The notes below the pieces were generated by a model. That model ran no database searches. It saw only the letters and a list, made by a program, of their open reading frames with translations, and was not told where the DNA came from. A stretch of 59,826 bases of DNA from a virus (lineage: Duplodnaviria > Caudoviricetes). How positions within the stretch are numbered: position 1 is the first letter of the stretch; every line of letters begins with the position of its first letter. Shown piece after piece: positions 1 to 59,826 of this stretch. The stretch covers positions 1 through 59,826 of the IMG/VR virus record IMGVR_UViG_3300021197_000662; one strand, written 5' to 3'. A program made the translations under genes and the position numbers.

Positions 1-2
1 TT

Positions 3-233
3 GGCCGGGATATTCAGGCAGAAAAACAAGCTGGTCTGGATATTGCTTATGAAGATTTTGTACGTCAGCGGGATTATGACCGCGAACAGTTACAGTTCTA
101 TTCATCCATTCTTAGAGGTGTACCTGTCCAACCTTCAACAGAAACAACCAAACTTCAATCTTATAACCCTATCCAGCAATTGCTTGGAACGGGCGTTTCA
201 GCCTTAGGATTATATAAAGGTATGGGCGGCTAA
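3..233 (+). CDS. C-terminal part of DNA pilot/ejection (internal virion) protein; N-terminus at 59367
   Basis: Frame 3 reads GRDIQAEKQAGLDIAYEDFVRQRDYDREQLQFYSSILRGVP...LLGTGVSALGLYKGMGG*, typical of the end of Q/G-rich pilot proteins; not in ORF track. Confidence 0.75.
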   Translation, partial: GRDIQAEKQAGLDIAYEDFVRQRDYDREQLQFYSSILRGVPVQPSTETTKLQSYNPIQQLLGTGVSALGLYKGMGG

Positions 234-236
234 TTA

Positions 237-2303
237 ATGAACATTATAGACATCCAAGACAGCCTCAAGGACTTCTCTGAAAACCAGCTTATCAAAGAGA
301 TGCAGATGCCTTCTGGCAACGCTCCGCAGTTTCTTGTACTTAGCGAAATACAGCGCCGCAAGCGCGTCAGAGACGACTTCTCTAAGCGTCAGGCAGCAGC
401 AGAGCCAACTGTGGCTGAAGAGGCTCTAGCGGCCTCTGGTGTGCCTGTGAGTGGTATAGCTGGTATGTCAGAAGCTATGGCTCCTCAAAGCGCTGCATCA
501 GAGGGCATAGGTACTATCATGCCTCAAGCCATGCGCCCGCAAGCGCCACCGGCTGCGCCTGTCCCAGATGATGTTGCTATGGGTATGAGGTCTGGTGGTC
601 TAATGTCATATGGCGAAGAACTTTCAAGCCGCATGTCTGACGACAAGATTGATCCATTCCTAGATGAGGTCGAGCAAATGGCAGATAGTCGTTTTGGCTT
701 GTCCTCAGGAACTGAACCTACATATCGAATGCACAGTGCTGGCCAAGCATCATTCGATTTCCAACCAAAAATCGATTTTGATAATAATTCATATACACGC
801 CCAGCTCACCCAATTATGCCGCATCCGGTAAAGGGTGGGCCAATAGGGCGAATAATGCCATACGCAATGAAATCCAACCAATTCAGAGGCCCAGTGCCAG
901 TTCAAAGGTATGATGAGGGCGGTTTAATTAAGGCTCAAAATGGTCTGCCTCTTGGCTTGCGTCAAAGAAACCCCGGAAACATAAGGCCCGGTGCTGGGTT
1001 TATAGGTGAGTCAGGTGCTGATGGGGGATACGCCACATTCGGATCTGATGATGAGGGCCTAAGAGCAATACAGAGACTACTGATGACATACGGAGACAAG
1101 TATGACATTAAGACTCTTAGACAGCTTGCTAATAGATATGCGCCGCCATCAGACAACAATCCTACTGGAAATTACATAGACTTCCTTTCAGACAAGACAG
1201 GCATAGGCCCTGACGATGAGATAAATCTTGCTGAAAGCGGCTCTTCTATTATTCCTGCCATAGTTGGCTTTGAGCAGGGGCAACAGCCATACAGTCAAGC
1301 TCAGATAGATAGGGCAATCAGGGCAGCAGGAACTGATGATCCAGCAAAGGTTTCTGAAATCCTTGGGAAGCCTTTGTCAGACGACATTCTTAATCAACGA
1401 CTAGATCAAGAGCCTGATATGCTTTCCAGCCTTATGGGGGCTAATGCAGCCACTAACGATGCTATAGACCCACAGCTTATTGATAGCGGAAGATCTTCAC
1501 CGGCAGTTGTTGCAGCGGAAAGGCTAAAGAAGCTGAGAGCCATGACCGCAGACAAGGAGTCAGGTAATCAAACAACGGGTGCTGATATGCCAGCAGGAGA
1601 GCTAACAGATTTGCGTCCTGACGCTCAATTTTTTGCCACATATCAGGAAGGAAAAAGAATCGCTGAAGAACAGGCGCAAAAGGCGACAACTGCTGATCCG
1701 GACTTTGAAGTTATGCCGGTTGTGGCCGAGGTCAAAGACGATCTAGCAAACGTAGGGATTGGCAGCACCAGCGCTGTAAACGCTGCTAAGGCAGCAAAGG
1801 CGGCAAAGGCGGCTGATCAACCAAAGCTCCCTGAGCCAAACGTAGACATAAGAAATACTGGCGATTCTGATGGGGCTATATCCCTTGTTGATGAGATAAA
1901 AGCCCTTCAGGCCAAAATGGAAAAGAACAGAGAGTCTGACAAATGGCTTGCTCTTGCTCAGGCTGGGATGGCCTTGATGTCATCTAAAGAGCCTACATTG
2001 CTTGGCGCTGCTGGCGAAGCTGGCATAGCTGGTCTTTCTGCAATGAGAGAGGCAAATCAGCGTTACGAAGAAGGTGTTATAGACTTGATTAATGCGAGAG
2101 CCAAGATCCAAGGAAAAAAGACAAATAAAATGGATCTTAGCGCCAGCAATGTGGTGTCTCTTATAAATCGGCTACAAGAAGACATAGCATCAGGTTTAGT
2201 CCAAGGAGAAGCTTTGAAAAAGGCTCAACTAGAAATAATTGGGTTGAAAAGGATGCTAGAAATACCAGAGCAAACATTCGGCGCTGATCAAGCTGCATCT
2301 TAA
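237..2303 (+). CDS. Internal virion protein with lysozyme-like (NPGNIR) domain
   Basis: Central RNPGNIR...YATF...GLRA...RYAPPSDNNPT..Y..F...G...D motif; located in the internal-protein module. Confidence 0.7.
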   Translation: MNIIDIQDSLKDFSENQLIKEMQMPSGNAPQFLVLSEIQRRKRVRDDFSKRQAAAEPTVAEEALAASGVPVSGIAGMSEAMAPQSAASEGIGTIMPQAMRPQAPPAAPVPDDVAMGMRSGGLMSYGEELSSRMSDDKIDPFLDEVEQMADSRFGLSSGTEPTYRMHSAGQASFDFQPKIDFDNNSYTRPAHPIMPHPVKGGPIGRIMPYAMKSNQFRGPVPVQRYDEGGLIKAQNGLPLGLRQRNPGNIRPGAGFIGESGADGGYATFGSDDEGLRAIQRLLMTYGDKYDIKTLRQLANRYAPPSDNNPTGNYIDFLSDKTGIGPDDEINLAESGSSIIPAIVGFEQGQQPYSQAQIDRAIRAAGTDDPAKVSEILGKPLSDDILNQRLDQEPDMLSSLMGANAATNDAIDPQLIDSGRSSPAVVAAERLKKLRAMTADKESGNQTTGADMPAGELTDLRPDAQFFATYQEGKRIAEEQAQKATTADPDFEVMPVVAEVKDDLANVGIGSTSAVNAAKAAKAAKAADQPKLPEPNVDIRNTGDSDGAISLVDEIKALQAKMEKNRESDKWLALAQAGMALMSSKEPTLLGAAGEAGIAGLSAMREANQRYEEGVIDLINARAKIQGKKTNKMDLSASNVVSLINRLQEDIASGLVQGEALKKAQLEIIGLKRMLEIPEQTFGADQAAS

Positions 2304-2315
2304 AGGAGATCATAG

Positions 2316-5300
2316 ATGGCAAACGTCTATGCGGATAGCAAGCGCACTGGAAAAAGTTACCTAGTTAGTATTGCTGGGGACAGCCCAACACCACAAGAGT
2401 TAGCTGACATTGAGCGGTATGTCGATGCCGTTGAAGGCTTTGGTGCGCCTACCACAGTTCAAGAGTCTCCAGATGAGGTGGGTAATCTCATTGACTTCAC
2501 TCAAGGCGCTGCATCAGGTCTTGCAAGAAGCATTGCCGATGTTCCCGGTGGATTGGCGTCTTTAACTGCTGCTGGTTTAAGAAAATTTGTACCCGGAGAT
2601 CAGGGCGAAGACAGCATAGAGTCTTTTGGTCAAGGCATAACAGATGCTGCTCGTACCGGCATTGATTATGTTATTGGGACTCCAGACGACAACATTGCTG
2701 GAAAAGCTGGACAGGCAATAGGCTCTATTGGGTCTTACTTCCTTGGTGGTGCTGGTGTTGTCAAGGGGCTGGGGGCTTTAGGCAAAAGCGCCTCTGCACA
2801 GAGAATAGGCGGTACGGCAGCAGCGGCTACAATGGGTGTGGGTCAGGGAGCGCAAAATCAAGTAGACAGAATAGCTAGATTTATAGAGCAGGGGGGCGAA
2901 CCTACAGAAAAAGACTTAGCCATCCTAACTGGTGGCCTTATTGGGGCGACTGAGGCGCTACCTATAAGCAAAGCTTTTGGCGTAATAGCAAACATTTTCA
3001 AGAAGGTCCCGAAAGACGTAAAAGAAAGTGCAGTTAAAAAATTAATACCAAGGCTAAAGAGTGCTGCTAAGGTTGGTGGGTATGAGGCCATTCAGGAAAG
3101 CGCGGCTGCTTGGCTTCAAGACCTAACGGAGCAAGGTCTTTATAATCCTGATTTAGATATCTCTATGAGCGCTTACAAAGATGACGCTATCTATGGTGGC
3201 GGGGCTGGCGCAACCTTTAACTTCCTTCTTGAGACTGTGGCTGGCAGAAGAGTCAAAAAGGTTTTAAAGGCTCAAACTCAACTGGTATTGGATCAAAGGG
3301 AGGAGGGTGAAGAAGTTAAACAACAAGTTGAGAGGGCAAAAGGCTCTCTTAATGAGCCTGAAGCCCCTGAAGCTATAGCTGGGTTGCTTACTGGGCCAAC
3401 AGAAGAAGGCGGAGTTAAAGACACTACTGATTTTACAGTAGGCGCTGATGGCGATGCGGTGAGAGAGCGTGACGAATTTGGAAGGCCCATAGATGAATCT
3501 ACTCCTTTTGAAGATGATTTAAAGAACAATCCAAAAGAGGCAACAAAGGCCTTTAATGAAAACTTAAAGGACTTAGGACTTAATCAGGACCAAGAGCAGC
3601 AAGCCTTAGCAGAAGCCGCAAGGGAAACACAGCTTGGCGACCAGCCAGTAGATCTTTCGGAGCTTTCTGAGGGAGAGTCTGCCACTCTCAGGCAATCTCG
3701 CGTTAGAGCTGGCGTTCAGGACGTAGACGGTCCAACTAGCTTAGATGAAATCAAAGATGTACTTGGATTACCCACATACAACAGAATAGGTGCAAGGCAA
3801 AAGCCTAGAACTTGGCAGAAGGCTCTTTCTGAGGAAGAGAAATCTTTAGCCGCTGAAGACGCTGCTATTAAAGAAAAGGTTATAGACAACAAAGACGCTG
3901 CAAAAGTTTTGGTTGAGTCTGGAGAGGTCTTAAACAAAGACGGAACAGTTAACAGATTAAAGCTGCAAAAGGCTTTATCTCTTACCGTCCAGCAGGCTCA
4001 AGCGTTAATCAATAACATGAAAACAGAAGGTGTTGTTGAGCCTGTAAGCAGAACAAAGGTTAGGCCAGCTAATCCACCTACGCCCCCTACGGAGCAGCAG
4101 GAAGCCGAGAGAAGTGCAGAGACTGTCCTTAATGAGCTTACCCGAATGCGGCAAGAGCAGCAGGAGAGAATAAACGCAGCCAAGGAAGTCGGAGTCGGTA
4201 GTCAGGCTGAACAGCTTGCTATTGAGGATGCACAGAGAGCTATTGACGAGCTTGATGCAAAGATCAAAGTTCAGGAAGTAAAGCTCTCTGATGTTAGAGC
4301 GTCTGCTCCACCCAGACCATCAGCCTCTCAGGCAAGAAATAACCAAGCCCTTGTTGTTCAAGAAGAAGCTGAAGGGGCAAAGCCAACAGAAGAATACAAA
4401 AGAAGAATAAACGCTGTAGCCAATGCTTTGCGTAAGTATTTGTTTGGCCTAGGGCTGAAAGATGTTGATTTAGTAAGTCAGAATGTAATTGACTACTCAG
4501 AGACTATTAACCCTGATGGGTCGAAAGACATAAATATTACTGAGGGGTCAGAGCAGGCAGGGGAAAACGCTCGCAGGATTATCACCCTTGCCATGGAGAT
4601 ATATGATCCAAACTTGAGCGAGGCTGAGCTTGAGCAAAGACTGGCTGGCGTCCTAAACCATGAAATAATACACGCTATGAAGGGCCTAGGTCTATTCACT
4701 GATGCTGAATGGGCTAGCCTTGTTAAGGCTGCCGAGAAAAGAAAATACGCAAAGACTATTAATGGCAGAACTATTGATAGAGAATACACCTTCTTGGATA
4801 GAGCGGAGTTTATGTATCCAGAAGACACTCCTGAGTCTCAGCAAGAAGAAGCTGTAGCTGAGATGTTTAGAGCATATGCAGAGGGCCGCATCAAAGTAGG
4901 CGGCAAGCCCAAAGGCTTGTTCAGTCGCATGGTCAGGTTTATCAAGTCAATATTTAACGCACATGCCGATGCTGGGTTCACTAGCGCAGCAGAGATATTT
5001 GATGGCATCAAGTCTGGAAAGGTTGGCCGTAGACAGCGTAACATAAGAGCCGCATCAATTGCTCCTGCTGGCGCTAAATACTCAACTGCTGGGGTTCGTG
5101 GCACGAACATTCGTGCTGGCTTCTTAATTCCTGAGCGAGGAAATGTAGAGCGTATACAGCAGTCATTCAAAGATGTGACAAAGCGCATACCTCAGCTTAC
5201 TGAGGCTGCACAAAAATTGTCCGATGGTACAATTTTATATGATGAGTATGATCGCTTAGTAAATGAGTTTAAGCCAATCATTCCATATGAAACAGTTCCT

Positions 5301-8300
5301 GCTCCAGCTACAAATGAAGAAATGGAGGGAGCTTTAAAATCAAATCAAATCCCTAAACTAAACATGCTTTCAAAGGATATGGATGGTCTTGTGACTGGCA
5401 TGAGACTAGATGTAAGCGCCTATAGGGATTACGGAGTTTGGGTCCCAACTATACATCATGGGAAAAGAAGCAACGTTACAAATAAGGACGGAAAAAACCT
5501 AGCTAATTTAACTATCTCTCATCAATCAACAGGGATAATAGAGAACGCAACATTTGAAGCACCGCAGGGCAGGGCATTAGCTGTTGCTAAGGGAGCGCAG
5601 AAGGGTCCGTTTTCTACAATAGAGGGGACTTACAAACACGCCACGCCAGATCAATCTTTTGCTATCGCACAGCAAATGATGAACGACCCAACAGTTGTGC
5701 AAGTTGGCTTTGATCCTGAGCGTCATTCATATTTTTATGACCGCATGACAACACAGCCTGTAATTAGTGCTGATCTGGTTGTTCAAGTCGGACCGCTAGT
5801 TCTTGCTAAAAACCCTGTGTTTGGAAACAAGTCAGAGTTTAAATTTTCTGTACGCACTATAAGAAACATGCCGACCAACCTAATCGGCCCAATACCAATA
5901 GTGCATGACGTAAAGACCCAGTACATGAACTCTGTTGGCCTTCCGAACAGAAGGCAGGGTGAGTATGTAGAGGTTGATCTTCCGTTGGCAACTCGTATAG
6001 CCGCCGCCTTTGAAGAAGCAGAAGACAGGCCTAACGATCCAGATGTGCAAATTGCTTATCAAGCCATGGCAAACGAGACTATGGCTCAGTGGCAGTTTAT
6101 AAAAAACACCGGCCTAGATGTAGAGTTTATTAAGGAAGACATGGACAACCCTTACCCCAACGGGTCTAGGGATGTCCTTATGGACATAAGAGACAACAAT
6201 CATATGTGGGTCTTCCCCACTGATACTGGTTTTGGTCAGGCATCAATAACTGCTGAGGATGAGGCTGCCAATCCTCTTCTTGCCAAGGCAGATGAAACTG
6301 TTGATGGCATAGACATGCGTATCAATGATGTGTTCCGCATAGTGCATGATTACTTTGGTCATGGGCTAGAGGGAGCAACGTTTACAGCGCGTGGTGAAGA
6401 AAACGCTTGGCAATCTCATGTGAGGATGTATAGTCCTACAGCGGCCAAGGCTATGACTACGGAGACAAGAGGACAAAACTCTTGGGTTAACTTTGGCCCA
6501 GTTGGGGAGCAAAATAGAGAAAACCCTGCATCTACAGTGTACGCAGAACAGAAGATAACCCTTCTTCCTGATTTTGCTGTTAACGAAGGTGTAGCACCAG
6601 ACTTGGAGTCTACAAATGAGCAAGAAAGAATTAATCGAAGCATCAAAGGATCTCGTATCTCAGGAGATGCAAGGTCAGACAGAGCAAGAGTCGATAGAGT
6701 CGCAACAGGATCGGGCAATGTCAGAGGCGAGATTCCAGAGGGCCAAGAAGCTGACTTTGGAACGCCGAAGCCAACAGTTGATGAAAACGGCTTAACTCGC
6801 CTAATACATTACTCTCCTATAGTGGGGCTGGACACCATCAGCCCAAGAGAGCAATTAACAAATAACAGGATGCGTGGAGATGAGCGGGAACGTAAAGTAA
6901 AGTTCCCTAACATCTATCAAGCTAGGTCTTACTTTGGCATGAATGTCGGTGAGGCAAATGGGTACAATCAAGAGGCCACTGTAGGCAATAACGTATACGA
7001 AACTCAAGTACCAGTTGATTCATTATACGACTACGACAAAGACCCAGAAGGCTTTATTACCAAAGCGGCTAATTCCGTTGATGACAACATCATGGAAAGA
7101 ACTTGGAACAAGCCCAAGCAATTCATAACAACAACAGCCGAAAAATCCATAAAGGATGCTGGTTACTCTGGTTACTGGAGTAACTCAAGAATGGGTATGG
7201 TTGCGGCCATGTTCAATGATACTGTTGTGAAGCCAGAAGGCTCTATAGAAAAGCCCGTAAAAAGATCTGCAAGAACAGCAACCATAGATGTACCTAATGT
7301 AAATAACGTTGACGGCGCTAGGATTAGCCAAAGGTTCCCTAAAGGCGCTTCAGCGACAGAAGACCCTATAGAAGAAATACTTCAATTGGGCGCTAATGAT
7401 ATAATTAACAATCCTAAACTGCTTGCCAGAACCGCCGAGATTGTACGAGGGTACAATATAATAACTGAAGAGGAGGCAGCGTCACTTGGCGACAAGGAGT
7501 TGGTCGAAACCCTTATAGAGAGACTTTCTTCTAACCTTGAGTTTGTTTATGACAACGTCCCAGAGGCAACAAGAGAAAGATCAAAGCTTTGGTATGTCGG
7601 CGCTAACAGAATAGCAAATGAAAACGCCTTAAAGTACAGCGAAGAGTCTGGCTCCCCGGTATCTATTGAGCAAGCCGCTGCTGTAATGGCTGCTCTAAGT
7701 CCACAGAAGGACTGGTATCAGAATGTCTCTCTAGGCGAGCGGCTTATAGACATATACAAAACCAAAATGGATTTTGTGCCGACCCCTGAGATGGAAGCAA
7801 CTGCTCGAAGAATATTTCCAAAAGATGTGCATCAGCCAATGCTTGATATTATATTCATGCAGGGGAGAAACATGCCCCTTTCTGAGTACGCCGATGCGCC
7901 CCTTCTGCAAGCTATGTTTATACGATTGTATGATGAAACATATAATGACCGTGGATACTACATCGTTTCTCCTGATGGACAGAACATTGGCTGGGCCAGA
8001 AATGCAAATGGGTCTAGGTCAAGGGTTGCTTGGGGTTCTAATAAAGAGATAACAAAGGCAGTTATGGCTTTAACCAATCCTGAATCAATCTCTTCGGAAA
8101 TGGGCGACAGGCATAAGGTTAGAAACTTCTTTAATAATATAGCTGCTCCATTCTCTCAGGACGGAGATGTAACATCGGATACTCACGCTGTAGCCGCTGC
8201 TCACCTAAAGCCATTGTCTGGCTCGTCTACAGAAGTTCATCACAACTTCGGCACATCACCGGTAGCTTCAAAAAGAGATGAGAACTGGAGAGGGGCCGTT

Positions 8301-11300
8301 TCAAACTCAGCTCCTCTCGGAGTTAAGGGTACATACGCCCTTTATGTTGAGGCACACAGAAGAGCAGCAGCCAGAAGAAATGTTCTCCCTAGAGAGATGC
8401 AGTCTATAACATGGGAGGCTGTAAGGGGATTATTTACCCCAGCGTTTAAGCAAAACAAAAACAATGTTAGGATGATTGACCGTATCTGGAATGACTTCAG
8501 GTCTGGTCAGAAAACAATAGAGGAAGTAAGAGAGGAAGTTTTAAATGAAGCAGGTGACAAAGGAAGATTTCGTCCACCAAGCTGGGAAGGACCCGATAGT
8601 GGAAGCATTAGCAGCCCTGAACTTGCCGTTGACCCGACAGAACTATCTGGAAATGTCGTATCCAGAAGCAATCCCATCGATTACAGCGGAGATGGAGTCG
8701 GAACTACCGGAGGAACTCCTAATGCCGAAACAAAATATAGTAAGCGGTCGGTAAGATACGTCCCATCTTTAGAGCAAGGAACAGGACCACTCATATCAAA
8801 CAACGCCATGCTGAAGGCGTCAGAGCAATCTTACGATAGGATAACGTACAACAACGTAGCTAGAGTTCTTGGAAAACTTTACTCAAAGGTGTTTGACGAA
8901 AAGAAGGCACGGGCTTGGGAAGCTAAGACAGAACGCTTTGTGACTAAGTTTCAGGATGCAATGCTTCCTGTGGGCAAGCTTATGGACGAACTAAGGTCTG
9001 ATGGGCTTAGCATTCCAGACGCAATGGATGTCTACATGAGGGAAGAGCTTGCACAGGGCCTCATGGGCGCTAGGCTAGACGAAAACAAAGCTAATTTATA
9101 CGAGCCATTAACAGACACTATAAAGCAGATAGAAGTTGATCAGGCAAAGATTGATCAACTTGCAAACGTGTCTAGATTTTTTGAGGACGCCAGAGGGGCT
9201 TATGATCCAAAGCTAGCCATTGCTGATGCTTATCTTTATGCACTCCACGCGAAAGAAAGAAATGCATATGTTCTGGCTAGAAACAAAACAGGGCTTGGGT
9301 CAGGAATGTCAGACGGAGAGGCTGATGCGATACTAGCGTGGGTAGACTCTCTGAATGTCCAAAGCAAAAACACCTTAAACGGCATAAAAAATACCGTAGT
9401 ACAAATTGTACAGAACACAAATGACGTAAGAAGAGAAGGCGGCCTTATGGCTGAGGAGTACAGCTTCTCAAACTATGTGCCTTTGCGAGGCATACTTGAC
9501 CCAGAAGAAGACCTTTCAGAGGATCTGGATAGCGTTCCTAGGATGGGAAGAAAGAAAAGAGACAACCTTTACGGAGGCACGGCTTATCAAGACCCAAGAA
9601 TAACAACGGGTAGGGGAACTGAGTACGCTGAAGACATTATAGCAAATGTCATGGTTCAGAACTCTAGGTCTATTGTAGCGGCTGAGAGAAACAAAGTCGG
9701 TCAGGCATTCTTAAATATTATTGATCCAAAGATCATGGACCCTAATGCCGAGTATATAATGGAAAAGGATAACAGGGACGGCATAGCAATTATAGTCGAT
9801 AAAGTAACTCCTGACATGCAAGAAAATGTTCTAAAGGTAAAGGTCAATGGCAGACAAGAGCCTTACAATATTCTTATAAGAGACAACAGGGTCGCCAGAG
9901 CCATGAGAGGCGCTGGTGGGGATGGAATCGAAAGAGGCGGCGCTGTAGTCAGATATATGGCAAAGTTCAACAGATACCTCTCAAACATTAACACAACTTG
10001 GAACCCAGAGTTTGCCATCACAAACTTTTTCAGGGACTTGGAGACTGCTGGGGTAAACATAGGTCAGTACGATCAAGAGGGTATTAGCAGAGAAGTAATG
10101 AAGAACGCCGCCCCTGCCGTAAAGGGAATCCTCGCTGTCACCAGAGAAGGAGGGTTTGAGGGGTATGACAAAACAAACTGGACAGACGTATTTAATGACT
10201 TTGTTTCTGCGGGCGGAAAGAACTCTACCAACCAAGTTGATAGCGTTAAAGATCAAATGGAAAGCATCAAAAAGGTTCTTGATGAGGTTTCCAATAACAG
10301 CATAAAGGGTAAGCTGGGACTTTCTAGGAATGGCTTTCTTTATAAAATTGGCGGGTTCTTAGACGCTTACAACACGGCTGTTGAAAATGGAGTCCGAGTT
10401 GCAACATATCATGCCCTGTTAAAGAGAGGGTTTAGCAAAGACAGAGCAGCTCAAGCAGCCAGAAACGTAACAGTAAACTTTGCAAAGCAGGGGGAAGAAA
10501 AAGCCCTTATGAATGCTTTGTTCCTTTTCTACAATGCATCAGTGCAAGGATCTATGGCCCTGTTTAACGCTGGCATAAGGTCATCAAAGGTACGCAATAT
10601 ATGGGGGGGGATGATTATTGCTGGCGTCCTATTGGATCAATTTGCCGCTGCGGCTTCAGGAGACGAAGACGAGGACGGTGTAAGCGACTACGATGAGCTA
10701 GGTCAGTACACTCTTGAGCATAACATAATATTCCCTACATTTGGGCTTGTGGAACAAAAGTTTTTAAAAATACCTTTAGGGTACGGGCTTAACACGGCAG
10801 TCAATCTAGGTCGATCCATGAGCAGGGTTCAGCGCGGAGAGTACACCCCTGCTGAAGGCTTTAACTCTACATTTGGCACATTAGCAGAATCTCTTAACCC
10901 TCTAGGGGACACTAATTGGGAAAATGCATTAATACCTACTGTAGGCGATCCGTTTATAAGCTTAGCTGTAAACAAAGACTACAAAGGCGACCCTATCGTA
11001 AAGGAAGCATCTCCCTTTGGTGTCCAGAAGCCAGACAGCCAACTGTACTGGTCTAACACAAGCGCACTATTCAAGGGTATAGCTAGGGCTGTCAATTCTG
11101 GCACAGGCGGCACAGAGATAACCCCCGGAATGATAGACATTTCGCCAGAAACGATAGACTTCTGGGCGCAATACTTTACTGGCGCAGCAGGAGCATTTGC
11201 TCTTAGGACTGCTGAGTCTCCCTCAAAGACAATTGAGTCATTCAGAGGCGACCTTGAAGGTGATCTAATAAGGGAAATACCATTTGCCAGAAAGCTATTC

Positions 11301-11636
11301 ACCTCTCCCTCTTCAAGAGAGGACACAGGCCAGTTTATCGAAAACAGGGATAAGGTTCTAAGGGCGGCAAAGGAGCTTCAGTTCTCTTTGCAGTCTCAAG
11401 ACCCAGAGAGAGCCTCTGAGATAAGAAAAGAGTACGCCAACGAGTTAAAGATTTATGGTCAGCTAAAGGCCATGAACAACTACAGAAACAAGCTTGTCAG
11501 AAACAAGAACAAAGTTCAGTCAAGCAAGACAATACCAGAAGAGCAAAAGAAGGCTATCATAAGAAGCCTAAGAGACAAGATACAGGTAATAGAAAAAAGA
11601 GCCGCAATCATTATGAGGAATGCTGGCGTAAGGTAA
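2316..11636 (+). CDS. Giant polyvalent internal virion protein (3106 aa): metallopeptidase-like, ADP-ribosyltransferase (ART)-like, HhH-glycosylase-like and LPD38-like domains
   Basis: SD AAGGAG; HEIIH...EEAVAE (4659); HDYFGH...GEENAW (6345); LIHYS...RSYFG...DAGYSGY (~6800-7200); ALSPQ...KVRNF...DTHA...QSITW (~7690-8420); AARNVTVNF...FLFYNASVQG LPD38-like C-terminus; short K(Y/F/R)S linkers between domains. Confidence 0.85.
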   Translation: MANVYADSKRTGKSYLVSIAGDSPTPQELADIERYVDAVEGFGAPTTVQESPDEVGNLIDFTQGAASGLARSIADVPGGLASLTAAGLRKFVPGDQGEDSIESFGQGITDAARTGIDYVIGTPDDNIAGKAGQAIGSIGSYFLGGAGVVKGLGALGKSASAQRIGGTAAAATMGVGQGAQNQVDRIARFIEQGGEPTEKDLAILTGGLIGATEALPISKAFGVIANIFKKVPKDVKESAVKKLIPRLKSAAKVGGYEAIQESAAAWLQDLTEQGLYNPDLDISMSAYKDDAIYGGGAGATFNFLLETVAGRRVKKVLKAQTQLVLDQREEGEEVKQQVERAKGSLNEPEAPEAIAGLLTGPTEEGGVKDTTDFTVGADGDAVRERDEFGRPIDESTPFEDDLKNNPKEATKAFNENLKDLGLNQDQEQQALAEAARETQLGDQPVDLSELSEGESATLRQSRVRAGVQDVDGPTSLDEIKDVLGLPTYNRIGARQKPRTWQKALSEEEKSLAAEDAAIKEKVIDNKDAAKVLVESGEVLNKDGTVNRLKLQKALSLTVQQAQALINNMKTEGVVEPVSRTKVRPANPPTPPTEQQEAERSAETVLNELTRMRQEQQERINAAKEVGVGSQAEQLAIEDAQRAIDELDAKIKVQEVKLSDVRASAPPRPSASQARNNQALVVQEEAEGAKPTEEYKRRINAVANALRKYLFGLGLKDVDLVSQNVIDYSETINPDGSKDINITEGSEQAGENARRIITLAMEIYDPNLSEAELEQRLAGVLNHEIIHAMKGLGLFTDAEWASLVKAAEKRKYAKTINGRTIDREYTFLDRAEFMYPEDTPESQQEEAVAEMFRAYAEGRIKVGGKPKGLFSRMVRFIKSIFNAHADAGFTSAAEIFDGIKSGKVGRRQRNIRAASIAPAGAKYSTAGVRGTNIRAGFLIPERGNVERIQQSFKDVTKRIPQLTEAAQKLSDGTILYDEYDRLVNEFKPIIPYETVPAPATNEEMEGALKSNQIPKLNMLSKDMDGLVTGMRLDVSAYRDYGVWVPTIHHGKRSNVTNKDGKNLANLTISHQSTGIIENATFEAPQGRALAVAKGAQKGPFSTIEGTYKHATPDQSFAIAQQMMNDPTVVQVGFDPERHSYFYDRMTTQPVISADLVVQVGPLVLAKNPVFGNKSEFKFSVRTIRNMPTNLIGPIPIVHDVKTQYMNSVGLPNRRQGEYVEVDLPLATRIAAAFEEAEDRPNDPDVQIAYQAMANETMAQWQFIKNTGLDVEFIKEDMDNPYPNGSRDVLMDIRDNNHMWVFPTDTGFGQASITAEDEAANPLLAKADETVDGIDMRINDVFRIVHDYFGHGLEGATFTARGEENAWQSHVRMYSPTAAKAMTTETRGQNSWVNFGPVGEQNRENPASTVYAEQKITLLPDFAVNEGVAPDLESTNEQERINRSIKGSRISGDARSDRARVDRVATGSGNVRGEIPEGQEADFGTPKPTVDENGLTRLIHYSPIVGLDTISPREQLTNNRMRGDERERKVKFPNIYQARSYFGMNVGEANGYNQEATVGNNVYETQVPVDSLYDYDKDPEGFITKAANSVDDNIMERTWNKPKQFITTTAEKSIKDAGYSGYWSNSRMGMVAAMFNDTVVKPEGSIEKPVKRSARTATIDVPNVNNVDGARISQRFPKGASATEDPIEEILQLGANDIINNPKLLARTAEIVRGYNIITEEEAASLGDKELVETLIERLSSNLEFVYDNVPEATRERSKLWYVGANRIANENALKYSEESGSPVSIEQAAAVMAALSPQKDWYQNVSLGERLIDIYKTKMDFVPTPEMEATARRIFPKDVHQPMLDIIFMQGRNMPLSEYADAPLLQAMFIRLYDETYNDRGYYIVSPDGQNIGWARNANGSRSRVAWGSNKEITKAVMALTNPESISSEMGDRHKVRNFFNNIAAPFSQDGDVTSDTHAVAAAHLKPLSGSSTEVHHNFGTSPVASKRDENWRGAVSNSAPLGVKGTYALYVEAHRRAAARRNVLPREMQSITWEAVRGLFTPAFKQNKNNVRMIDRIWNDFRSGQKTIEEVREEVLNEAGDKGRFRPPSWEGPDSGSISSPELAVDPTELSGNVVSRSNPIDYSGDGVGTTGGTPNAETKYSKRSVRYVPSLEQGTGPLISNNAMLKASEQSYDRITYNNVARVLGKLYSKVFDEKKARAWEAKTERFVTKFQDAMLPVGKLMDELRSDGLSIPDAMDVYMREELAQGLMGARLDENKANLYEPLTDTIKQIEVDQAKIDQLANVSRFFEDARGAYDPKLAIADAYLYALHAKERNAYVLARNKTGLGSGMSDGEADAILAWVDSLNVQSKNTLNGIKNTVVQIVQNTNDVRREGGLMAEEYSFSNYVPLRGILDPEEDLSEDLDSVPRMGRKKRDNLYGGTAYQDPRITTGRGTEYAEDIIANVMVQNSRSIVAAERNKVGQAFLNIIDPKIMDPNAEYIMEKDNRDGIAIIVDKVTPDMQENVLKVKVNGRQEPYNILIRDNRVARAMRGAGGDGIERGGAVVRYMAKFNRYLSNINTTWNPEFAITNFFRDLETAGVNIGQYDQEGISREVMKNAAPAVKGILAVTREGGFEGYDKTNWTDVFNDFVSAGGKNSTNQVDSVKDQMESIKKVLDEVSNNSIKGKLGLSRNGFLYKIGGFLDAYNTAVENGVRVATYHALLKRGFSKDRAAQAARNVTVNFAKQGEEKALMNALFLFYNASVQGSMALFNAGIRSSKVRNIWGGMIIAGVLLDQFAAAASGDEDEDGVSDYDELGQYTLEHNIIFPTFGLVEQKFLKIPLGYGLNTAVNLGRSMSRVQRGEYTPAEGFNSTFGTLAESLNPLGDTNWENALIPTVGDPFISLAVNKDYKGDPIVKEASPFGVQKPDSQLYWSNTSALFKGIARAVNSGTGGTEITPGMIDISPETIDFWAQYFTGAAGAFALRTAESPSKTIESFRGDLEGDLIREIPFARKLFTSPSSREDTGQFIENRDKVLRAAKELQFSLQSQDPERASEIRKEYANELKIYGQLKAMNNYRNKLVRNKNKVQSSKTIPEEQKKAIIRSLRDKIQVIEKRAAIIMRNAGVR
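6616..6795 (+). CDS. Putative nested (+1 frame) 59-aa protein inside the giant gene
   Basis: GGAG-7nt-ATG; MSKKELIEASKDLVSQEMQGQTEQESIESQQDRAMSEARFQRAKKLTLERRSQQLMKTA*; host frame here is an R/G/S-rich linker. Confidence 0.55.
   Translation: MSKKELIEASKDLVSQEMQGQTEQESIESQQDRAMSEARFQRAKKLTLERRSQQLMKTA
8545..8754 (+). CDS. Putative nested (+1 frame) 69-aa acidic protein inside the giant gene
   Basis: GAGG-9nt-ATG; DPIVEALAALNLPLTRQNYLEMSYPEAIPSITAEMESELPEEL looks like a folded helical protein; host frame is a G/S/P-rich linker. Confidence 0.7.
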   Translation: MKQVTKEDFVHQAGKDPIVEALAALNLPLTRQNYLEMSYPEAIPSITAEMESELPEELLMPKQNIVSGR

Positions 11637-11670
11637 AGGCCAAGGGCCGCTTGTGCATAACAGCCCTTGG
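11636..11670 (-). terminator. Hairpin terminator for the leftward recombination operon
   Basis: Minus strand CCAAGGGCTGTT-ATGCACA-AGCGGCCCTTGG (12 bp with G-U pairs) followed by CCTTT. Confidence 0.5.
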
Positions 11671-11671
11671 C

Positions 11672-11759
11672 GAGTTATGTGACTTCCTTGAGCGCAAATC
11701 TAGGCGTGGGACGCTCAAGGATTAAAGCCTGTCACATGGCTCAACCATACCCACGCTTA
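11672..11759 (+). ncRNA. Unassigned structured RNA with pseudoknot
   Basis: P1 11672-83/11731-42 (12 bp); P2 11685-94/11712-21 (10 bp); loop 11701-10 pairs with 11750-59 (10 bp); G-U pairs only on + strand. Confidence 0.55.
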
Positions 11760-11764
11760 ACTAT

Positions 11765-11780
11765 TTGTACCGTGGTACAA
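11765..11780. promoter_or_regulatory. Palindromic operator TTGTAC-N4-GTACAA
   Basis: TTGTACCGTGGTACAA; one of five perfect copies. Confidence 0.65.
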
Positions 11781-11975
11781 TTACTTCTTAGCCTCATCAA
11801 ACTTAGAGTTAACCCAGTTAATTATATCTTCGTGTCTCCAGCGTTTAACTCTCTCTGAGATGACGATAGGCTTCGGGAATGTCTCATCGTTCTTTAGTAT
11901 CTTTTCAACAAGACGGTGACTCTTCAAAGACAATATGTTTGCAACGTCTCTCTGACCTATAAAATCATTGCTCAT
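11781..11975 (-). CDS. AlpA/excisionase-like HTH DNA-binding protein
   Basis: FPKPIVISERVKRWRHEDIINW signature; start reassigned to MSNDF (ATGA overlap). Confidence 0.75.
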   Translation of the reverse strand: MSNDFIGQRDVANILSLKSHRLVEKILKNDETFPKPIVISERVKRWRHEDIINWVNSKFDEAKK

Positions 11976-12454
11976 TTTTGATAACCCTGCTTCCATCTCA
12001 CGAACTCCTCTGTTATCGCCTTGAACCTTTCCCTAGCCTCAGAGTTATTCTTTAACTCTGCCCTGCTGGTGATGCCCAAGACTGATCTTAGTGTTTCAGT
12101 TACTGTCTTCTCTCTCTCCCCAAAAGAGCTTTCTATGTAATCAGCGTCTGGCATGTACTCTCGTTTATGCAAGAAGTCTGCAAACTCATCGTTCCTGCAT
12201 AACATACCGGCACTAGCAACCATCTTATCAACTTCCCTTTGATGATCACTTATCTCAGGCTGGTCATCGTCACCCAGCTTAACCATTGCCACCATGTAGC
12301 GAGAGCCTACCCAGTCAGTATGTAGACTAGGTGGAACATCATTAGGATGCAAGGCAAGTCTTAGTATAGTGCCTTGTTTGCTCTGTGACATAGAGGTCTT
12401 AACGGCCTCAAAGTTAACTGCGGCAGTCCTCACATCAACATTATCATTTTCCAT
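11972..12454 (-). CDS. Hypothetical phage protein
   Basis: 160-aa ORF with SD, in operon. Confidence 0.7.
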   Translation of the reverse strand: MENDNVDVRTAAVNFEAVKTSMSQSKQGTILRLALHPNDVPPSLHTDWVGSRYMVAMVKLGDDDQPEISDHQREVDKMVASAGMLCRNDEFADFLHKREYMPDADYIESSFGEREKTVTETLRSVLGITSRAELKNNSEARERFKAITEEFVRWKQGYQK

Positions 12455-12695
12455 ACTGGCTCTCCTTTAGAAAAATCTCTGATGTCCTACTGTCATAATG
12501 GTCACAGTCGGTAAAGTTTCTCACATGAGTGGTTCGCTTGATACCTTGACTAACTCTCTCCCAAGTGACCATCTCCTGACGGAACACACTTTCAGTGTTG
12601 TCTGGGAAAAAGTCTTGAGGAAGGGTTTTTGACAAATGACACAGCCCCTTTGTGGGGAAGTAGCATAAGTCTTTTGAATTTTTTAAAGACTTCAT
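12444..12695 (-). CDS. Hypothetical protein
   Basis: Overlapping start/stop with neighbours. Confidence 0.6.
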   Translation of the reverse strand: MKSLKNSKDLCYFPTKGLCHLSKTLPQDFFPDNTESVFRQEMVTWERVSQGIKRTTHVRNFTDCDHYDSRTSEIFLKESQYGK

Positions 12696-13039
12696 CTGTC
12701 CATCCTTCTCTGGTTTTGTCTCTTCTCACCAGTGTTGACTGTGTTGTTGAGTTCCCTTAACCCACTTACAGTCTGCCTTACGATAGACTCTTTTGATGAA
12801 TACATCTTATCTATGCCGCGCCCCAATCTAGGCCCATTTAGGGTTAGCCACTTGCTCTTTGCATAGAAGTCACCTCTACCCCTGTTAAGATAAGTCCTAG
12901 TCCCTCTAGGGTTTGACCTCTTGTCTTTAGGGTTAAAGTAATCCTTAAAGTTCATAACCTCATCACTTAACATTTTTATATGCTGAGCAAACTCTTCTAC
13001 AGTCATGTCTGCTGCATTTTTTTCTCTTTCACTAATCAT
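12692..13039 (-). CDS. Hypothetical protein
   Basis: 115-aa ORF in operon. Confidence 0.6.
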   Translation of the reverse strand: MISEREKNAADMTVEEFAQHIKMLSDEVMNFKDYFNPKDKRSNPRGTRTYLNRGRGDFYAKSKWLTLNGPRLGRGIDKMYSSKESIVRQTVSGLRELNNTVNTGEKRQNQRRMDR

Positions 13040-13046
13040 TTGTCTC

Positions 13047-13217
13047 TCACTTTATATCTTGTAGTTCGCTTTCAAGGGCGTGGATAACTATTGATATTTT
13101 TGAAAGCATATCGTGTTCAGTCTCCACCTTATCAACTCGCGTGTTCTTCCTAAACTCATCTGGTAGGCTCTCTATTTGATGCTTCAGATCATAAGCAACA
13201 CAAAGGCTCTCATCCAT
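13047..13217 (-). CDS. Small hypothetical protein (56 aa, not in ORF track)
   Basis: MDESLCVAYDLKHQIESLPDEF...ELQDIK*; fills the operon gap. Confidence 0.55.
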   Translation of the reverse strand: MDESLCVAYDLKHQIESLPDEFRKNTRVDKVETEHDMLSKISIVIHALESELQDIK

Positions 13218-13473
13218 TAAACTTCTCCCAATTCAACTTGGCCCATTCTTTAGGGTCTACCCCTTGCAAATCCCACCAAGTCCTTTCATCACCAAAGCGA
13301 TGCAATGTCATGTGACAGGAGTGGCACAGAGGAACACACCAATTGTCTCCAACTTTCATGCCCATAGCGTTAGGCTCTGCGAACATGATATGGTGCGCCT
13401 CTGCGCCATACCCACAAACCAAGCAGGGTGCGCCACGCAAGGTCTGTAGATATTTCTTGGATCGTATCCTCAC
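13210..13473 (-). CDS. HNH-like Zn-binding nuclease (DUF968/Ref-like)
   Basis: PCLVCG..AEAHH...DNWCVPLCHSCH...H pattern. Confidence 0.7.
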   Translation of the reverse strand: MRIRSKKYLQTLRGAPCLVCGYGAEAHHIMFAEPNAMGMKVGDNWCVPLCHSCHMTLHRFGDERTWWDLQGVDPKEWAKLNWEKFNG

Positions 13474-13829
13474 TTGATCCTAGTTACCTTTCTAAACGGA
13501 ACTATGGACAAATGATTTTCTTTAGGGACAGCCTTTGTCTTAGCAGACTTGTCACCATGAATTGACAGAATGCCTTGATACAATCCAGCAGACTGAGGCT
13601 CCGGAAGGAAAGCATAGTCCCCAACCTTCATCTTTTTTGCTGTAGATTTGTGCCATCCATATTTAATTTGGTATGACGGATCAGACTTGGTAGGCCAAGA
13701 GTGACTTGAGGCATCATTATCCTCTGGAACAAACTGATAAACAGCATAGTGTTCGACAGGACGATAGGGCTTCTTATGACAGGACTTTCCTGAAATAAGA
13801 GAGAAAAACTTTTTAATAATCTCAGTCAT
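13470..13829 (-). CDS. Hypothetical protein
   Basis: 119-aa ORF, translationally coupled. Confidence 0.6.
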   Translation of the reverse strand: MTEIIKKFFSLISGKSCHKKPYRPVEHYAVYQFVPEDNDASSHSWPTKSDPSYQIKYGWHKSTAKKMKVGDYAFLPEPQSAGLYQGILSIHGDKSAKTKAVPKENHLSIVPFRKVTRIK

Positions 13830-14122
13830 TAGAATGGGACCTCATCATTGGTTAGGGTTTTGCTTTGAGACTGTCCGTTAGCCTTTCTGGCGTAGTGTGT
13901 GTTGCCAACCAAAGACAGGAATGTTGATCCGTTCTTCTGGCTTACACGCTTCCAGCCAGCTAGATCTAGCTTAGGCTTTGGGTTTCCCTCTGCCATCTGA
14001 GCAACAAGGTCATTCACAACCTCGTCAGACAGCTCTATGTGGCCTGTATAATCAGGCTGAGTGGCTTTCTCTTTCCTGTTGTTGGTAAAAAGAACTCCTG
14101 ATGGTGGGTAATCGTTACTCAT
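13829..14122 (-). CDS. Putative single-stranded DNA-binding protein (DUF736-like)
   Basis: LFTNNRKEKATQPDYTG...LAGW motif; acidic DEVPF tail; adjacent to Sak. Confidence 0.65.
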   Translation of the reverse strand: MSNDYPPSGVLFTNNRKEKATQPDYTGHIELSDEVVNDLVAQMAEGNPKPKLDLAGWKRVSQKNGSTFLSLVGNTHYARKANGQSQSKTLTNDEVPF

Positions 14123-14796
14123 GCCGCTTTCTCCTTATTGGCTTTTGACTCTGGGAATTGATGGCTGTGCTTAGTAAATTTAGCCACAACCGCTTTGTAA
14201 AGAACTTTGTCTCCTGACTCTAAAACATTCAAAGCATCCTTGTTCTCTCCCCAGAACGCAGTTAGCTTTTGATATGTATCGCACTCGCTGATAAATGAGT
14301 TAAACACCTCAGCCATTACAAAATAACTTGCCTCTTCCTTAACCTCTCCAGAAGAGGACGTTATCTTTACCTTCTCCTCTTTCTTTTCTTCGATCACACC
14401 CTCTGGCAAATCCTCGCCAGCATAGATGTAGTGACCCAACCCATGAAACGCCAAACACTTAGTCAGACACCTCTGTAAAGCTGTGTTTACTTGAAAGCTA
14501 TCTGGTTGCGACACAGCCTTGTTTGCGTGATTGAGAACAGGCATAACCTCTGTTTGACTCTCATCTTCTATATCAACGGTTACTGAAACAAATGCATACC
14601 CTGCCGGATCAATCATGTAGGGCAAGGTGCAATCATTATTTGCACTAGAGTACAAATTTTTCGTGAACGTAGTCTTGGGATAATGCTTCTTCACAATCCC
14701 CCACGCCCATGCCCAACTCAGATATGTCAGGCCATTCTTTTTTTCGATGTGATCAGACACATCAACCTTAGATAAGGTTTCCCATACGCTACTCAT
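14119..14796 (-). CDS. sak: Sak/Rad52-like single-strand annealing protein
   Basis: EKKNGLTYLSWAWAW...NTALQRCLTKCLAFHGLGHYIYAGEDLP; start reassigned to MSSVW after AGGAG. Confidence 0.85.
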   Translation of the reverse strand: MSSVWETLSKVDVSDHIEKKNGLTYLSWAWAWGIVKKHYPKTTFTKNLYSSANNDCTLPYMIDPAGYAFVSVTVDIEDESQTEVMPVLNHANKAVSQPDSFQVNTALQRCLTKCLAFHGLGHYIYAGEDLPEGVIEEKKEEKVKITSSSGEVKEEASYFVMAEVFNSFISECDTYQKLTAFWGENKDALNVLESGDKVLYKAVVAKFTKHSHQFPESKANKEKAA

Positions 14797-14797
14797 A

Positions 14798-15682
14798 TTA
14801 ACCTTCTCCTCTGTACTGTGAACAAAAATCGGAAACTCCACAATAGTCACCGATACACCTTACCGCCTCTCCGGCTCGGTATTCTATTTCTAAAACATAT
14901 TCATTATCACGCGCTTTATGAGCCTGAGAAAATTCATTCGCTAATTGTTCAGTCTCAAAAACTCTCAAGGCTCTCTTGTTTCCCTTCTTTTTTACTGCCC
15001 AAGAATCGCTGCGCTTCCAAATTTCATCATTAGAACAAAAGGGGAACTCGCCCTCAGCGTCATACATCTTCTGCGCTTCTTGATGAATGCCAACTCTTTC
15101 ATTGATGTAATTGATGCGCGTCTCCTCGTCCCATATTGGGATGTCAACCAGCACAACAGGCGCACTAGGGTAGTCTGGCTTGTACTTTGATTCCCTCTTG
15201 TTCCAGTCCCTCAGTATCGCGCATATCTGCAAAGAGTTGACCTTTTTACCCTTATTTTTTTGTACGAGGTAGGCGTACATATTAAGTTGCCGCTCCCACT
15301 CAATCTTCCCATAGATCACAGACCAAACGCTTGTGACCTTGTAATCAGTTATCTGAATGTTTGCCCGATCAACAACCTGATGATCAACAGCCCCTGACAA
15401 GACCCATCCGTTAACCTCTGCAAACAACCTTTCCTCAAGTACGACATCATCAGATGGCTTGGTACTCTCAAGGACATGGTGAACAGCAGTGCCAAACAAA
15501 GGCCATATCATGTCTACTGCATCAACAGTTCTATCGTTGGCGTGATGATCCCTCATCAGCCTCACCCTTGGGCTGTCTATAAGGGTAGTGACAGATATGT
15601 CAGCATTTCCCTTGCTATATTTGTCATTTCTGGCAAAATCAACAAAGGATTTGGGCAATTTGTGATTATTGGTAATTTCCAT
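14798..15682 (-). CDS. PD-(D/E)XK (Cas4-like) exonuclease
   Basis: GTAVH...E...LSGAVD...ITDYKVT...QLNMY with C-terminal cysteines; start after GGAGG. Confidence 0.8.
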   Translation of the reverse strand: MEITNNHKLPKSFVDFARNDKYSKGNADISVTTLIDSPRVRLMRDHHANDRTVDAVDMIWPLFGTAVHHVLESTKPSDDVVLEERLFAEVNGWVLSGAVDHQVVDRANIQITDYKVTSVWSVIYGKIEWERQLNMYAYLVQKNKGKKVNSLQICAILRDWNKRESKYKPDYPSAPVVLVDIPIWDEETRINYINERVGIHQEAQKMYDAEGEFPFCSNDEIWKRSDSWAVKKKGNKRALRVFETEQLANEFSQAHKARDNEYVLEIEYRAGEAVRCIGDYCGVSDFCSQYRGEG

Positions 15683-15705
15683 GTTGTCCCTCCCTGTGAG
15701 TTTTT

Positions 15706-15734
15706 GTTGTATCAAAAGCGTTTATTAATGTCAA
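15706..15734 (-). promoter_or_regulatory. Sigma70-like promoter of the recombination operon
   Basis: TTGACA-17 nt-TACAAC on the minus strand. Confidence 0.6.
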
Positions 15735-15754
15735 TAAGGAATTTTGAGGACGAT

Positions 15755-16153
15755 ATGAACACAAAAACACATCAATTTGAGATACTTGGAGAACCGGCAT
15801 CAAAGGCCAACAGCAGAAAGATAGTTTTGATAAGAGGACGGCCAGCTTCTATAAAATCGGACAAGGCTAGGAAGTATGCCAAGTATTTCCTTGAGCAATG
15901 TGATCAGATAGAAGAGTTATTTTCTGGAGATGTTTGTGTCGAAATGTTAATCCACTACGCATCAAGAAGGCCAGACTTGGACGAAAGCTTGATCTTGGAT
16001 TTAATGCAAGGAAAGATTTACGAAAATGACCGGCAAGTTAAGCAGAAGAATATTTACTGGGGGCTTGATAGGGAAAGGCCAAGAACAATCATCAGAGTGT
16101 CATCTCTGGAGAGCGGTAATATCCCAAGCTATCTCGGATGCTTACCTGAATGA
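15755..16153 (+). CDS. rusA: RusA-like Holliday junction resolvase
   Basis: GEPASKAN...RRPDLDESLILDLMQGKIYENDRQV; real start MNTKT after GAGG. Confidence 0.75.
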   Translation: MNTKTHQFEILGEPASKANSRKIVLIRGRPASIKSDKARKYAKYFLEQCDQIEELFSGDVCVEMLIHYASRRPDLDESLILDLMQGKIYENDRQVKQKNIYWGLDRERPRTIIRVSSLESGNIPSYLGCLPE

Positions 16154-16337
16154 CGAAAGACAAAAAGACGATGTGATCAAATGGCTACGCACAGAAGACT
16201 TTGTGACTGTTTGCGATCTTGCCGACATAGATCACCGAAAAATGAAAAATAACTTTCTGTATATTTTGACACAGAAAGAACCGATTGCCCGATACGAAGG
16301 TAGAAAGTTAAAAGATTTAATAGATAGAAAACCGTAG
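16026..16337 (+). CDS. Conserved-looking hypothetical protein overlapping rusA
   Basis: ECHLWRAVISQAISDA...W...DFVTVCDLA pattern, recalled from alphaproteobacterial phage proteins; start uncertain. Confidence 0.6.
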   Translation: MTGKLSRRIFTGGLIGKGQEQSSECHLWRAVISQAISDAYLNDERQKDDVIKWLRTEDFVTVCDLADIDHRKMKNNFLYILTQKEPIARYEGRKLKDLIDRKP

Positions 16338-16339
16338 TA

Positions 16340-16410
16340 AAGATAATCTATAAACAGTCTATATAGAGATTATATTTATGTTATATATATTATATAAACA
16401 CATAATTCCT
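16340..16410. other. AT-rich element, candidate replication origin/unwinding element
   Basis: TA-rich tract immediately upstream of the primase-helicase. Confidence 0.4.
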
Positions 16411-16490
16411 TGTCTCTGATACCTCCAAAAATGCTTATTGACAGATCAGACGGCATCGATATATCGTGTACGCCTGTCGTGGAGGACAAA

Positions 16491-18245
16491 ATGCAAAATG
16501 ATATATTGATACGCGGAGCAGCACTCCGCATGGGGGAAGGTCAGCACAAAGCTGTATGCCCCATCTGCTCACCCAATAGAAAAAAGAAGGGCGAAAGAAC
16601 CCTTTCCCTAAAGGTCGATGTAGAAGGAATTTTATACAATTGTTGGCACTGCCAATCATCTGGGGTCATCACCCTTGATGAGCGTCCTATGCCTGTTAGA
16701 AAGGAAGCTAAAGTGGCTGTTGTTGTTAAGCAAGATTGGGACGATTTAACAGCAAATACAATTGCTTGGCTTGGCAAGAGGGGGATATCAGAAAGCACTG
16801 CTAAGGATGCCAAGATCAAGACAGCGCAGCACTACATATCTTCTTTAAAAAAACAGACTGAGTGCGTTGTTTTTCCATACACAAATAAATCTCAGGTGTA
16901 TGCGGCGAAGGTCAGGGCTATATCTGACAAGGGCTTTTCTTGCAGCGGATCACCCGCATCATTTTTTAATTTGGATTCTATTGTAGAGGGGGAAGACCTA
17001 TACATTTGTGAAGGCGAAATGGATGCCCTCTCACTAATGGAGATAGGTTTCAAAAGTGTCGTGTCTGTCCCCAATGGGGCGGTGATGAAAGTTGTTGACG
17101 GCAAGATAGACCCTCAAGACGATAGCAAGTTTCGGTTTCTATGGGACGCAAAAGACAACCTTGATGCAGCAGCCAGAATAATAATTGCCACAGACTCAGA
17201 TGGGGCTGGAGAGGCTATGGCAGAAGAGATTGCCCGAAGGATAGGCAAGGACAAGTGTTGGCGTGTTGAGTGGCCTGATGACTGCAAGGATGCCAATGAC
17301 GTTCTGGTGAACTTGGGCAAGGATCATCTTAAAAAGATATGTGAAGAGGTCACGCCTTGGCCGGTAGCCGGTCTGTATGATGCGTCACACTTCTATGACC
17401 AGCTAGACGAGATATACGAAAAGGGGATGGGCAAGGGCGCTTCAACAGGATATGGGAATGTCGATGATCTCTATAGTGTTGTAGAGGGGCAGCTAACAGT
17501 GGTCACAGGACACCCATCATCTGGTAAGTCTGAGTTCGTTGACCAGATCATGGTAAACTTAGCTGAGGAAAAGGGTTGGAAGTTTGCCATATGTTCATTT
17601 GAAAACGAACCCCGAATACATATAGCAAAGCTGATAAGCAAGCATTTCGCAAAACCATTCTTTACTGGGATAACCCCAAGGCTAAGCAAGGAAGAACTGG
17701 AAAAAGGGAAGTCGTTTGTCAGGGAACACTTTAGCTTTCTCTATCAGAACGATGGGTCTATGGCCACTATTGGCGGCATAATAGAGCGATTGAAGATTGC
17801 GGTTATGAGGCACGGCATAAGGGGCGCTGTAATAGACCCATACAATTACATTCAGAAAAACGGAGACATATCGGAGACTGACTGGATTAGCGAGATGCTT
17901 ACACAGTTAAGGGTGTTTGCTCAGTCTCATGGAATACATCTGTGGTTTGTGGCTCACCCTACAAAGATGATGCGTGATTCTAACGGCAAGGTTCCACCAC
18001 CAAAGGGGTATGACATATCTGGATCAGCCGCTTGGTTTGCAAAGGCAGACATAGGCATGTCAGTACACAGGCCAGATCCAGTGAATAGCTCTATGTCAGA
18101 AATACATATATGGAAGTGTAGATTTTCTTGGGTTGGCAAACAGGGAGTTGCGGAACTGTACTTCAATCCAACAACATCAAAATACACAGAGGGAATAAAG
18201 GACGACTTTTTATCTCAGTCACCTCAATACGACACACCATTCTAG
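16491..18245 (+). CDS. T7 gp4/Twinkle-like primase-helicase
   Basis: CPIC...CWHC Zn finger; TOPRIM EGEMD...DSDGAG...KDAND; Walker A GHPSSGKS; AHPTK motif; SD GGAGG before ATG 16491. Confidence 0.92.
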   Translation: MQNDILIRGAALRMGEGQHKAVCPICSPNRKKKGERTLSLKVDVEGILYNCWHCQSSGVITLDERPMPVRKEAKVAVVVKQDWDDLTANTIAWLGKRGISESTAKDAKIKTAQHYISSLKKQTECVVFPYTNKSQVYAAKVRAISDKGFSCSGSPASFFNLDSIVEGEDLYICEGEMDALSLMEIGFKSVVSVPNGAVMKVVDGKIDPQDDSKFRFLWDAKDNLDAAARIIIATDSDGAGEAMAEEIARRIGKDKCWRVEWPDDCKDANDVLVNLGKDHLKKICEEVTPWPVAGLYDASHFYDQLDEIYEKGMGKGASTGYGNVDDLYSVVEGQLTVVTGHPSSGKSEFVDQIMVNLAEEKGWKFAICSFENEPRIHIAKLISKHFAKPFFTGITPRLSKEELEKGKSFVREHFSFLYQNDGSMATIGGIIERLKIAVMRHGIRGAVIDPYNYIQKNGDISETDWISEMLTQLRVFAQSHGIHLWFVAHPTKMMRDSNGKVPPPKGYDISGSAAWFAKADIGMSVHRPDPVNSSMSEIHIWKCRFSWVGKQGVAELYFNPTTSKYTEGIKDDFLSQSPQYDTPF

Positions 18246-18306
18246 CACTCCGCACGTTAGCACTCCGCATGGAATGTATGATAGTACCAAAATTTTAGAG
18301 AAAAAA

Positions 18307-18573
18307 ATGAACAGAGCAAAAATTTTAGACACGGCCAAAAAATATGTTACCGCTGATCGGGCTGCGGATCACGGCGAAATGGAAGATAATTTTTCAACGA
18401 TAGCAAAATATTGGTCAATTCATTTGGGCGTAGACGTTAATTCTGTCGATGTCGGGGTGATGATGGGGCTGTTAAAAATAGCCAGAATAAAATCTAACCG
18501 GTCACATGAGGATAATTATATTGATTGCGCTGGGTATATGGCTTGCGCTGGTGAATGCACAAAAGAGGGTTGA
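18307..18573 (+). CDS. DUF6378-like protein (putative all-alpha nucleotide pyrophosphohydrolase)
   Basis: DRAADHG...NFSTIAKYWS...KIARI...HEDNYIDCAGY. Confidence 0.7.
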   Translation: MNRAKILDTAKKYVTADRAADHGEMEDNFSTIAKYWSIHLGVDVNSVDVGVMMGLLKIARIKSNRSHEDNYIDCAGYMACAGECTKEG

Positions 18574-18617
18574 CCGCATTTGTACTATGGTCTAAATAAA
18601 ATGGGTCACTCCAAGAC

Positions 18618-18654
18618 AAAAAAAAGGGGAGCCGGTTTTCACCAGCTCCCCTTT
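18618..18654. terminator. Bidirectional rho-independent terminator
   Basis: A-tract-GGGGAGCCGGT-TTTC-ACCAGCTCCCC-TTT between convergent genes. Confidence 0.8.
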
Positions 18655-18656
18655 GA

Positions 18657-18839
18657 TTATTTCCAGTCCATTCTGATTACACGGCCATTGGGTTCTAGAT
18701 CAGCAATATCACCATCCTTGTTGCTAAGTGTATATTGCTCACTGATCCTATCCCAGATCATGGTAGTAACGATTTCGGGTAATTTCCCGACCTTTCTACA
18801 TTCCATGATATAGGCCATTTTTGCTTCGTCAAAATTCAT
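18657..18839 (-). CDS. Small early hypothetical protein
   Basis: Last gene of the leftward early operon. Confidence 0.55.
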   Translation of the reverse strand: MNFDEAKMAYIMECRKVGKLPEIVTTMIWDRISEQYTLSNKDGDIADLEPNGRVIRMDWK

Positions 18840-18840
18840 A

Positions 18841-19002
18841 TCACGCGCCCTTCTTTGCCAATTGAACGATCCCTACCATTGCCATAAACGCGCCAGAATA
18901 AAGAACCAGCATGCCAACGAATAAGCTATTGGAAGGTATCTCTATATATTCAACCCCAGCGAACGAAATGAACAGTCCTAAGAAAAATATAAAGTAATTC
19001 AT
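18841..19002 (-). CDS. Small two-TM membrane protein (53 aa, not in ORF track)
   Basis: MNYFIFFLGLFISFAGVEYIEIPSNSLFVGMLVLYSGAFMAMVGIVQLAKKGA*; SD GGAG. Confidence 0.65.
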   Translation of the reverse strand: MNYFIFFLGLFISFAGVEYIEIPSNSLFVGMLVLYSGAFMAMVGIVQLAKKGA

Positions 19003-19244
19003 GTGTTCTCTCCATAGACATTACCGCACATCATATCGACATGGTATGTGAATGAGTCGTAGTTTATCCAGCGATATGGTGATGCATCGATTATAAACAC
19101 AGGAAGGGCATGCATCATATATTCACGCCCTTCTTTATAGACATTGTGACTAGCCTTACGAATACCGTCATCATACTCATCGACATCAGGCTTATAGACA
19201 TAGCCCTGATATCGATATGTCGGTGCGTTATGCCAGCTAATCAT
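18999..19244 (-). CDS. Small early hypothetical protein
   Basis: SD AGGAG; coupled to neighbours. Confidence 0.65.
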   Translation of the reverse strand: MISWHNAPTYRYQGYVYKPDVDEYDDGIRKASHNVYKEGREYMMHALPVFIIDASPYRWINYDSFTYHVDMMCGNVYGENT

Positions 19245-19413
19245 AAAAGTCTCCTAAAGCACACTCGACTGTTTCCTGAGCTTCAAGGGCCATGATAAGC
19301 TTTTGCCTGTTATCCTTGTGATAAGGGTGCATAAGCTGTTCGATAATTGTGTCCAGACCAACCTCAATAGCGTTCAATTCGGCTGGCGTTAACCTAAGAT
19401 TTATTACAGTCAT
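19237..19413 (-). CDS. Small early hypothetical protein
   Basis: Start MTVINL after GGGAG. Confidence 0.6.
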   Translation of the reverse strand: MTVINLRLTPAELNAIEVGLDTIIEQLMHPYHKDNRQKLIMALEAQETVECALGDFYD

Positions 19414-19625
19414 TTTGTCTCTCCCTTGCTTGACCAATATTCATTCCAATGATCAGACATGACCTCAGTCTTTTCCTCATCGGACATATGAGCCAACAAA
19501 TCAAACGACTTGTTGACTACCAGTTTATCTTGAAGATCAGTGATGTCTTCACATCCGCCGATATGTTTTGAAACCTCATCAGCAAACTTATCTTCTAAGC
19601 CTAATATCCAGCTAGACATACCCAT
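19410..19625 (-). CDS. Small acidic early protein
   Basis: MGMSSWIL...; coupled start/stop. Confidence 0.65.
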   Translation of the reverse strand: MGMSSWILGLEDKFADEVSKHIGGCEDITDLQDKLVVNKSFDLLAHMSDEEKTEVMSDHWNEYWSSKGETK

Positions 19626-19834
19626 TACACTTGCTCCCCTTCGATCTCATAATCTAAATATCCGCAAGCGGCATCAACGCCCAACAAAAACATTTCTTTA
19701 TCTTCCTCTGTATCGAAAGCGTATGTTTCTGTCTTGTCTTGGCAGGTTCCCCATATAATAGTGATAACGTGATTTGCGTTATCAATTTGCTCTTGGGTTT
19801 GAGCAATACAGTTTATGATTTGCTTTTGTACCAT
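19625..19834 (-). CDS. Small acidic early protein
   Basis: YAFDTEEDKEMFLLGVDAACGYLDY motif; SD GGGAG. Confidence 0.65.
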   Translation of the reverse strand: MVQKQIINCIAQTQEQIDNANHVITIIWGTCQDKTETYAFDTEEDKEMFLLGVDAACGYLDYEIEGEQV

Positions 19835-19842
19835 GGTACAAA
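19825..19842. promoter_or_regulatory. Palindromic operator (perfect 18-bp palindrome) over a start codon
   Basis: TTTGTACCATGGTACAAA. Confidence 0.65.
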
Positions 19843-19850
19843 TCTCCCTT

Positions 19851-20666
19851 CTAGTTTTCCATCATTTTCGTTAAGTGCCGGACAGTCCGGCGGTTCATAA
19901 GATTAAAGGCTTTCGACAGGCTCTCGCCAAAGCTATGCGGGATCACCGTTTCATCGCGGATCATATCAAACAGCGGATGCAGGTCATCGTGATCACTTGA
20001 TTTGTGGGTGATCATCCAGCCATTCTCAGTAAAGCCCATCTTTTTGTTGAAGCCGACAACAGTCACTTCCCAAGCATTCAAGCCAGCCTCATCAACATAC
20101 TGAACGTCAACAGGCTTGCACCTCATAACGAACCTTTTGCCTTTGGGTGATTGAATGATTGAAAAGCCTTTTAGGTGTATTGTCTTGAACCATGTGATCG
20201 GGACAGGAACAAGATTGCTCATATTGTAACGGCCTTCATTCTCGATCTCTACTTTGGAGTCCCCATTACTGGCCGAAAAAATCTCAGATGTTGATCTGGG
20301 GAATGCGCTATCGATAACCCTTTGTGCCTGTCTTTTTGATTTTGTTTTGGCATTCTTTAACGGGCTGTAACCGTCTATTTGTTTTCTTTCTTCACGATAC
20401 CGCCTGATGGCCTTGCCAGCATTCTCGCAATAGTTTTCAAAAGCTTTCCAGATATTTTCTGAATTGCTTTTTGCCAACCTTTCCTCAATGGCATGGATTT
20501 GAGGTTTTACATCTTGATCAGCCCTGTAGCTTGAGTGAGTGCCATGCTTAATGAAATGAGCAATGACCTTCATTGGAACGCCCACAACACCACCCGACCA
20601 ATGGGCTTTGAAATTCTCCAAATCGCTAAGCAGGAACTGAATATTTTTATATGTATCTGTCTGCAT
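19851..20666 (-). CDS. Early hypothetical protein
   Basis: Start likely MQTD (GGAGAC-N4-ATG). Confidence 0.7.
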   Translation of the reverse strand: MQTDTYKNIQFLLSDLENFKAHWSGGVVGVPMKVIAHFIKHGTHSSYRADQDVKPQIHAIEERLAKSNSENIWKAFENYCENAGKAIRRYREERKQIDGYSPLKNAKTKSKRQAQRVIDSAFPRSTSEIFSASNGDSKVEIENEGRYNMSNLVPVPITWFKTIHLKGFSIIQSPKGKRFVMRCKPVDVQYVDEAGLNAWEVTVVGFNKKMGFTENGWMITHKSSDHDDLHPLFDMIRDETVIPHSFGESLSKAFNLMNRRTVRHLTKMMEN

Positions 20667-20689
20667 TTTTGTCTCCATTGGGTGACGGC

Positions 20690-21841
20690 CTAAGCCGCCA
20701 CCTCTATGCGTGTTGTTTCACCAAACGGTGCATCATTGCAACGCTCATCAGTTGATACCCAAAGCACCGGATAATCTGGCACACGATCAGGGAAATCGAA
20801 TATTCCCATGTCGGTCAGGTAAACAAAATTATCGACAGGCAAGCAATTATCATCGATGTATTTAAAGACCGGTTCTACTCGCGTACCGCCCCGACCATTA
20901 CATTCGATCTTGTCGATGATATCGCCCTGACCATATGTCTTGACCGACTGGATCTTGCTATCGCAAGTTATGACAGTAAGGCTCTTAGGCTTGTGATCTT
21001 CCGACATATTGTTGAGTTCCCCAAGGAATTGCTGGAGTTCAACAGTACCGACTGATCCGCTAGTATCAACAGCCACCACCACATCACCGACACCGATCTT
21101 GTCAACGGCTGGCATGTAGATGCCTTGAGTGTAGTAGACCTTTTTATTGCAACGCCTGAACGTGTAGTCATCAGGCTGATCACCACCGATAAAGCGGTTG
21201 AACACATCACGCCAGTCAACCTCAGACCGCCGCATTTTGTCGATCAGTTCTTTAAGCTTGCCCGATAGTTTACCGACAGCTTTTGCATTCGATGCTGCAA
21301 GCATCACACGCTGATCATTAGATGCCTTGGCCTGTTCTATTTCGGCCTTAGAAGGCTCACCACCATCCTTACCTTGCATCTCACCTACATCACCACCCCA
21401 AGGCTGCTTGGATGGCTTCTTGTCCTTTTCTAGGCGGTTTAACAGCCTATACACTTGAAGCCATGTCATCCCAGAATATTGAGGGTCATATAAACCGCCC
21501 TGTGGCATTTCCATACCGTCTTCTTTTAGGTATGCGTTTATCACATAATCCATTGCCATATTTTGCAATTCATGGTTCGTTGGCTGGCCATCAATTGTCT
21601 TGACTGGTATGCAATGGTTCAGCATCGCGTGACCCACCTCATGGGCTATGACAAACTGCAAACCTTTGTCAGTCAGGCTATCAGCAAACGCTGGGTTCCA
21701 ACGAATACATTTGCCATCGGTTGCCATAGTCGGGATCGTGTCATCTTCGATGAAGGGCAAGCCCAAGGTCAGTGAACCCCAGAACGGCTTGTCCAGTACA
21801 AGTCTAGTTTTTGCTCTCGCAATTTTGGTTTCTATATCCAA
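20690..21841 (-). CDS. VWA-domain protein with N-terminal metallopeptidase (DUF2201-like)
   Basis: TMATDG, AHEVGH, NMAMDYVIN; MIDAS DTSGS, GRGGT, YLTD. Confidence 0.88.
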   Translation of the reverse strand: MDIETKIARAKTRLVLDKPFWGSLTLGLPFIEDDTIPTMATDGKCIRWNPAFADSLTDKGLQFVIAHEVGHAMLNHCIPVKTIDGQPTNHELQNMAMDYVINAYLKEDGMEMPQGGLYDPQYSGMTWLQVYRLLNRLEKDKKPSKQPWGGDVGEMQGKDGGEPSKAEIEQAKASNDQRVMLAASNAKAVGKLSGKLKELIDKMRRSEVDWRDVFNRFIGGDQPDDYTFRRCNKKVYYTQGIYMPAVDKIGVGDVVVAVDTSGSVGTVELQQFLGELNNMSEDHKPKSLTVITCDSKIQSVKTYGQGDIIDKIECNGRGGTRVEPVFKYIDDNCLPVDNFVYLTDMGIFDFPDRVPDYPVLWVSTDERCNDAPFGETTRIEVAA

Positions 21842-21852
21842 TTCAAAATCTC

Positions 21853-22062
21853 CTAATGTCTCTCATGGTCTTGATCTGAAAATTTACATGCAACATCTCT
21901 GCCTTTTGATCCGAAAACTACAATGTCGAGATCAGCATCTATATCACCATGCATTCTTTGATCATGGAAAAGGTGTATGAAATCGGGCTTGCCAAAAACT
22001 TTGATCGCGGCTGAAAATTCCGCATCAGTTCTGAACCCGACAAAATGGACTGATCTTTTCAT
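21853..22062 (-). CDS. Small hypothetical protein
   Basis: VHFVGFR...AIKVFGKPDFIH; SD GGGAG. Confidence 0.7.
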   Translation of the reverse strand: MKRSVHFVGFRTDAEFSAAIKVFGKPDFIHLFHDQRMHGDIDADLDIVVFGSKGRDVACKFSDQDHERH

Positions 22063-22075
22063 CGTATATCTCCCG

Positions 22076-22102
22076 AAAGAATTGGGGGGAAAATCCCCCC
22101 CA
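22076..22102 (-). terminator. Hairpin after the AAA ATPase gene
   Basis: Minus strand GGGGGGA-TTT-TCCCCCC followed by AATTCTTT. Confidence 0.45.
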
Positions 22103-22105
22103 GTT

Positions 22106-23119
22106 TTACAGCATCAATTCTTTGCCATCCGAAAGTAAGAACTTGCGGAATGCATCAGTCTTTTTAATGCTTGGTGTGCGGTTCATTGCATCCCTAATTG
22201 AGAACACCGCAAATTCTTTGTGCGGTAATCTTTTGAGATACTGAATGATATTGCCAATATTTTTATCGTTGGCTCGACTACTCAGAGCCGCAGAAACCGC
22301 ATAGCACACCGCTGGGTCTTCGGCGATTGGTGCGCTATCTGGGTTGGCAATCAGTGCATCAATGTCTGGGCAACTCTCGTAAACTTTTTTGTAGCCCATA
22401 AACTCAGCACATGCACCTCGCCCCACTTGACCTGACACCGCTTCGTTTTCGTTCACCGCATCAAGCTTGAAACCCATGATGGTATCGACACGCTCCCATG
22501 ATCTAGGTGAAGGGCAAGCATCAGCATCGCGATCAAACTTGTGCAGCAACTCTGGCCGAAAGCGCAGGAAGCCGGTGATCAAAGGCGATACCCCGACTGA
22601 ATTATAGTAGGCCACCGCGTCTTCTAGATCGCTGTCCACAGAAGTGAACAAAAGTCGATCCTTTACATGCGATGGGAGTTGATTTGTACCAGCACGATCC
22701 GACATTTTGTTGCCAGCACATACGATAGCCCAACCGTCAGGCAGTCTATGCTCACCAATCCTACGCTCATTAATTATGACCGCTGATATGTTGAGGCAGG
22801 CAGTCGGGGCTTGCGCTAATTCATCAAGGAACAAAATTCCTTCGCCCTCAGTTGGCATCCAATCTGGACGCAGGCGTTTCATTCCATCACCATCATTCAC
22901 CAGCCAGCCTGCAAGCTCGCCAGCATCGTACTGGGCAAGGCTGACCGTCTTTAATGATATCCCACGATCTTCAGCGATTTGCTGAACGATGGTAGTTTTA
23001 CCAAGACCGGCTGATCCGACAAGGTATGGGATTGGCCGTTGTGCATCACGCCCATTTGAATGCTTCATTTGACTGTCGATACATGCCTCGACTATGGCTC
23101 TTGCTTGCGATATACGCAT
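22106..23119 (-). CDS. MoxR-like AAA+ ATPase
   Basis: Walker A GSAGLGKT; Walker B ILFLDE; AGN sensor; SPRSW. Confidence 0.9.
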   Translation of the reverse strand: MRISQARAIVEACIDSQMKHSNGRDAQRPIPYLVGSAGLGKTTIVQQIAEDRGISLKTVSLAQYDAGELAGWLVNDGDGMKRLRPDWMPTEGEGILFLDELAQAPTACLNISAVIINERRIGEHRLPDGWAIVCAGNKMSDRAGTNQLPSHVKDRLLFTSVDSDLEDAVAYYNSVGVSPLITGFLRFRPELLHKFDRDADACPSPRSWERVDTIMGFKLDAVNENEAVSGQVGRGACAEFMGYKKVYESCPDIDALIANPDSAPIAEDPAVCYAVSAALSSRANDKNIGNIIQYLKRLPHKEFAVFSIRDAMNRTPSIKKTDAFRKFLLSDGKELML

Positions 23120-23140
23120 ATCTAATCTCCACTAATATTT

Positions 23141-23156
23141 TTGTACCATCGTACAA
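23141..23156. promoter_or_regulatory. Palindromic operator upstream of the AAA ATPase
   Basis: TTGTACCATCGTACAA. Confidence 0.65.
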
Positions 23157-23186
23157 ATTTTGGTTAAGGTTGGTAGGCAAAGCCGC

Positions 23187-23897
23187 CTAAGCGGCTTCAC
23201 CTTCAAGTTGGTTAATCATGGCATCAACTGCCTCATTTTCTGACTGGGTGATATCGCCAGCAGTTTGACTGCCTTGTCTCATATCAGCCCTAACCCTCAA
23301 TGCATTTTCTAATTCATTTTTGAAGGTATCAACAATCGCCAGAAAAGCATCTTCAGTCTGGTCTTTTTCACCCAAACCACCGATCCACTTATCGCCGTCA
23401 ACACGATTGCCATCAGCATCTTTTTTGGTGGATCGCTTGCCGACAAGCTTATCGACAAGAAGCTGGGTTGCAGTCTTGTTTGGCTCATCAGCAACGGCCT
23501 TAATTAGTTTGGCCTCGCTGGTGATATCGGCATCTTCAAACACATCACCCACCATTGTCGGTGTGATGTTGTCACCGTTGATGCCAAAAATCCTAATCGC
23601 ACCGGCTGTGTTTTTGATCAACTTATTGGCCATGCCATCAGTAATCTCTATTTGTTTCATGTTGATAAGCTGGTTTTTAAGATCACTGCTAATTTTGGGT
23701 GGCAGATTTCCCTTTTGCAAACCATGCTTGGCAACGCATGAAATGATCACGCAGTAGGTATCAAGCTTTCGGCTGTTAGCCTCTTTTGAACTCTCTTTTG
23801 AATTTTCTTTAAGAGCCTTGATGGTCTTTTCATTCTCACCGATGACAGTAAGATTTGTTGGATCGATAGGTAAATTTTTAGCAGCAGATGTCTGCAT
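23187..23897 (-). CDS. Early hypothetical protein
   Basis: Start likely MQTS (GGAGAC-N4-ATG); directly downstream of the hammerhead. Confidence 0.7.
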   Translation of the reverse strand: MQTSAAKNLPIDPTNLTVIGENEKTIKALKENSKESSKEANSRKLDTYCVIISCVAKHGLQKGNLPPKISSDLKNQLINMKQIEITDGMANKLIKNTAGAIRIFGINGDNITPTMVGDVFEDADITSEAKLIKAVADEPNKTATQLLVDKLVGKRSTKKDADGNRVDGDKWIGGLGEKDQTEDAFLAIVDTFKNELENALRVRADMRQGSQTAGDITQSENEAVDAMINQLEGEAA

Positions 23898-23922
23898 AAC
23901 AGTCTCCATCTTTAAGGTTGAA

Positions 23923-23998
23923 ATATAGCAGGACGCTATGACCCAGCACCGGCTGGGTTTCGGGCGTGTCCTACGCGCCCATCATCAGATAGCTATAT
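23923..23998 (-). ncRNA. Type I hammerhead ribozyme with loop II pseudoknot
   Basis: GCUAU-CUGAUGA-U-GGGCG-CGUAGGACA-CGCCC-GAAA-CCCAGC-CGGU-GCUGGG-UC/AUAGC-GUCCUGC; complete core, three stems, GUC site. Confidence 0.88.
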
Positions 23999-24223
23999 GG
24001 CAATGTATTCGGTCAACAATAGTGTGCCTTGCTTCACAAGCTTGCCGTTTTGCATCAGGTAGTAGGCGTGGAAGCGGCGGTTTTTATAAACCGCGATCAT
24101 CTCAGGCTTTTCCCCAAACGCCTTGTTGCAGCGAAAAATGTATTCACCCAATTCCTTGATCGTTGGCTTGAGTGGGTACAAAGTTGTCTTACCGTTGTCG
24201 TTGAGTTGATTAGCTGAATACAT
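23993..24223 (-). CDS. Small early hypothetical protein
   Basis: 76 aa; stop codon abuts the hammerhead. Confidence 0.65.
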   Translation of the reverse strand: MYSANQLNDNGKTTLYPLKPTIKELGEYIFRCNKAFGEKPEMIAVYKNRRFHAYYLMQNGKLVKQGTLLLTEYIAI

Positions 24224-24387
24224 TACGCATTCCCCTTTTTCTTTGGTTTACGTCTGGAAATAATCTCAGCCAATGTGAGCTGAAAAACTGGTGTGGATTG
24301 GTACTGCTCATCTTGAAATGCAATCTGCTTGACGATTTCAGTTTTGTTGGCTGCATCAGGTGATGGAATGAAAGGTGATTTTTTCAC
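24223..24387 (-). CDS. First early gene, 54 aa (not in ORF track)
   Basis: GGGAG SD, GTG start; MKKSPFIPSPDAANKTEIVKQ...KKKGNA*; TAATG coupling. Confidence 0.6.
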   Translation of the reverse strand: MKKSPFIPSPDAANKTEIVKQIAFQDEQYQSTPVFQLTLAEIISRRKPKKKGNA

Positions 24388-24397
24388 GGCGTGGCTC

Positions 24398-24446
24398 CCT
24401 GTTTCGCGTGTCTCATCATAACTGGGGTACGATCCCCAGCGACAGG
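24398..24446 (-). ncRNA. Degenerate type III hammerhead-like motif
   Basis: CCUG-UC-GCUGGGG-AUCGUA-CCCCAGU-UAUGAUGA-GACACGC-GAAA-CAGG; C3 altered, minimal stem II. Confidence 0.5.
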
Positions 24447-24999
24447 TTTTGTTACAATGTCGGGTCTCTCTCGACTGCCCGATTACAGCGACACATGTGC
24501 CGCCTCAGTATTACCACCGCATCCATTATCCTAGTGTCAGGCCTAATCGATTTTTGCTTGGGCGTAGGCGTATTCAGATGCCATCAGAGCCGTAGTGCGG
24601 TAGTGTCCAGTCTTCGGGGTTGCTAGCCCCTCGCCCCAGTGGGCGGTTAAATCAGTAGCGGTGGCCTCCTAAAAAATTTGACAAAAAAAACTTATTTCTT
24701 TTCGTAGCACAGCTAGACAACGCATGCAAACACTAAATGCATCTAACAACACTAATTTGTCAGAGGGTACAAATGTAAGCCGTTTGAACCATGCGTTTTG
24801 TTGTAGTGTGCCTCCTAATAAGTAGACGATCCAGAAACCACTATTATTGTGTGACCATGATATTTTTTTTCCTCTCAAACAGTAGACGTTTCAGAACGCA
24901 AAATTATTCACTGCTATTTTATTTTATTTTGAGACTGTGACATATCCGCAACACCAACCCTCAAAACACCCTAATATTTGTTTGTACACAAACAAGTTT

Positions 25000-25037
25000 G
25001 TTCACCATGTGTTCACGGTCTGGAACAAAACGTGAAA
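25000..25037. promoter_or_regulatory. Two alphaproteobacterial-type LexA (SOS) boxes
   Basis: GTTC-ACCATGT-GTTC (25000-14) and GAAC-AAAACGT-GAAA (25023-37). Confidence 0.65.
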
Positions 25038-25143
25038 ACGAGCGAGGTTGATCTGTGAGTAGGGGCTGGCGAAAGCCGTGTATCATTCCTACCAAAAACA
25101 CCTTTAATCGCTGTATGAGCTTCTATGGGCGTTTAATCGCCAT

Positions 25144-25188
25144 GAACAAAAGGGGAACATTGCCATTTTGGGGGTTATTGTCTATATG
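25144..25188 (+). promoter_or_regulatory. LexA box abutting the putative terS promoter
   Basis: GAAC-AAAAGGG-GAAC (25144-58), then TTGCCA-17 nt-TATATG (25160-88). Confidence 0.65.
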
Positions 25189-25234
25189 TGAGGAATAGAG
25201 CCGATCTGGTGCGATTTAGGGTGTGATGTTATTA

Positions 25235-25250
25235 TTGTACGAGGGTACAA
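25235..25250. promoter_or_regulatory. Palindromic operator upstream of terS
   Basis: TTGTACGAGGGTACAA. Confidence 0.65.
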
Positions 25251-25312
25251 ATCCAAAAAGCCCGACCAAGCGATAGCGCATTTCGGTGGCACATCTATAG
25301 AGGGATAAAGAC

Positions 25313-25792
25313 ATGGGTAAAGACAAAGATAAGACAAACCATTTGAAGTTGGTTGTCAGTGCAGGCGATAAGCTAACCAGTAAACAGGAACACTTTTGTC
25401 AATTGGTTGCCAAGGGTGAAACCCTGACAGATGCATATCGACAAGCCTACGATGTGAGTGCCAAGACAAAGCCAAGCACAGTATGGACAAACGCCTCAAA
25501 GCTGGCCACAGAAAACACTAAGGTGTCACTAAGGATCAAGGCCATTACTGAGGAAATTACAGCGCGAAAGGCGACAGACGATGACCGCCTAAAAATCTGG
25601 ATCACTGATCGGTTAAAGACTGAAGCCATGGAAGCGGAGAGTGATAGCGCGCGCGTGGCAAGCTTGACCCAGCTAGGCAGATCGATTGGCATGTTCAGTG
25701 ACAGGGTTGAGACAGACAACGTGGCCGACAGATCAGCGGGTGAAATCGAAGCCGATATCCAGCGCAGGCTGGCATCGATCCTTGGCGAGTGA
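25313..25792 (+). CDS. terS: Terminase small subunit
   Basis: LTSKQEHFCQLVAKGETLTDAYRQAY...ASKL HTH pattern; upstream of terL. Confidence 0.75.
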   Translation: MGKDKDKTNHLKLVVSAGDKLTSKQEHFCQLVAKGETLTDAYRQAYDVSAKTKPSTVWTNASKLATENTKVSLRIKAITEEITARKATDDDRLKIWITDRLKTEAMEAESDSARVASLTQLGRSIGMFSDRVETDNVADRSAGEIEADIQRRLASILGE

Positions 25793-25897
25793 CCCTCCGC
25801 ATGAAGACTTGCTCCCGGGCTGACCCCCACCTACCCTCATCCCCCCTGTGACAGCATGGCCACTCCACACGCCCGTACATGAGGTTCTGCACGAGTA

Positions 25898-26122
25898 ATG
25901 CCCAATCTTTTCTCAACACCCTGCAATATGGAATGTAAGTTTAATGGCCCTATAAAGCCCACTGACAGCCTTTGCCTGATCTGTGGTATGACGAGTGCCG
26001 AAAGAGACGACTGGCCCCTTCTGACGGCTTCTGAGGCCGATGCCAAGTATGTTGAGATTCAGGCTAGGCTGGAAACGATATGGTTGATCTGGGAACTGAT
26101 GGAGGAACCAACACTTCAATAG
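25898..26122 (+). CDS. DUF1289-like small Cys protein
   Basis: STPCNMEC...LCLICGMTSAERDDW matches the SPC..C...C.GC.RT..E...W pattern. Confidence 0.55.
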   Translation: MPNLFSTPCNMECKFNGPIKPTDSLCLICGMTSAERDDWPLLTASEADAKYVEIQARLETIWLIWELMEEPTLQ

Positions 26123-26139
26123 CCCCCCCCCTTTGTAAT

Positions 26140-26155
26140 TTGTACTAGGGTACAA
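26140..26155. promoter_or_regulatory. Palindromic operator
   Basis: TTGTACTAGGGTACAA. Confidence 0.65.
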
Positions 26156-26375
26156 CAAAATATTACTGCCGGGTATTTTACAGGATAACACCCTAGGAAT
26201 CTTACAGTCTGTATAATGATTATATTTATATATATATATACATATCTAGTTATAACACATAATCTGTTATATACTGCCTGTGAGTCGCTAAGTCTCCCGG
26301 CGGCTCCGGTGGGGTTGAGCGGCCTCCCTCGCTCCCCCACCGTCATTATTTTGGGAGATTGAATGGGAGAGTGCA

Positions 26376-26624
26376 TTGTCTAATAACGTTATCCAGTTTC
26401 CTCGTGGTGTAGGTCTTGACGACAAGACTGATCTTGACCCATATGAGATGTTTGGCGTTCTTCGTGACGAAGTAAAGATGACTGAGGCTATCGTTGTCGG
26501 CTGGACTGACGAGGGTAATCTGTTTATGTCAACGTCACATGGCAAGGCTCCTGATATGGTTTTTCTCTTGGAGCTGGCTAAGTCGGTTCTTTTGAACAGG
26601 TGCGTAAGTGACGAGGATGAGTGA
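26376..26624 (+). CDS. Hypothetical protein
   Basis: SD GGGAG, TTG start, NVIQFP N-terminus. Confidence 0.65.
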   Translation: MSNNVIQFPRGVGLDDKTDLDPYEMFGVLRDEVKMTEAIVVGWTDEGNLFMSTSHGKAPDMVFLLELAKSVLLNRCVSDEDE

Positions 26625-26842
26625 TGGACTTCTATACCTTTTTTGTCTTCTTCTCCGTAATCGTAACACCGGAAGGTGAGCTAAAGACGTTCTCAAAGAA
26701 CGTAACCGAATGTCCGACCCGTGAGATTGTTCTGGAATTACACAAGCCTAGGCTGGATAGGGGTGAGATAATTGACTGGGCCGCAACATGCTTGGAGACA
26801 AAACTCCCTCTGGACACAACCGTCAGGGGCTTGAAGACGTAA
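26621..26842 (+). CDS. Small hypothetical protein with hydrophobic N-terminus
   Basis: Coupled to neighbours; two Cys. Confidence 0.6.
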   Translation: MMDFYTFFVFFSVIVTPEGELKTFSKNVTECPTREIVLELHKPRLDRGEIIDWAATCLETKLPLDTTVRGLKT

Positions 26843-26843
26843 C

Positions 26844-28352
26844 ATGAGCCAGCTGGCAGTTATAAACAAGAAGATAGCTAACCTACCTCCTGATCAAAAA
26901 CAGGAGATACTGGATCTTTTGACTGAGCTTGACGAGGCGAAGAAGAAGGAACAGTCCAAGACAGAGTTTCTTCCGTTTGTTGAGCGTATGTGGCCAAGCT
27001 TTATTAGCGGTAAGCATCACTCAATCATGGCAGATGCCTTTGAAAGGGTTGCCAATGGTGACCTGAAGCGCCTGATTATCAATATGCCACCACGACATAC
27101 CAAGTCCGAGTTTGCATCCTATCTGTTTCCGGCATGGTTTCTTGGCAGATACCCCGAAAAGAAAATCATTCAGACCGCACACACGGCAGAACTGGCTGTA
27201 GGTTTTGGCCGTAAGGTGAGGAACCTTATCAACCAGACTGATTTCCAACAGGTATTCCCCGGCATATCCCTGTCGTCTGACTCAAAAGCTGCCGGAAGAT
27301 GGAACACAAACAAGAGAGGTGACTATTTTGCTATTGGTGTTGGTGGTGCAGTTACTGGTAAAGGTGCTGACGTTCTCATTATTGACGACCCCCACTCGGA
27401 GCAGGAGGCGGCATTGGGGGCTTACAACCCAGAAGTCTACGACAAGGTATACGAATGGTACACATCAGGACCGCGTCAGAGACTACAACCGGGTGGAGCG
27501 ATCATTGTAGTGATGACAAGATGGTCTGTCAGGGACTTAACCGGACAGATTGTTAAAGCAGCTACCCAAAGAACAGGCGCAGATGAGTGGGAAGTCATTG
27601 AGTTGCCCGCTATTATGCCATCTGGTGACCCTTTATGGCCTGAGTTCTGGCCCGCAGATCAGTTAGAGGCACTAAAAGCCGAACTTCCTGTGTCTAAATG
27701 GTCGGCACAGTACCAACAGGACCCAACTTCAGAAGAAGGAGCCTTGATTAAGCGAGAATGGTGGCAGGAATGGGAAAAAGATAGCCCGCCACCGTGCGAA
27801 GCAATCATTCAGAGCTGGGATACTGCGTTCCTCAAAACGCAGCGAGCGGATTATTCCGCTTGTACCACATGGGGTATCTTCAATATGCCGAATGAGGACG
27901 GGGTAACAGTCCCAAACCTTATTCTTTTGGACGCATACAAGGAAAAACTAGAGTTTCCAGAGCTAAAACGTGCTGCTTACGATAAATACTGGGAATTTGA
28001 GCCTGACCAGATGATTGTTGAGGCTAAAGCTGCCGGTTCTCCGCTTATTTTTGAGTTAAGGGCCATGGGAATACCAGTTACGGAGTTTACACCCTCCCGT
28101 GGACAGGATAAGATAGCTAGAGTTAACGCAGTCAGCGATCTTTTTGCCTCTGGTGTGATATGGTGTCCTGCAACTAGGTGGGCTGATGAAGTTATTGAGG
28201 AATGTGCGTCATTCCCTGCGGGGGAGCATGACGATTTGGTGGATTCCACCACTCAAGCATTGCTGAGATTCCGTCAGGGAGGATGGATTAGAAGCTCTAT
28301 GGATGAATGGGACGATGAGCCTTCTTACAGAAGGCCAGTAGAATACTACTAA
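26844..28352 (+). CDS. terL: Terminase large subunit
   Basis: MPPRHTKS Walker A; IIDDP Walker B; QSWDTA and HDDLVDS RNase H-like nuclease motifs. Confidence 0.95.
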   Translation: MSQLAVINKKIANLPPDQKQEILDLLTELDEAKKKEQSKTEFLPFVERMWPSFISGKHHSIMADAFERVANGDLKRLIINMPPRHTKSEFASYLFPAWFLGRYPEKKIIQTAHTAELAVGFGRKVRNLINQTDFQQVFPGISLSSDSKAAGRWNTNKRGDYFAIGVGGAVTGKGADVLIIDDPHSEQEAALGAYNPEVYDKVYEWYTSGPRQRLQPGGAIIVVMTRWSVRDLTGQIVKAATQRTGADEWEVIELPAIMPSGDPLWPEFWPADQLEALKAELPVSKWSAQYQQDPTSEEGALIKREWWQEWEKDSPPPCEAIIQSWDTAFLKTQRADYSACTTWGIFNMPNEDGVTVPNLILLDAYKEKLEFPELKRAAYDKYWEFEPDQMIVEAKAAGSPLIFELRAMGIPVTEFTPSRGQDKIARVNAVSDLFASGVIWCPATRWADEVIEECASFPAGEHDDLVDSTTQALLRFRQGGWIRSSMDEWDDEPSYRRPVEYY

Positions 28353-28406
28353 AAAGACCGTTACTCTGTTATTATGAAAAAATTATACAAACAATAGGAT
28401 TTTGGC

Positions 28407-30845
28407 ATGGCTGTGGAAAAACAAATGATTCCCTCTGATCTCGACATAGAGGATACAGATGAAGTTGAGGTTGAGATTGTTAATCCTGACGCTGTAGGTA
28501 TTACATCTGAAGGGGAGTCAATGGTCATAGATTTCACAGGTGATGTGACTGAGGACATGATCGGACCTGACCATGACAGCAACCTAGCCGAGTATCTTGA
28601 AGAGGGTGAGCTAGAGGGTTTGGCATCCGAGCTTGTTGATGACTTTGTTGCTGACAGACAATCCAGAAAAGACTGGGCGCGATCATACGTCAAGGGTCTT
28701 GACCTATTGGGAATGAAGATTGAAGAAAGAACCCAGCCATGGGCTGGTGCTGCTGGTGTTTTCCACCCAGTTCTTACTGAAGCTGTTGTCCGATTCCAAG
28801 CCCAAGCAATGGGAGAGCTGTTTCCTGCGTCCGGACCTGTCCGTACAAAGATTATGGGAAAAGTGGATCTTGATAAGCAGGAACAGGCGCAGCGTGTAGA
28901 AACGGAAATGAATTATCTTCTTACTGAGGAGATGACAGAGTACCGCGATGAAACAGAGCAGATGCTTTTCCGTCTGCCCCTTGCTGGATCTTCTTTCAAA
29001 AAAGTTTATTACGATCCTATCAATGAACGCCCCGCTGCCATGTTTGTGCCAGCAGAAGATTTTGTAGTTTCCTACGGCGCTGCCGATCTTGCTACATGCC
29101 CACGTTACACGCATGTAATGAAAAAAACAGAAAATGAAATAATAGAGCTTCAGGTGGCTGGCTTTTATCTTGATGTCGATCTTCCGGCTCCAGAGCCTGA
29201 TTATTCTGATATTCAGGAAAAGTATGATGAGATTGATGGTGAGACTGCTGTCCTTGAGGACGATGATCGGCACACCATACTTGAGGTTCATGCTGACCTT
29301 AACCTGCCAGAGCCTTTCGATGATCCGGATGGTTTGGCGCGTCCGTATGTTGTCACCATAGATAAGTCCAGTTTGACAATCTTGTCCATAAGGAGAAACT
29401 GGTATGAAGACGATACTAAGAAGCGTAAAAGACCGCACTTTGTTCACTATAGATACTTACCGGGCCTTGGGTTCTATGGAACGGGTCTTATTCATCTTAT
29501 TGGTGGTCTTGCTAAAAGCGCCACAAGTATTCTTCGACAGCTTATTGACGCTGGCACACTCAGCAACCTCCCCGCTGGCCTTAAAGCTCGCGGGCTTCGT
29601 ATTAAAGGTGACGATTCGCCTCTCATGCCGGGTGAGTTCCGCGATGTGGACGTACCGGGTGGTGCGATTCGGGATTCGATTGCATTCCTTCCTTACAAGG
29701 AGCCATCATCAGTATTATACCAGTTGCTCGGAAACCTCGTGGAAGAGGGGCGAAGGATTGGCTCCGTTGCTGATGTACAAGTTGGAAACCTCAACCCGCA
29801 AGCTCCGGTCGGAACTACACTAGCTCTTATGGAGCGAAGCATGAAGGTCATGTCTGGCGTTCAGGCTCGTCTTCATGCGGCTTTAAAAAACGAACTTCGT
29901 ATTCTTGCAAAAGTAGTTCGTGACTATATGCCGCCAGAATACAATTACGATATGGAAGGCGACTTCAATCGCCAACAGGACTTTGATAAGCGTGTGGATG
30001 TTATTCCTGTATCAGATCCTAATGCTGCCACAATGGCACAGCGTGTCGTCCAGTATCAGGCTGCCATGCAGTTAGCTCAGCAAGCTCCCAATCTTTATAA
30101 TATGGGTAAACTTCATCGTCAGATGCTTGAGGTACTTGGGATTAAAGACGCTGATGAAATTGTTAAGCTTCCAGATGACATAAAGCCGTCAGACCCTGTC
30201 ACAGAAAACATGGCTCTTCTAAAACAGGAGCCTGTTAAGGCGTTTAAGTATCAGGATCACGAAGCGCATATTCAGGTTCACATGGCTGCGGCCCAAGATC
30301 CAAAGCTTATGGAAATCATTGGACAGTCTCCTTTCGCTGGAGCAATACAGGCGTCTCTTGCAGCGCACGTTACAGAGCATGTCGCCTTGCAGTACAGAAA
30401 AGAAATAGAAAAGAATCTTGGTGTAGGATTGCCTGACGAAGAAAAGCCTTTACCAGAAGATGTCGAGATAGAAATATCAAGACTTTCTGCTGAAGCAGCA
30501 GGCAAACTCCTTCGTAAGGATCAGGCTGAGGCAGCGCAAAAACAAGCCCAGCAGCAACAGCAAGATCCTCTTACCCAGATACAGCAACGTGAGCTAAAGC
30601 TGAAAGAGGATGAGTTCCAGCATAAAAAACAACTTGATATTGCTAAGCTTCAAGCCGATATTGAGTCCAAGGCTTCAAACGTTGAGGTTCAAAAAGATCG
30701 TTTGCAGTCAGAAGAAAAGCGTGAGGGCGCTCGCCTTGGCGTTAAGGTGGCAACAGAGACTGACAACGCCCGAAGAGAAGATATTAAGCAGGGCATAGAG
30801 TTAGGTCGTGAAATAGCAAAGGACTTGGTGGAGACTGATGAATGA
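28407..30845 (+). CDS. Portal protein
   Basis: 812 aa directly after terL; HPVLTEAVVRFQAQA and LIDAGTLSNLPAG motifs; Q-rich coiled-coil tail. Confidence 0.88.
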   Translation: MAVEKQMIPSDLDIEDTDEVEVEIVNPDAVGITSEGESMVIDFTGDVTEDMIGPDHDSNLAEYLEEGELEGLASELVDDFVADRQSRKDWARSYVKGLDLLGMKIEERTQPWAGAAGVFHPVLTEAVVRFQAQAMGELFPASGPVRTKIMGKVDLDKQEQAQRVETEMNYLLTEEMTEYRDETEQMLFRLPLAGSSFKKVYYDPINERPAAMFVPAEDFVVSYGAADLATCPRYTHVMKKTENEIIELQVAGFYLDVDLPAPEPDYSDIQEKYDEIDGETAVLEDDDRHTILEVHADLNLPEPFDDPDGLARPYVVTIDKSSLTILSIRRNWYEDDTKKRKRPHFVHYRYLPGLGFYGTGLIHLIGGLAKSATSILRQLIDAGTLSNLPAGLKARGLRIKGDDSPLMPGEFRDVDVPGGAIRDSIAFLPYKEPSSVLYQLLGNLVEEGRRIGSVADVQVGNLNPQAPVGTTLALMERSMKVMSGVQARLHAALKNELRILAKVVRDYMPPEYNYDMEGDFNRQQDFDKRVDVIPVSDPNAATMAQRVVQYQAAMQLAQQAPNLYNMGKLHRQMLEVLGIKDADEIVKLPDDIKPSDPVTENMALLKQEPVKAFKYQDHEAHIQVHMAAAQDPKLMEIIGQSPFAGAIQASLAAHVTEHVALQYRKEIEKNLGVGLPDEEKPLPEDVEIEISRLSAEAAGKLLRKDQAEAAQKQAQQQQQDPLTQIQQRELKLKEDEFQHKKQLDIAKLQADIESKASNVEVQKDRLQSEEKREGARLGVKVATETDNARREDIKQGIELGREIAKDLVETDE

Positions 30846-31020
30846 ACTTGATTTTGTAAAAGACAAGATAAGGAACTATTTGAATGATATCGCTGACCAT
30901 ATGGCCGGTGGCGGATGCGGAAACCACGAGGAGTATGTTCGACTCGTTGGCAAAGTGGAAGCTCTCGCGCTTATTGAAAGGGACATTCTCGATTTGCAAA
31001 AGAAGTACGAAGAATCATAA
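30838..31020 (+). CDS. Small conserved head-module protein
   Basis: 60 aa between portal and groES. Confidence 0.65.
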   Translation: MNELDFVKDKIRNYLNDIADHMAGGGCGNHEEYVRLVGKVEALALIERDILDLQKKYEES

Positions 31021-31125
31021 GGCTTCCGCTTCTGATTCAATTGAGTTATATTGTAAATGTGGAGACTTTCAGGGCGAAAACCCTGCAAGGTACTGTGAAC
31101 CTAAATCACTGCAAAAGGAACAGAA

Positions 31126-31494
31126 ATGTATTCTGCTGAAAAAACGGTTGATGAGTCTATCGCCCGCAAAATGCCAGAACCGACTGGCTACAAACTTTTG
31201 ATTAAGCCGCTTGAGGTTAAAGAAAAAACAGAATCTGGAATTTACATAACTGATACACTGAAGAATGCGGAACAGACCGCTTCAGTTCTTGGTTTTGTAG
31301 TGAAGGTTGGGCTGGACGCTTATAAGGATACTGAGAAGTTTCCTAATGGCCCTTACTGTAAAGAAGGTGACTTTGTGATTTTTCGTTCTTATTCCGGTAC
31401 AAGGTTTAAGATTGAAAAACAGGAGTTCCGTCTTATCAATGATGACACTGTTGAAGCCGTCATCGATGACCCAAGGGGATACGCAAGAGCATGA
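31126..31494 (+). CDS. groES: GroES-like co-chaperonin
   Basis: PTGYKLLIKP...KTESGIYI...GDFV...YSG...LINDD. Confidence 0.9.
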   Translation: MYSAEKTVDESIARKMPEPTGYKLLIKPLEVKEKTESGIYITDTLKNAEQTASVLGFVVKVGLDAYKDTEKFPNGPYCKEGDFVIFRSYSGTRFKIEKQEFRLINDDTVEAVIDDPRGYARA

Positions 31495-32426
31495 ACAATA
31501 CAGCTGAGAAGTTAGAAGATGACTCTATTGAGGTAGAGTTGGAGGACAATTCTGAACTTGAGGTGGACATCGTTGATGACACCCCAGATGAAGATAAGGG
31601 CAAACCTCGCCGCGCCGATGAAGCTGAGGCTATAATCCCAGAGGACGATGAGATCGCTCAATATAGCGGTAGCGTTCAGAAACGGATTAAACAGCTAAAG
31701 TTTGAATACCATGAAGAGAGACGCCGTAAAGAAGAGGCGTCTAGGCTTCAGGACGAGGCGGTTGATTACGCTCGTAAGATTACTGAGGAGAACCAGAAAC
31801 TCCGCAAAACCCTTGAAGAGGGTGAAGGCGTTCTGGTGGAGCAAGCAAAGAGCAGAGTTGAGGCTGAGCTTGAACGTGCTAAGTCTGCTTATAAGGAGGC
31901 CTACGAGACAGGCGATCCTGATAAACTGATTGACGCTCAAGAAAAGCTAAGCTCTCTTCAGAATGAAAAGTTTAGGGTAGAGTCTTATAAGCCCAAGCCT
32001 CAAGTAAAGCAGGAGATGCCTGTAGAGCTTGAGAAAAAGCCAAAAGTTCCAGAGCCAGACGAGAAAACAAAAGCGTGGGCATCACAGAACGAATGGTTTG
32101 GCAGTGACTCTGGAATGACAGGTTATGCCTTTGGTGTGCATGAAACCTTGGTAAAACAAGGAATCAATCCGCAGACACAGGCAGATGAGTATTACCGGCG
32201 TATAGATGAGTCTATGCGTGAACGGTTCCCAGACAAGTTTGATGAGCAGCAAGTTGAGGCTGCACCTGTTCGTCAAGCTGGTTCCGTGGTTGCCCCCGCC
32301 CAGCGGAGTGCAAAAAAACCACGCAGAGTGCAATTAACCTCAACACAAGTCGCTCTCGCCAAGCGCCTTGGCCTTACGGCAGAACAATATGCGGCGCAAC
32401 TCTTGAAGGAGGCATCTAATGTCTAA
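31491..32426 (+). CDS. Scaffolding protein
   Basis: Acidic coiled-coil protein upstream of the capsid genes; basic C-terminal helix. Confidence 0.7.
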   Translation: MNNTAEKLEDDSIEVELEDNSELEVDIVDDTPDEDKGKPRRADEAEAIIPEDDEIAQYSGSVQKRIKQLKFEYHEERRRKEEASRLQDEAVDYARKITEENQKLRKTLEEGEGVLVEQAKSRVEAELERAKSAYKEAYETGDPDKLIDAQEKLSSLQNEKFRVESYKPKPQVKQEMPVELEKKPKVPEPDEKTKAWASQNEWFGSDSGMTGYAFGVHETLVKQGINPQTQADEYYRRIDESMRERFPDKFDEQQVEAAPVRQAGSVVAPAQRSAKKPRRVQLTSTQVALAKRLGLTAEQYAAQLLKEASNV

Positions 32427-32862
32427 CAGAACCCCACGCACAAACGAGACTCGTGAAGTAGAGGCTCGTAAAAAGACTTGGCAAAGACCGGGCATGTTAC
32501 CGACCCCCGAATCACGCAATGGTGTAGAGTACCGCTGGATTCGCACATCAACTTTGGGGAATAGTGACAACACCAATGTATCGGCTAAATTTCGTGAGGG
32601 TTGGACGCCAGTTAAGGCAGAGGACCATCCTGAATTACAAGTGTTGCCTGATATCGATTCTCGATTTCAAGGTAATGTTGAGGTTGGAGGATTGCTACTT
32701 TGCGAGAACTCAACCGAATATGTGGTATCCCGTAGGGACGCGCATGATGACATGAACGTTAATCAGATCCAAGCGGTAGACAATAGCTACCTAAAACAAT
32801 CTGACGCTCGCATGCCAATGATGCAGCCTGAAAGGTCAACCAAAACTTCGTTTGGTAAGTAG
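32419..32862 (+). CDS. Conserved head-module protein
   Basis: YRWIR...REGWTPV...VGGLLLC motifs. Confidence 0.7.
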   Translation: MSNRTPRTNETREVEARKKTWQRPGMLPTPESRNGVEYRWIRTSTLGNSDNTNVSAKFREGWTPVKAEDHPELQVLPDIDSRFQGNVEVGGLLLCENSTEYVVSRRDAHDDMNVNQIQAVDNSYLKQSDARMPMMQPERSTKTSFGK

Positions 32863-32917
32863 TCAATGGTGGGTGCTTACCGTGTTTAACTATTGAGTAG
32901 ATGAGAGGAGAGACAAT

Positions 32918-33520
32918 ATGTCTTCAGTTGCTGCTCCCTTCGGTCTGCGCCCGATTGGTAAATTGGATTCTGGTTCATTGGAAGTTTTCCGCCAGTACCC
33001 AATTTTGTCAGGTTACGCTACCAATATCTGCACTGGCGATGTCGCCATGCTTGTAGATAATGGTACAACGACAACCATTCAGAAGCAGGCCGCTACAGGT
33101 GATGATTCTACCGCCATCGATATGGTCGGTATTTTCATGGGGTGTTCATTCACCGATCCTAACTCAGGCCAAAAAGTGTTTTCACAAAAATGGCCTGCTA
33201 GTACCGTTGCGTCTGACGCAATGGCATTTGTAGTAGACGACCCTAACGCTTTGTTTGCTATCCAAGCAGATGGCGCTCCAACAAACGTTGGTGATGTCTA
33301 TGGCAAGAATACACTTTTCATTCAGACAGCCCCAAATACTACACTTAACATTAGTCGTGTAGCTTTGGACATTTCTGAAATTAGCACTGATGCTCAAAAC
33401 CCAATCAGAATTATTGATTACTTGGGTGGAGATCAGGGTGATGAAAAGGGTACTTCATTCCCGATTCTGGTGTGTAAGTTTAATTACCATCAGCACTCTT
33501 CAACAACTGGCTCAGCATAA
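32918..33520 (+). CDS. Capsid decoration/minor capsid protein
   Basis: APFGLRP N-terminus; beta-rich; precedes major capsid gene. Confidence 0.65.
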   Translation: MSSVAAPFGLRPIGKLDSGSLEVFRQYPILSGYATNICTGDVAMLVDNGTTTTIQKQAATGDDSTAIDMVGIFMGCSFTDPNSGQKVFSQKWPASTVASDAMAFVVDDPNALFAIQADGAPTNVGDVYGKNTLFIQTAPNTTLNISRVALDISEISTDAQNPIRIIDYLGGDQGDEKGTSFPILVCKFNYHQHSSTTGSA

Positions 33521-33532
33521 GGAGTGTAACTG

Positions 33533-34438
33533 ATGGCTATTTCACGCGCACAACTGTTAAAGGAGCTTTTGCCGGGTCTAAATGCATTGTTTGGTATGGA
33601 GTACGCAAAGTACGAAAACGAGCATGCAGAAATCTATGAAACTGAGACTTCAGAGCGTAGCTTTGAGGAAGAGGTCAAACTGTCAGGCTTTGGTGCTGCA
33701 CCAGTCAAGCCTGAAGGTTCCGCGATTTCATATGATTCCGCTCAAGAATCCTTCACCGCCCGTTACAACCACGAAACCGTGGGAATGGGCTTCTCTGTAA
33801 CGGAAGAAGCAATGGAAGATAATTTGTACGATGCGCTCTCAGCTCGTTATACAAAAGCTCTTGCCCGCGCTATGGCTTACACAAAGCAAGTCAAAGCAGC
33901 TTCTCTCCTGAACACAGGCTTCACAACCTTTACATCTGGCGATGGCGTTACTCTGTTTAATGCTAATCACCCGACTGTACAGGGTGGTGTAAACGCCAAC
34001 CGTCCAGCAGTAGCTGCTGACTTGAACGAAACATCTCTTGAGGATGCAGTAATTAACATTGCTGCGTTTGTTGACGAGCGTGGGCTACTTGTAGCCGCCC
34101 GTCCTCAAAAGCTGATTGTTCCACCAGCACTAATGTTTGTTGCAACTCGCTTGCTACAGACTGATCTTCGTGTCGGGACTGCCGATAACGACATCAATGC
34201 ACTGCGTTCAAACGGTTCAATTGCTCAGGGATATCGTGTCAACCACTACTTGCTTGATAACGATGCCTTCTTCCTGACAACTGATGTTCCAAACGGCATG
34301 AAGCATTTTGTCCGTACAGCAATGTCAACATCTATGGATGGTGACTTTGACACAGGCAATGTTCGCTACAAGGCCCGTGAGCGTTACAGCTTCGGTGTTT
34401 CAGATCCACTTGGCGTTTACGGCTCTCCCGGAGCTTAA
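33533..34438 (+). CDS. Major capsid protein
   Basis: MAISRAQLLKELLPGLNALFG...LIVPPAL...YKARERYSFG; strong SD; terminator follows. Confidence 0.9.
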   Translation: MAISRAQLLKELLPGLNALFGMEYAKYENEHAEIYETETSERSFEEEVKLSGFGAAPVKPEGSAISYDSAQESFTARYNHETVGMGFSVTEEAMEDNLYDALSARYTKALARAMAYTKQVKAASLLNTGFTTFTSGDGVTLFNANHPTVQGGVNANRPAVAADLNETSLEDAVINIAAFVDERGLLVAARPQKLIVPPALMFVATRLLQTDLRVGTADNDINALRSNGSIAQGYRVNHYLLDNDAFFLTTDVPNGMKHFVRTAMSTSMDGDFDTGNVRYKARERYSFGVSDPLGVYGSPGA

Positions 34439-34463
34439 TCGTACTAGGGTACAAATATTGATT

Positions 34464-34491
34464 GGGCGGCTTTCGGGTCGCCCTTTCTTTT
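34464..34491 (+). terminator. Rho-independent terminator after the major capsid gene
   Basis: GGGCGGC-TTTCGG-GTCGCCC-TTTCTTTT. Confidence 0.85.
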
Positions 34492-34559
34492 GTTATAATT
34501 AATAAGAACCTTGACAGTCGCATAGGGCGGCTGACATTAGCCGAGACAAGGAGTTCCTC

Positions 34560-35021
34560 ATGGCTACTACCACTTTTTCTGGTCCTATTAAGGCCGGAAC
34601 AATCAAGAACACTACAGGCACAACAGTTGGAACTGATATCGCAAATGTCGGTCAAGTTGTTATGGCCCAAACATTTTCAGCAGACTTGTCAGGTGGCGCT
34701 CTAGCTGCTCAGGTCACTGACGTTGTTATCCCTGCAAATTCTCAAATTATTGACTGTGTGATTGACATCATTACAGCCGCAAATGCTTCAACCAACCTTA
34801 GTGTTGGCGATACCGCAGGTGGAGCAGCTACAATTCTGAACACCTTTGCATCTGGAACAGACGCTGGACGTAAGTACCCAACAACACAAGCTGGCGCTGC
34901 ATTGGCTTGGCAAGACACTGGCACATCAGACATTCGTTTGACTGTGACCGCGTCTGCTGCCACAAACGCAGGCCTTGTTCGCTTTACAATCCTGTATCAG
35001 CAAAACAATAACCTTGCTTAA
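34560..35021 (+). CDS. Virion structural protein
   Basis: MATTTFSGPIKAG start; A/T/G-rich beta protein. Confidence 0.7.
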   Translation: MATTTFSGPIKAGTIKNTTGTTVGTDIANVGQVVMAQTFSADLSGGALAAQVTDVVIPANSQIIDCVIDIITAANASTNLSVGDTAGGAATILNTFASGTDAGRKYPTTQAGAALAWQDTGTSDIRLTVTASAATNAGLVRFTILYQQNNNLA

Positions 35022-35033
35022 TAGGAGGTTATT

Positions 35034-35318
35034 ATGGCTGATGGTGATGTAAAGGCGTATAACTTTAATACAGGTGACACCCCTGCTTTAGTTGGCACAT
35101 CTAGGGCTAGGATTAAAAACATCTTAGTTTACGGAACCAATGTTACTGCTTTGACCTTGAAGAATGGAACCTCTACTGGAACCACTCTTCTTGATATTAC
35201 CGTTGCCGCAGGATGGAACGAAGTGTTCCTTCCTGACGATGGTATCTTAGCAAAAGACGGTGTTTTCTTTGCTGCCCTGACTGGCAGTGGAAGTAAGGTA
35301 ACTCTTCTTTTAGCTTAA
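35034..35318 (+). CDS. Small structural protein
   Basis: SD AGGAGG; beta-rich. Confidence 0.65.
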   Translation: MADGDVKAYNFNTGDTPALVGTSRARIKNILVYGTNVTALTLKNGTSTGTTLLDITVAAGWNEVFLPDDGILAKDGVFFAALTGSGSKVTLLLA

Positions 35319-35334
35319 ATTAGGAGATGTTTCT

Positions 35335-35625
35335 GTGCCTAGAAAAAAAGAAACGCCTATAAAAACGTCTGTTAAATCAGGTAATTTCCGCGCTACTAAA
35401 AAGGGCGCGGGAATGACCTCTAAGGGCGTCAAAGCTTACAGAGCTAAAAACCCCGGTAGCAAGCTCAAGACGGCAGTGACAGGCAAGGTAAAGCCCGGTA
35501 GCGCATCAGCTAAGCGGCGTAAGTCTTTCTGTGCGCGTTCTGCCGGTCAGATGAAGAAGTTTCCTAAAGCAGCAGCTAATCCTAATAGCCGTCTAAGGCA
35601 AGCCCGTAAAAGGTGGAAGTGCTAA
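35335..35625 (+). CDS. Basic protein (DUF6321-like)
   Basis: GMTSKG...RRKSFCARS.GQMK...RWKC. Confidence 0.7.
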   Translation: MPRKKETPIKTSVKSGNFRATKKGAGMTSKGVKAYRAKNPGSKLKTAVTGKVKPGSASAKRRKSFCARSAGQMKKFPKAAANPNSRLRQARKRWKC

Positions 35626-35825
35626 TGACTGAAGCGGTTGAAGTTACTCTAGCTAGGTTGGAAGAGCGTATAAAGACTCTTTCCAGTGAGGTTAGGCATG
35701 TCCATGAAGAGGTTTCCGATCTAAAGGCTCAAGCCAATAGATGGAAAGGTGCTTTCTGGGTAATCATAGGGTTAGGCGGTGCTGTAGGCGCACTAGCCCA
35801 TTTATTTATTGGGTGGATAAAATGA
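35625..35825 (+). CDS. Coiled-coil plus C-terminal TM protein
   Basis: LARLEERIK...WKGAFWVIIGLGG. Confidence 0.65.
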   Translation: MTEAVEVTLARLEERIKTLSSEVRHVHEEVSDLKAQANRWKGAFWVIIGLGGAVGALAHLFIGWIK

Positions 35826-36205
35826 CTATATCCAGAACCAGCATGGGCAGCCAAATGAAAGGAAGTAAGATGAAAAAGAAGGTTAAAAAAATGATCGGAG
35901 GCGGAGAGCTTCTTGGATCAGTAAGCCCCTTAGCAGGAGCAATGACCGGTAAGGGCATGATTGGTCGTGCTGTAGGCAAGGGCTTAAAAAACGTAAGCCC
36001 CTTAGCAATGATGATTGAGGCTGGCAAAAAGAAAAATAAATCTGGGAAAGCCGCTCCTGCATCAGGGCAGTCACAGGCTGGCTCTGGCATGGGGGCTACA
36101 CCAATGCAGGGTATGACGCCTATGAAAAAAGGTGGCGCTATGAAAAAGTCATACTCAATAGACGGGTGTGCTGCGAAAGGTAAGACTAGAGCTAGAAGGA
36201 AGTAG
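35822..36205 (+). CDS. Basic K/G/M-rich protein
   Basis: MTISRTSMG start; MKKGG; IDGCAAKGKTR end. Confidence 0.65.
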   Translation: MTISRTSMGSQMKGSKMKKKVKKMIGGGELLGSVSPLAGAMTGKGMIGRAVGKGLKNVSPLAMMIEAGKKKNKSGKAAPASGQSQAGSGMGATPMQGMTPMKKGGAMKKSYSIDGCAAKGKTRARRK

Positions 36206-36207
36206 TC

Positions 36208-36357
36208 ATGGAATCAAAGATCGTAAGCGCTCCAAAAGGTTTCCATTGGATGAAATCCAAAAGTGGGTATAAGCTAATGAAGAATGGCTCAGGGTTTAAG
36301 CCTCATAAGGGCGGATCTTTGAAAGCCAAGTTTCCTATTCAAAAGGCTCACAAATGA
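36208..36357 (+). CDS. Small basic protein (49 aa, not in ORF track)
   Basis: MESKIVSAPKGFHWMKSKSGYKLMKNGSGFKPHKGGSLKAKFPIQKAHK*; ATGA coupling. Confidence 0.65.
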   Translation: MESKIVSAPKGFHWMKSKSGYKLMKNGSGFKPHKGGSLKAKFPIQKAHK

Positions 36358-36611
36358 CACGCAATTACAAATCAGAGTACAAGAAGTATCAGTCCTCTGA
36401 GAAGCAAAAGACAAGAAGGGCTGGCAGAAACACGGCAAGGAATAAAATGACCGCTGCTGGCAAGGTAAAAAAGGGTGACGGAAAAGATGTGGCCCACAAG
36501 AACGGCAACCCAACAGACAACCGCCGTTCTAACCTAAAGGCTGTGTCTGCTGCAAAGAACAGATCATTCAGGCGCACCTCTACTGCGCGTAAGGTAAACA
36601 GGAGAGCGTAA
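36354..36611 (+). CDS. Small HNH endonuclease-like protein
   Basis: GDGKDVAHKNGNPTDNRRSNL...NRS. Confidence 0.7.
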   Translation: MTRNYKSEYKKYQSSEKQKTRRAGRNTARNKMTAAGKVKKGDGKDVAHKNGNPTDNRRSNLKAVSAAKNRSFRRTSTARKVNRRA

Positions 36612-37273
36612 TGAGAGCAGCAAAGATGATGTGCGGTCAGCGTAAAAAGCCAATCGCTATGAAAAAGGGCGGTAACCCTGTTGCTAAGACGTTAAGAAGT
36701 CCATCACTAAAACCAAAGGTGGTAAAGCCTAAAAAAGGAAAGGGGTCTTACAATAGAAAGGCCCCTTCAGTTAAGGCAATGAAGGATGGGGGTAAAACTG
36801 TCAAATCAAAAAAAGTAAAAACACCAAAGGGTACTCCTAGCTTTAACATTGCAAAAACGTTTATGGGTAAGAAGCCTGTTAGTTACTCAAAAGCCAGAGC
36901 ATACGATACTGGTGGAGAATTACAGAAGATGAAGTCTGGGGGAGAAGCAATAAGATCTTCAGGAAAGAACATGCTTGAGGGGATTCGCTCTAGAACTCCG
37001 AAGACTGGAGAAAAAGCAAAAGCTAGAATGGAGTCACAAAAAAAGTATGTTGAGGAGCAAAACAAAAAACCTCCAAGAAGCATGAAGTCTGGAGGCAAAG
37101 CAAAGTCTACAGTGAATAAGGCTGGAAACTACACCAAGCCCACAATGCGTAAAAAAATATTTAACAGAATCAAAGCTGGCGGTAAGGGTGGCGCTCCGGG
37201 TCAGTGGAGTGCGCGTAAGGCTCAAATGGTAGCCTCTGCTTACAAGAAGGCTGGTGGAGGATATAGAGACTAA
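36611..37273 (+). CDS. Basic protein with MKxGG repeats and a DUF5872-like N-half at its C-terminus
   Basis: NYTKPTMRKK...GQWSARKAQ...YKKAGGGY. Confidence 0.7.
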   Translation: MRAAKMMCGQRKKPIAMKKGGNPVAKTLRSPSLKPKVVKPKKGKGSYNRKAPSVKAMKDGGKTVKSKKVKTPKGTPSFNIAKTFMGKKPVSYSKARAYDTGGELQKMKSGGEAIRSSGKNMLEGIRSRTPKTGEKAKARMESQKKYVEEQNKKPPRSMKSGGKAKSTVNKAGNYTKPTMRKKIFNRIKAGGKGGAPGQWSARKAQMVASAYKKAGGGYRD

Positions 37274-38352
37274 TGCCGCCAAGGAATCACAAAAGCTGGA
37301 TGCTAGAGCCTAGTGTAGAGTATATAAATTCACTTATATATTCTGATCATGGTTTGTATGAGCAAGAGATTGAAAACATCTTTTCCAAGGTGTGGGTTCC
37401 TATGTGCCATAAATCTGAATTATCAGAGGCAGGTAATTTTAGAACTACTTCTATTGCGGGAAAACTTGTAATAGCTATAAACAATGGCGATTACATTCAA
37501 GGGTATATTAACACAGATAAACAAACTGCACCTTCTGGGTCAATGTCTCGTGTTGAATTTTTAATGGAAGACTTTGTAAAACTTCATACTGAAGTGAAAC
37601 ACGGCGGTATGGTCTGGGTTACACTAGACCCCAACCCAACTCAGAGTGTAGATGAGTGGACGGGTGGTGCATTCGACTGTATTGCGGATGCTATCGACAC
37701 TGAAGAGATGGAAGTCTTTCACTACCACAAGGCAGTCATCGACACTAACTACAAGCTGTGGCACGATACCAACAGCGAGTTCTACCACGATTTCATGCAC
37801 TACTTTAATCGTGTGTCAGGGTTTAACGATGAATACTTTGCCAGAAAAAATATACCGTTTGATAACGGTCACGTTAACGTCAGTAGCTTCACGGTTAACT
37901 ACGAGGAGTACGATGGCTTTGAGGATAGGGGAGAGCTTAGTTTCCCTAACCTCCCTCCCAATCAGTGGTACATGGTTGATCTGTTTCCCGGATTTAATTT
38001 TAATCTTCGTGGCAGCGCTTATAGAAGCGATAGCGTTACGCCTCTTGGCCCAAACAAAGTCCTCATTGAGTTTCGTGGGTACGGCCTTAAAAAGGACACT
38101 CCAGAGGAGCGTCAGACTCGCATAAAGCATCACAACAGTATATGGGGTCCTTTTGGTCGCAATCTTCACGAAGATCTAATTGGAGTATCTGGCCAAGGCA
38201 CAACAATGCGTACTGGTACAGAGCCTCGCAACATATTGCATGGAAGGCATGAAAACGGAACGATACACGATGAAGTTGGAATGCGTCATTATTATGCAGA
38301 GTGGAGCAAGTGGATGGGGGTAGAAGCAAGCAATCCTGTCTTAGCGGCCTAA
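37273..38352 (+). CDS. msmA: Methanesulfonate monooxygenase hydroxylase alpha subunit, lacking Rieske ligands (auxiliary metabolic gene)
   Basis: EVFHYHKA...NYKLWHDTNSEFYHD..H, SFPNLPPNQWYMVDLFPG, WGPFGRNLHED and TIHDE.GMRHYY match MsmA as recalled; no CxH/CxxH. Confidence 0.85.
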   Translation: MPPRNHKSWMLEPSVEYINSLIYSDHGLYEQEIENIFSKVWVPMCHKSELSEAGNFRTTSIAGKLVIAINNGDYIQGYINTDKQTAPSGSMSRVEFLMEDFVKLHTEVKHGGMVWVTLDPNPTQSVDEWTGGAFDCIADAIDTEEMEVFHYHKAVIDTNYKLWHDTNSEFYHDFMHYFNRVSGFNDEYFARKNIPFDNGHVNVSSFTVNYEEYDGFEDRGELSFPNLPPNQWYMVDLFPGFNFNLRGSAYRSDSVTPLGPNKVLIEFRGYGLKKDTPEERQTRIKHHNSIWGPFGRNLHEDLIGVSGQGTTMRTGTEPRNILHGRHENGTIHDEVGMRHYYAEWSKWMGVEASNPVLAA

Positions 38353-38395
38353 ACAAAAAGAAGGGAGATCACCAGTATCTAAGTAAGGAATAAAA

Positions 38396-38872
38396 ATGAT
38401 TGCAGAAACCTTGGCAGGAATAGCGCTTGTAAAAAGTGCAGTAGACGGAATAAAGGGTGCTATAGGTACGGCCAATGATATTGGCGATATCGCTAGTCAA
38501 ATAGACTCATTGTTTGCAGGGCAGAAACAGGTAAATGAGGCTAGAAATAGGAAGTCTGGGGTTTCTTTAGTAGACCAGTTCGGCGTTGAGAACGTTGCTA
38601 GAGAAACTATAGACGCAAAGATAGCAGCTGAAAAGTTGCAAGAAGTAGCCACCATGGTTGACATGCGCTTCGGTCACGGCACTTGGCGTGGTATAGTGGA
38701 CGAAAGAGCCAGAAGAATAAAAGAAGCAAAGGCAGCCGTTGCCGCTAAACGTAAAGCCGATCTGTTAAGGCAGAACGAAATAATGGAAAACATTAAGATG
38801 GGTACTATTGTTTGTGTCTTAATAATGATCGCAGCCGGTCTTTTTATTACTGTGGTAGCGTCAGTTAGCTAG
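38396..38872 (+). CDS. Coiled-coil protein with C-terminal TM
   Basis: MIAETLAGIALVKSAVDGIK...; hydrophobic C-terminus. Confidence 0.7.
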   Translation: MIAETLAGIALVKSAVDGIKGAIGTANDIGDIASQIDSLFAGQKQVNEARNRKSGVSLVDQFGVENVARETIDAKIAAEKLQEVATMVDMRFGHGTWRGIVDERARRIKEAKAAVAAKRKADLLRQNEIMENIKMGTIVCVLIMIAAGLFITVVASVS

Positions 38873-38902
38873 AAAGTGCTATAATATGTACGGGGGTACA
38901 AC

Positions 38903-39163
38903 ATGCCGTTAAAGAGTTCGCAGAAGAGTCTGAAGTCGTGGACTAAGCAAAAATGGAGAACCAAGAGTGGCAAACCCTCCACGCAGGGATCTAAGGCAAC
39001 CGGAGAGAGGTATTTACCGGCATCAGCTATTAAAGCCCTCTCACCAAAGGAGTACGCGGCCACCACCGCTGCTAAAAGAAAAGGAACTAAGGCTGGTAAG
39101 CAGTTCGTCAAGCAGCCTAAAAAGGTACGAGCGAAAGTAAAGCCGCATAGGAAGGTCAAGTAA
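38903..39163 (+). CDS. Basic protein (DUF5872-like C-half)
   Basis: QKSLKSWTKQKWRTKSGK...TGERYLP...GKQFVKQP. Confidence 0.75.
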   Translation: MPLKSSQKSLKSWTKQKWRTKSGKPSTQGSKATGERYLPASAIKALSPKEYAATTAAKRKGTKAGKQFVKQPKKVRAKVKPHRKVK

Positions 39164-39840
39164 TGGCTGTAATAACACCTGATTTATCTGAGATATTTGA
39201 AGAAGCGTTTGAACGCGCTGGCCTTCAGCTGCAAACAGGATACGACCTAAAGACTGCGCGGCGCAGTTTAAACCTATTAACATTGGAATGGCAAAATCGT
39301 GGACTTAACCTCTGGACTATCGACTCTGGCACACAAGCTCTCACAGCAGGCACAGCGACTTATCAAATGCCTGCGGATACTATTGACCTCATTGAACATC
39401 AAGTTCGTACAGGCTCTGGGACAGAGCAAGTCGATACTAGCTTGGAGCGTATCAGCGTCTCAAGCTATGCTCAGCAAAGCGCTAAGAATTTGCAAGGACG
39501 GCCTTCACAAATCTTTGTTGATCGTCAAGCAACAGCTGTCAATGTTACTTTGTGGCCTGTGCCGGATTCTGTCTCGTATACTTTATCGTATTTCCGCTTA
39601 CGCGGAATCAATGGCGTCTCGTCTGGAATAGGAACGACCGCTGATGTGCCGCCAAGGTTTGTACCTTGTCTTGCGGCTGGTATGGCGTATTACATAGCCA
39701 TGAAGAAACCCGAAGTTGCGGCTCGTGTGGGACCGCTTAAACAAGAGTATGAGTTTCAGTTTGAGTTAGCTGCAAACGAGGACACAGACTCTTCACCAAT
39801 GAAGTTCGTGCCATACGACACGTTTTATTTAGGAGGCTAA
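39163..39840 (+). CDS. Head-to-tail adaptor/tail tubular protein A-like
   Basis: EEAFERAG...ARRSLNLL..EWQNRGLNLW...LWPVPD...DVPPRF. Confidence 0.7.
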   Translation: MAVITPDLSEIFEEAFERAGLQLQTGYDLKTARRSLNLLTLEWQNRGLNLWTIDSGTQALTAGTATYQMPADTIDLIEHQVRTGSGTEQVDTSLERISVSSYAQQSAKNLQGRPSQIFVDRQATAVNVTLWPVPDSVSYTLSYFRLRGINGVSSGIGTTADVPPRFVPCLAAGMAYYIAMKKPEVAARVGPLKQEYEFQFELAANEDTDSSPMKFVPYDTFYLGG

Positions 39841-39841
39841 T

Positions 39842-40918
39842 ATGCCTGTTAGAATTAAAAAGTTAAATCAAAAGGAAAAGATGCCTCTGCCGAAGTCGAA
39901 GCCTCGTCATGCAAATCCGAAGCATCCAATGAATACAGAGAAGACAAAGCCTTTGGGTAAAAAAGAAGGCGGGAAAATGCCTAAGCCAAAATCCATAAGC
40001 AAGGCCATGAAAGAGGTGTATTCAAAAAAACTAGATTCTGAAAATTTTCTTGCTCCAAAAAAGGGAACCCTAAAAGACCCTGCTAAGAACAGCAAGGCAC
40101 TTCAAAGAAGGGCTTTTAACAAAACCTTAAAGGAAAACCCTCAAGCAGTGAAAAGGTTAAATAAAATGAATAAAAAGGCCGAAGGTGGTAAACTTAAAAT
40201 GGTAGAGAAGGGTGGAAAGAAAGTCCCATTCTTTGCCGCAGATGGAGTAGGTAAAATGATGGGTGGTGGAATGGCTAAGAAAAGCATGGGTTATGCTAAA
40301 GGTGGCTCAGTAAAGGTTGGAGAAAAGGGAGCGGCAAAAACCCTTTCTCAAATTGCAAAACAAAATGGCGTTACATTAAAGGCTTTGCTGGGCGCTAATC
40401 CAAGCATTAAAAATGCCAATAAGATCCGCTTGGGTCAATCTATTAAGCTTCCCACTAACATGGCGGGGTCTAAGTCTTCTAATCCATATGCGGGAATAAA
40501 GCGCGGTCAAATGGCTGACATGGATGTTAAGAACAAGTCAGAAAAGCGTCAACGTACAGCGACTCGCTCAATGCAGAGTCAAGTTAAGCAAGGCGGCAGC
40601 AATATGACGCCAACGCCAAGCAAGGCAGCGGCCACTAAAGAAAGCAAGTCAGGACGCGCAGCAATGCTGGCTAAGGCTCGTAAGTTGCGTGATAGCAAAC
40701 AAGCTGCAAAGCCCACTGGGAAAACATTAGCAAACACACCTAAATCAGGCGCTGCCAAGGTCGCTGAAACTCGCATGGCTAGGCTTGCTAACAAAAACAA
40801 AACAGCCCGTAGAATGGGTGGTGGCTCCATGAAAAAAGTACAGGGGTACAAATCTGGTGGAGTTGTTCGTGGCGCTGGCGCTGCAACAAAAGGAAAGAGA
40901 TACGGTAGAGCTGGCTAA
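39842..40918 (+). CDS. Highly basic protein with central LysM domain
   Basis: TLSQIAKQNGVTLKALLGANPSIKNANKIRLGQSIKLP; K-rich flanks. Confidence 0.75.
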   Translation: MPVRIKKLNQKEKMPLPKSKPRHANPKHPMNTEKTKPLGKKEGGKMPKPKSISKAMKEVYSKKLDSENFLAPKKGTLKDPAKNSKALQRRAFNKTLKENPQAVKRLNKMNKKAEGGKLKMVEKGGKKVPFFAADGVGKMMGGGMAKKSMGYAKGGSVKVGEKGAAKTLSQIAKQNGVTLKALLGANPSIKNANKIRLGQSIKLPTNMAGSKSSNPYAGIKRGQMADMDVKNKSEKRQRTATRSMQSQVKQGGSNMTPTPSKAAATKESKSGRAAMLAKARKLRDSKQAAKPTGKTLANTPKSGAAKVAETRMARLANKNKTARRMGGGSMKKVQGYKSGGVVRGAGAATKGKRYGRAG

Positions 40919-41667
40919 TGAGTTTTGCTAAGGGCAAATATGCGTTTGGGTACTGTGACAAGACAGGCTTTAGGTATGACCTAAAAGACCTTGTTGATGA
41001 GTTTAAGAACGGTGTCAAAACAGGAATGAGAGTCGGGATAGATGTGGTTGACCCAGATCATCCTCAAAACTTCTTGGGCCGTATGCGTATATTTGACCCA
41101 CAGTCTTTGCGTGATCCAAGGCCAGAACGGTTCAAGGAGTCTGTAACTATAACATTCCCAACGTTTGATGTTACGACATTGACTAGGGTTAATGTTGGGT
41201 TTGGCATTGGTAGGGCGGGCCAGCTTGTAGCTGATGGTACTGTTGGCCCTGTTGTTACAGTGACTCTTACAGGGGTTTCTGGAACAGGCGCTGTAGGCTC
41301 CTTAACACTGTCAACTGTGAATAACTACACAGTTACCGTTGCCTCTGGAACCAACTCATACGGAAGCGGAAACAAGTATTATGTTGCTGGCCTCTCAGGA
41401 GCCTCCCCAACTCTTACACTAAACGAAGGCTCTACATACAAGTTTGACCAGTCTGACAACAGTAATTCAAGTCATCCATTTAGGTTCTCCACAACAGCTA
41501 ATGGTACTCATGGAGGAGGATCACAGTACACAACCGGCGTAACAACAAGCGGTACTCCGGGTTCATCTGGGGCTTATACGCAGATCACAGTGGCTAGTGG
41601 AGCGCCTACACTGTATTATTACTGCACAAATCATAGCGGAATGGGTGGTCAGGCCAACACCCCGTAG
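40918..41667 (+). CDS. Structural protein with C-terminal cupredoxin-like domain
   Basis: N-terminal YCDKTGFRY...DHPQ...DPRPE; C-terminal HPFRF...LYYYCTNHSGMG. Confidence 0.7.
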   Translation: MSFAKGKYAFGYCDKTGFRYDLKDLVDEFKNGVKTGMRVGIDVVDPDHPQNFLGRMRIFDPQSLRDPRPERFKESVTITFPTFDVTTLTRVNVGFGIGRAGQLVADGTVGPVVTVTLTGVSGTGAVGSLTLSTVNNYTVTVASGTNSYGSGNKYYVAGLSGASPTLTLNEGSTYKFDQSDNSNSSHPFRFSTTANGTHGGGSQYTTGVTTSGTPGSSGAYTQITVASGAPTLYYYCTNHSGMGGQANTP

Positions 41668-41676
41668 GAGTATAAA

Positions 41677-42096
41677 ATGGCGATAAACACAGCACTGTGT
41701 ACAAGTTTCAAGAAAGAACTGTTTGAGGCGGTACACGACTTTACATCTGATACGTTCAAGATTGCTTTGTACAGCAGTAGCGCGTCACTAGATGCTGCTA
41801 CAACAGCATACAGCACATCAAATGAGATATCAGGAACTGGATACTCTGCGGGGGGAGTTACGCTAAGCGTTGTAGCGCCAAGCATAGACGGGACCACGGG
41901 CTTGGTTGATTTTGGTAATCCGTCTTGGTCAAACGCTACGTTCTCTACAAGTGGAGCATTAATATACAATTCCAGTAAATCGAACAAAGCTGTTGCCGTC
42001 TATTCATTTGGTTCAAACCAAAGCGTTAGTTCAGCGAACTTTAATATAACGATGCCAGCAGCGGCAGCGGGAACTGCGATAGTCAGGATTAACTAA
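41677..42096 (+). CDS. Virion structural protein
   Basis: CTSFKKEL...HDF...FKIALY...YSAGG. Confidence 0.7.
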   Translation: MAINTALCTSFKKELFEAVHDFTSDTFKIALYSSSASLDAATTAYSTSNEISGTGYSAGGVTLSVVAPSIDGTTGLVDFGNPSWSNATFSTSGALIYNSSKSNKAVAVYSFGSNQSVSSANFNITMPAAAAGTAIVRIN

Positions 42097-42773
42097 TGTC
42101 TTATACTTATGCCGAGTTAAAGCAAGCTATAAAAGACTTTACAGAGAATGACGAAACAGGGTTCGTAACTAACATCCCTGTCTTTATTCGTGCGGCAGAA
42201 GACAGAATAATAGTTAATGTTGATCTGGAGAACTTTCGCAAGAATGCCACATCAGCTCTTACTCAAGGTAATGAGTACCTATCAACACCCTCAGACTTCT
42301 TGGCTCCCTTTTCTTTGTTTGTCAGCACTGCTGGCAAGCAGGGGTTTCTTCTTGAGAAAGATGTAAACTTTATGAGAGAGGCGTACCCAGACAGGACCGT
42401 CACAGGAACCCCTAAATACTATGGTTTCTTTGATGCAACTGCGACAGCCGCAGCGGGTCAGGTTCAGGCAAACTTCATATTAGGTCCGACACCGGATCAA
42501 GCATACACTGTGGAGCTTCACTACTATTACCGTCCAGCAAGCCTGACCGCTGGCGCAGACAATGAATATACATGGCTTAGCAAAAACGCTACAAACGCCC
42601 TTCTTTACGGTTCTCTAATAGAAGCGTATATTTACATGAAGGGTGAGCAGGATGTTATATCCATGTATGATGGGCGCTTCCAAGAAAGCCTATCAAGGTT
42701 AAAAGACCTCGCGGAAGCAAGAGAAAACGATGACGCATACAGGCAGGGTCTACCCACTAGACCTCGCACATAA
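42096..42773 (+). CDS. Head-tail connector/tail tubular protein
   Basis: YAELKQAIKDF...GTPKYY...GPTPD..Y.VELHYYYRP...LLYGSLIEAY. Confidence 0.7.
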   Translation: MSYTYAELKQAIKDFTENDETGFVTNIPVFIRAAEDRIIVNVDLENFRKNATSALTQGNEYLSTPSDFLAPFSLFVSTAGKQGFLLEKDVNFMREAYPDRTVTGTPKYYGFFDATATAAAGQVQANFILGPTPDQAYTVELHYYYRPASLTAGADNEYTWLSKNATNALLYGSLIEAYIYMKGEQDVISMYDGRFQESLSRLKDLAEARENDDAYRQGLPTRPRT

Positions 42774-42783
42774 GGAGTAGAAG

Positions 42784-43833
42784 ATGGCAACATCAAATGC
42801 GGCAACCACATACTTGGAAAGACGAGTTCTTGACTTCTTGTTCAAGAATAATGCTCTTTCCTTTGCCACGCCGGGCAACAGCATATATGTAGGTTTAGCT
42901 ACCGCAGTAACAAGTGCTGAAAATAGTGCATTCACGGAAGTGAATATAACAACTCAAGACGCTAACTATACACGACAACAGGTAACGGCGGCTAACTGGA
43001 AACAGTCAAACACCACACTTGCTGTCAATGCTGGCGCTTCTGATACAGAGATTATCTTAACAGATGCTGAGGCTTTGCCTACATCAGGTGATATTGTTAT
43101 CAACCAAGAGATACTCACTTACACAGGCAAGGATGGAACAGCTACCGCTGACGCAAACGGAGCCGTTTCCAGTTCTACTAACGTAGCTGTTGATGGAAAC
43201 AATGGAACGCTTACAGTTGGTATGGTTGTGACTGGCACAGGAATATCTGGCACAGTTCGTATCGCCACTGTGACTAACCAGAACAACATCGTACTGTCAT
43301 CCGCTGTGACAATTGCTGATAACACTGCTCTGTCCTTTACAGGTGTTAATACGTTAACAGGGGTAAGTAGAGCGCAAGACGGAACTTCCGCCGCATCTCA
43401 CACCGCTGGAGCCACAGTTATCTGTGATTCTCAGAGAGTGATTAATGATGGCAATATTGAGTTTTCTCCATCTAGTGGAATCGCTAGCTACACAGTCACT
43501 CATGCGTTTGTTGCAGACAATAGCTTTTCACGGGCCACTGTAAACGGTGCTGTATCAAGCTCCGCTAACGTGGCGCTGGATGCAAACAGCGGGACTATTG
43601 CAGTCGGTGATGTTGTCACTGGAGTCGGGATAAGCGGGCTTGTTACAGTGCAGACTGTCACAAACCAGAATGCAATCGTTCTTAGCTCTGCTCAAAGCAT
43701 TTCTGATAATGTCGTGTTAAAGTTCGATGGTAGCAATACGTTGTTCCTAGGCGCTCTTGACGCATCAAAAACATTGGCTGTTGGTGACATCTTTAGGATC
43801 AACGCAAGCAACCTAAGCATTGAGCTGAAGTAA
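42784..43833 (+). CDS. Tail structural protein with two copies of an inserted beta domain
   Basis: Conserved-looking termini (YLERRVLDF...; GDIFRINASNLSI) around repeats. Confidence 0.65.
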   Translation: MATSNAATTYLERRVLDFLFKNNALSFATPGNSIYVGLATAVTSAENSAFTEVNITTQDANYTRQQVTAANWKQSNTTLAVNAGASDTEIILTDAEALPTSGDIVINQEILTYTGKDGTATADANGAVSSSTNVAVDGNNGTLTVGMVVTGTGISGTVRIATVTNQNNIVLSSAVTIADNTALSFTGVNTLTGVSRAQDGTSAASHTAGATVICDSQRVINDGNIEFSPSSGIASYTVTHAFVADNSFSRATVNGAVSSSANVALDANSGTIAVGDVVTGVGISGLVTVQTVTNQNAIVLSSAQSISDNVVLKFDGSNTLFLGALDASKTLAVGDIFRINASNLSIELK

Positions 43834-44414
43834 TGGCTCTTGTGATCAAAGATCGTGTTAAGGAAACCACGGCCACTACTGGCACGGGTGCTTACACCTT
43901 ATCTGGAGCAGTAAGTGGGTTTGAGGCTTTCTCTGAGATAGGGAACAGCAACACCACTTACTACGGCTGCTCCGATGGCACGAACTTTGAGGTTGGAATT
44001 GGAACATATACTTTGTCTGGCACAACACTGGCTAGGACTACGATATTAGAAAGCAGTAGCACAAAGATTACAGCACTCGTAAATGGCGCTGTGAGCGCCT
44101 CTACAGCCGTTACAGTTGATAATGTCTCTGGAGGTACTCTAACTGTGGGACAGCGCGTCAAAGGGACAGGAATCTCCGGCGTTGTGACTATTGCTACGGT
44201 GAATAGCCAGACAAGTATTGCTTTAAGTTCAGCAGTCACCTTGGCAGACAATGCGGCGCTTACATTAGGTGACGAGAAGATAAGCTGGTCGTCTGGTACT
44301 AGAACAATATTTTGTACGATGCCAGCAGAGAAGATGGTTTTCAAAGATGCAACTGGTGCAACTGGTTTTGCCACAGTAGACGATGCCACAGCCTTGGCAA
44401 TTGCACTTGGTTGA
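43833..44414 (+). CDS. Tail fibre-base protein with one copy of the inserted beta domain
   Basis: MALVIKDRVKETTATTGTG...FCTMPA...ATALAIALG. Confidence 0.7.
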   Translation: MALVIKDRVKETTATTGTGAYTLSGAVSGFEAFSEIGNSNTTYYGCSDGTNFEVGIGTYTLSGTTLARTTILESSSTKITALVNGAVSASTAVTVDNVSGGTLTVGQRVKGTGISGVVTIATVNSQTSIALSSAVTLADNAALTLGDEKISWSSGTRTIFCTMPAEKMVFKDATGATGFATVDDATALAIALG

Positions 44415-44426
44415 TAGGAGAGATTA

Positions 44427-44783
44427 ATGGCAAACACATTCAAACTGATAACTAGAGATGTAGCACCAAACGCCGCAGGAACGCCTGAAACTTTGTACAC
44501 TGTCCAAACAGGAAGCACTATTGTTATCCTTGGCTTAACACTTACTAACGTCCACACCTCGCAGATAACATCTTCAGTCACATTAGTCAGCACAACAACT
44601 CAGACGAATCAAACGCAAAACACCACGGCGCATCTTTGCAAAGACATACCAATACCTGTTGGAAGCAGTTTTGAATTAATGGCGGGGAACAAGATTATTG
44701 CGAATGTTGGAGATATTATAAAGATAGACGCAAGCGTTGCGGACAAGGTGAGCGTGACCATGAGTTATATGGAGATTACCTAA
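44427..44783 (+). CDS. Tail structural protein
   Basis: MANTFK...LYTV...SYMEIT. Confidence 0.7.
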   Translation: MANTFKLITRDVAPNAAGTPETLYTVQTGSTIVILGLTLTNVHTSQITSSVTLVSTTTQTNQTQNTTAHLCKDIPIPVGSSFELMAGNKIIANVGDIIKIDASVADKVSVTMSYMEIT

Positions 44784-45232
44784 TGCCATATATAGGTGAG
44801 CAGCTTGCTACTAATTATCAGTCAATACCAGCAGTACAGAGATTTAATGGTGACGGTAGTGATACAACTTTCACTTTAAATACTGCGGTTAGCTCCGTGC
44901 AGGATGTACTGGTGTCAGTCGATGGTGTCGTACAGGACACAGCCGCCTACACTATTCCTGATGGTACTACGCTAACTTTTACAGCCGCGCCTTCTTCCGG
45001 GACGGGAAATATCTTTGTTAATTACAACGCTCCTCAAGTAGGCACTGTCACACCAGCCGCCGAGAACAAGGGTAATTTCAAGGCTGGTGGCTTGTTCCGT
45101 GTCAACGCACAATCTCTCACAGCAAATACAACCATTTTAGCTACAGAGAACGCCAACGTAACTGGACCGTTTACTGTGGCTAGTGGTGTTACATTAACCG
45201 TTGAAAGCGGTGGGACATTGGTGACGCTATGA
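44783..45232 (+). CDS. Tail fibre adaptor (MPYIG type), copy 1
   Basis: MPYIG start; FNGDGSDTTFTL...; precedes three GDLA paralogs. Confidence 0.65.
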   Translation: MPYIGEQLATNYQSIPAVQRFNGDGSDTTFTLNTAVSSVQDVLVSVDGVVQDTAAYTIPDGTTLTFTAAPSSGTGNIFVNYNAPQVGTVTPAAENKGNFKAGGLFRVNAQSLTANTTILATENANVTGPFTVASGVTLTVESGGTLVTL

Positions 45233-45615
45233 GTACATTAAAAGCAGATACCATTCAGAGTACAGGCGGTGGTGCGGTTACGCTGACTAAGCAAGCAGCA
45301 GCAAAAGTTACTTTTAACATGAACTTGCGAAGCAGCACTACAATGGATATTGCTACTAATGCAATTTCTACAGAGTGCCTAAATATTTCTAGCGGAACGG
45401 ATGCTGGAACTGGCCTTGCGCGGGGCAACCTAACCAACGCGATGCAGAACAAACAGTACATCTGGACTGAAGGCACACTTGCGGCAAACAACACACACAA
45501 CCTTGATGTTGGGGTTGCAACGACAAGTCTTATTCCTTTTCAAGGGCATGACGCAGACAGCGGTAGTGACAGCGATTTGATTGGTTGTTCAGCAGTATTT
45601 GGAGACCTAGCATGA
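45229..45615 (+). CDS. Tail/receptor-binding paralog (GDLA family) 1
   Basis: MSTLKADTI...AAK...SSGTD.GTG...GDLA*. Confidence 0.7.
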   Translation: MSTLKADTIQSTGGGAVTLTKQAAAKVTFNMNLRSSTTMDIATNAISTECLNISSGTDAGTGLARGNLTNAMQNKQYIWTEGTLAANNTHNLDVGVATTSLIPFQGHDADSGSDSDLIGCSAVFGDLA

Positions 45616-46055
45616 GTAAGATACAGGTAACAAATATCAATGACCTGTCTGACAATGCGTCTTTAGTTACAGATAATGGCGGTATCAAAACTGACAAACT
45701 GACAGGCAAGACTGCGGCTGCAAGCGTGACTGTTACTGATGGCTCTGTAACAATGAAACTACAAGACGGCTTGGCAGTAGTAGGAATTTACTATGACCTT
45801 ACTAATAATACTAATCAACAATCATGGAATGTAGCCAGCGTCACAGACCACGGCACTGGAAATCAGCAGATATTTTATACAAACAATGTAACAGGTAACG
45901 CTATTTCTGTTTACATGGCATCTAATGGTTATCACGGCAATGGTGAAATATTTGGTAGCGGTTCAAACTCACATTATCAGAGAATAAGAGACTCAGGTGG
46001 GACTTTACAAGACAGCACGCAAACCTGTAGTTCGGTACACGGAGACCTCGCATAA
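45612..46055 (+). CDS. GDLA family paralog 2
   Basis: SWNVASVTDHGTG...HGDLA*; start MSKIQ. Confidence 0.7.
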   Translation: MSKIQVTNINDLSDNASLVTDNGGIKTDKLTGKTAAASVTVTDGSVTMKLQDGLAVVGIYYDLTNNTNQQSWNVASVTDHGTGNQQIFYTNNVTGNAISVYMASNGYHGNGEIFGSGSNSHYQRIRDSGGTLQDSTQTCSSVHGDLA

Positions 46056-46426
46056 TGGCACTAGGAAAGATAAAAGCAGATACCCTAGAACACAGCACCG
46101 CTGGGTCACTTGATACGCAGTATGTTGTGCAGGGTAGTGCGAAGGTTACTATTGCCGCTGATGAGGCTGCTGTTTTATTTAAATCACTTAACGTAAGCAG
46201 CGGAGTAGACGAAGGCACTGGAGATTATAAGTACAATCTGACGAATGCTCTCACCACAAATACTGCGGAGAATCCCACCGCAACTTGTGCGCTTGGGTAT
46301 CAGACTATTATAAGAGTAAAAACAGCGGATGCTACAACTAGTGTTGTAGATGTAGAAAGCATAAACACTAGTGCAAGTGCTACAAACGCAGACCAAGGAA
46401 TAGCAGTATTTGGAGACCTAGCATAA
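46055..46426 (+). CDS. GDLA family paralog 3
   Basis: GSAK...SLNVSSGVDEGTGDY...FGDLA*. Confidence 0.7.
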   Translation: MALGKIKADTLEHSTAGSLDTQYVVQGSAKVTIAADEAAVLFKSLNVSSGVDEGTGDYKYNLTNALTTNTAENPTATCALGYQTIIRVKTADATTSVVDVESINTSASATNADQGIAVFGDLA

Positions 46427-46902
46427 TGGAAACACCAGAATTTCAAGGCACACACCTATTTGACAGGCTATGTTGGGCAAAAGAAAACCTAGACGCTGTA
46501 CAGTCTGACTATCGTGTAGTGTACGAGGACAGCATAGACGAATGCGCTAAGATACTTGTGCCTGACCCTAACTGGATGGCTTGTGCGTTACAGGGCGGCA
46601 TCCTACCACCAGTACAGGTATACTGGGAACTAGCTAAAGATGAAGCAAAGCCTGACTTTGTAAAGCACACCAGAGGACACTTGCTACATAACACTGAGCC
46701 TGTTGAGGCTATGACCGAAGAACAGGCTATTGAGTATTTGATTATGAAGGATTGCCCACAGCATGTGTGGCGTGACTATGATAGCGGAAATAAGCCAAAG
46801 ATGGTAATATGCCGTAAGGAACAGCTTCCAGCTACAAGAGAGTGGCGAAATGCTTGGAAGATAAGTGAAGAACTAGCCACTGATGAAACCGTAGCCGCAT
46901 AG
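46426..46902 (+). CDS. Tail-region protein (possible assembly chaperone)
   Basis: LVPDPNWMACAL...LIMKDCP...LPATREWRNAW. Confidence 0.65.
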   Translation: METPEFQGTHLFDRLCWAKENLDAVQSDYRVVYEDSIDECAKILVPDPNWMACALQGGILPPVQVYWELAKDEAKPDFVKHTRGHLLHNTEPVEAMTEEQAIEYLIMKDCPQHVWRDYDSGNKPKMVICRKEQLPATREWRNAWKISEELATDETVAA

Positions 46903-46912
46903 GAGAAACCTC

Positions 46913-47284
46913 ATGGCAACAACATATATCGTAGACAAGGACGGTAATCAGATTGATGCTTCAACCGCTACCGTTCCATCTGACCGTCATTTTCGTGGAG
47001 CATGGACTTTGAGTGGTAAAGTCATTTCTGAGGACATGGCAGAAGCAAAAAAGATTTTTCAGAATAAAATTCGTGAAGTTCGCGCACCGCTGCTTGATGC
47101 AGAGGATGTCGTGTATATGAAAGCACTAGAGGCTGATGATGCTACTGCAAAGATCAACTCTGTAAATAAGAAGAAGGCATTGCGTGATGCACCAGCCGCT
47201 TCAGCGATTAGCGATGCAGATACAATCGCAAAGCTAAAGGCAGCTTGGGATACATCTGTGCTTGGTGATACCCCTTACGCATAA
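46913..47284 (+). CDS. Tail fibre assembly chaperone-like protein
   Basis: PSDRHFRGAW...IREVRAPLL..ED...KKALRDAPA. Confidence 0.65.
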   Translation: MATTYIVDKDGNQIDASTATVPSDRHFRGAWTLSGKVISEDMAEAKKIFQNKIREVRAPLLDAEDVVYMKALEADDATAKINSVNKKKALRDAPAASAISDADTIAKLKAAWDTSVLGDTPYA

Positions 47285-47295
47285 GGAGATAGACG

Positions 47296-47820
47296 GTGGC
47301 ATTAACTAAGATTGGCAAAGAGGGCATAACAGGCATATCTAATTCTGCTAATGCTACCGCTATTACGATTGATAGCAGTGGTCGCACTGCAATTCCTAAT
47401 CAACCATTGTTCGTTGCAGATTCACCTATTGTCGGCACTAGCGGCGCTGAAGCAGCTTCAAGTGTTCGTTATAAAAGATGGACAAATGTTTTATTTAACA
47501 TAGGAAGTCACTTTAACAATGCCTCTGGTGGAGGATTTTTTACAGCCCCTGTTGCTGGTAGATATTACATATTGATGAAAGCGGGCCACAAAGTAACCTA
47601 CAATGCGTGGTGTGGTATGTATCTTTATAAAAATAGCACAAACATATGCGTCTTCTGGGACCCGGTAGACTCAGCTACAAGTGGCACTTACAACTCAAAC
47701 AATGCAAACATACTCCTAGACCTTGCTGCGAATGACACTTGCGGGGTGGGTTATCACACCAGCTATTCTGACCTTTCGGCTAATTCTAACAACTTCATTA
47801 GCATTGGGCTTCTGCATTAA
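47296..47820 (+). CDS. C1q/TNF-like receptor-binding protein
   Basis: VLFNIGSHFN...FTAPVAGRYY...LDLAAND. Confidence 0.7.
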   Translation: MALTKIGKEGITGISNSANATAITIDSSGRTAIPNQPLFVADSPIVGTSGAEAASSVRYKRWTNVLFNIGSHFNNASGGGFFTAPVAGRYYILMKAGHKVTYNAWCGMYLYKNSTNICVFWDPVDSATSGTYNSNNANILLDLAANDTCGVGYHTSYSDLSANSNNFISIGLLH

Positions 47821-47832
47821 AAGGATAAACAC

Positions 47833-48108
47833 ATGCCTTCAATCACGATAGAGTTAACAGACACTCAGTATAAGAGCTTAGAGTATGTCGCTCCAACTGT
47901 TCAAGTCTGGGCTGACAATGCTCTTCACAACCGCGCCCGTCTTGGTCAGGAAGAAATCATTGCCGCGTTAGTAGCACACTGTAACGAGAATGATATTGCT
48001 ATCGCCACAGGCGCTGATGCACAAGTGACACAAGCATTTGAGTTAGGTGTTGTTAAGACAGCAGCAAAACGAAACGAAGAATCAATGGCTAGTAGTTTGC
48101 CGGAGTAA
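47833..48108 (+). CDS. Small partner/chaperone of the C1q-like protein
   Basis: Directly follows C1q gene; WADNALHNRAR motif. Confidence 0.6.
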   Translation: MPSITIELTDTQYKSLEYVAPTVQVWADNALHNRARLGQEEIIAALVAHCNENDIAIATGADAQVTQAFELGVVKTAAKRNEESMASSLPE

Positions 48109-48112
48109 TTAA

Positions 48113-48574
48113 ATGCCATACATAGGTAAATCCCCAACAGTAGGTTTCCGCAATCGCTTTGTATATCAAGCAACAGCAGGACAGACTAGCTTTAGTGGCA
48201 GTGATCAAGATGCAAAGGTGTTGACTTATCAGGATAGCCTATACTTAGACGTATATCAAAACGGTGTCTTACTCAAACCCGGAACAGACTATACAGCCAC
48301 GACAGGTACAACAGTAGTCTTGGTCACAGGGGCAAGCCTCAATGACGTAGTTGAGATGATTATCTATGACACATTCTCTGTAGCCAACAGCTACACTAAA
48401 GCAGAGGCTGACACACGCTACCCATTCTTAGGCAATGACAGCATCATCCGTACCAATGGGCAGACCATTACTGCTGACATCACAATCAGTGCGACAACTA
48501 ATGGTGTATCGGCTGGGCCTATTACACAGAGCAATGCCACGGTCACTGTTAACGGATATTGGAGTATCGTATGA
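48113..48574 (+). CDS. Tail fibre adaptor (MPYIG type), copy 2
   Basis: MPYIG start; ATAGQTSF...DVYQNGV...DYTATTG; precedes three GDLA paralogs. Confidence 0.65.
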   Translation: MPYIGKSPTVGFRNRFVYQATAGQTSFSGSDQDAKVLTYQDSLYLDVYQNGVLLKPGTDYTATTGTTVVLVTGASLNDVVEMIIYDTFSVANSYTKAEADTRYPFLGNDSIIRTNGQTITADITISATTNGVSAGPITQSNATVTVNGYWSIV

Positions 48575-48984
48575 CCAGTCAGTTAAATGTAGATACCATT
48601 GTAGATAAGGCTGGCTCTGGCGGTTCCAATGTTAAAATGGCTAATACATCTACCTATGTATCAGATGGTGGAAATGTTACGCAGAATACTGTGCAGGGGG
48701 TGGCAAAGCATTGGACAATTGTTGACCAGACTGGAACAACAGAATCTTTAGGTAGTTTTAATCAAAGTTCTCTTACAGATGTTAACACGGGTAGAACAGA
48801 TGTAAATTTTGTTAACAATTTCAGTTCAGTCAACAAATGCACAACAATTTCTAACACATATGCAATGGACGGTTGCTGGTATCAAGTTGGAAATACCACT
48901 AATTACAGAATAGTTAACTATATTGGGGGAGCTTACACTGATTTTGACCATTCTAGTGGTAGAATTACAGGAGACCTCGCATAA
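48571..48984 (+). CDS. GDLA family paralog 4
   Basis: QGVAKHW...SFNQSSLTD.NTG...TGDLA*. Confidence 0.7.
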   Translation: MTSQLNVDTIVDKAGSGGSNVKMANTSTYVSDGGNVTQNTVQGVAKHWTIVDQTGTTESLGSFNQSSLTDVNTGRTDVNFVNNFSSVNKCTTISNTYAMDGCWYQVGNTTNYRIVNYIGGAYTDFDHSSGRITGDLA

Positions 48985-49385
48985 TGGCTAGTATTCTTAA
49001 AGTAGATACCCTAACAGGTGTAACCACCGCTGGCTCTATTAGCGTTACTGGCGAGGGCAACTCAACCACGACTAATCTTCAGCAGGGGTTAGCGAAGGCT
49101 TGGATGGATTTAAATGGTTCTGGAACAATTGCTTTACGAGATAGCAATAATATAGCCAGCGTCACGGATAATACCACAGGAGATTATACCGCCTCATACA
49201 CATCAGCTATGAGTAACGCAAACTATTCAGCTTTAAATTCTTGTGGTGTCACAAGTGTAATTACCGCATCAGTGCGTCAACATACTATTGCGGCGGGTTC
49301 GTATAGGCTTGAAATGAACGAAACTGGTGGGGCTGCGGCAGATAGTACATATGTACATTTAGGAATACACGGAGACCTAGCGTAA
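48984..49385 (+). CDS. GDLA family paralog 5
   Basis: QGLAKAW...SNNIASVTDNTTGDY...HGDLA*. Confidence 0.7.
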   Translation: MASILKVDTLTGVTTAGSISVTGEGNSTTTNLQQGLAKAWMDLNGSGTIALRDSNNIASVTDNTTGDYTASYTSAMSNANYSALNSCGVTSVITASVRQHTIAAGSYRLEMNETGGAAADSTYVHLGIHGDLA

Positions 49386-49786
49386 TGGCAAGCGAACTTA
49401 GAGTAAACACACTGAAGGATGCCGCTGGGAACAACAGCATTGCTACTAGCTTTGTGGCGAGTGGTAGTGCGAAGGCGTGGATAAACTTTAATGGTCAAAG
49501 CACACCAGCCGCCCGGGACAGTTTTAATCATGCAAGTTTAACTGATAACGGAACAGGCGACTACACCCCTGCGTTCACAAGTTCTTTCGGTAATGTAAAT
49601 TATTCATGCTCTGCTTTTAACTTTGGTAGTACTACGGTAGACACTAATTCACGACAATTTGGCTCTAACACAAAAGCTACAAGCAACATTAGAATAAGAG
49701 CAGGTTATGGACCCGGAACTAATGGTGGTTTGACGTTATATGACAGTGAAGGACATGATATGAATTTCATGGGAGACCTAGCATGA
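49385..49786 (+). CDS. GDLA family paralog 6
   Basis: GSAKAW...SFNHASLTDNGTGDY...MGDLA*. Confidence 0.7.
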   Translation: MASELRVNTLKDAAGNNSIATSFVASGSAKAWINFNGQSTPAARDSFNHASLTDNGTGDYTPAFTSSFGNVNYSCSAFNFGSTTVDTNSRQFGSNTKATSNIRIRAGYGPGTNGGLTLYDSEGHDMNFMGDLA

Positions 49787-50844
49787 GTAAAGCAGCAGAA
49801 CTAGCCGCACTGATTGGTGGGCAAAAGGCGTCAGGACACAAAAATCTTGTAAAAAATGGGGCAATGGTTGTTGCACAAAGAGCAACATCAGCTTCAGGTG
49901 ACACAACTGGCACTGTTAGAACAGTAGACAAAATGAACCCAGAGATAAGCTCTGCTGGCACTTGGACACAAAGCCAATCAACAGATGTGCCAAGCGGTCA
50001 AGGATTTGTTAATTCCTTTAAATTAGACTGCACAACAGCCGATGCGTCTTTGTCTGCTGGTGATGTCTGTATTCTTGGTTATAGATTTGAGGGTTTAGAA
50101 TTACAGCGTTTGAATTATGGAACATCAGGCGCAAAAAATATTGTCTTATCTTTTTGGGTAAAGACAAACAAAACAGGAAACTATGTTGTTCAGTTTCAAA
50201 ATATTAGAAGTACAATTAGAGTCTGTTCTTTGCTTTATACGGTATCATCAGCAAATACATGGCAAAAAGTTGAGTTCCCCATTCCAGCCGATACGGCAGC
50301 AACTTTTGATAATGATAATCTTTTAAGCGGTATTTTATATTGGTGGTTAGCTGCGGGAACAAATTGGACATCTGGAACATTAAACACAACTTGGGCAGAC
50401 AGAGTTAATGCAAATGTTGCGGCTGGGCTAAATGTCAACCTAGCCGATAGCACAGACAATGAATGGTACATCACAGGAATCCAGCTTGAAGAAGGAGATG
50501 TAGCCACGCCTTTTGAGCATGAGGACTACTCAACTACGTTAGCCAAGTGTCAGCGATACTACACACGCTGGCAATCAACCGGCGCAAATAACTGGCCTAG
50601 ATTTTTCCAGCCATCGTACGTTGATAATGGATATGTTAGTGGTACTTTTGCTTTTCCAGTACAGATGAGAACCCCCCCAAGTGTTGCTTTTACAGGAACT
50701 TGGCAAGGGCAGGGTGCGGATGGCATCGGCACAGGTTCAGTCAGTCAGGATGGTGTTAACCTATATTGTCTTGCGACTGGTGCTAGCAGTATTGCTGGAT
50801 ATTATGCGGATGGCGGCTCATTAGACATGACATCGGAGTTATAA
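49783..50844 (+). CDS. Tail fibre/carbohydrate-binding receptor-binding protein
   Basis: KNLVKNGAMVVAQR...LSFWVK...ITGIQLEEG..ATPFEH...AKCQRYY. Confidence 0.75.
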   Translation: MSKAAELAALIGGQKASGHKNLVKNGAMVVAQRATSASGDTTGTVRTVDKMNPEISSAGTWTQSQSTDVPSGQGFVNSFKLDCTTADASLSAGDVCILGYRFEGLELQRLNYGTSGAKNIVLSFWVKTNKTGNYVVQFQNIRSTIRVCSLLYTVSSANTWQKVEFPIPADTAATFDNDNLLSGILYWWLAAGTNWTSGTLNTTWADRVNANVAAGLNVNLADSTDNEWYITGIQLEEGDVATPFEHEDYSTTLAKCQRYYTRWQSTGANNWPRFFQPSYVDNGYVSGTFAFPVQMRTPPSVAFTGTWQGQGADGIGTGSVSQDGVNLYCLATGASSIAGYYADGGSLDMTSEL

Positions 50845-50847
50845 AAA

Positions 50848-51030
50848 ATGAATATTACTAATGTACAATATGTTAATGACCCCCTTTCTGGATTTAGTAA
50901 GGCCATGATTAAAGCGACTATTGATGAAATAGAATGGTGGGTTCCCAATAATGCACCCAGCAACCAGCACTACGCAGAAATTCAAAAGCAAGTAGCGGCT
51001 GGTACTCTAACCATTGCAGATGCTGACTGA
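50848..51030 (+). CDS. Small tail fibre chaperone-like protein
   Basis: VP...SNQHYAEI...GTLTIADAD. Confidence 0.65.
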   Translation: MNITNVQYVNDPLSGFSKAMIKATIDEIEWWVPNNAPSNQHYAEIQKQVAAGTLTIADAD

Positions 51031-51752
51031 TGTTTGGTGAGTTGGCATTATCCGAAAGGGCTATCGCTGCTCACGGAATATTAAACTTTGGGTCTGCGTC
51101 TGCTGATGCCAACTTTGTTATATCTTCTGATTTTGCTAACCTTCAAGCAAGTGGCAGTCTTAGCCTAGAGGCTATATCTAGCATAAGCAGAATAGGCGCT
51201 GGCACGTTAACTGGAGTTATTGGTGTCACATCCGAGTTTGAGCAGAGCGCCAACGCATTAAGGTTTGCCACTGGTATAGTAGAGAAGTCATTTGGCTTCG
51301 TTGCCGATACAGATGGCATTCTTGTAAAAGATGGCATATATGAGCAGTCATTTGATTTTACTCAGAACGCCTCTGCAATAAAACTTGTAACCGGTGTGTC
51401 TGAGCAAAGTTTTGACTTTGTGCAGTCTCTTTCTGCTAGCGCAGAATACTCTGCTCATTCAGATCAAACCTTTGACTTTACACAAAGTGCTGAAATTAGC
51501 AGGGTTTTCAGCGGTGTGTCCGAAAACTTTGTTGAGTTTGACTTTATTCAAACTGCCGGAATACTGATTTACAGAAACAACTTCAATGTAGAGTTTGCTT
51601 TTGTACAGACGATAAATGGTGATCTGCTTTGGGTTGAAATAGACGCCAGCACTCCTGTAGAGACATGGAGTCAGATAAACGCATCTAGCGGAACATGGAC
51701 ACCAATAAACGCTAGTGGTACAATAGAGCAATGGATTAAAAAGGTGGTATAG
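51030..51752 (+). CDS. Structural protein with ~22-aa EQSFDFxQ repeats
   Basis: Five to seven periodic repeats. Confidence 0.65.
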   Translation: MFGELALSERAIAAHGILNFGSASADANFVISSDFANLQASGSLSLEAISSISRIGAGTLTGVIGVTSEFEQSANALRFATGIVEKSFGFVADTDGILVKDGIYEQSFDFTQNASAIKLVTGVSEQSFDFVQSLSASAEYSAHSDQTFDFTQSAEISRVFSGVSENFVEFDFIQTAGILIYRNNFNVEFAFVQTINGDLLWVEIDASTPVETWSQINASSGTWTPINASGTIEQWIKKVV

Positions 51753-52700
51753 ATGGCTAGTACATATACGCAGAATGCTGGTATTGAAAAACCGGGTACT
51801 GGTGATCAATCAGGAACTTGGGGTGTAACTACAAACACAAACTTTGATATAATCGACCGCGCCGTTCATGGTCAGGTTTCTATAGCTATATCTGGCAGCA
51901 CAGATTTAACGACAAGTGATGGTTCTGTTAGCAACGGCATTGCACCTGTTGTCATTCTCACAGGCAGTCCGGGCGCTACATTTGAGCTTAGGGTCACACC
52001 CACTGATCAGAAAAAACACTACACCATAAAAAATGAAACAAATGGAGCGTGTAGGGTTATTTATAAAGGCGTTACTTACTCCACATCCAACGGTGTAGAG
52101 ATCGCAGCAAACTCAACGCAGGCAGTCACAGGCGATGGCGGCGGCGGTTCTGGTGTATTCAAAAGCCTAACCCCTAGCACAGACCTAGTTAACGATCTGA
52201 CTCCTCAGTTAGGCGGGTCGCTGGACGTTAATGGGCAAAGCATTGTGTCTGCGTCAAACGGGAACATAGTTATTGCCCCTCATGGAACTGGTCATGTTGA
52301 CATAAATAGCGACTTAGATGTTACAGGCGCTGTTGATGTGACTGGGGATTTAGATGTTGATAATGTAAACATCAATGGAAACGCAGTAACCGTTACCAAT
52401 ACAAACGCTAACTTAACCTTAGCCGGGAACGGCACTGGGAAGGTTCTCATAAGCAATCTTTCTTACCCAAACGCCGATGGTACAGCATCTCAGGTCTTAA
52501 CAACAAATGGCTCTGGGGTTCTTTCATTTGCTAACGCGTCTGCAAGTCTTGGTTCAAGCCTCACATTAGGAAACTGGACCATAGAAGTTGATGGAAGTAA
52601 CAACCTTCTATTTAAGTATAGCGGTGACACAAAGATAAGAATGACATCCGCTGGTGCGCTGGATGTAGAAGATGATGTAACAGCTTATAGCGGTATATAG
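51753..52700 (+). CDS. Tail fibre protein
   Basis: MASTYT...GDQSGTWG.TTN.N; DLTPQLGGSLDVNG; PNADGTASQVLTTNGSG fibre motifs. Confidence 0.75.
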   Translation: MASTYTQNAGIEKPGTGDQSGTWGVTTNTNFDIIDRAVHGQVSIAISGSTDLTTSDGSVSNGIAPVVILTGSPGATFELRVTPTDQKKHYTIKNETNGACRVIYKGVTYSTSNGVEIAANSTQAVTGDGGGGSGVFKSLTPSTDLVNDLTPQLGGSLDVNGQSIVSASNGNIVIAPHGTGHVDINSDLDVTGAVDVTGDLDVDNVNINGNAVTVTNTNANLTLAGNGTGKVLISNLSYPNADGTASQVLTTNGSGVLSFANASASLGSSLTLGNWTIEVDGSNNLLFKYSGDTKIRMTSAGALDVEDDVTAYSGI

Positions 52701-52702
52701 TT

Positions 52703-53419
52703 ATGACACTTCCCGGTTCTGGAACAATAAGCATAAATAGCTTAGTCGGTGAGTTTGGTGGATCTGCTCCTCATGCTCTTAGCGAGTATTACAGGAATGG
52801 TGGCTTAGTCTCTTCTGGCAATACAAATGTCCCTACATCTGGAGCGTTGTCGCTGTCCGATTTCTACGGTGCAACAGCAACAACAACAAGAGACATCCGC
52901 GTTCAGATGTCTTACAACGCTGGTCATGGGTATTCTGCCTTTGGAATCACATCACCTAACAGCACAGCCGCTCCTCAATCATACTCAGGCAGCTTGCTGT
53001 TTAATCCTTTTACTATTTATTCACCTGTTTTTAGAGCGGGAACAGGCTTCTTAAATCAGAATATTAATATGAGCTTTAGTCAAAACGAAGATGCTCAAGG
53101 GTGTTCTATTTATTTGTACGGTGGCACAAGTTCAACAAACATGTCTGATGTGGTTCTGGGGTTAGATGCTGGCTATAGCGGTAGTCAGGGCGGAACCAGA
53201 GGATTTTCAATTGTTTTTGATAGCAATGGCGGATGCACAAGCATTACAAACACAAGCAATACTTACAACTATAACTTAATTACAATTTCTACAAACAACC
53301 CAAGCACATCACATCGCTGGTATCAGTGGCGTTGCATATCCCCAAGCGCCACAGAAAAAGCCTCAACTATGATGAATGGCGACCCAACAAGTCTTAGCTC
53401 TGTAACACAGCCTGCATAA
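52703..53419 (+). CDS. Tail fibre tip/adhesin protein
   Basis: MTLPGSGTIS...EFGGS.PH.LSEYY...LSDFYG N-terminus. Confidence 0.7.
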   Translation: MTLPGSGTISINSLVGEFGGSAPHALSEYYRNGGLVSSGNTNVPTSGALSLSDFYGATATTTRDIRVQMSYNAGHGYSAFGITSPNSTAAPQSYSGSLLFNPFTIYSPVFRAGTGFLNQNINMSFSQNEDAQGCSIYLYGGTSSTNMSDVVLGLDAGYSGSQGGTRGFSIVFDSNGGCTSITNTSNTYNYNLITISTNNPSTSHRWYQWRCISPSATEKASTMMNGDPTSLSSVTQPA

Positions 53420-53431
53420 GAGAGAAGCTAG

Positions 53432-55321
53432 ATGCCTCTTCAAAAATTACAATTTAGACCCGGAATAAACAAAGATGTTACGTCTTATTCCAATGAGGGC
53501 GGCTGGGTAGATGGCGACAAAATAAGGTTTCGTCTTGGTTTTCCAGAGAAGATTGGTGGATGGCTAAAGTATAGCGTTAACACCTTTCAGGGAGCCGCTC
53601 GCGCTCTTCACAACTGGATAGCCTTAGATGGGTCTAACTTTTTAGGCATAGGCACACACCTCAAATACTATATAGAAGAGGGTGGTGGTTTTAACGACAT
53701 TACCCCACTGAGATCGACCACAGCCGCTGGCGATGTCACGTTTGCCGCAACCAACGGCTCCACAACCATTACAGTTTCAGATACAAATCACGGCGCTGTG
53801 TTAAATGATTTTGTTGAGTTTTCTGGCGCTGCCACTTTAGGCGGCAATATAACAGCAGCAATACTAAATGCTGAGCATAAGGTAACCGCAGTTGTAAGCT
53901 CAAGTCAGTATCAAATAGTTGTTTCTGCTACAGCTAATGGCTCTGACACGGGAAACGGCGGCAGCTCAGTTGTAGGTAAGTATCAGATTAATGTTGGTCT
54001 TAACTCACAGGTTGGAGGAACTGGTTGGGGTTCCAGCACATGGGGAAGGCTTGGCTGGGGTTCCGGCTCCTCCTTAACAACTACAACAAACATAAGACTG
54101 TGGTCACATGATAACTTTGGAGAAGACTTAATTATTAACCCAAGGGACGCAAACGTGTACTATTGGGACAAGGGGACAGGTCTGGGCGCTAGGGCCGTAG
54201 AGCTTTCGACTCTAAGTGGGGCTAAATCAGCTCCTCAGATAGCCAAACAGGTGCTTGTGTCAGATCAGGACAGGCATGTTCTGGCGTTTGGGTGTGATGC
54301 AATTAACTCTAGTTCAAGTGCCGCTCAAGGGAATGGTGTGCAGGACCCCCTACTTGTTAGATTCTCTAGCCAAGAGAACGCAGTTGATTGGTATCCAACA
54401 AGCACAAATACTGCTGGTGACCTTATACTCGGCTCTGGCTCTGAGTTTGTGCAAGCGGTAGAGACAAAGCGTGAAATTCTTGTGTGGACTGATACATCTC
54501 TTCACTCAATGAGGTTTATTGGGCCGCCGTTCACCTTTGGTATACAGCAGTTAGCTTCAAACATCACAATTATGGGGCCTAACGCCGCTGTAGCAACAGA
54601 GGACGTTGTCTACTGGATGGGCATAGATAACTTCTACACTTACTCAGGTCAGACAAAGCAGCTTAATTGCACAGTAAAAGATCATGTGTTTAACGATTTT
54701 AACTTCTCTCAGTCTGATAAGGTGTATGGAGGAATTAACTCTGAGTTTTCAGAGGTGATATGGCTTTACCCATCTGAGACAAACTCTTTAGCCAGCGGCG
54801 GCTCAGGAGAAAACGACAAGTACGTTATATACAATTACAAAGATGACATTTGGTATTACGGCAACCTAAGTAGATCAGCTTGGATCGACAGAGGCATAAG
54901 AAACTTTCCTATAGCTACCGAAAGCGGATATTTATATAACCATGAGTTTGAGTATGACGATGATGGATCAGCTATGGCTTCGTTTATTGAGTCAGCGCCA
55001 ATGGACATAGGCGATGGCGATAGGTTTACCCTAGCCACAACGGTAGTTCCTGACCTGACGTTTGTTGGGTCAACAGCATTATCTAGTCCTCAAGCAACAT
55101 TCACCCTAAAAGCCCGCACAGAACCCGGAGCAGCCTACGGAAGCACATCTAGTGGAGCAACCGTAAGAACAGCTTCGTCCCCTGTAGAAACGTTTACAGA
55201 GCTTCTTAATCTAAGGGTAAGGGGTAGGTCATTCGCTATAAAGGTTGACTCATCTGCTTTAGGCACAAAATGGAAGCTGGGGTCACCTCGCGTTGACATA
55301 CGCCCAGATGGTAGACGCTAA
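53432..55321 (+). CDS. Tail tubular B/DNA stabilisation (P22 gp10-like) protein
   Basis: LQFRPGINK...WVDGDKIRFR.G.PEKIGGW; beta-propeller-like; PDGRR end. Confidence 0.75.
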   Translation: MPLQKLQFRPGINKDVTSYSNEGGWVDGDKIRFRLGFPEKIGGWLKYSVNTFQGAARALHNWIALDGSNFLGIGTHLKYYIEEGGGFNDITPLRSTTAAGDVTFAATNGSTTITVSDTNHGAVLNDFVEFSGAATLGGNITAAILNAEHKVTAVVSSSQYQIVVSATANGSDTGNGGSSVVGKYQINVGLNSQVGGTGWGSSTWGRLGWGSGSSLTTTTNIRLWSHDNFGEDLIINPRDANVYYWDKGTGLGARAVELSTLSGAKSAPQIAKQVLVSDQDRHVLAFGCDAINSSSSAAQGNGVQDPLLVRFSSQENAVDWYPTSTNTAGDLILGSGSEFVQAVETKREILVWTDTSLHSMRFIGPPFTFGIQQLASNITIMGPNAAVATEDVVYWMGIDNFYTYSGQTKQLNCTVKDHVFNDFNFSQSDKVYGGINSEFSEVIWLYPSETNSLASGGSGENDKYVIYNYKDDIWYYGNLSRSAWIDRGIRNFPIATESGYLYNHEFEYDDDGSAMASFIESAPMDIGDGDRFTLATTVVPDLTFVGSTALSSPQATFTLKARTEPGAAYGSTSSGATVRTASSPVETFTELLNLRVRGRSFAIKVDSSALGTKWKLGSPRVDIRPDGRR

Positions 55322-55551
55322 TGGCTGTAATTAATGTACCAGCACCAAGACTGCCTGAGCCTACTCAGGAGTATTCCTTGCCATATATGCAGGATTTACT
55401 GAGAGCGTTAGAAATATTTATTGAGCAAGAAAGAACACCGGGAGAGCTTAGGGGTACAAAGATAACTTTAACTGACTTGCCGACAGCATCGACAGGTCTT
55501 GAATCGGGAGCCTTATGGAACAACTCAGGTGTGGTAAATATAATACCATAG
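55321..55551 (+). CDS. Small structural protein
   Basis: TDLPTASTGLESGALWN; coupled to previous gene. Confidence 0.65.
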   Translation: MAVINVPAPRLPEPTQEYSLPYMQDLLRALEIFIEQERTPGELRGTKITLTDLPTASTGLESGALWNNSGVVNIIP

Positions 55552-55558
55552 TACAAAT

Positions 55559-55879
55559 ATGGCTCAGAAAAAATTGCAGAAAAACAGCGTATATAGCGAA
55601 TACGATGAGGATGGGGACGGCATAGTCACGGATGAAGAGCTTTCTCATGTTAAAGAGATAAAGAAGACCGAGACAGAGCTAAGGAAGAACTTAGCGCAGT
55701 TGCGTATGGCAAGGTGTACCCTGATATTCATGGGTGTATACGCGACTTTTCTTGCTTCTCCCTTGTGTTCTGCCGAAAAGCTAGAGGGATTAGCGGGGGT
55801 AACAGACCTTATATTCCTTAGTGGCAGCGGCATCGTAGGGGCTTACATCGGAATGACAACTTGGATGAGTAAAAAATGA
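55559..55879 (+). CDS. EF-hand-like two-TM membrane protein
   Basis: DEDGDGIVTDEE canonical 12-residue loop; two hydrophobic helices. Confidence 0.65.
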   Translation: MAQKKLQKNSVYSEYDEDGDGIVTDEELSHVKEIKKTETELRKNLAQLRMARCTLIFMGVYATFLASPLCSAEKLEGLAGVTDLIFLSGSGIVGAYIGMTTWMSKK

Positions 55880-56262
55880 TACAGGCATTGATAGGCCCGA
55901 TAGGGTCATTACTGGGTACTTGGCTTGAGGGTAAGGTCGAAACAAAGAAGGCAGAAACTGGCGCTAGGGTAGCGCGAGCCAAAGCCGAAGCGACCATAAT
56001 GGAGAAAAAAGCTACAGGAGAAATTGACTGGGACTTGAAGATGGCTGATGCCTCTGCTCACAGTTGGAAAGACGAGTGGCTTACAATTATTTTTTCCATA
56101 CCCCTAATATTATCATTCTGTGGTGACTGGGGCAGGCAAATAGTTTCAGATGGATTTATGGCCTTAGAAACCATGCCGACATACTACCAATACACCTTGG
56201 GAACAATTGTAGCCGCCAGTTTTGGAACACGCGCAGCAACCAAGTTTTTTGGCAAAAAGTAA
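55876..56262 (+). CDS. Holin-like membrane protein
   Basis: SWKDEWLT...MPTYYQY.LG.IVAASFG.R; near the endolysin. Confidence 0.6.
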   Translation: MIQALIGPIGSLLGTWLEGKVETKKAETGARVARAKAEATIMEKKATGEIDWDLKMADASAHSWKDEWLTIIFSIPLILSFCGDWGRQIVSDGFMALETMPTYYQYTLGTIVAASFGTRAATKFFGKK

Positions 56263-56327
56263 AAAAGGTTACTATATAGGCATTTAAATGGTATAATCTC
56301 CTAACGTTAATGGTCGGGAGACTGAAA

Positions 56328-57335
56328 ATGGCACAGCCAACTTTGCCTAGATCAGTTTACGAAGAGACTGCAAAATTGTTCTACGCCTCTGATCAGAATG
56401 TAGCCAGAGCAGCAAGAGCAGCAGGGTTACAATACAACACCTTTAGCTCAAGAATAAGAAAGGCCAGAGAGCTTGGTATAATAACTGACAAGTCCAAGAA
56501 CGAAGCCAGTGTGATAGAGGCCAAGGTTGTAGTTAAGCCTATATACAGAATACAACAGAGAAACTCCAAACCAGAGGAAACCAAAAGAGTTTTAGCAATT
56601 GGAGACTGTCACGATGGCCCTTCAATCCCAGACAAATCAAGATTTTTTGCTATGGGAAGGTACGCTAAAGAGAATAAAGTAGATCAAATTATACAGATAG
56701 GAGACTTTGCAAGCGTTGACTCTCTTAATAGATTTGACGGAAATGACACTCTAAACGGAAAGAAAAAGCCATCGTTTGGTGAGGACATGAAAAGCTTTCA
56801 GGAAGCTATCAGGTCTTTTCATAAGGGTCTTGATGGCTATGATGTGCCGAAGCATGTGACTCTGGGCAACCACGAAGACAGGATTTGGTCCTTTACGAAC
56901 AAAAACCCAGAAATAGTTGATATGCTTGATCAAATATTGTTTGCCACAATGGATGATTATAACTGGACATACTCACCATATGGAGAGTTTTACTTTATAG
57001 GAGATGTTGGGTTCACACATGCGCCAATAAACACCATGGGGAAGGCCTATGGCGGTATGCAATCAGAGAACTCAATAGCTAGAGACGCAATGCATGATGT
57101 GGTTTACGGGCATACACATAAGAGATTAGACAAGACATTCCCGAAGATGGGCAATCAGAACGTTACCATAATCAATTTGGGAACAAGCCTACCGGAAGGA
57201 CACATAGAAGAGTATGCTAAACATAGTTTAACTGGTTGGTCATATGGGGTCTACGACATCCAGATAAAAGATGGTAAAATATACGAAACGACTTGGATAC
57301 CTATGGGCAATTTATTAATGAAGTATGGTGAATAA
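56328..57335 (+). CDS. Calcineurin-like metallophosphoesterase with N-terminal HTH-like region
   Basis: GDCH, GDFA, GNHE, FTH and GHTH motifs; SD GGGAG; TATAAT at 56292. Confidence 0.85.
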   Translation: MAQPTLPRSVYEETAKLFYASDQNVARAARAAGLQYNTFSSRIRKARELGIITDKSKNEASVIEAKVVVKPIYRIQQRNSKPEETKRVLAIGDCHDGPSIPDKSRFFAMGRYAKENKVDQIIQIGDFASVDSLNRFDGNDTLNGKKKPSFGEDMKSFQEAIRSFHKGLDGYDVPKHVTLGNHEDRIWSFTNKNPEIVDMLDQILFATMDDYNWTYSPYGEFYFIGDVGFTHAPINTMGKAYGGMQSENSIARDAMHDVVYGHTHKRLDKTFPKMGNQNVTIINLGTSLPEGHIEEYAKHSLTGWSYGVYDIQIKDGKIYETTWIPMGNLLMKYGE

Positions 57336-57747
57336 GATGCGGGAGATTACAAAAGTAATTGTACACTGCGCTGCGACCCCCGAAGGAAGGGACGTAGCAA
57401 CCGAGGAGATTAAACGCTGGCACACAGAGGAGCGTGGCTGGAGTGATATCGGTTATCATTGGGTTATTGAACTTGACGGCTCGACTAATGAGGGCCGCAG
57501 TGAAGATATTAATGGCGCTCACTGTAGGGGCCATAACAGCGACAGCATTGGCATCTGCTATGTTGGTGGTTCTGACTCTGAAGGAAATCCTAAAGACACA
57601 CGAACCGAGGGACAGAGAGACGCGCTTGTCGCCCTTATCAAGGAAATACTTGATAGATACCCGGATGCGGAGGTCTTTGGACACAGAGACTTCTCAACAA
57701 AAGCCTGCCCATCATTTGACGCAAAAACAGAGTATGCAGGACTCTAA
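57325..57747 (+). CDS. Endolysin, N-acetylmuramoyl-L-alanine amidase (T7 lysozyme-like)
   Basis: IVHCAAT...WH..RGWSDIGYH...GAHC.GHN..SIGIC..GG...GHRD...KACPSF; start may be 57337. Confidence 0.92.
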   Translation: MVNKMREITKVIVHCAATPEGRDVATEEIKRWHTEERGWSDIGYHWVIELDGSTNEGRSEDINGAHCRGHNSDSIGICYVGGSDSEGNPKDTRTEGQRDALVALIKEILDRYPDAEVFGHRDFSTKACPSFDAKTEYAGL

Positions 57748-57757
57748 GGAGTAGAAT

Positions 57758-58957
57758 ATGTTACCAATGTTGCTTGGATTAGCTGGCTCTGGATTAGCTG
57801 GCGCTGGTATGTTAGGGGGCATGGGCGCTCTCACCGCTGGTGCGCTCGGCTCTGGTTTGGGGTCGTATATAGAAACAGGTGACCTTGGTCAGGGCATACA
57901 AACTGGTCTTATGTCATTCTTGGGCGGTAAGGCCCTTGGTTCTCTGATGGGTAGCGGCGCTGCCGCGACTGGAGCAACTCCTGCTGCATTGCAGCCGGGT
58001 GCTGAGTTAGCGTCTTCTGGAATGGGTGTTGACGGCTTAGGCGCAGGAAATTTTGTGAATGCAGCAAACCCTGCTACAATTAACCCTGCTATGATGCCGG
58101 GTCCCAGTGTAGGTAGTAGTCTTTCATACACGCCTGACGGTAGTCTTGTCTCTAACGTTGCCCCCGCCCCCTCTTCTGGCAACATGTTTAGCAATATGTT
58201 TAAGGACCCAACGGCAGGGATCGGAAACAGCATCCCTGCTGACGCAACAATGGGTCAAAGGTTTTCTGGCGCTACGGGCGCACTAATGACCCCTGAGTCG
58301 TTGGGTTCGGGCCTAGGCGCTGCTCTTGCTATGCCACCTCCAGATTTGGACATAGAAAAGAAAAAGTTCAACACAGAAGAAGCTGAGGCTTATGACAAGA
58401 AGCAGTTCACCCCCGGTGCTGGCTTCCGTCCGGGCATTGACAAAGAGTTTGATTACTTTGGCCCAACTCAATTCGCTAATGGTGGCATCACAGACCTTCG
58501 TTACGCAGAAGGCGGTGACATGAACATGGCTGGAAAGCCAAATGACAAAGAGCTTATCAATGACGCTGTAGATGCAATTCAGGGTAAGGACGAGTCTCCA
58601 GAAAGAACATTAGCTATGTTCGTATCAAGGTATGGAGAAGACGCTCTTCGTGATCTTGTACAAAAAGTACAGAGCGGTGAGTTTGACGAAAATGCGGAGG
58701 CAACGGAAGGGAAGGTCAGCGGTGTCGGTGACGGCATGGATGACATGATCCCTGCAACCTTAGAAGGAGAACAAGACGTTGTATTATCCGATGGTGAGTT
58801 TATCGTTCCTGCGGATGTGGTTAGCGGGTTGGGCAACGGATCAACTGACGCTGGCTCGAAATCTCTTTACGAAATGATGGATCGTGTTCGTGAGATGAGG
58901 ACAGGCGGAACAGCGCAACCTAAGCAAGTGCCACAGGAGAGAATGCTACCAGCATGA
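57758..58957 (+). CDS. Internal virion protein
   Basis: G/A-rich N-terminus; GDGMDD.IPA...LSDGEFIVPADVVSGLGNGSTDAG C-terminal motif. Confidence 0.7.
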   Translation: MLPMLLGLAGSGLAGAGMLGGMGALTAGALGSGLGSYIETGDLGQGIQTGLMSFLGGKALGSLMGSGAAATGATPAALQPGAELASSGMGVDGLGAGNFVNAANPATINPAMMPGPSVGSSLSYTPDGSLVSNVAPAPSSGNMFSNMFKDPTAGIGNSIPADATMGQRFSGATGALMTPESLGSGLGAALAMPPPDLDIEKKKFNTEEAEAYDKKQFTPGAGFRPGIDKEFDYFGPTQFANGGITDLRYAEGGDMNMAGKPNDKELINDAVDAIQGKDESPERTLAMFVSRYGEDALRDLVQKVQSGEFDENAEATEGKVSGVGDGMDDMIPATLEGEQDVVLSDGEFIVPADVVSGLGNGSTDAGSKSLYEMMDRVREMRTGGTAQPKQVPQERMLPA

Positions 58958-59364
58958 TGATATCGGCAGTACCCAGAGAAGCTCTGGGCATCGTCTGGGG
59001 AGACGTAGCAAAGTTAATGAATAGGTCAGTGGAAACTTCCAATGGAAAGTATCACATTGATGACTTGTACCACGCTATAGTTGGCGGGCAGTACGTTTTG
59101 TGGGTTATAATGGATGGCGATAAATCTATAGCAGCTATAACAACAAGCGTAATATCTTATCCGGGCCGCAAAGCAATGGCAATGGACTGGATAGGCGGCA
59201 TAAGAATGAGAGAGTGGCTACCCATGGCGGTCGAAACTTTGTCAGAATACTCAAGGAAGAATGGTTGTTCTCACCTTGAGGGGTACGGAAGAAAAGCGTG
59301 GGGACGATGGTTATCTAAGTACGGCTGGAAGCCGGAATATATTGCTTATAGAATGGAGCTGTAA
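58954..59364 (+). CDS. GNAT-like acetyltransferase fold protein
   Basis: LWVI...AAITT...WIGG...GCSHLEGYGRKAW; typical position before the pilot protein. Confidence 0.6.
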   Translation: MMISAVPREALGIVWGDVAKLMNRSVETSNGKYHIDDLYHAIVGGQYVLWVIMDGDKSIAAITTSVISYPGRKAMAMDWIGGIRMREWLPMAVETLSEYSRKNGCSHLEGYGRKAWGRWLSKYGWKPEYIAYRMEL

Positions 59365-59366
59365 CA

Positions 59367-59826
59367 ATGAGCAAAGGCTCACCTAAACCAACAGATCAGA
59401 CGGTTGTTCAAACCAACCTTCCCGAATATGTACAGCCATACTTTGAGCGTCTTCTAAACAGAACAGAAGCCGAGACAAAGCAACAGTATCAGCCGTACCA
59501 AGGTCAGCGATTACAGACTGGCGGCACCGATGTTACTGATGCTCAGCAGATGGGGCGTAATATTGCTGGTCAAGGCATTCAAGGATTGCCTCAAGCTCAA
59601 GCAGCCACCATGGCTGGTCTTGGCAGATCAATGCAGGGCATGGGTTATCAGGCGGGTCAGTTTGATAATGCAGCAGCCCAGCAGTATATGTCTCCTTATA
59701 TGCAACAGGTGGTGGATGTTCAAAAACAGCAAGCAATACTTGACGCCCAAAGACAAAATGCTGGCAGGGCGGCTGAAGCAGTCCAAGCTGGCGCATTCGG
59801 TGGCTCCAGACAAGCAGTTCAGCAAG
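59367..59826 (+). CDS. N-terminal part of DNA pilot/ejection protein (runs off the window end)
   Basis: MSKGSPKPTDQTVVQTNLPEYVQPY...YMSPYMQQVVD...AGAFGGSRQAVQQ; open to the end; SD GGAG. Confidence 0.8.
   Translation, partial: MSKGSPKPTDQTVVQTNLPEYVQPYFERLLNRTEAETKQQYQPYQGQRLQTGGTDVTDAQQMGRNIAGQGIQGLPQAQAATMAGLGRSMQGMGYQAGQFDNAAAQQYMSPYMQQVVDVQKQQAILDAQRQNAGRAAEAVQAGAFGGSRQAVQQ

Follow-up and report, generated by a model that had tools for sequence, protein, structure and literature searches.

The giant polyvalent-type open reading frame (ORF) on the forward strand of the window, the whole 59,826-nucleotide stretch of viral DNA that was analyzed, holds a complete small gene in its +1 frame. 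This nested gene runs from an ATG to a TAA at positions 8545 to 8754 and encodes 69 amino acids, exactly as described in an earlier note on this DNA and as given by the ORF list and its translation. Comparison with relatives points to a real gene on which purifying selection acts and which carries start signals of its own; in every arrangement seen, the gene is linked to the domain encoded just upstream. We have very little doubt that the 69-aa ORF is a genuine gene and consider it likely that its product is a binding partner of the upstream domain, a prediction for which there are no binding data. The most likely role of the small protein is to inhibit, as a dedicated partner, the glycosylase-like effector domain that the phage itself encodes. 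This role might as easily prove wrong as right, since both the inhibition and its timing are inferred.

The start signals of the small gene are located in the coding sequence of the upstream domain. An SD-like GAGGAA at positions 8532 to 8537 (forward strand) forms the main-frame codons GAG GAA (E E). Its GAGG core (8532-8535) is followed by 9 nt and then by the ATG at 8545, which is the GAGG-9nt-ATG arrangement noted earlier. A start candidate was present in all 125 non-identical loci examined and was ATG in 120 of them. An SD-like 4-mer preceded it in 118 of the 125 loci, compared with 175 of 2810 control ATGs (6.2%), and one of the 5-mers AGGAG, GGAGG, or GAGGA was found in 71/125 loci compared with 34/2810 control ATGs. 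In many loci, a stop codon immediately precedes the ATG of the small gene.

The two frames differ in the selection that acts on them. In three clades with the nested gene, pN/pS of the small frame ranged from 0.09 to 0.56 in 21/21 sequence pairs, whereas that of the main frame was 0.61 to 3.4 in 20 pairs and undefined in 1. Differences at small-frame codon positions 1/2/3 numbered 32/26/55, 11/22/36, and 71/183/218, with position 3 the highest. Read in the main frame, substitutions over the small gene were most frequent at codon position 1. The prior suggestion that the overlapping frame is the constrained one was therefore confirmed by codon-position analysis of both frames: the small frame is under purifying selection, and the main frame is a passenger linker. 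The linker (polyprotein aa 2092-2150, positions 8589 to 8765, forward strand) crosses the small gene. It had been called a featureless G/S/P stretch, and the DNA of the small gene indeed reads GPDSGSISSPELAVDPTELSGNVVSRSNPIDYSGDGVGTTGGTPNAETKYSKRS in the main frame, which is rich in G, S, P, and T. Judged from sequence comparison, the linker over the small gene is unconstrained and merely stays open. The main frame was open across the small-domain region in 84 of the 125 non-identical loci, and the third frame contained stops in 124; the small frame is open in this set by construction of the matches.

It should be noted that the giant ORF also contains, at positions 7774 to 8052, a +1-frame ORF that is longer (92 aa). 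Consequently, the 69-codon length of the small ORF is by itself not beyond chance. The 92-aa ORF served as a negative control: it was interrupted by stops in 7/7 relatives, and pN/pS in its frame was 0.71 to 1.98, the reverse of the small-gene pattern. It is conservation, in the form of purifying selection, family size, and a retained start and SD, and not length, by which the 69-aa ORF exceeds chance.

The small protein belongs to a large family. A profile built from 32 relatives retrieved 1923 representative proteins with a threshold of E ≤ 1e-3, of which 414 remained with E ≤ 1e-10; most are 55 to 75 aa long. They share the motif G..D(P)..L....P.TRENYL.LAY....PE...AE.E..LPE in phage proteins of about 60 aa. 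Small proteins of the type LPLTRENY...ELPEEL, mentioned earlier for uncultured phages, are matched by abundant proteins with a similar LP.TRENY...LPE pattern in such phages. As stated before, the protein is acidic (pI 4.63, with 11 D+E against 6 K+R in 69 aa), and the median net charge among 32 family members is -5. Other groups have already called 101 family clusters as genes, with the name "hypothetical protein" wherever one was given.

No known family or fold could be assigned to the small protein. Searches with it and five relatives returned no Pfam or PHROG family, the sole rows having E ≥ 0.029, which we took as noise, and none of the 1923 representative proteins had a Pfam or PHROG family. 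Neither tblastn of the 69-aa protein nor blastn of positions 7300 to 9800 matched deposited phages. With the small-protein model (pLDDT 68.6), a Foldseek search of the PDB gave nothing usable (best E, 4.4), nor did the VIA wide search (best Z, 3.5). The BFVD search yielded a single viral protein of 77 aa without a name (E, 0.014), which probably belongs to the family, and the ESM Atlas yielded one unnamed viral cluster with a score of 0.76, below the useful range. No Ugi, p56, or SAUGI row appeared in the Foldseek PDB, BFVD, or VIA wide searches, and these searches revealed no fold likeness to known inhibitors or DNA mimics. Longer fused forms of the small protein were not found among 7999 scored candidates, which is weak evidence. 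A 966-aa candidate with 11 "stretches" (P0179) was judged spurious because of its repetitive sequence. Two-copy or extended members used as queries (P0130 and P0249) gave no viral loci, and the small protein of locus L047, in which a separate gene follows the small gene, matched only its own close relatives.

The giant ORF itself extends from position 2316 to 11636 on the forward strand and encodes 3106 aa. It contains an HExxH motif at aa 782 and a C-terminal module (8829 to 11591, forward strand) that matches PHROGs 14770, 616, and 10691 and includes LPD38 (10686-11231, forward strand; Pfam E, 2.3e-35; 122.9 bits). With LPD38, DUF7178, HExxH, and further PHROG modules in one polypeptide, it fits a phage polyvalent protein. 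It is a giant multidomain phage protein with LPD38, a domain that is listed, in the part of the source available to us, as restricted to polyvalent proteins of phage type (Iyer et al. 2017, PMC5512222). Unlike the case described here, the theme laid out there does not include a partner gene within a linker, and the words "glycosylase" and "overlapping" do not occur in the main text as far as it was accessible (PMC5512222).

The domain upstream of the small gene (polyprotein aa 1663-2091, positions 7302 to 8588, forward strand) is DUF7178-like, and the small gene starts within the DNA of its last ~15 codons. The match to Pfam DUF7178 (PF23802) scored 81.2 bits against a cutoff of 27 (E, 1.2e-22). 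An AF2 model of the domain (pLDDT 91.9, pTM 0.90) was compared with 48161 chains by VIA-align. All of the top 20 matches were HhH-GPD glycosylases (Z, 8.7 to 5.2), with the next unrelated row at 4.7. The leading rows were 7u07 (Z 8.7 over 218 residues; rmsd, 4.3) and 3n0u (Z 8.7 over 182 residues), and 1xqp reached a Z of 7.6. The designation "glycosylase-like" given earlier is thus borne out at the level of fold. Foldseek of the domain returned weak rows, with AGOG at a probability of 0.63. For a helical protein, a Z of 8.7 is only middling, and nothing beyond fold supports the glycosylase assignment. The PF00730 model, which was over its cutoff in 14/14 control genomes, did not match the window (E ≤ 0.001); phmmer and hmmsearch of the domain against PDB chains gave no sequence match to known glycosylases; and hhalign against Escherichia coli Nth gave a probability of 0.2. 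The domain shares the two-lobed helical fold of the HhH-GPD glycosylases (Endo III, OGG, AlkA, and MutY) and of QNG1/DUF2419, but it lacks a sequence-level match to them and, at ~430 aa, is roughly twice the size of Endo III. We conclude from the model that the domain has an HhH-GPD-glycosylase-like fold; glycosylase activity is inferred. DUF7178 was not mentioned in the literature searched, and titles and abstract beginnings retrieved for HhH-GPD with bacteriophage virion contained nothing concerning this domain.

The HhH-GPD motif comprises a helix-hairpin-helix, a Gly/Pro-rich loop, and a catalytic Asp; in bifunctional members, the second helix also carries a Lys. Such a presumed hairpin, Gly/Pro loop, and Asp segment occupies positions 8103 to 8180 (forward strand) and includes G1930 (domain G268, 8103-8105), K1934 (K272, 8115-8117), and D1955 (D293, 8178-8180). 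All three are invariant in the domain alignment A2 (32 relatives), which has 56 invariant columns. In the model, K272 is the second residue of helix 271-281, and a loop containing G and P leads to D293, which caps helix 294-301. We presume K272 and D293 to be the catalytic Lys and Asp; this assumption follows the general layout of the motif and has no alignment basis.

To assess the link between the small gene and the domain, loci were selected from both sides. When loci were picked by the small-protein motif alone (119/120 true matches), the small gene adjoined a DUF7178-like domain in 114/114 assessable loci. It was at +1 in 93, in frame after a stop in 2, at +2 in 2, after a 459-nt insert in 1, and convergent on the other strand in 16. 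When loci were picked by the domain, the small gene was at +1 in 161/165, and after closer inspection, by which L120 and L104 gained a small gene, 163/164 domain-selected loci were linked. The earlier note had named a lack of homologues, or homologues unlinked to the glycosylase-like domain, as grounds for abandoning the idea, and neither was encountered. No small gene was detected near the distant DUF7178-like domains of Roseobacter phage CRP-738, phage zth2-2, and locus L113; hence, the pair is not universal. On the domain tree, the gene arrangement switched at least 11 times with the small gene retained throughout. It was seen partly overlapped, nested in the 3' tail, nested in a fusion linker, separated, and inverted. 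In Rhodobacteraceae phage LS06-2018-MD07, a giant "methyltransferase" coding sequence alone is annotated over a weak nested copy.

Cofolding of the small protein with the upstream domain, which the earlier note had proposed as a check, predicted a complex with ipSAE values of 0.91, 0.92, and 0.91, compared with 0.01 for the best of three controls. The ipSAE mark was reached by 58/80 solved complexes and 2/110 mismatched pairs; these counts apply only roughly here, custom alignments having been used. Contacts agreed by at least 87% among the three runs, and the partner pLDDT was at least 82. On the domain side, predicted contacts included P134, Q135, R208, G245, K272, V273, D293, T294, V312, and N315; those at 270-273 and 293-294 contain the presumed catalytic Lys and Asp. 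On the small-protein side, they included G14, D16, A48, E49, and E51. The predicted interface was not enriched in conserved positions on the domain side, where 14/53 residues were at least 90% conserved compared with 81/376 others (Fisher P = 0.26), or on the small-protein side (5/42 compared with 4/27 conserved positions). P28, T30, Y34, and P55, four of the nine most conserved residues of the small protein, lie outside the confident interface. A cleft-covering partner could also be a lid or subunit if the substrate were a small nucleotide, as for the QNG1-type top match. The high-scoring cofold over presumed catalytic residues lends support to the prior guess of an acidic inhibitor of the neighboring DNA-acting domain. 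That guess remains an inference from a model, and binding, inhibition, and DNA mimicry are unmeasured.

We propose the following role. Translation of the small gene would be separate and would begin at an SD and ATG that belong to it and lie within the final codons of the glycosylase-like domain. The resulting small acidic helical protein would bind the HhH-GPD-like (DUF7178-type) domain encoded just upstream and would cover the face of that domain on which the presumed catalytic Lys and Asp are found. As a dedicated cis-encoded inhibitor, a "safety catch" or immunity protein, it would silence the virion-associated effector domain in the producing cell, and the domain may be released from it on delivery into a new host. 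The explanation as a whole is held no more firmly than its weakest step, the inhibitor role.

Elements of this proposal have counterparts in known systems. Lambda Rz1, a small gene that has start signals of its own, lies complete in the +1 frame of Rz; the two products cooperate, and both frames encode functional sequence. The gene described here is likewise a complete small +1-frame gene with its own start signals within a larger gene. In contrast to Rz/Rz1, what the outer frame encodes across the overlap is a linker without constraint, and the nesting has been gained or lost repeatedly, with at least 11 state changes. In colicin DNase/Im, barnase/barstar, and polymorphic toxin/immunity pairs, a small, often acidic inhibitor is encoded directly after the enzyme domain, often overlapping it, and protects the producing cell. 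The immediate adjacency of partner gene and domain across lineages (114/114 and 163/164) is shared with these pairs. Here, however, the enzyme is a module of a phage polyvalent protein and not a secreted bacteriocin, the toxicity of the domain is not established, and the partner gene is fully nested in the other frame of the same ORF. Finally, Ugi of PBS1/PBS2 and p56 of phi29 are, in the portions of the sources available, very small acidic phage proteins that block uracil-DNA glycosylase by occupying its DNA-binding site (PMC3711442, PMC3794593). The small protein described here, with 69 aa and a pI of 4.63, resembles them in its predicted place over the presumed catalytic face of a glycosylase-like domain. 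Their target, however, is a host family-1 UDG of another fold, whereas the predicted target here is the phage's own HhH-GPD-like domain, and no likeness in sequence or fold to the small protein was found.

The strongest competing explanation, which we regard as unlikely but not negligible, is that the small protein binds the domain as a required subunit, lid, folding helper, or packaging chaperone instead of inhibiting it, for example, by completing a substrate pocket or escorting the domain into the capsid. The linkage and cofold data apply to it equally. The predicted interface is large (53 domain residues) and mostly variable, as would be expected for a permanent subunit, and QNG1/DUF2419, tied as the closest structural match, acts on a nucleotide and not on duplex DNA. 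Distant domains that exist without the small protein nevertheless speak against an indispensable structural part. In addition, the predicted contacts include the presumed catalytic Lys, Asp, and hairpin, where the substrate should sit, and the convergent arrangement places the gene in a different transcription unit from the domain.

Adjacency to the domain could also be genomic hitchhiking if the product were a free acidic DNA mimic directed against host restriction enzymes or glycosylases. The protein is small and acidic, belongs to a class of phage proteins linked to host conflict (PMC5512222, so far as its accessible part goes), and is similar in size to the phage DNA mimics Ugi and p56, as these are described in the portions of the sources consulted. 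We consider this improbable: adjacency in 114/114 assessable loci and in five arrangements, including the opposite strand, is difficult to account for without a functional tie, and the cofold with the domain scored 0.91 against 0.01 for controls.

A programmed +1 ribosomal frameshift that appends the peptide to the upstream domain, in place of separate synthesis, would account for the +1 relation in 161/165 domain-selected loci and for a database protein (P0165) that carries both parts fused in frame. This is very improbable, given the 16 loci with the small gene on the opposite strand, 2 with an in-frame stop, 2 at +2, and 1 with the 459-nt insert, along with the conserved ATG and SD and the stop codon right before the ATG in many loci. 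The opposite-strand and other arrangements exclude frameshifting as a general route. As to the fused protein, a 97%-identical DNA locus (L086) has the usual +1 offset, and on this comparison the fusion is probably an indel or assembly error and was not accepted as a genuine fused form. That the ORF is a chance open frame without a product is scarcely credible. A length of 69 codons is not unusual, and the giant gene also holds a 92-aa chance ORF, but the data on conservation, selection, and start signals and the contrasting behavior of that control contradict this reading.

These findings add a real, widespread protein family whose nested copies are overlooked by standard annotation. DUF7178, a domain of unknown function, can now be assigned both a fold, like that of HhH-GPD glycosylases, and a dedicated partner, and each assignment is testable. 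The at least 11 switches on the tree constitute a natural series in which to study the fusion of genes across a third gene lying between them. Should the partner prove to be an inhibitor, it would represent a new kind of glycosylase inhibitor, and polyvalent phage effectors would be able to carry their own safety catch. More tentatively still than the inhibitor role itself, the small family may be the first inhibitor known for the HhH-GPD-type glycosylase fold, a cis-encoded active-site plug that would prevent a DNA- or nucleotide-glycosylase effector delivered with the virion from doing harm before injection and whose gene is preserved even where the genes on either side have fused over it in another frame.

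The 69-codon ORF at 8545..8754 (+), which runs from ATG to TAA in the +1 frame of the giant ORF (2316..11636, +; 3106 aa), is a real gene, and it is linked to the domain encoded upstream of it. The ORF, with GAGG placed 9 nt before its ATG, was present as the earlier note had described it from the sequence alone, and the main-frame translation over it was rich in G, S, P, and T, in agreement with the linker proposed there. A profile of three sequences, this ORF and its two nearest relatives, was searched in six-frame translations of 85 loci. It matched 84 of them, every time in frame +1 at the end of a homologue of the upstream domain. After addition of 80 metagenome loci, this placement was found in 161 of 165. 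One exception (L051) lacks the upstream part, another (L120) carries the small gene 459 nt further downstream, and a third (L104) is truncated after profile position 22. L113 alone had no small gene in the available stretch. In L002 and L003, the window's closest nested relatives, the small gene is separated from the C-terminal module by approximately 780 nt more main-frame sequence than in the window; the length of the linker region is therefore highly variable.

Selection was evaluated by pairwise comparison in three clades whose main frame remains open across the small ORF. The differences were concentrated at the third codon position of the small frame, corresponding to the first position of the main frame. 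The pN/pS ratio of the small frame was 0.09 to 0.56 in all 21 pairs, whereas that of the main frame over the small gene was 0.61 to 3.4 in 20 pairs and undefined in one (pS = 0). As the earlier note had anticipated, the overlapping frame is the constrained one. It should be noted that ORF length is uninformative by itself, since a longer ORF of 92 aa occurs in the same +1 frame at 7774..8052 (+). This chance ORF, employed as a negative control, was rejected as a gene: stops interrupted its frame in seven of seven relatives, and its pN/pS values (0.12 to 0.55 for the main frame, 0.71 to 1.98 for the +1 frame) were the reverse of those for the small gene. Start signals were counted in 125 loci with non-identical small-domain DNA. 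A start candidate was present in each, being ATG in 120. A Shine-Dalgarno (SD)-like 4-mer was located 4 to 15 nt upstream in 118 loci, compared to 175 of 2810 control ATGs, and a 5-mer in 71 loci, compared to 34 controls. The SD count is somewhat generous, as each locus was represented by whichever of its few candidate starts fitted best. The third frame over the small gene was interrupted by stops in 124 of the 125.

The family, represented by an alignment of 32 members, comprises acidic proteins of about 60 aa (median net charge, -5) in which T30 is invariant and G14, D16, P28, Y34, A48, E49, E51, and P55 are nearly so. Searching 1.84 billion representative proteins with its profile yielded 1923 matches at E <= 1e-3 and 414 at E <= 1e-10, mainly of 55 to 75 aa, a few with two tandem copies. 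Together with the locus matches, this bears out the remark in the earlier note that similar small proteins occur in uncultured phages. The small domain is duplicated in tandem in the database proteins P0130 and P0133, while P0249, P0259, P0234, and P0218 have charged, low-complexity C-terminal extensions. A 90%-identity protein collection contained 101 matching clusters; all names given were "hypothetical protein," and none of the 101 had a Pfam domain. The small protein itself matched no Pfam or PHROG model. Modeled alone, it formed four short helices (pLDDT 68.6), and fold searches with this model returned no match. The family is undescribed and widespread.

A linkage sample unbiased by the upstream domain was obtained by scanning viral contigs with a DNA pattern of the small-protein motif. 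True family members were found at 119 of 120 loci, five of which were too close to the locus end to judge. A DUF7178-like domain adjoined the small gene in all 114 assessable loci; unlinked homologues, which would have refuted the tie to this domain, were not met. The small gene lay directly 3' of the domain at +1 in 93 loci, at +2 in two, in the same frame beyond a stop codon in two, and after a 459-nt insert in one. In a further 16 it was on the opposite strand, convergent with the domain gene so that the two 3' ends face each other. At L190, for example, a stand-alone domain gene of 507 aa (2475-3998, -; 3' end at 2475) and the small gene (2147-2482, +; 3' end at 2482) overlap by 8 nt at their 3' ends. 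This locus and 15 similar ones belong to a G+C-rich lineage, the opposite-strand small gene lying behind a helicase-like gene. Because opposite-strand and stop-separated forms exist, programmed frameshifting is excluded as a general route to the small protein.

Across the 125 non-identical same-strand loci, the main frame ended inside the small gene in 41, giving a free-standing gene with an overlap of approximately 40 nt (as at L047, where a 754-aa gene is followed by a 60-aa small gene and a third gene). It stopped within 200 nt beyond the small gene in 27, extended more than 200 nt past it before stopping in 12, and remained open to the locus end in 42; the small ORF ran off the locus in the remaining three. 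A FastTree tree of 117 domain sequences required at least 11 changes of main-frame arrangement, and its starred branches alone forced at least five for the open state. The small gene was therefore kept while its surroundings were repeatedly rebuilt, and in the window the neighboring genes are fused across it. In L226 and L120, about 150 extra residues follow the glycosylase-like domain before the stop is reached ("...YHGTNQADLKKLKSGITPDDEFKGVSLTNDPEEALLFAQ..."), with the small gene 3' of the insert. One database protein (P0165; 190 aa) has the domain end and the small protein in a single frame. This fusion is probably an indel or assembly error, since a 97%-identical DNA locus (L086) has the normal +1 offset.

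The window is a tailed-phage record of 59.8 kb (CheckV completeness, 100%) encoding a terminase, a portal, a capsid protein, a primase-helicase, and a recombination module (14119-15715, -) of a Sak single-strand-annealing protein and an adjacent PD-(D/E)XK nuclease. The giant protein is regarded as polyvalent-type because it combines Pfam LPD38 and DUF7178 with long PHROG matches of unknown function. LPD38 was described as phage-specific in the polyvalent-protein paper (PMC5512222); "glycosylase" and "overlapping" were absent from its main text as far as available, supplements being outside the scope, and "DUF7178" was not found in the literature searched. An HEIIH (HExxH) zincin-like motif at giant-protein residues 782 to 786 (4659-4673, +), without a Pfam match, might mark a processing protease that could cleave the polyprotein within linkers, including that spanning the nested gene. 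Residues 210 to 372 of the 688-aa ORF immediately 5' (237-2303, +) matched PHROGs annotated "endolysin" and "tail length tape measure protein," which fits a location of the giant gene where the virion module ends.

The upstream domain (giant-protein residues 1663 to 2091; model pLDDT 91.9) is glycosylase-like by fold, as the earlier note had suspected, but no sequence method tried linked it to the HhH-GPD superfamily. Foldseek gave only weak rows, with AGOG (probability 0.63) as the single coherent match. VIA-align against 48161 chains placed HhH-GPD-superfamily members in all top 20 rows, led by QNG1/DUF2419 (7u07; Z 8.7, 218 aligned, rmsd 4.3) and Thermotoga maritima OGG (3n0u; Z 8.7, 182 aligned), with AGOG, Endo III, MagIII, OGG1, MutY, AlkA-like, ROS1, and NTHL1 also represented; the first unrelated row had a Z of 4.7. 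For a helical protein, a top Z of this size is moderate, and the case depends on the consistency of this list. Invariant domain residues G268, K272, and D293 occupied a helix-hairpin-helix, G/P-containing loop, and helix-cap arrangement, which we take to be that of the catalytic Lys and Asp in bifunctional HhH-GPD enzymes. K272 and D293 are inferred to be these residues.

Co-folding of the two partners, a check named in the earlier note, gave ipSAE values of 0.91, 0.92, and 0.91, compared to 0.01 for the best of three controls. Among reference cases, 58 of 80 solved complexes scored this high, as did 2 of 110 mismatched pairs, a rough calibration since own alignments were used. At least 87% of contacts agreed among the three runs, with partner pLDDT of at least 82. 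The confident interface included P134, Q135, R208, G245, S246, E249, R270, K272, V273, D293, T294, G307, V312, N315, and F316 of the domain and the G14/D16 and A48-E49-x-E51 motifs of the small protein. Overall, it was not enriched for conserved positions (14/53 versus 81/376; P = 0.26). P28, T30, Y34, and P55 of the small protein were not part of this interface; their role is probably in the fold of the small protein itself. Binding is thus predicted, and supported rather than demonstrated, by these models.

The interpretation in the earlier note is supported; that the small protein inhibits the domain is inferred, without inhibition data. Adjacency was kept in every arrangement, including a separate transcription unit. 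Enzymes paired with an inhibitor or immunity protein of their own show this pattern. The strongest competing explanation is that the small protein serves as a subunit, lid, or chaperone without inhibiting the domain. An indispensable subunit is argued against by distant DUF7178-like domains without a detectable copy nearby (CRP-738, zth2-2, and L113). Roseobacter phage CRP-738 (MZ892992.1) has the domain in gp40 (835 aa), in a head-module position between the portal and coat genes, and a search of 6.3 kb there detected no homologue of the small gene; gp41, before gp40, is an unrelated 71-aa gene. Rhodobacteraceae phage LS06-2018-MD07 (OP947163.1) has a weak nested copy (E 1.6e-6; about 3678-3850) in a giant CDS of approximately 9.3 kb annotated "methyltransferase," with no separate CDS annotated.

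Under the inhibitor reading, the small gene and domain are a variation on two familiar themes, the nested phage gene and the enzyme-inhibitor pair. Colicin-Im and barnase-barstar are such pairs, and the mechanism proposed here is alike; the lambda Rz1 gene is embedded in Rz, a similar layout. In the searches made, the small protein showed no sequence or fold membership in the Ugi, p56, colicin-Im, barnase-barstar, or Rz1 families. The proposed mechanism would also resemble that of Ugi and p56 on UDG (PMC3711442, PMC3794593). On these grounds, we propose that the small protein may act as the safety catch of an effector associated with the virion. Translated from a ribosome-binding site of its own, it would clamp over the presumed catalytic surface of the glycosylase-like domain, as predicted, stay in place while particles assemble in the producing cell, in which phage DNA is exposed, and be lost or displaced upon delivery.

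Follow-up and report, generated by a model that had tools for sequence, protein, structure and literature searches.

The DNA analysed here, which we call the window, is an entire IMG/VR virus record of 59,826 bp and stems from an uncultured marine phage. On its minus strand a hammerhead motif (23993-23923) lies in the spacer between two genes, one encoding a 76-aa protein and the other a 236-aa protein of unknown function (Table 1). The TAG stop codon of the 76-aa ORF (23995-23993) abuts the motif, its G being the first base of stem I. The 236-aa gene lies close to the start of a minus-strand module that also encodes a MoxR ATPase, a VWA/DUF2201 protein, an exonuclease, and a Sak-like annealing protein. 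The packaging and structural module (terminase, portal, capsid), which starts at 25313, is oriented divergently to it. The term "early operon" used for the minus-strand module in the initial annotation of the window is plausible.

The 236-aa protein could not be assigned to a Pfam or PHROG family, and 59 homologues were found in metagenomes. Its AlphaFold2 model was mostly helical (pLDDT 75.2) and had no match in the PDB at E ≤ 0.001 when searched with Foldseek. A promoter and terminator scan of the region 22900-25400 returned fewer promoter-like sites than shuffled sequences and nothing at the ribozyme.

Two further features of the window were recorded. At 23176-23196 (minus strand) the stop codon of the 236-aa gene is overlapped by a small hairpin, AAGCCGC UUAG GCGGCUU, which is not followed by a U tract. 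On the plus strand, positions 2316-11636 form a giant ORF of 3106 aa. Over its C-terminal ~900 residues it matches functionally uncharacterised PHROG families, among them phrog_14770 (E 7.7e-106).

Table 1. Coordinates of the hammerhead motif, its neighbouring genes, and further copies in related loci. Positions refer to the window unless a related locus is named.
Feature	Position	Strand	Remark
Upstream gene, 76-aa ORF	23993..24223	minus	Stop codon abuts ribozyme
Stem I, 5′ strand GCUAU	23989..23993	minus	Pairs with 23935-23939 in 100% of cells (alignment A4)
Catalytic core C3-A9, CUGAUGA	23982..23988	minus	
Extra U between A9 and G10.1	23981..23981	minus	
Stem II	23962..23980	minus	GGGCG 23980-23976 / CGCCC 23966-23962
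Loop II, CGUAGGACA	23975-23967	minus	9 nt
Core G12 A13 A14	23959..23961	minus	GAAA, 23961-23958
Stem III hairpin	23941..23958	minus	A15.1 + CCCAGC 23958-23952, loop CGGU, GCUGGG + U16.1 23947-23941
Predicted cleavage site	23939..23940	minus	3′ of C17 (23940), 5′ of A1.1 (23939); hammerhead core numbering
Stem I, 3′ strand AUAGC	23935..23939	minus	5′ end of downstream RNA if cleaved
Pseudoknot, 3′ strand GUCCUGC	23928..23934	minus	Partner: loop II GUAGGAC 23974-23968
Repeat of stem I 5′ strand, GCUAU	23925..23929	minus	Can pair with AUAGC 23939-23935
Leader after predicted cut	23898..23939	minus	42 nt; GGAG ribosome-binding site 23907-23904
Downstream gene, 236-aa protein of unknown function	23187..23897	minus	Likely start ATG 23897-23895
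MoxR-type ATPase	22106-23119	minus	Next gene in the window; minus-strand module
69-aa protein	21853-22062		
Type III copies in relatives	L004 2924-2981; L011 1706-1782 (also L012, L013)		Preceded by GC-rich hairpin
Second type I copies in relatives	L009 911-969; L015 3151-3208; L016 2585-2642		Directly after 236-aa gene

Architecture of the hammerhead motif

Read in the direction of the RNA, the motif is composed of the 5′ strand of stem I, the core, the stem II hairpin, the GAAA, the stem III hairpin, C17, and the 3′ strand of stem I. Stem I is open and stems II and III are closed by loops, which is the type I topology. The core has the residues of the hammerhead class, i.e., C3 U4 G5 A6 N7 G8 A9, G12 A13 A14, the pair A15.1-U16.1, and a residue other than G at H17. 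It is adjoined by three helices of 5, 5, and 7 bp (stems I, II, and III, respectively), and covariation is present in 10 of the 17 stem pairs. The cleavage triplet is GUC. A tertiary contact is provided by a pseudoknot of 5-7 bp between loop II and the 3′ tail, which in the window comprises seven pairs including one G-U (GUAGGAC/GUCCUGC) and which may speed cleavage. The location of the motif, stems I to III, the core with its extra U, the GUC triplet, and the pseudoknot were thus all found where the initial annotation had placed them.

Conservation and covariation among related copies

The evaluation of conservation was based on two alignments, A3 with 12 copies and A4 with 37 distinct copies from related marine viral contigs, and on tallies over all 65 distinct copies. 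In A3, 97.2% of the cells paired and both-sided changes were present in 12 of the 24 pairs. In A4, 96.6% of the cells were paired compared to 80.4% in shuffles, 136 cells were changed on both sides compared to 41.1 in shuffles, and the covariation score was 0.416 compared to 0.111. None of 500 shuffles reached the paired percentage or the covariation score of A3, and none of 500 reached the score of 0.416 in A4; as the aligned copies are related, these tests are inflated and the shuffle counts are not probabilities. When the 3′ partners in A4 were slid by 1-3 columns, between 23.5% and 52.1% of the cells were paired.

Compensatory changes were found in 12 of the 24 pairs of A4, namely in one pair of stem I, four of the five pairs of stem II, five of the seven pairs of stem III, and two pairs of the pseudoknot. 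Further pair types did not exceed the shuffles (23 compared to a mean of 23.9, a value reached by 403 of 500). Two rows of A4, L059 and L061, are misaligned in inner stem III. The core was invariant in all 37 relatives with the exception of N7 (U or C), and G12 A13 A14 was invariant as well, which is in part a matter of construction because the search pattern fixed stem I, the core word, and GAA.

At the pair of stem I adjacent to the core, CG was present in 30 and UA in 7 of the 37 copies. Stem II, in which 97.8% of the cells of A4 paired, occurred with 8 distinct 5′ strands among the 65 copies, and stem III with 10. The same stem II was combined with different stems III and the reverse, and this mixing argues for many independent changes. 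In the pseudoknot, two adjacent pairs swapped together, one being AU in 24 and GC in 10 copies and the other GC in 26 and AU in 11 (n = 37). All five central pseudoknot pairs were kept in 59 of the 65 copies, the remaining six being not fully paired; the variants were AGGAC/GUCCU (41 copies), GAGAC/GUCUC (14 copies), CGGAC/GUCCG, and wobble variants. The invariance of the core and the compensatory changes in 37 distinct relatives support the proposal that the motif is a hammerhead with a pseudoknot between the stem I region and loop II.

The initial annotation had also extended stem I outward by a helix AUAUA/UAUAU around a bulge. These strands can indeed pair in the window, but the extension is not conserved: its pairing among the 37 relatives was at the level of shuffles (54.1% of the cells compared to 53.7%), the first pair alone was invariant, and the second pair was kept in 20 of the 37 copies. 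The outer helix was therefore ruled out as a conserved feature, and the "bulge" is better described as a 3′ tail that forms the pseudoknot.

The position after A9 was occupied by U in 49 copies and by G in one copy, and was absent in 15 of the 65. Since it varies this freely, we regard it as a tolerated, looped-out position and not as a defect. An extra base between A9 and G10.1 is tolerated in some natural hammerheads; a literature search for such a base returned no paper. Four copies (L003, L043, L049, and L057) have a C-C mismatch or bulge at the first, core-adjacent pair of stem II and a C-U mismatch at the second pair of stem III, also core-adjacent. These copies may be slower or may fold in another register.

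Chance expectation and Rfam searches

To estimate how often such a motif arises by chance, we used a descriptor of our own that covered all three hammerhead topologies and permitted G-U pairs, with dinucleotide shuffles of the window as controls. With loose settings (stems of at least 4, 3, and 4), 25 matches were obtained in 300 shuffles, and a chance resemblance within an intergenic spacer could appeal to this rate of ~0.08 matches of random sequence per window. At the stem lengths observed (at least 5, 5, and 7), however, none of 1500 shuffles matched, even though the pseudoknot was not demanded, and the conservation and covariation across 37 to 65 copies likewise speak against chance, which we consider practically negligible as an explanation. 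The element is almost certainly real and adds a new case to a kind of element that is already known.

The real window contained exactly one descriptor match, with none on the plus strand, and neither the descriptor nor model R1 with filters off revealed a second copy of the ribozyme in the window. A weak match of model R1 at 4271-4321 (19.3 bits) was inspected by eye and rejected as a hammerhead, as it consists of the flanking words only and has no stem II, GAAA, or stem III.

A search with hammerhead models in Infernal had been suggested as a check, and here the outcome was negative, the element being unmatched by any Rfam hammerhead model. On the window, no Rfam hammerhead was obtained at the gathering score, and none at E ≤ 10 in the 221-nt slice 23850-24070. 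The model Hammerhead_1 (RF00163), which is 45 positions long and has a gathering threshold of 34 bits, gave nothing at E ≤ 10 on the window and did not reach this threshold. Type I copies in 12 loci of relatives were all missed by Rfam, too. We attribute this failure to the curated model and to incomplete coverage by the library, and do not count it against the motif, because the motif is conserved and covaries among relatives. As the limits of RF00163 are those of a model, we file the element under the hammerhead class and not under RF00163. What the current Rfam models miss is a whole hammerhead subfamily of marine phages.

The sole Rfam match in the window was a Mu-gpT-DE RNA (RF03012) at 34509-34562 on the plus strand (61.1 bits, E 1e-11). 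It is located between the major head gene (33533-34438) and an ORF at 34560-35021, and its final bases are the ATG of this ORF.

Occurrence of the hammerhead in related phages

Viral contigs were searched with the 236-aa protein, which yielded 4 close loci, and with an alignment of its metagenomic homologues, which yielded 24 more distant loci. In 9 of these 28 loci (L001, L002, L003, L009, L010, L014, L015, L016, and L019) the 236-aa gene is directly preceded by a type I hammerhead built in the same way. In four loci (L004, L011, L012, and L013) a type III hammerhead was present in this slot. The type III copies of L011 to L013 were found by the descriptor, and those of L004 and L011 were scored by RF00008 with 34.0 and 34.9 bits, respectively, which is below its gathering score of 48.5 bits; in L004, C replaces U4. 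No hammerhead was detected upstream in 15 of the 28 loci with the descriptor and model R1 and, for 7 of those 15, with Rfam, so the ribozyme is dispensable in the wider family. The scan with model R1 covered L001 and L002 through the duplicate loci L007 and L008. In L020 a type III-like sequence was noticed by eye, which did not pass the descriptor. The loci L017 and L018 have no ribozyme in the spacers on either side of the 236-aa homologue and contain a GC-rich hairpin instead, followed by a ~20-nt repeated motif (TTCATTTG.TCATTTACCA-like) and a ribosome-binding site. This hairpin and motif could represent another device for setting RNA ends, or a promoter.

The presence of two unrelated hammerhead versions, differing in topology, in one and the same slot argues that the cutting activity is the property under selection. 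It also bears on the question of whether the motif is a conserved hammerhead-like fold that no longer cuts efficiently and serves instead in protein binding, as a signal for pausing or termination, or as a target of RNases. Such a reading could account for the extra nucleotide in the core and for the lack of a score with the Rfam models, and slow or inactive phage variants with core changes exist according to the sections of PMC3088659 consulted. However, the catalytic core positions are all kept in the 37 aligned copies, the extra position varies freely, as described above, and the replacement by a type III hammerhead in some relatives is hard to explain unless catalysis matters. With respect to termination, no U-rich tract follows the structure, and the terminator scan had no site there. 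We therefore judge a fold that has lost efficient cutting to be very unlikely.

Related records carry one or two copies, and pairs flank the 236-aa gene. The second copy in L009, L015, and L016, a type I hammerhead (Table 1), is followed by the MoxR ATPase gene or by an 81-aa ORF, and further contigs with two copies exist. In the window, the spacer between the 236-aa gene and the MoxR gene does not contain a second ribozyme. A pattern built from the invariant columns had 39 matches in viral contigs and 59 in contigs from metagenomes, and the names of many of these contigs mark a marine origin. The family pattern had no match in a set of 185,579 prokaryote genomes, one per species, so its context is not that of an integrase-linked prophage. 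Cultured phages gave no match either, by blastn with 1.3 kb of the region or by tblastn with the 236-aa protein. Judged by TerL, the nearest cultured phages are 023Pt_psg01 and the Pelagibacter phages HTVC027P and HTVC023P (53-56% identity), and model R1 found no copy in HTVC027P.

Position relative to the flanking genes and predicted function

According to the initial annotation, the element starts at the upstream stop codon and a cut would fall ~40 nt before the next start codon. This position proved to be conserved among the relatives. The distance from the predicted cut to the start codon was 35-47 nt in 37 of 38 copies, the remaining locus ending too early. In 25 of the 38, the stop codon of the longest upstream frame reached the edge of stem I or extended 1 nt into it. 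The flanks upstream of the ribozyme in L001, L014, and L009 appear, by eye, to encode similar C-terminal residues. Of 36 downstream proteins, 23 were homologues of the 236-aa protein, with identities down to 25%, 7 were MoxR ATPases, 1 was a 69-aa protein, and 5 were other small proteins.

The element is, in our view, very probably a type I self-cleaving hammerhead in the polycistronic RNA of the minus strand, which would provide the 236-aa gene with a defined 5′ end. As soon as the motif has been transcribed, the three stems would form around the conserved core, and loop II would pair with the 5-7 nt directly 3′ of stem I, the resulting pseudoknot aligning stems I and II. We infer that the RNA would then cut itself cotranscriptionally after C17, between 23940 and 23939. 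The upstream fragment would have the folded ribozyme with a 2′,3′-cyclic phosphate as its 3′ end, and the downstream mRNA would begin with a 5′-hydroxyl and a 42-nt, mostly unstructured leader containing the ribosome-binding site. The 60-nt downstream product was predicted to be no more structured than shuffles (z = 0.18). The likely purpose of such a cut is a defined 5′ end for the 236-aa gene (and, in relatives, also for the MoxR ATPase gene), which would uncouple the stability and translation of the 236-aa gene from the upstream small ORFs. A putative role in RNase-independent mRNA processing or stabilisation had been proposed in the initial annotation.

RNA datasets contained small shares of the region in seven runs. 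Four marine metatranscriptome runs provided assembled contigs only, which are short, derive in part from relatives, and carry no information on RNA ends. The predicted cut site is overlapped on short stretches by two contigs (records 4 and 9), which are compatible with cleavage as well as with its absence.

A hammerhead that cuts might also be selected for its effect on the other side of the cut, i.e., for disposal of the upstream small-ORF RNA or protection of its 3′ end, or, in relatives with two ribozymes around the 236-aa gene, for the release of a unit-length RNA that might be ligated into a circle. In favour of this view, the complete ribozyme fold would stay attached to the 3′ terminus of the upstream fragment, and L009, L015, L016, and further contigs have a copy on either side of the 236-aa gene. 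Spliced or circular products were raised as a possibility in the available parts of PMC3088659, although its authors report there having failed to detect any. Circle formation cannot apply to the window, which has only one copy, and the constant distance to the ribosome-binding site argues for a role connected with the downstream gene. Selection for an upstream or circular product is thus unlikely, and the supply of a defined 5′ end for the 236-aa gene remains the preferred function.

A repeat of the stem I strand in the leader

The GCUAU sequence of the stem I 5′ strand recurs a short distance downstream of the predicted cut (Table 1). In the 37 copies, the repeat can pair with the 3′ strand of stem I in 185 of 185 cells, and the end pair was GC in 26, AU in 7, and GU in 4 copies. 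A tally over the 65 copies showed that all 14 with an A at position 1.1 have the matching U in the repeat. The hairpin formed by the repeat is energetically weak and is absent from the minimum-energy fold.

These observations suggested a tentative model, which we consider doubtful, in which the ribozyme and its near-invariant leader constitute a modular 5′-end cassette with a conformational switch. After the cut, the 3′ strand of stem I (RUAGC) would be released from the ribozyme and form base pairs with the GCUAY repeat, which lies 5 nt further downstream. The resulting hairpin, flush with the 5′-OH end, would block re-ligation and protect the new mRNA, and separation of the products would be aided by the ribosome that terminates on the upstream ORF. 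Because the repeat helix is weak, the switch that couples product release to a 5′ hairpin is offered as a speculative case only. If the cassette reading were true, this phage lineage would be a natural experiment in interchangeable devices for setting mRNA 5′ ends, in which a type III hammerhead, or a conserved motif preceded by a GC-rich hairpin, takes the place of the element in related phages.

Comparison with known ribozymes

A hammerhead in a phage operon will by itself not surprise a specialist. What makes the present subfamily a clean test case for the function of phage ribozymes is its compactness and its fixed distance to the ribosome-binding site. It accompanies one and the same gene module in phages with protein identities as low as 25%, and some relatives use another topology and others none.

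A search of the literature on hammerheads in phage genomes and marine viromes did not recover this subfamily; the supplementary alignments of PMC3088659 may already contain sequences belonging to it. Deep-sea RNA viromes are treated in a paper from 2026 (PMC13481778).

The Rfam families RF00163 and RF00008 (Hammerhead_3) describe the same ribozyme class, and RF00008 scores type III copies in relatives, whereas the element of the window does not come up at E ≤ 10 with any Rfam model.

The purpose of self-cleaving ribozymes in bacteria is described as still undefined in the excerpt of PMC6765202 available, in which it is suggested that they split polycistronic transcripts into parts differing in stability or translation. 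The ribozymes considered there belong to other classes and other gene contexts than the hammerhead described here, and the question they raise is the same.

Pseudoknot hammerheads of prophages and phages were already described in 2011 (Perreault et al. 2011, PMC3088659). The sections of that study on which we draw describe hundreds of bacterial and phage hammerheads, with pseudoknots in ~40% of all representatives and in all three types, as well as pairs or triplets of hammerheads that flank phage genes, and they report that phage and prophage hammerheads cleave during in vitro transcription. In the same sections, the phage hammerheads resemble those found here in that they are intergenic in phage gene clusters, sometimes with two copies per gene, and in that the processing of long phage transcripts is their proposed role. 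The present subfamily differs from this set, as far as it is described there, by being of type I with a pseudoknot between loop II and the RNA 3′ of stem I, by a near-invariant stem I and leader, and by its association with one module (236-aa protein, MoxR ATPase) of uncultured marine phages.

A parallel for the predicted function is HHphage of the haloarchaeal viruses HF1 and HF2, which, according to the same parts of PMC3088659, is located 13 nt before the start of an early gene and for which a transcript 5′ end was mapped within 3 nt of the cleavage site. As proposed here from the sequence for the hammerhead of the window, HHphage would set the 5′ end of an mRNA. Unlike the window element, HHphage is described in that source as having insertions near C3 and a need for high salt in addition to the short distance of 13 nt to the start codon, whereas the core in the window is standard apart from one extra U and is followed, after the predicted cut, by a leader of 42 nt.
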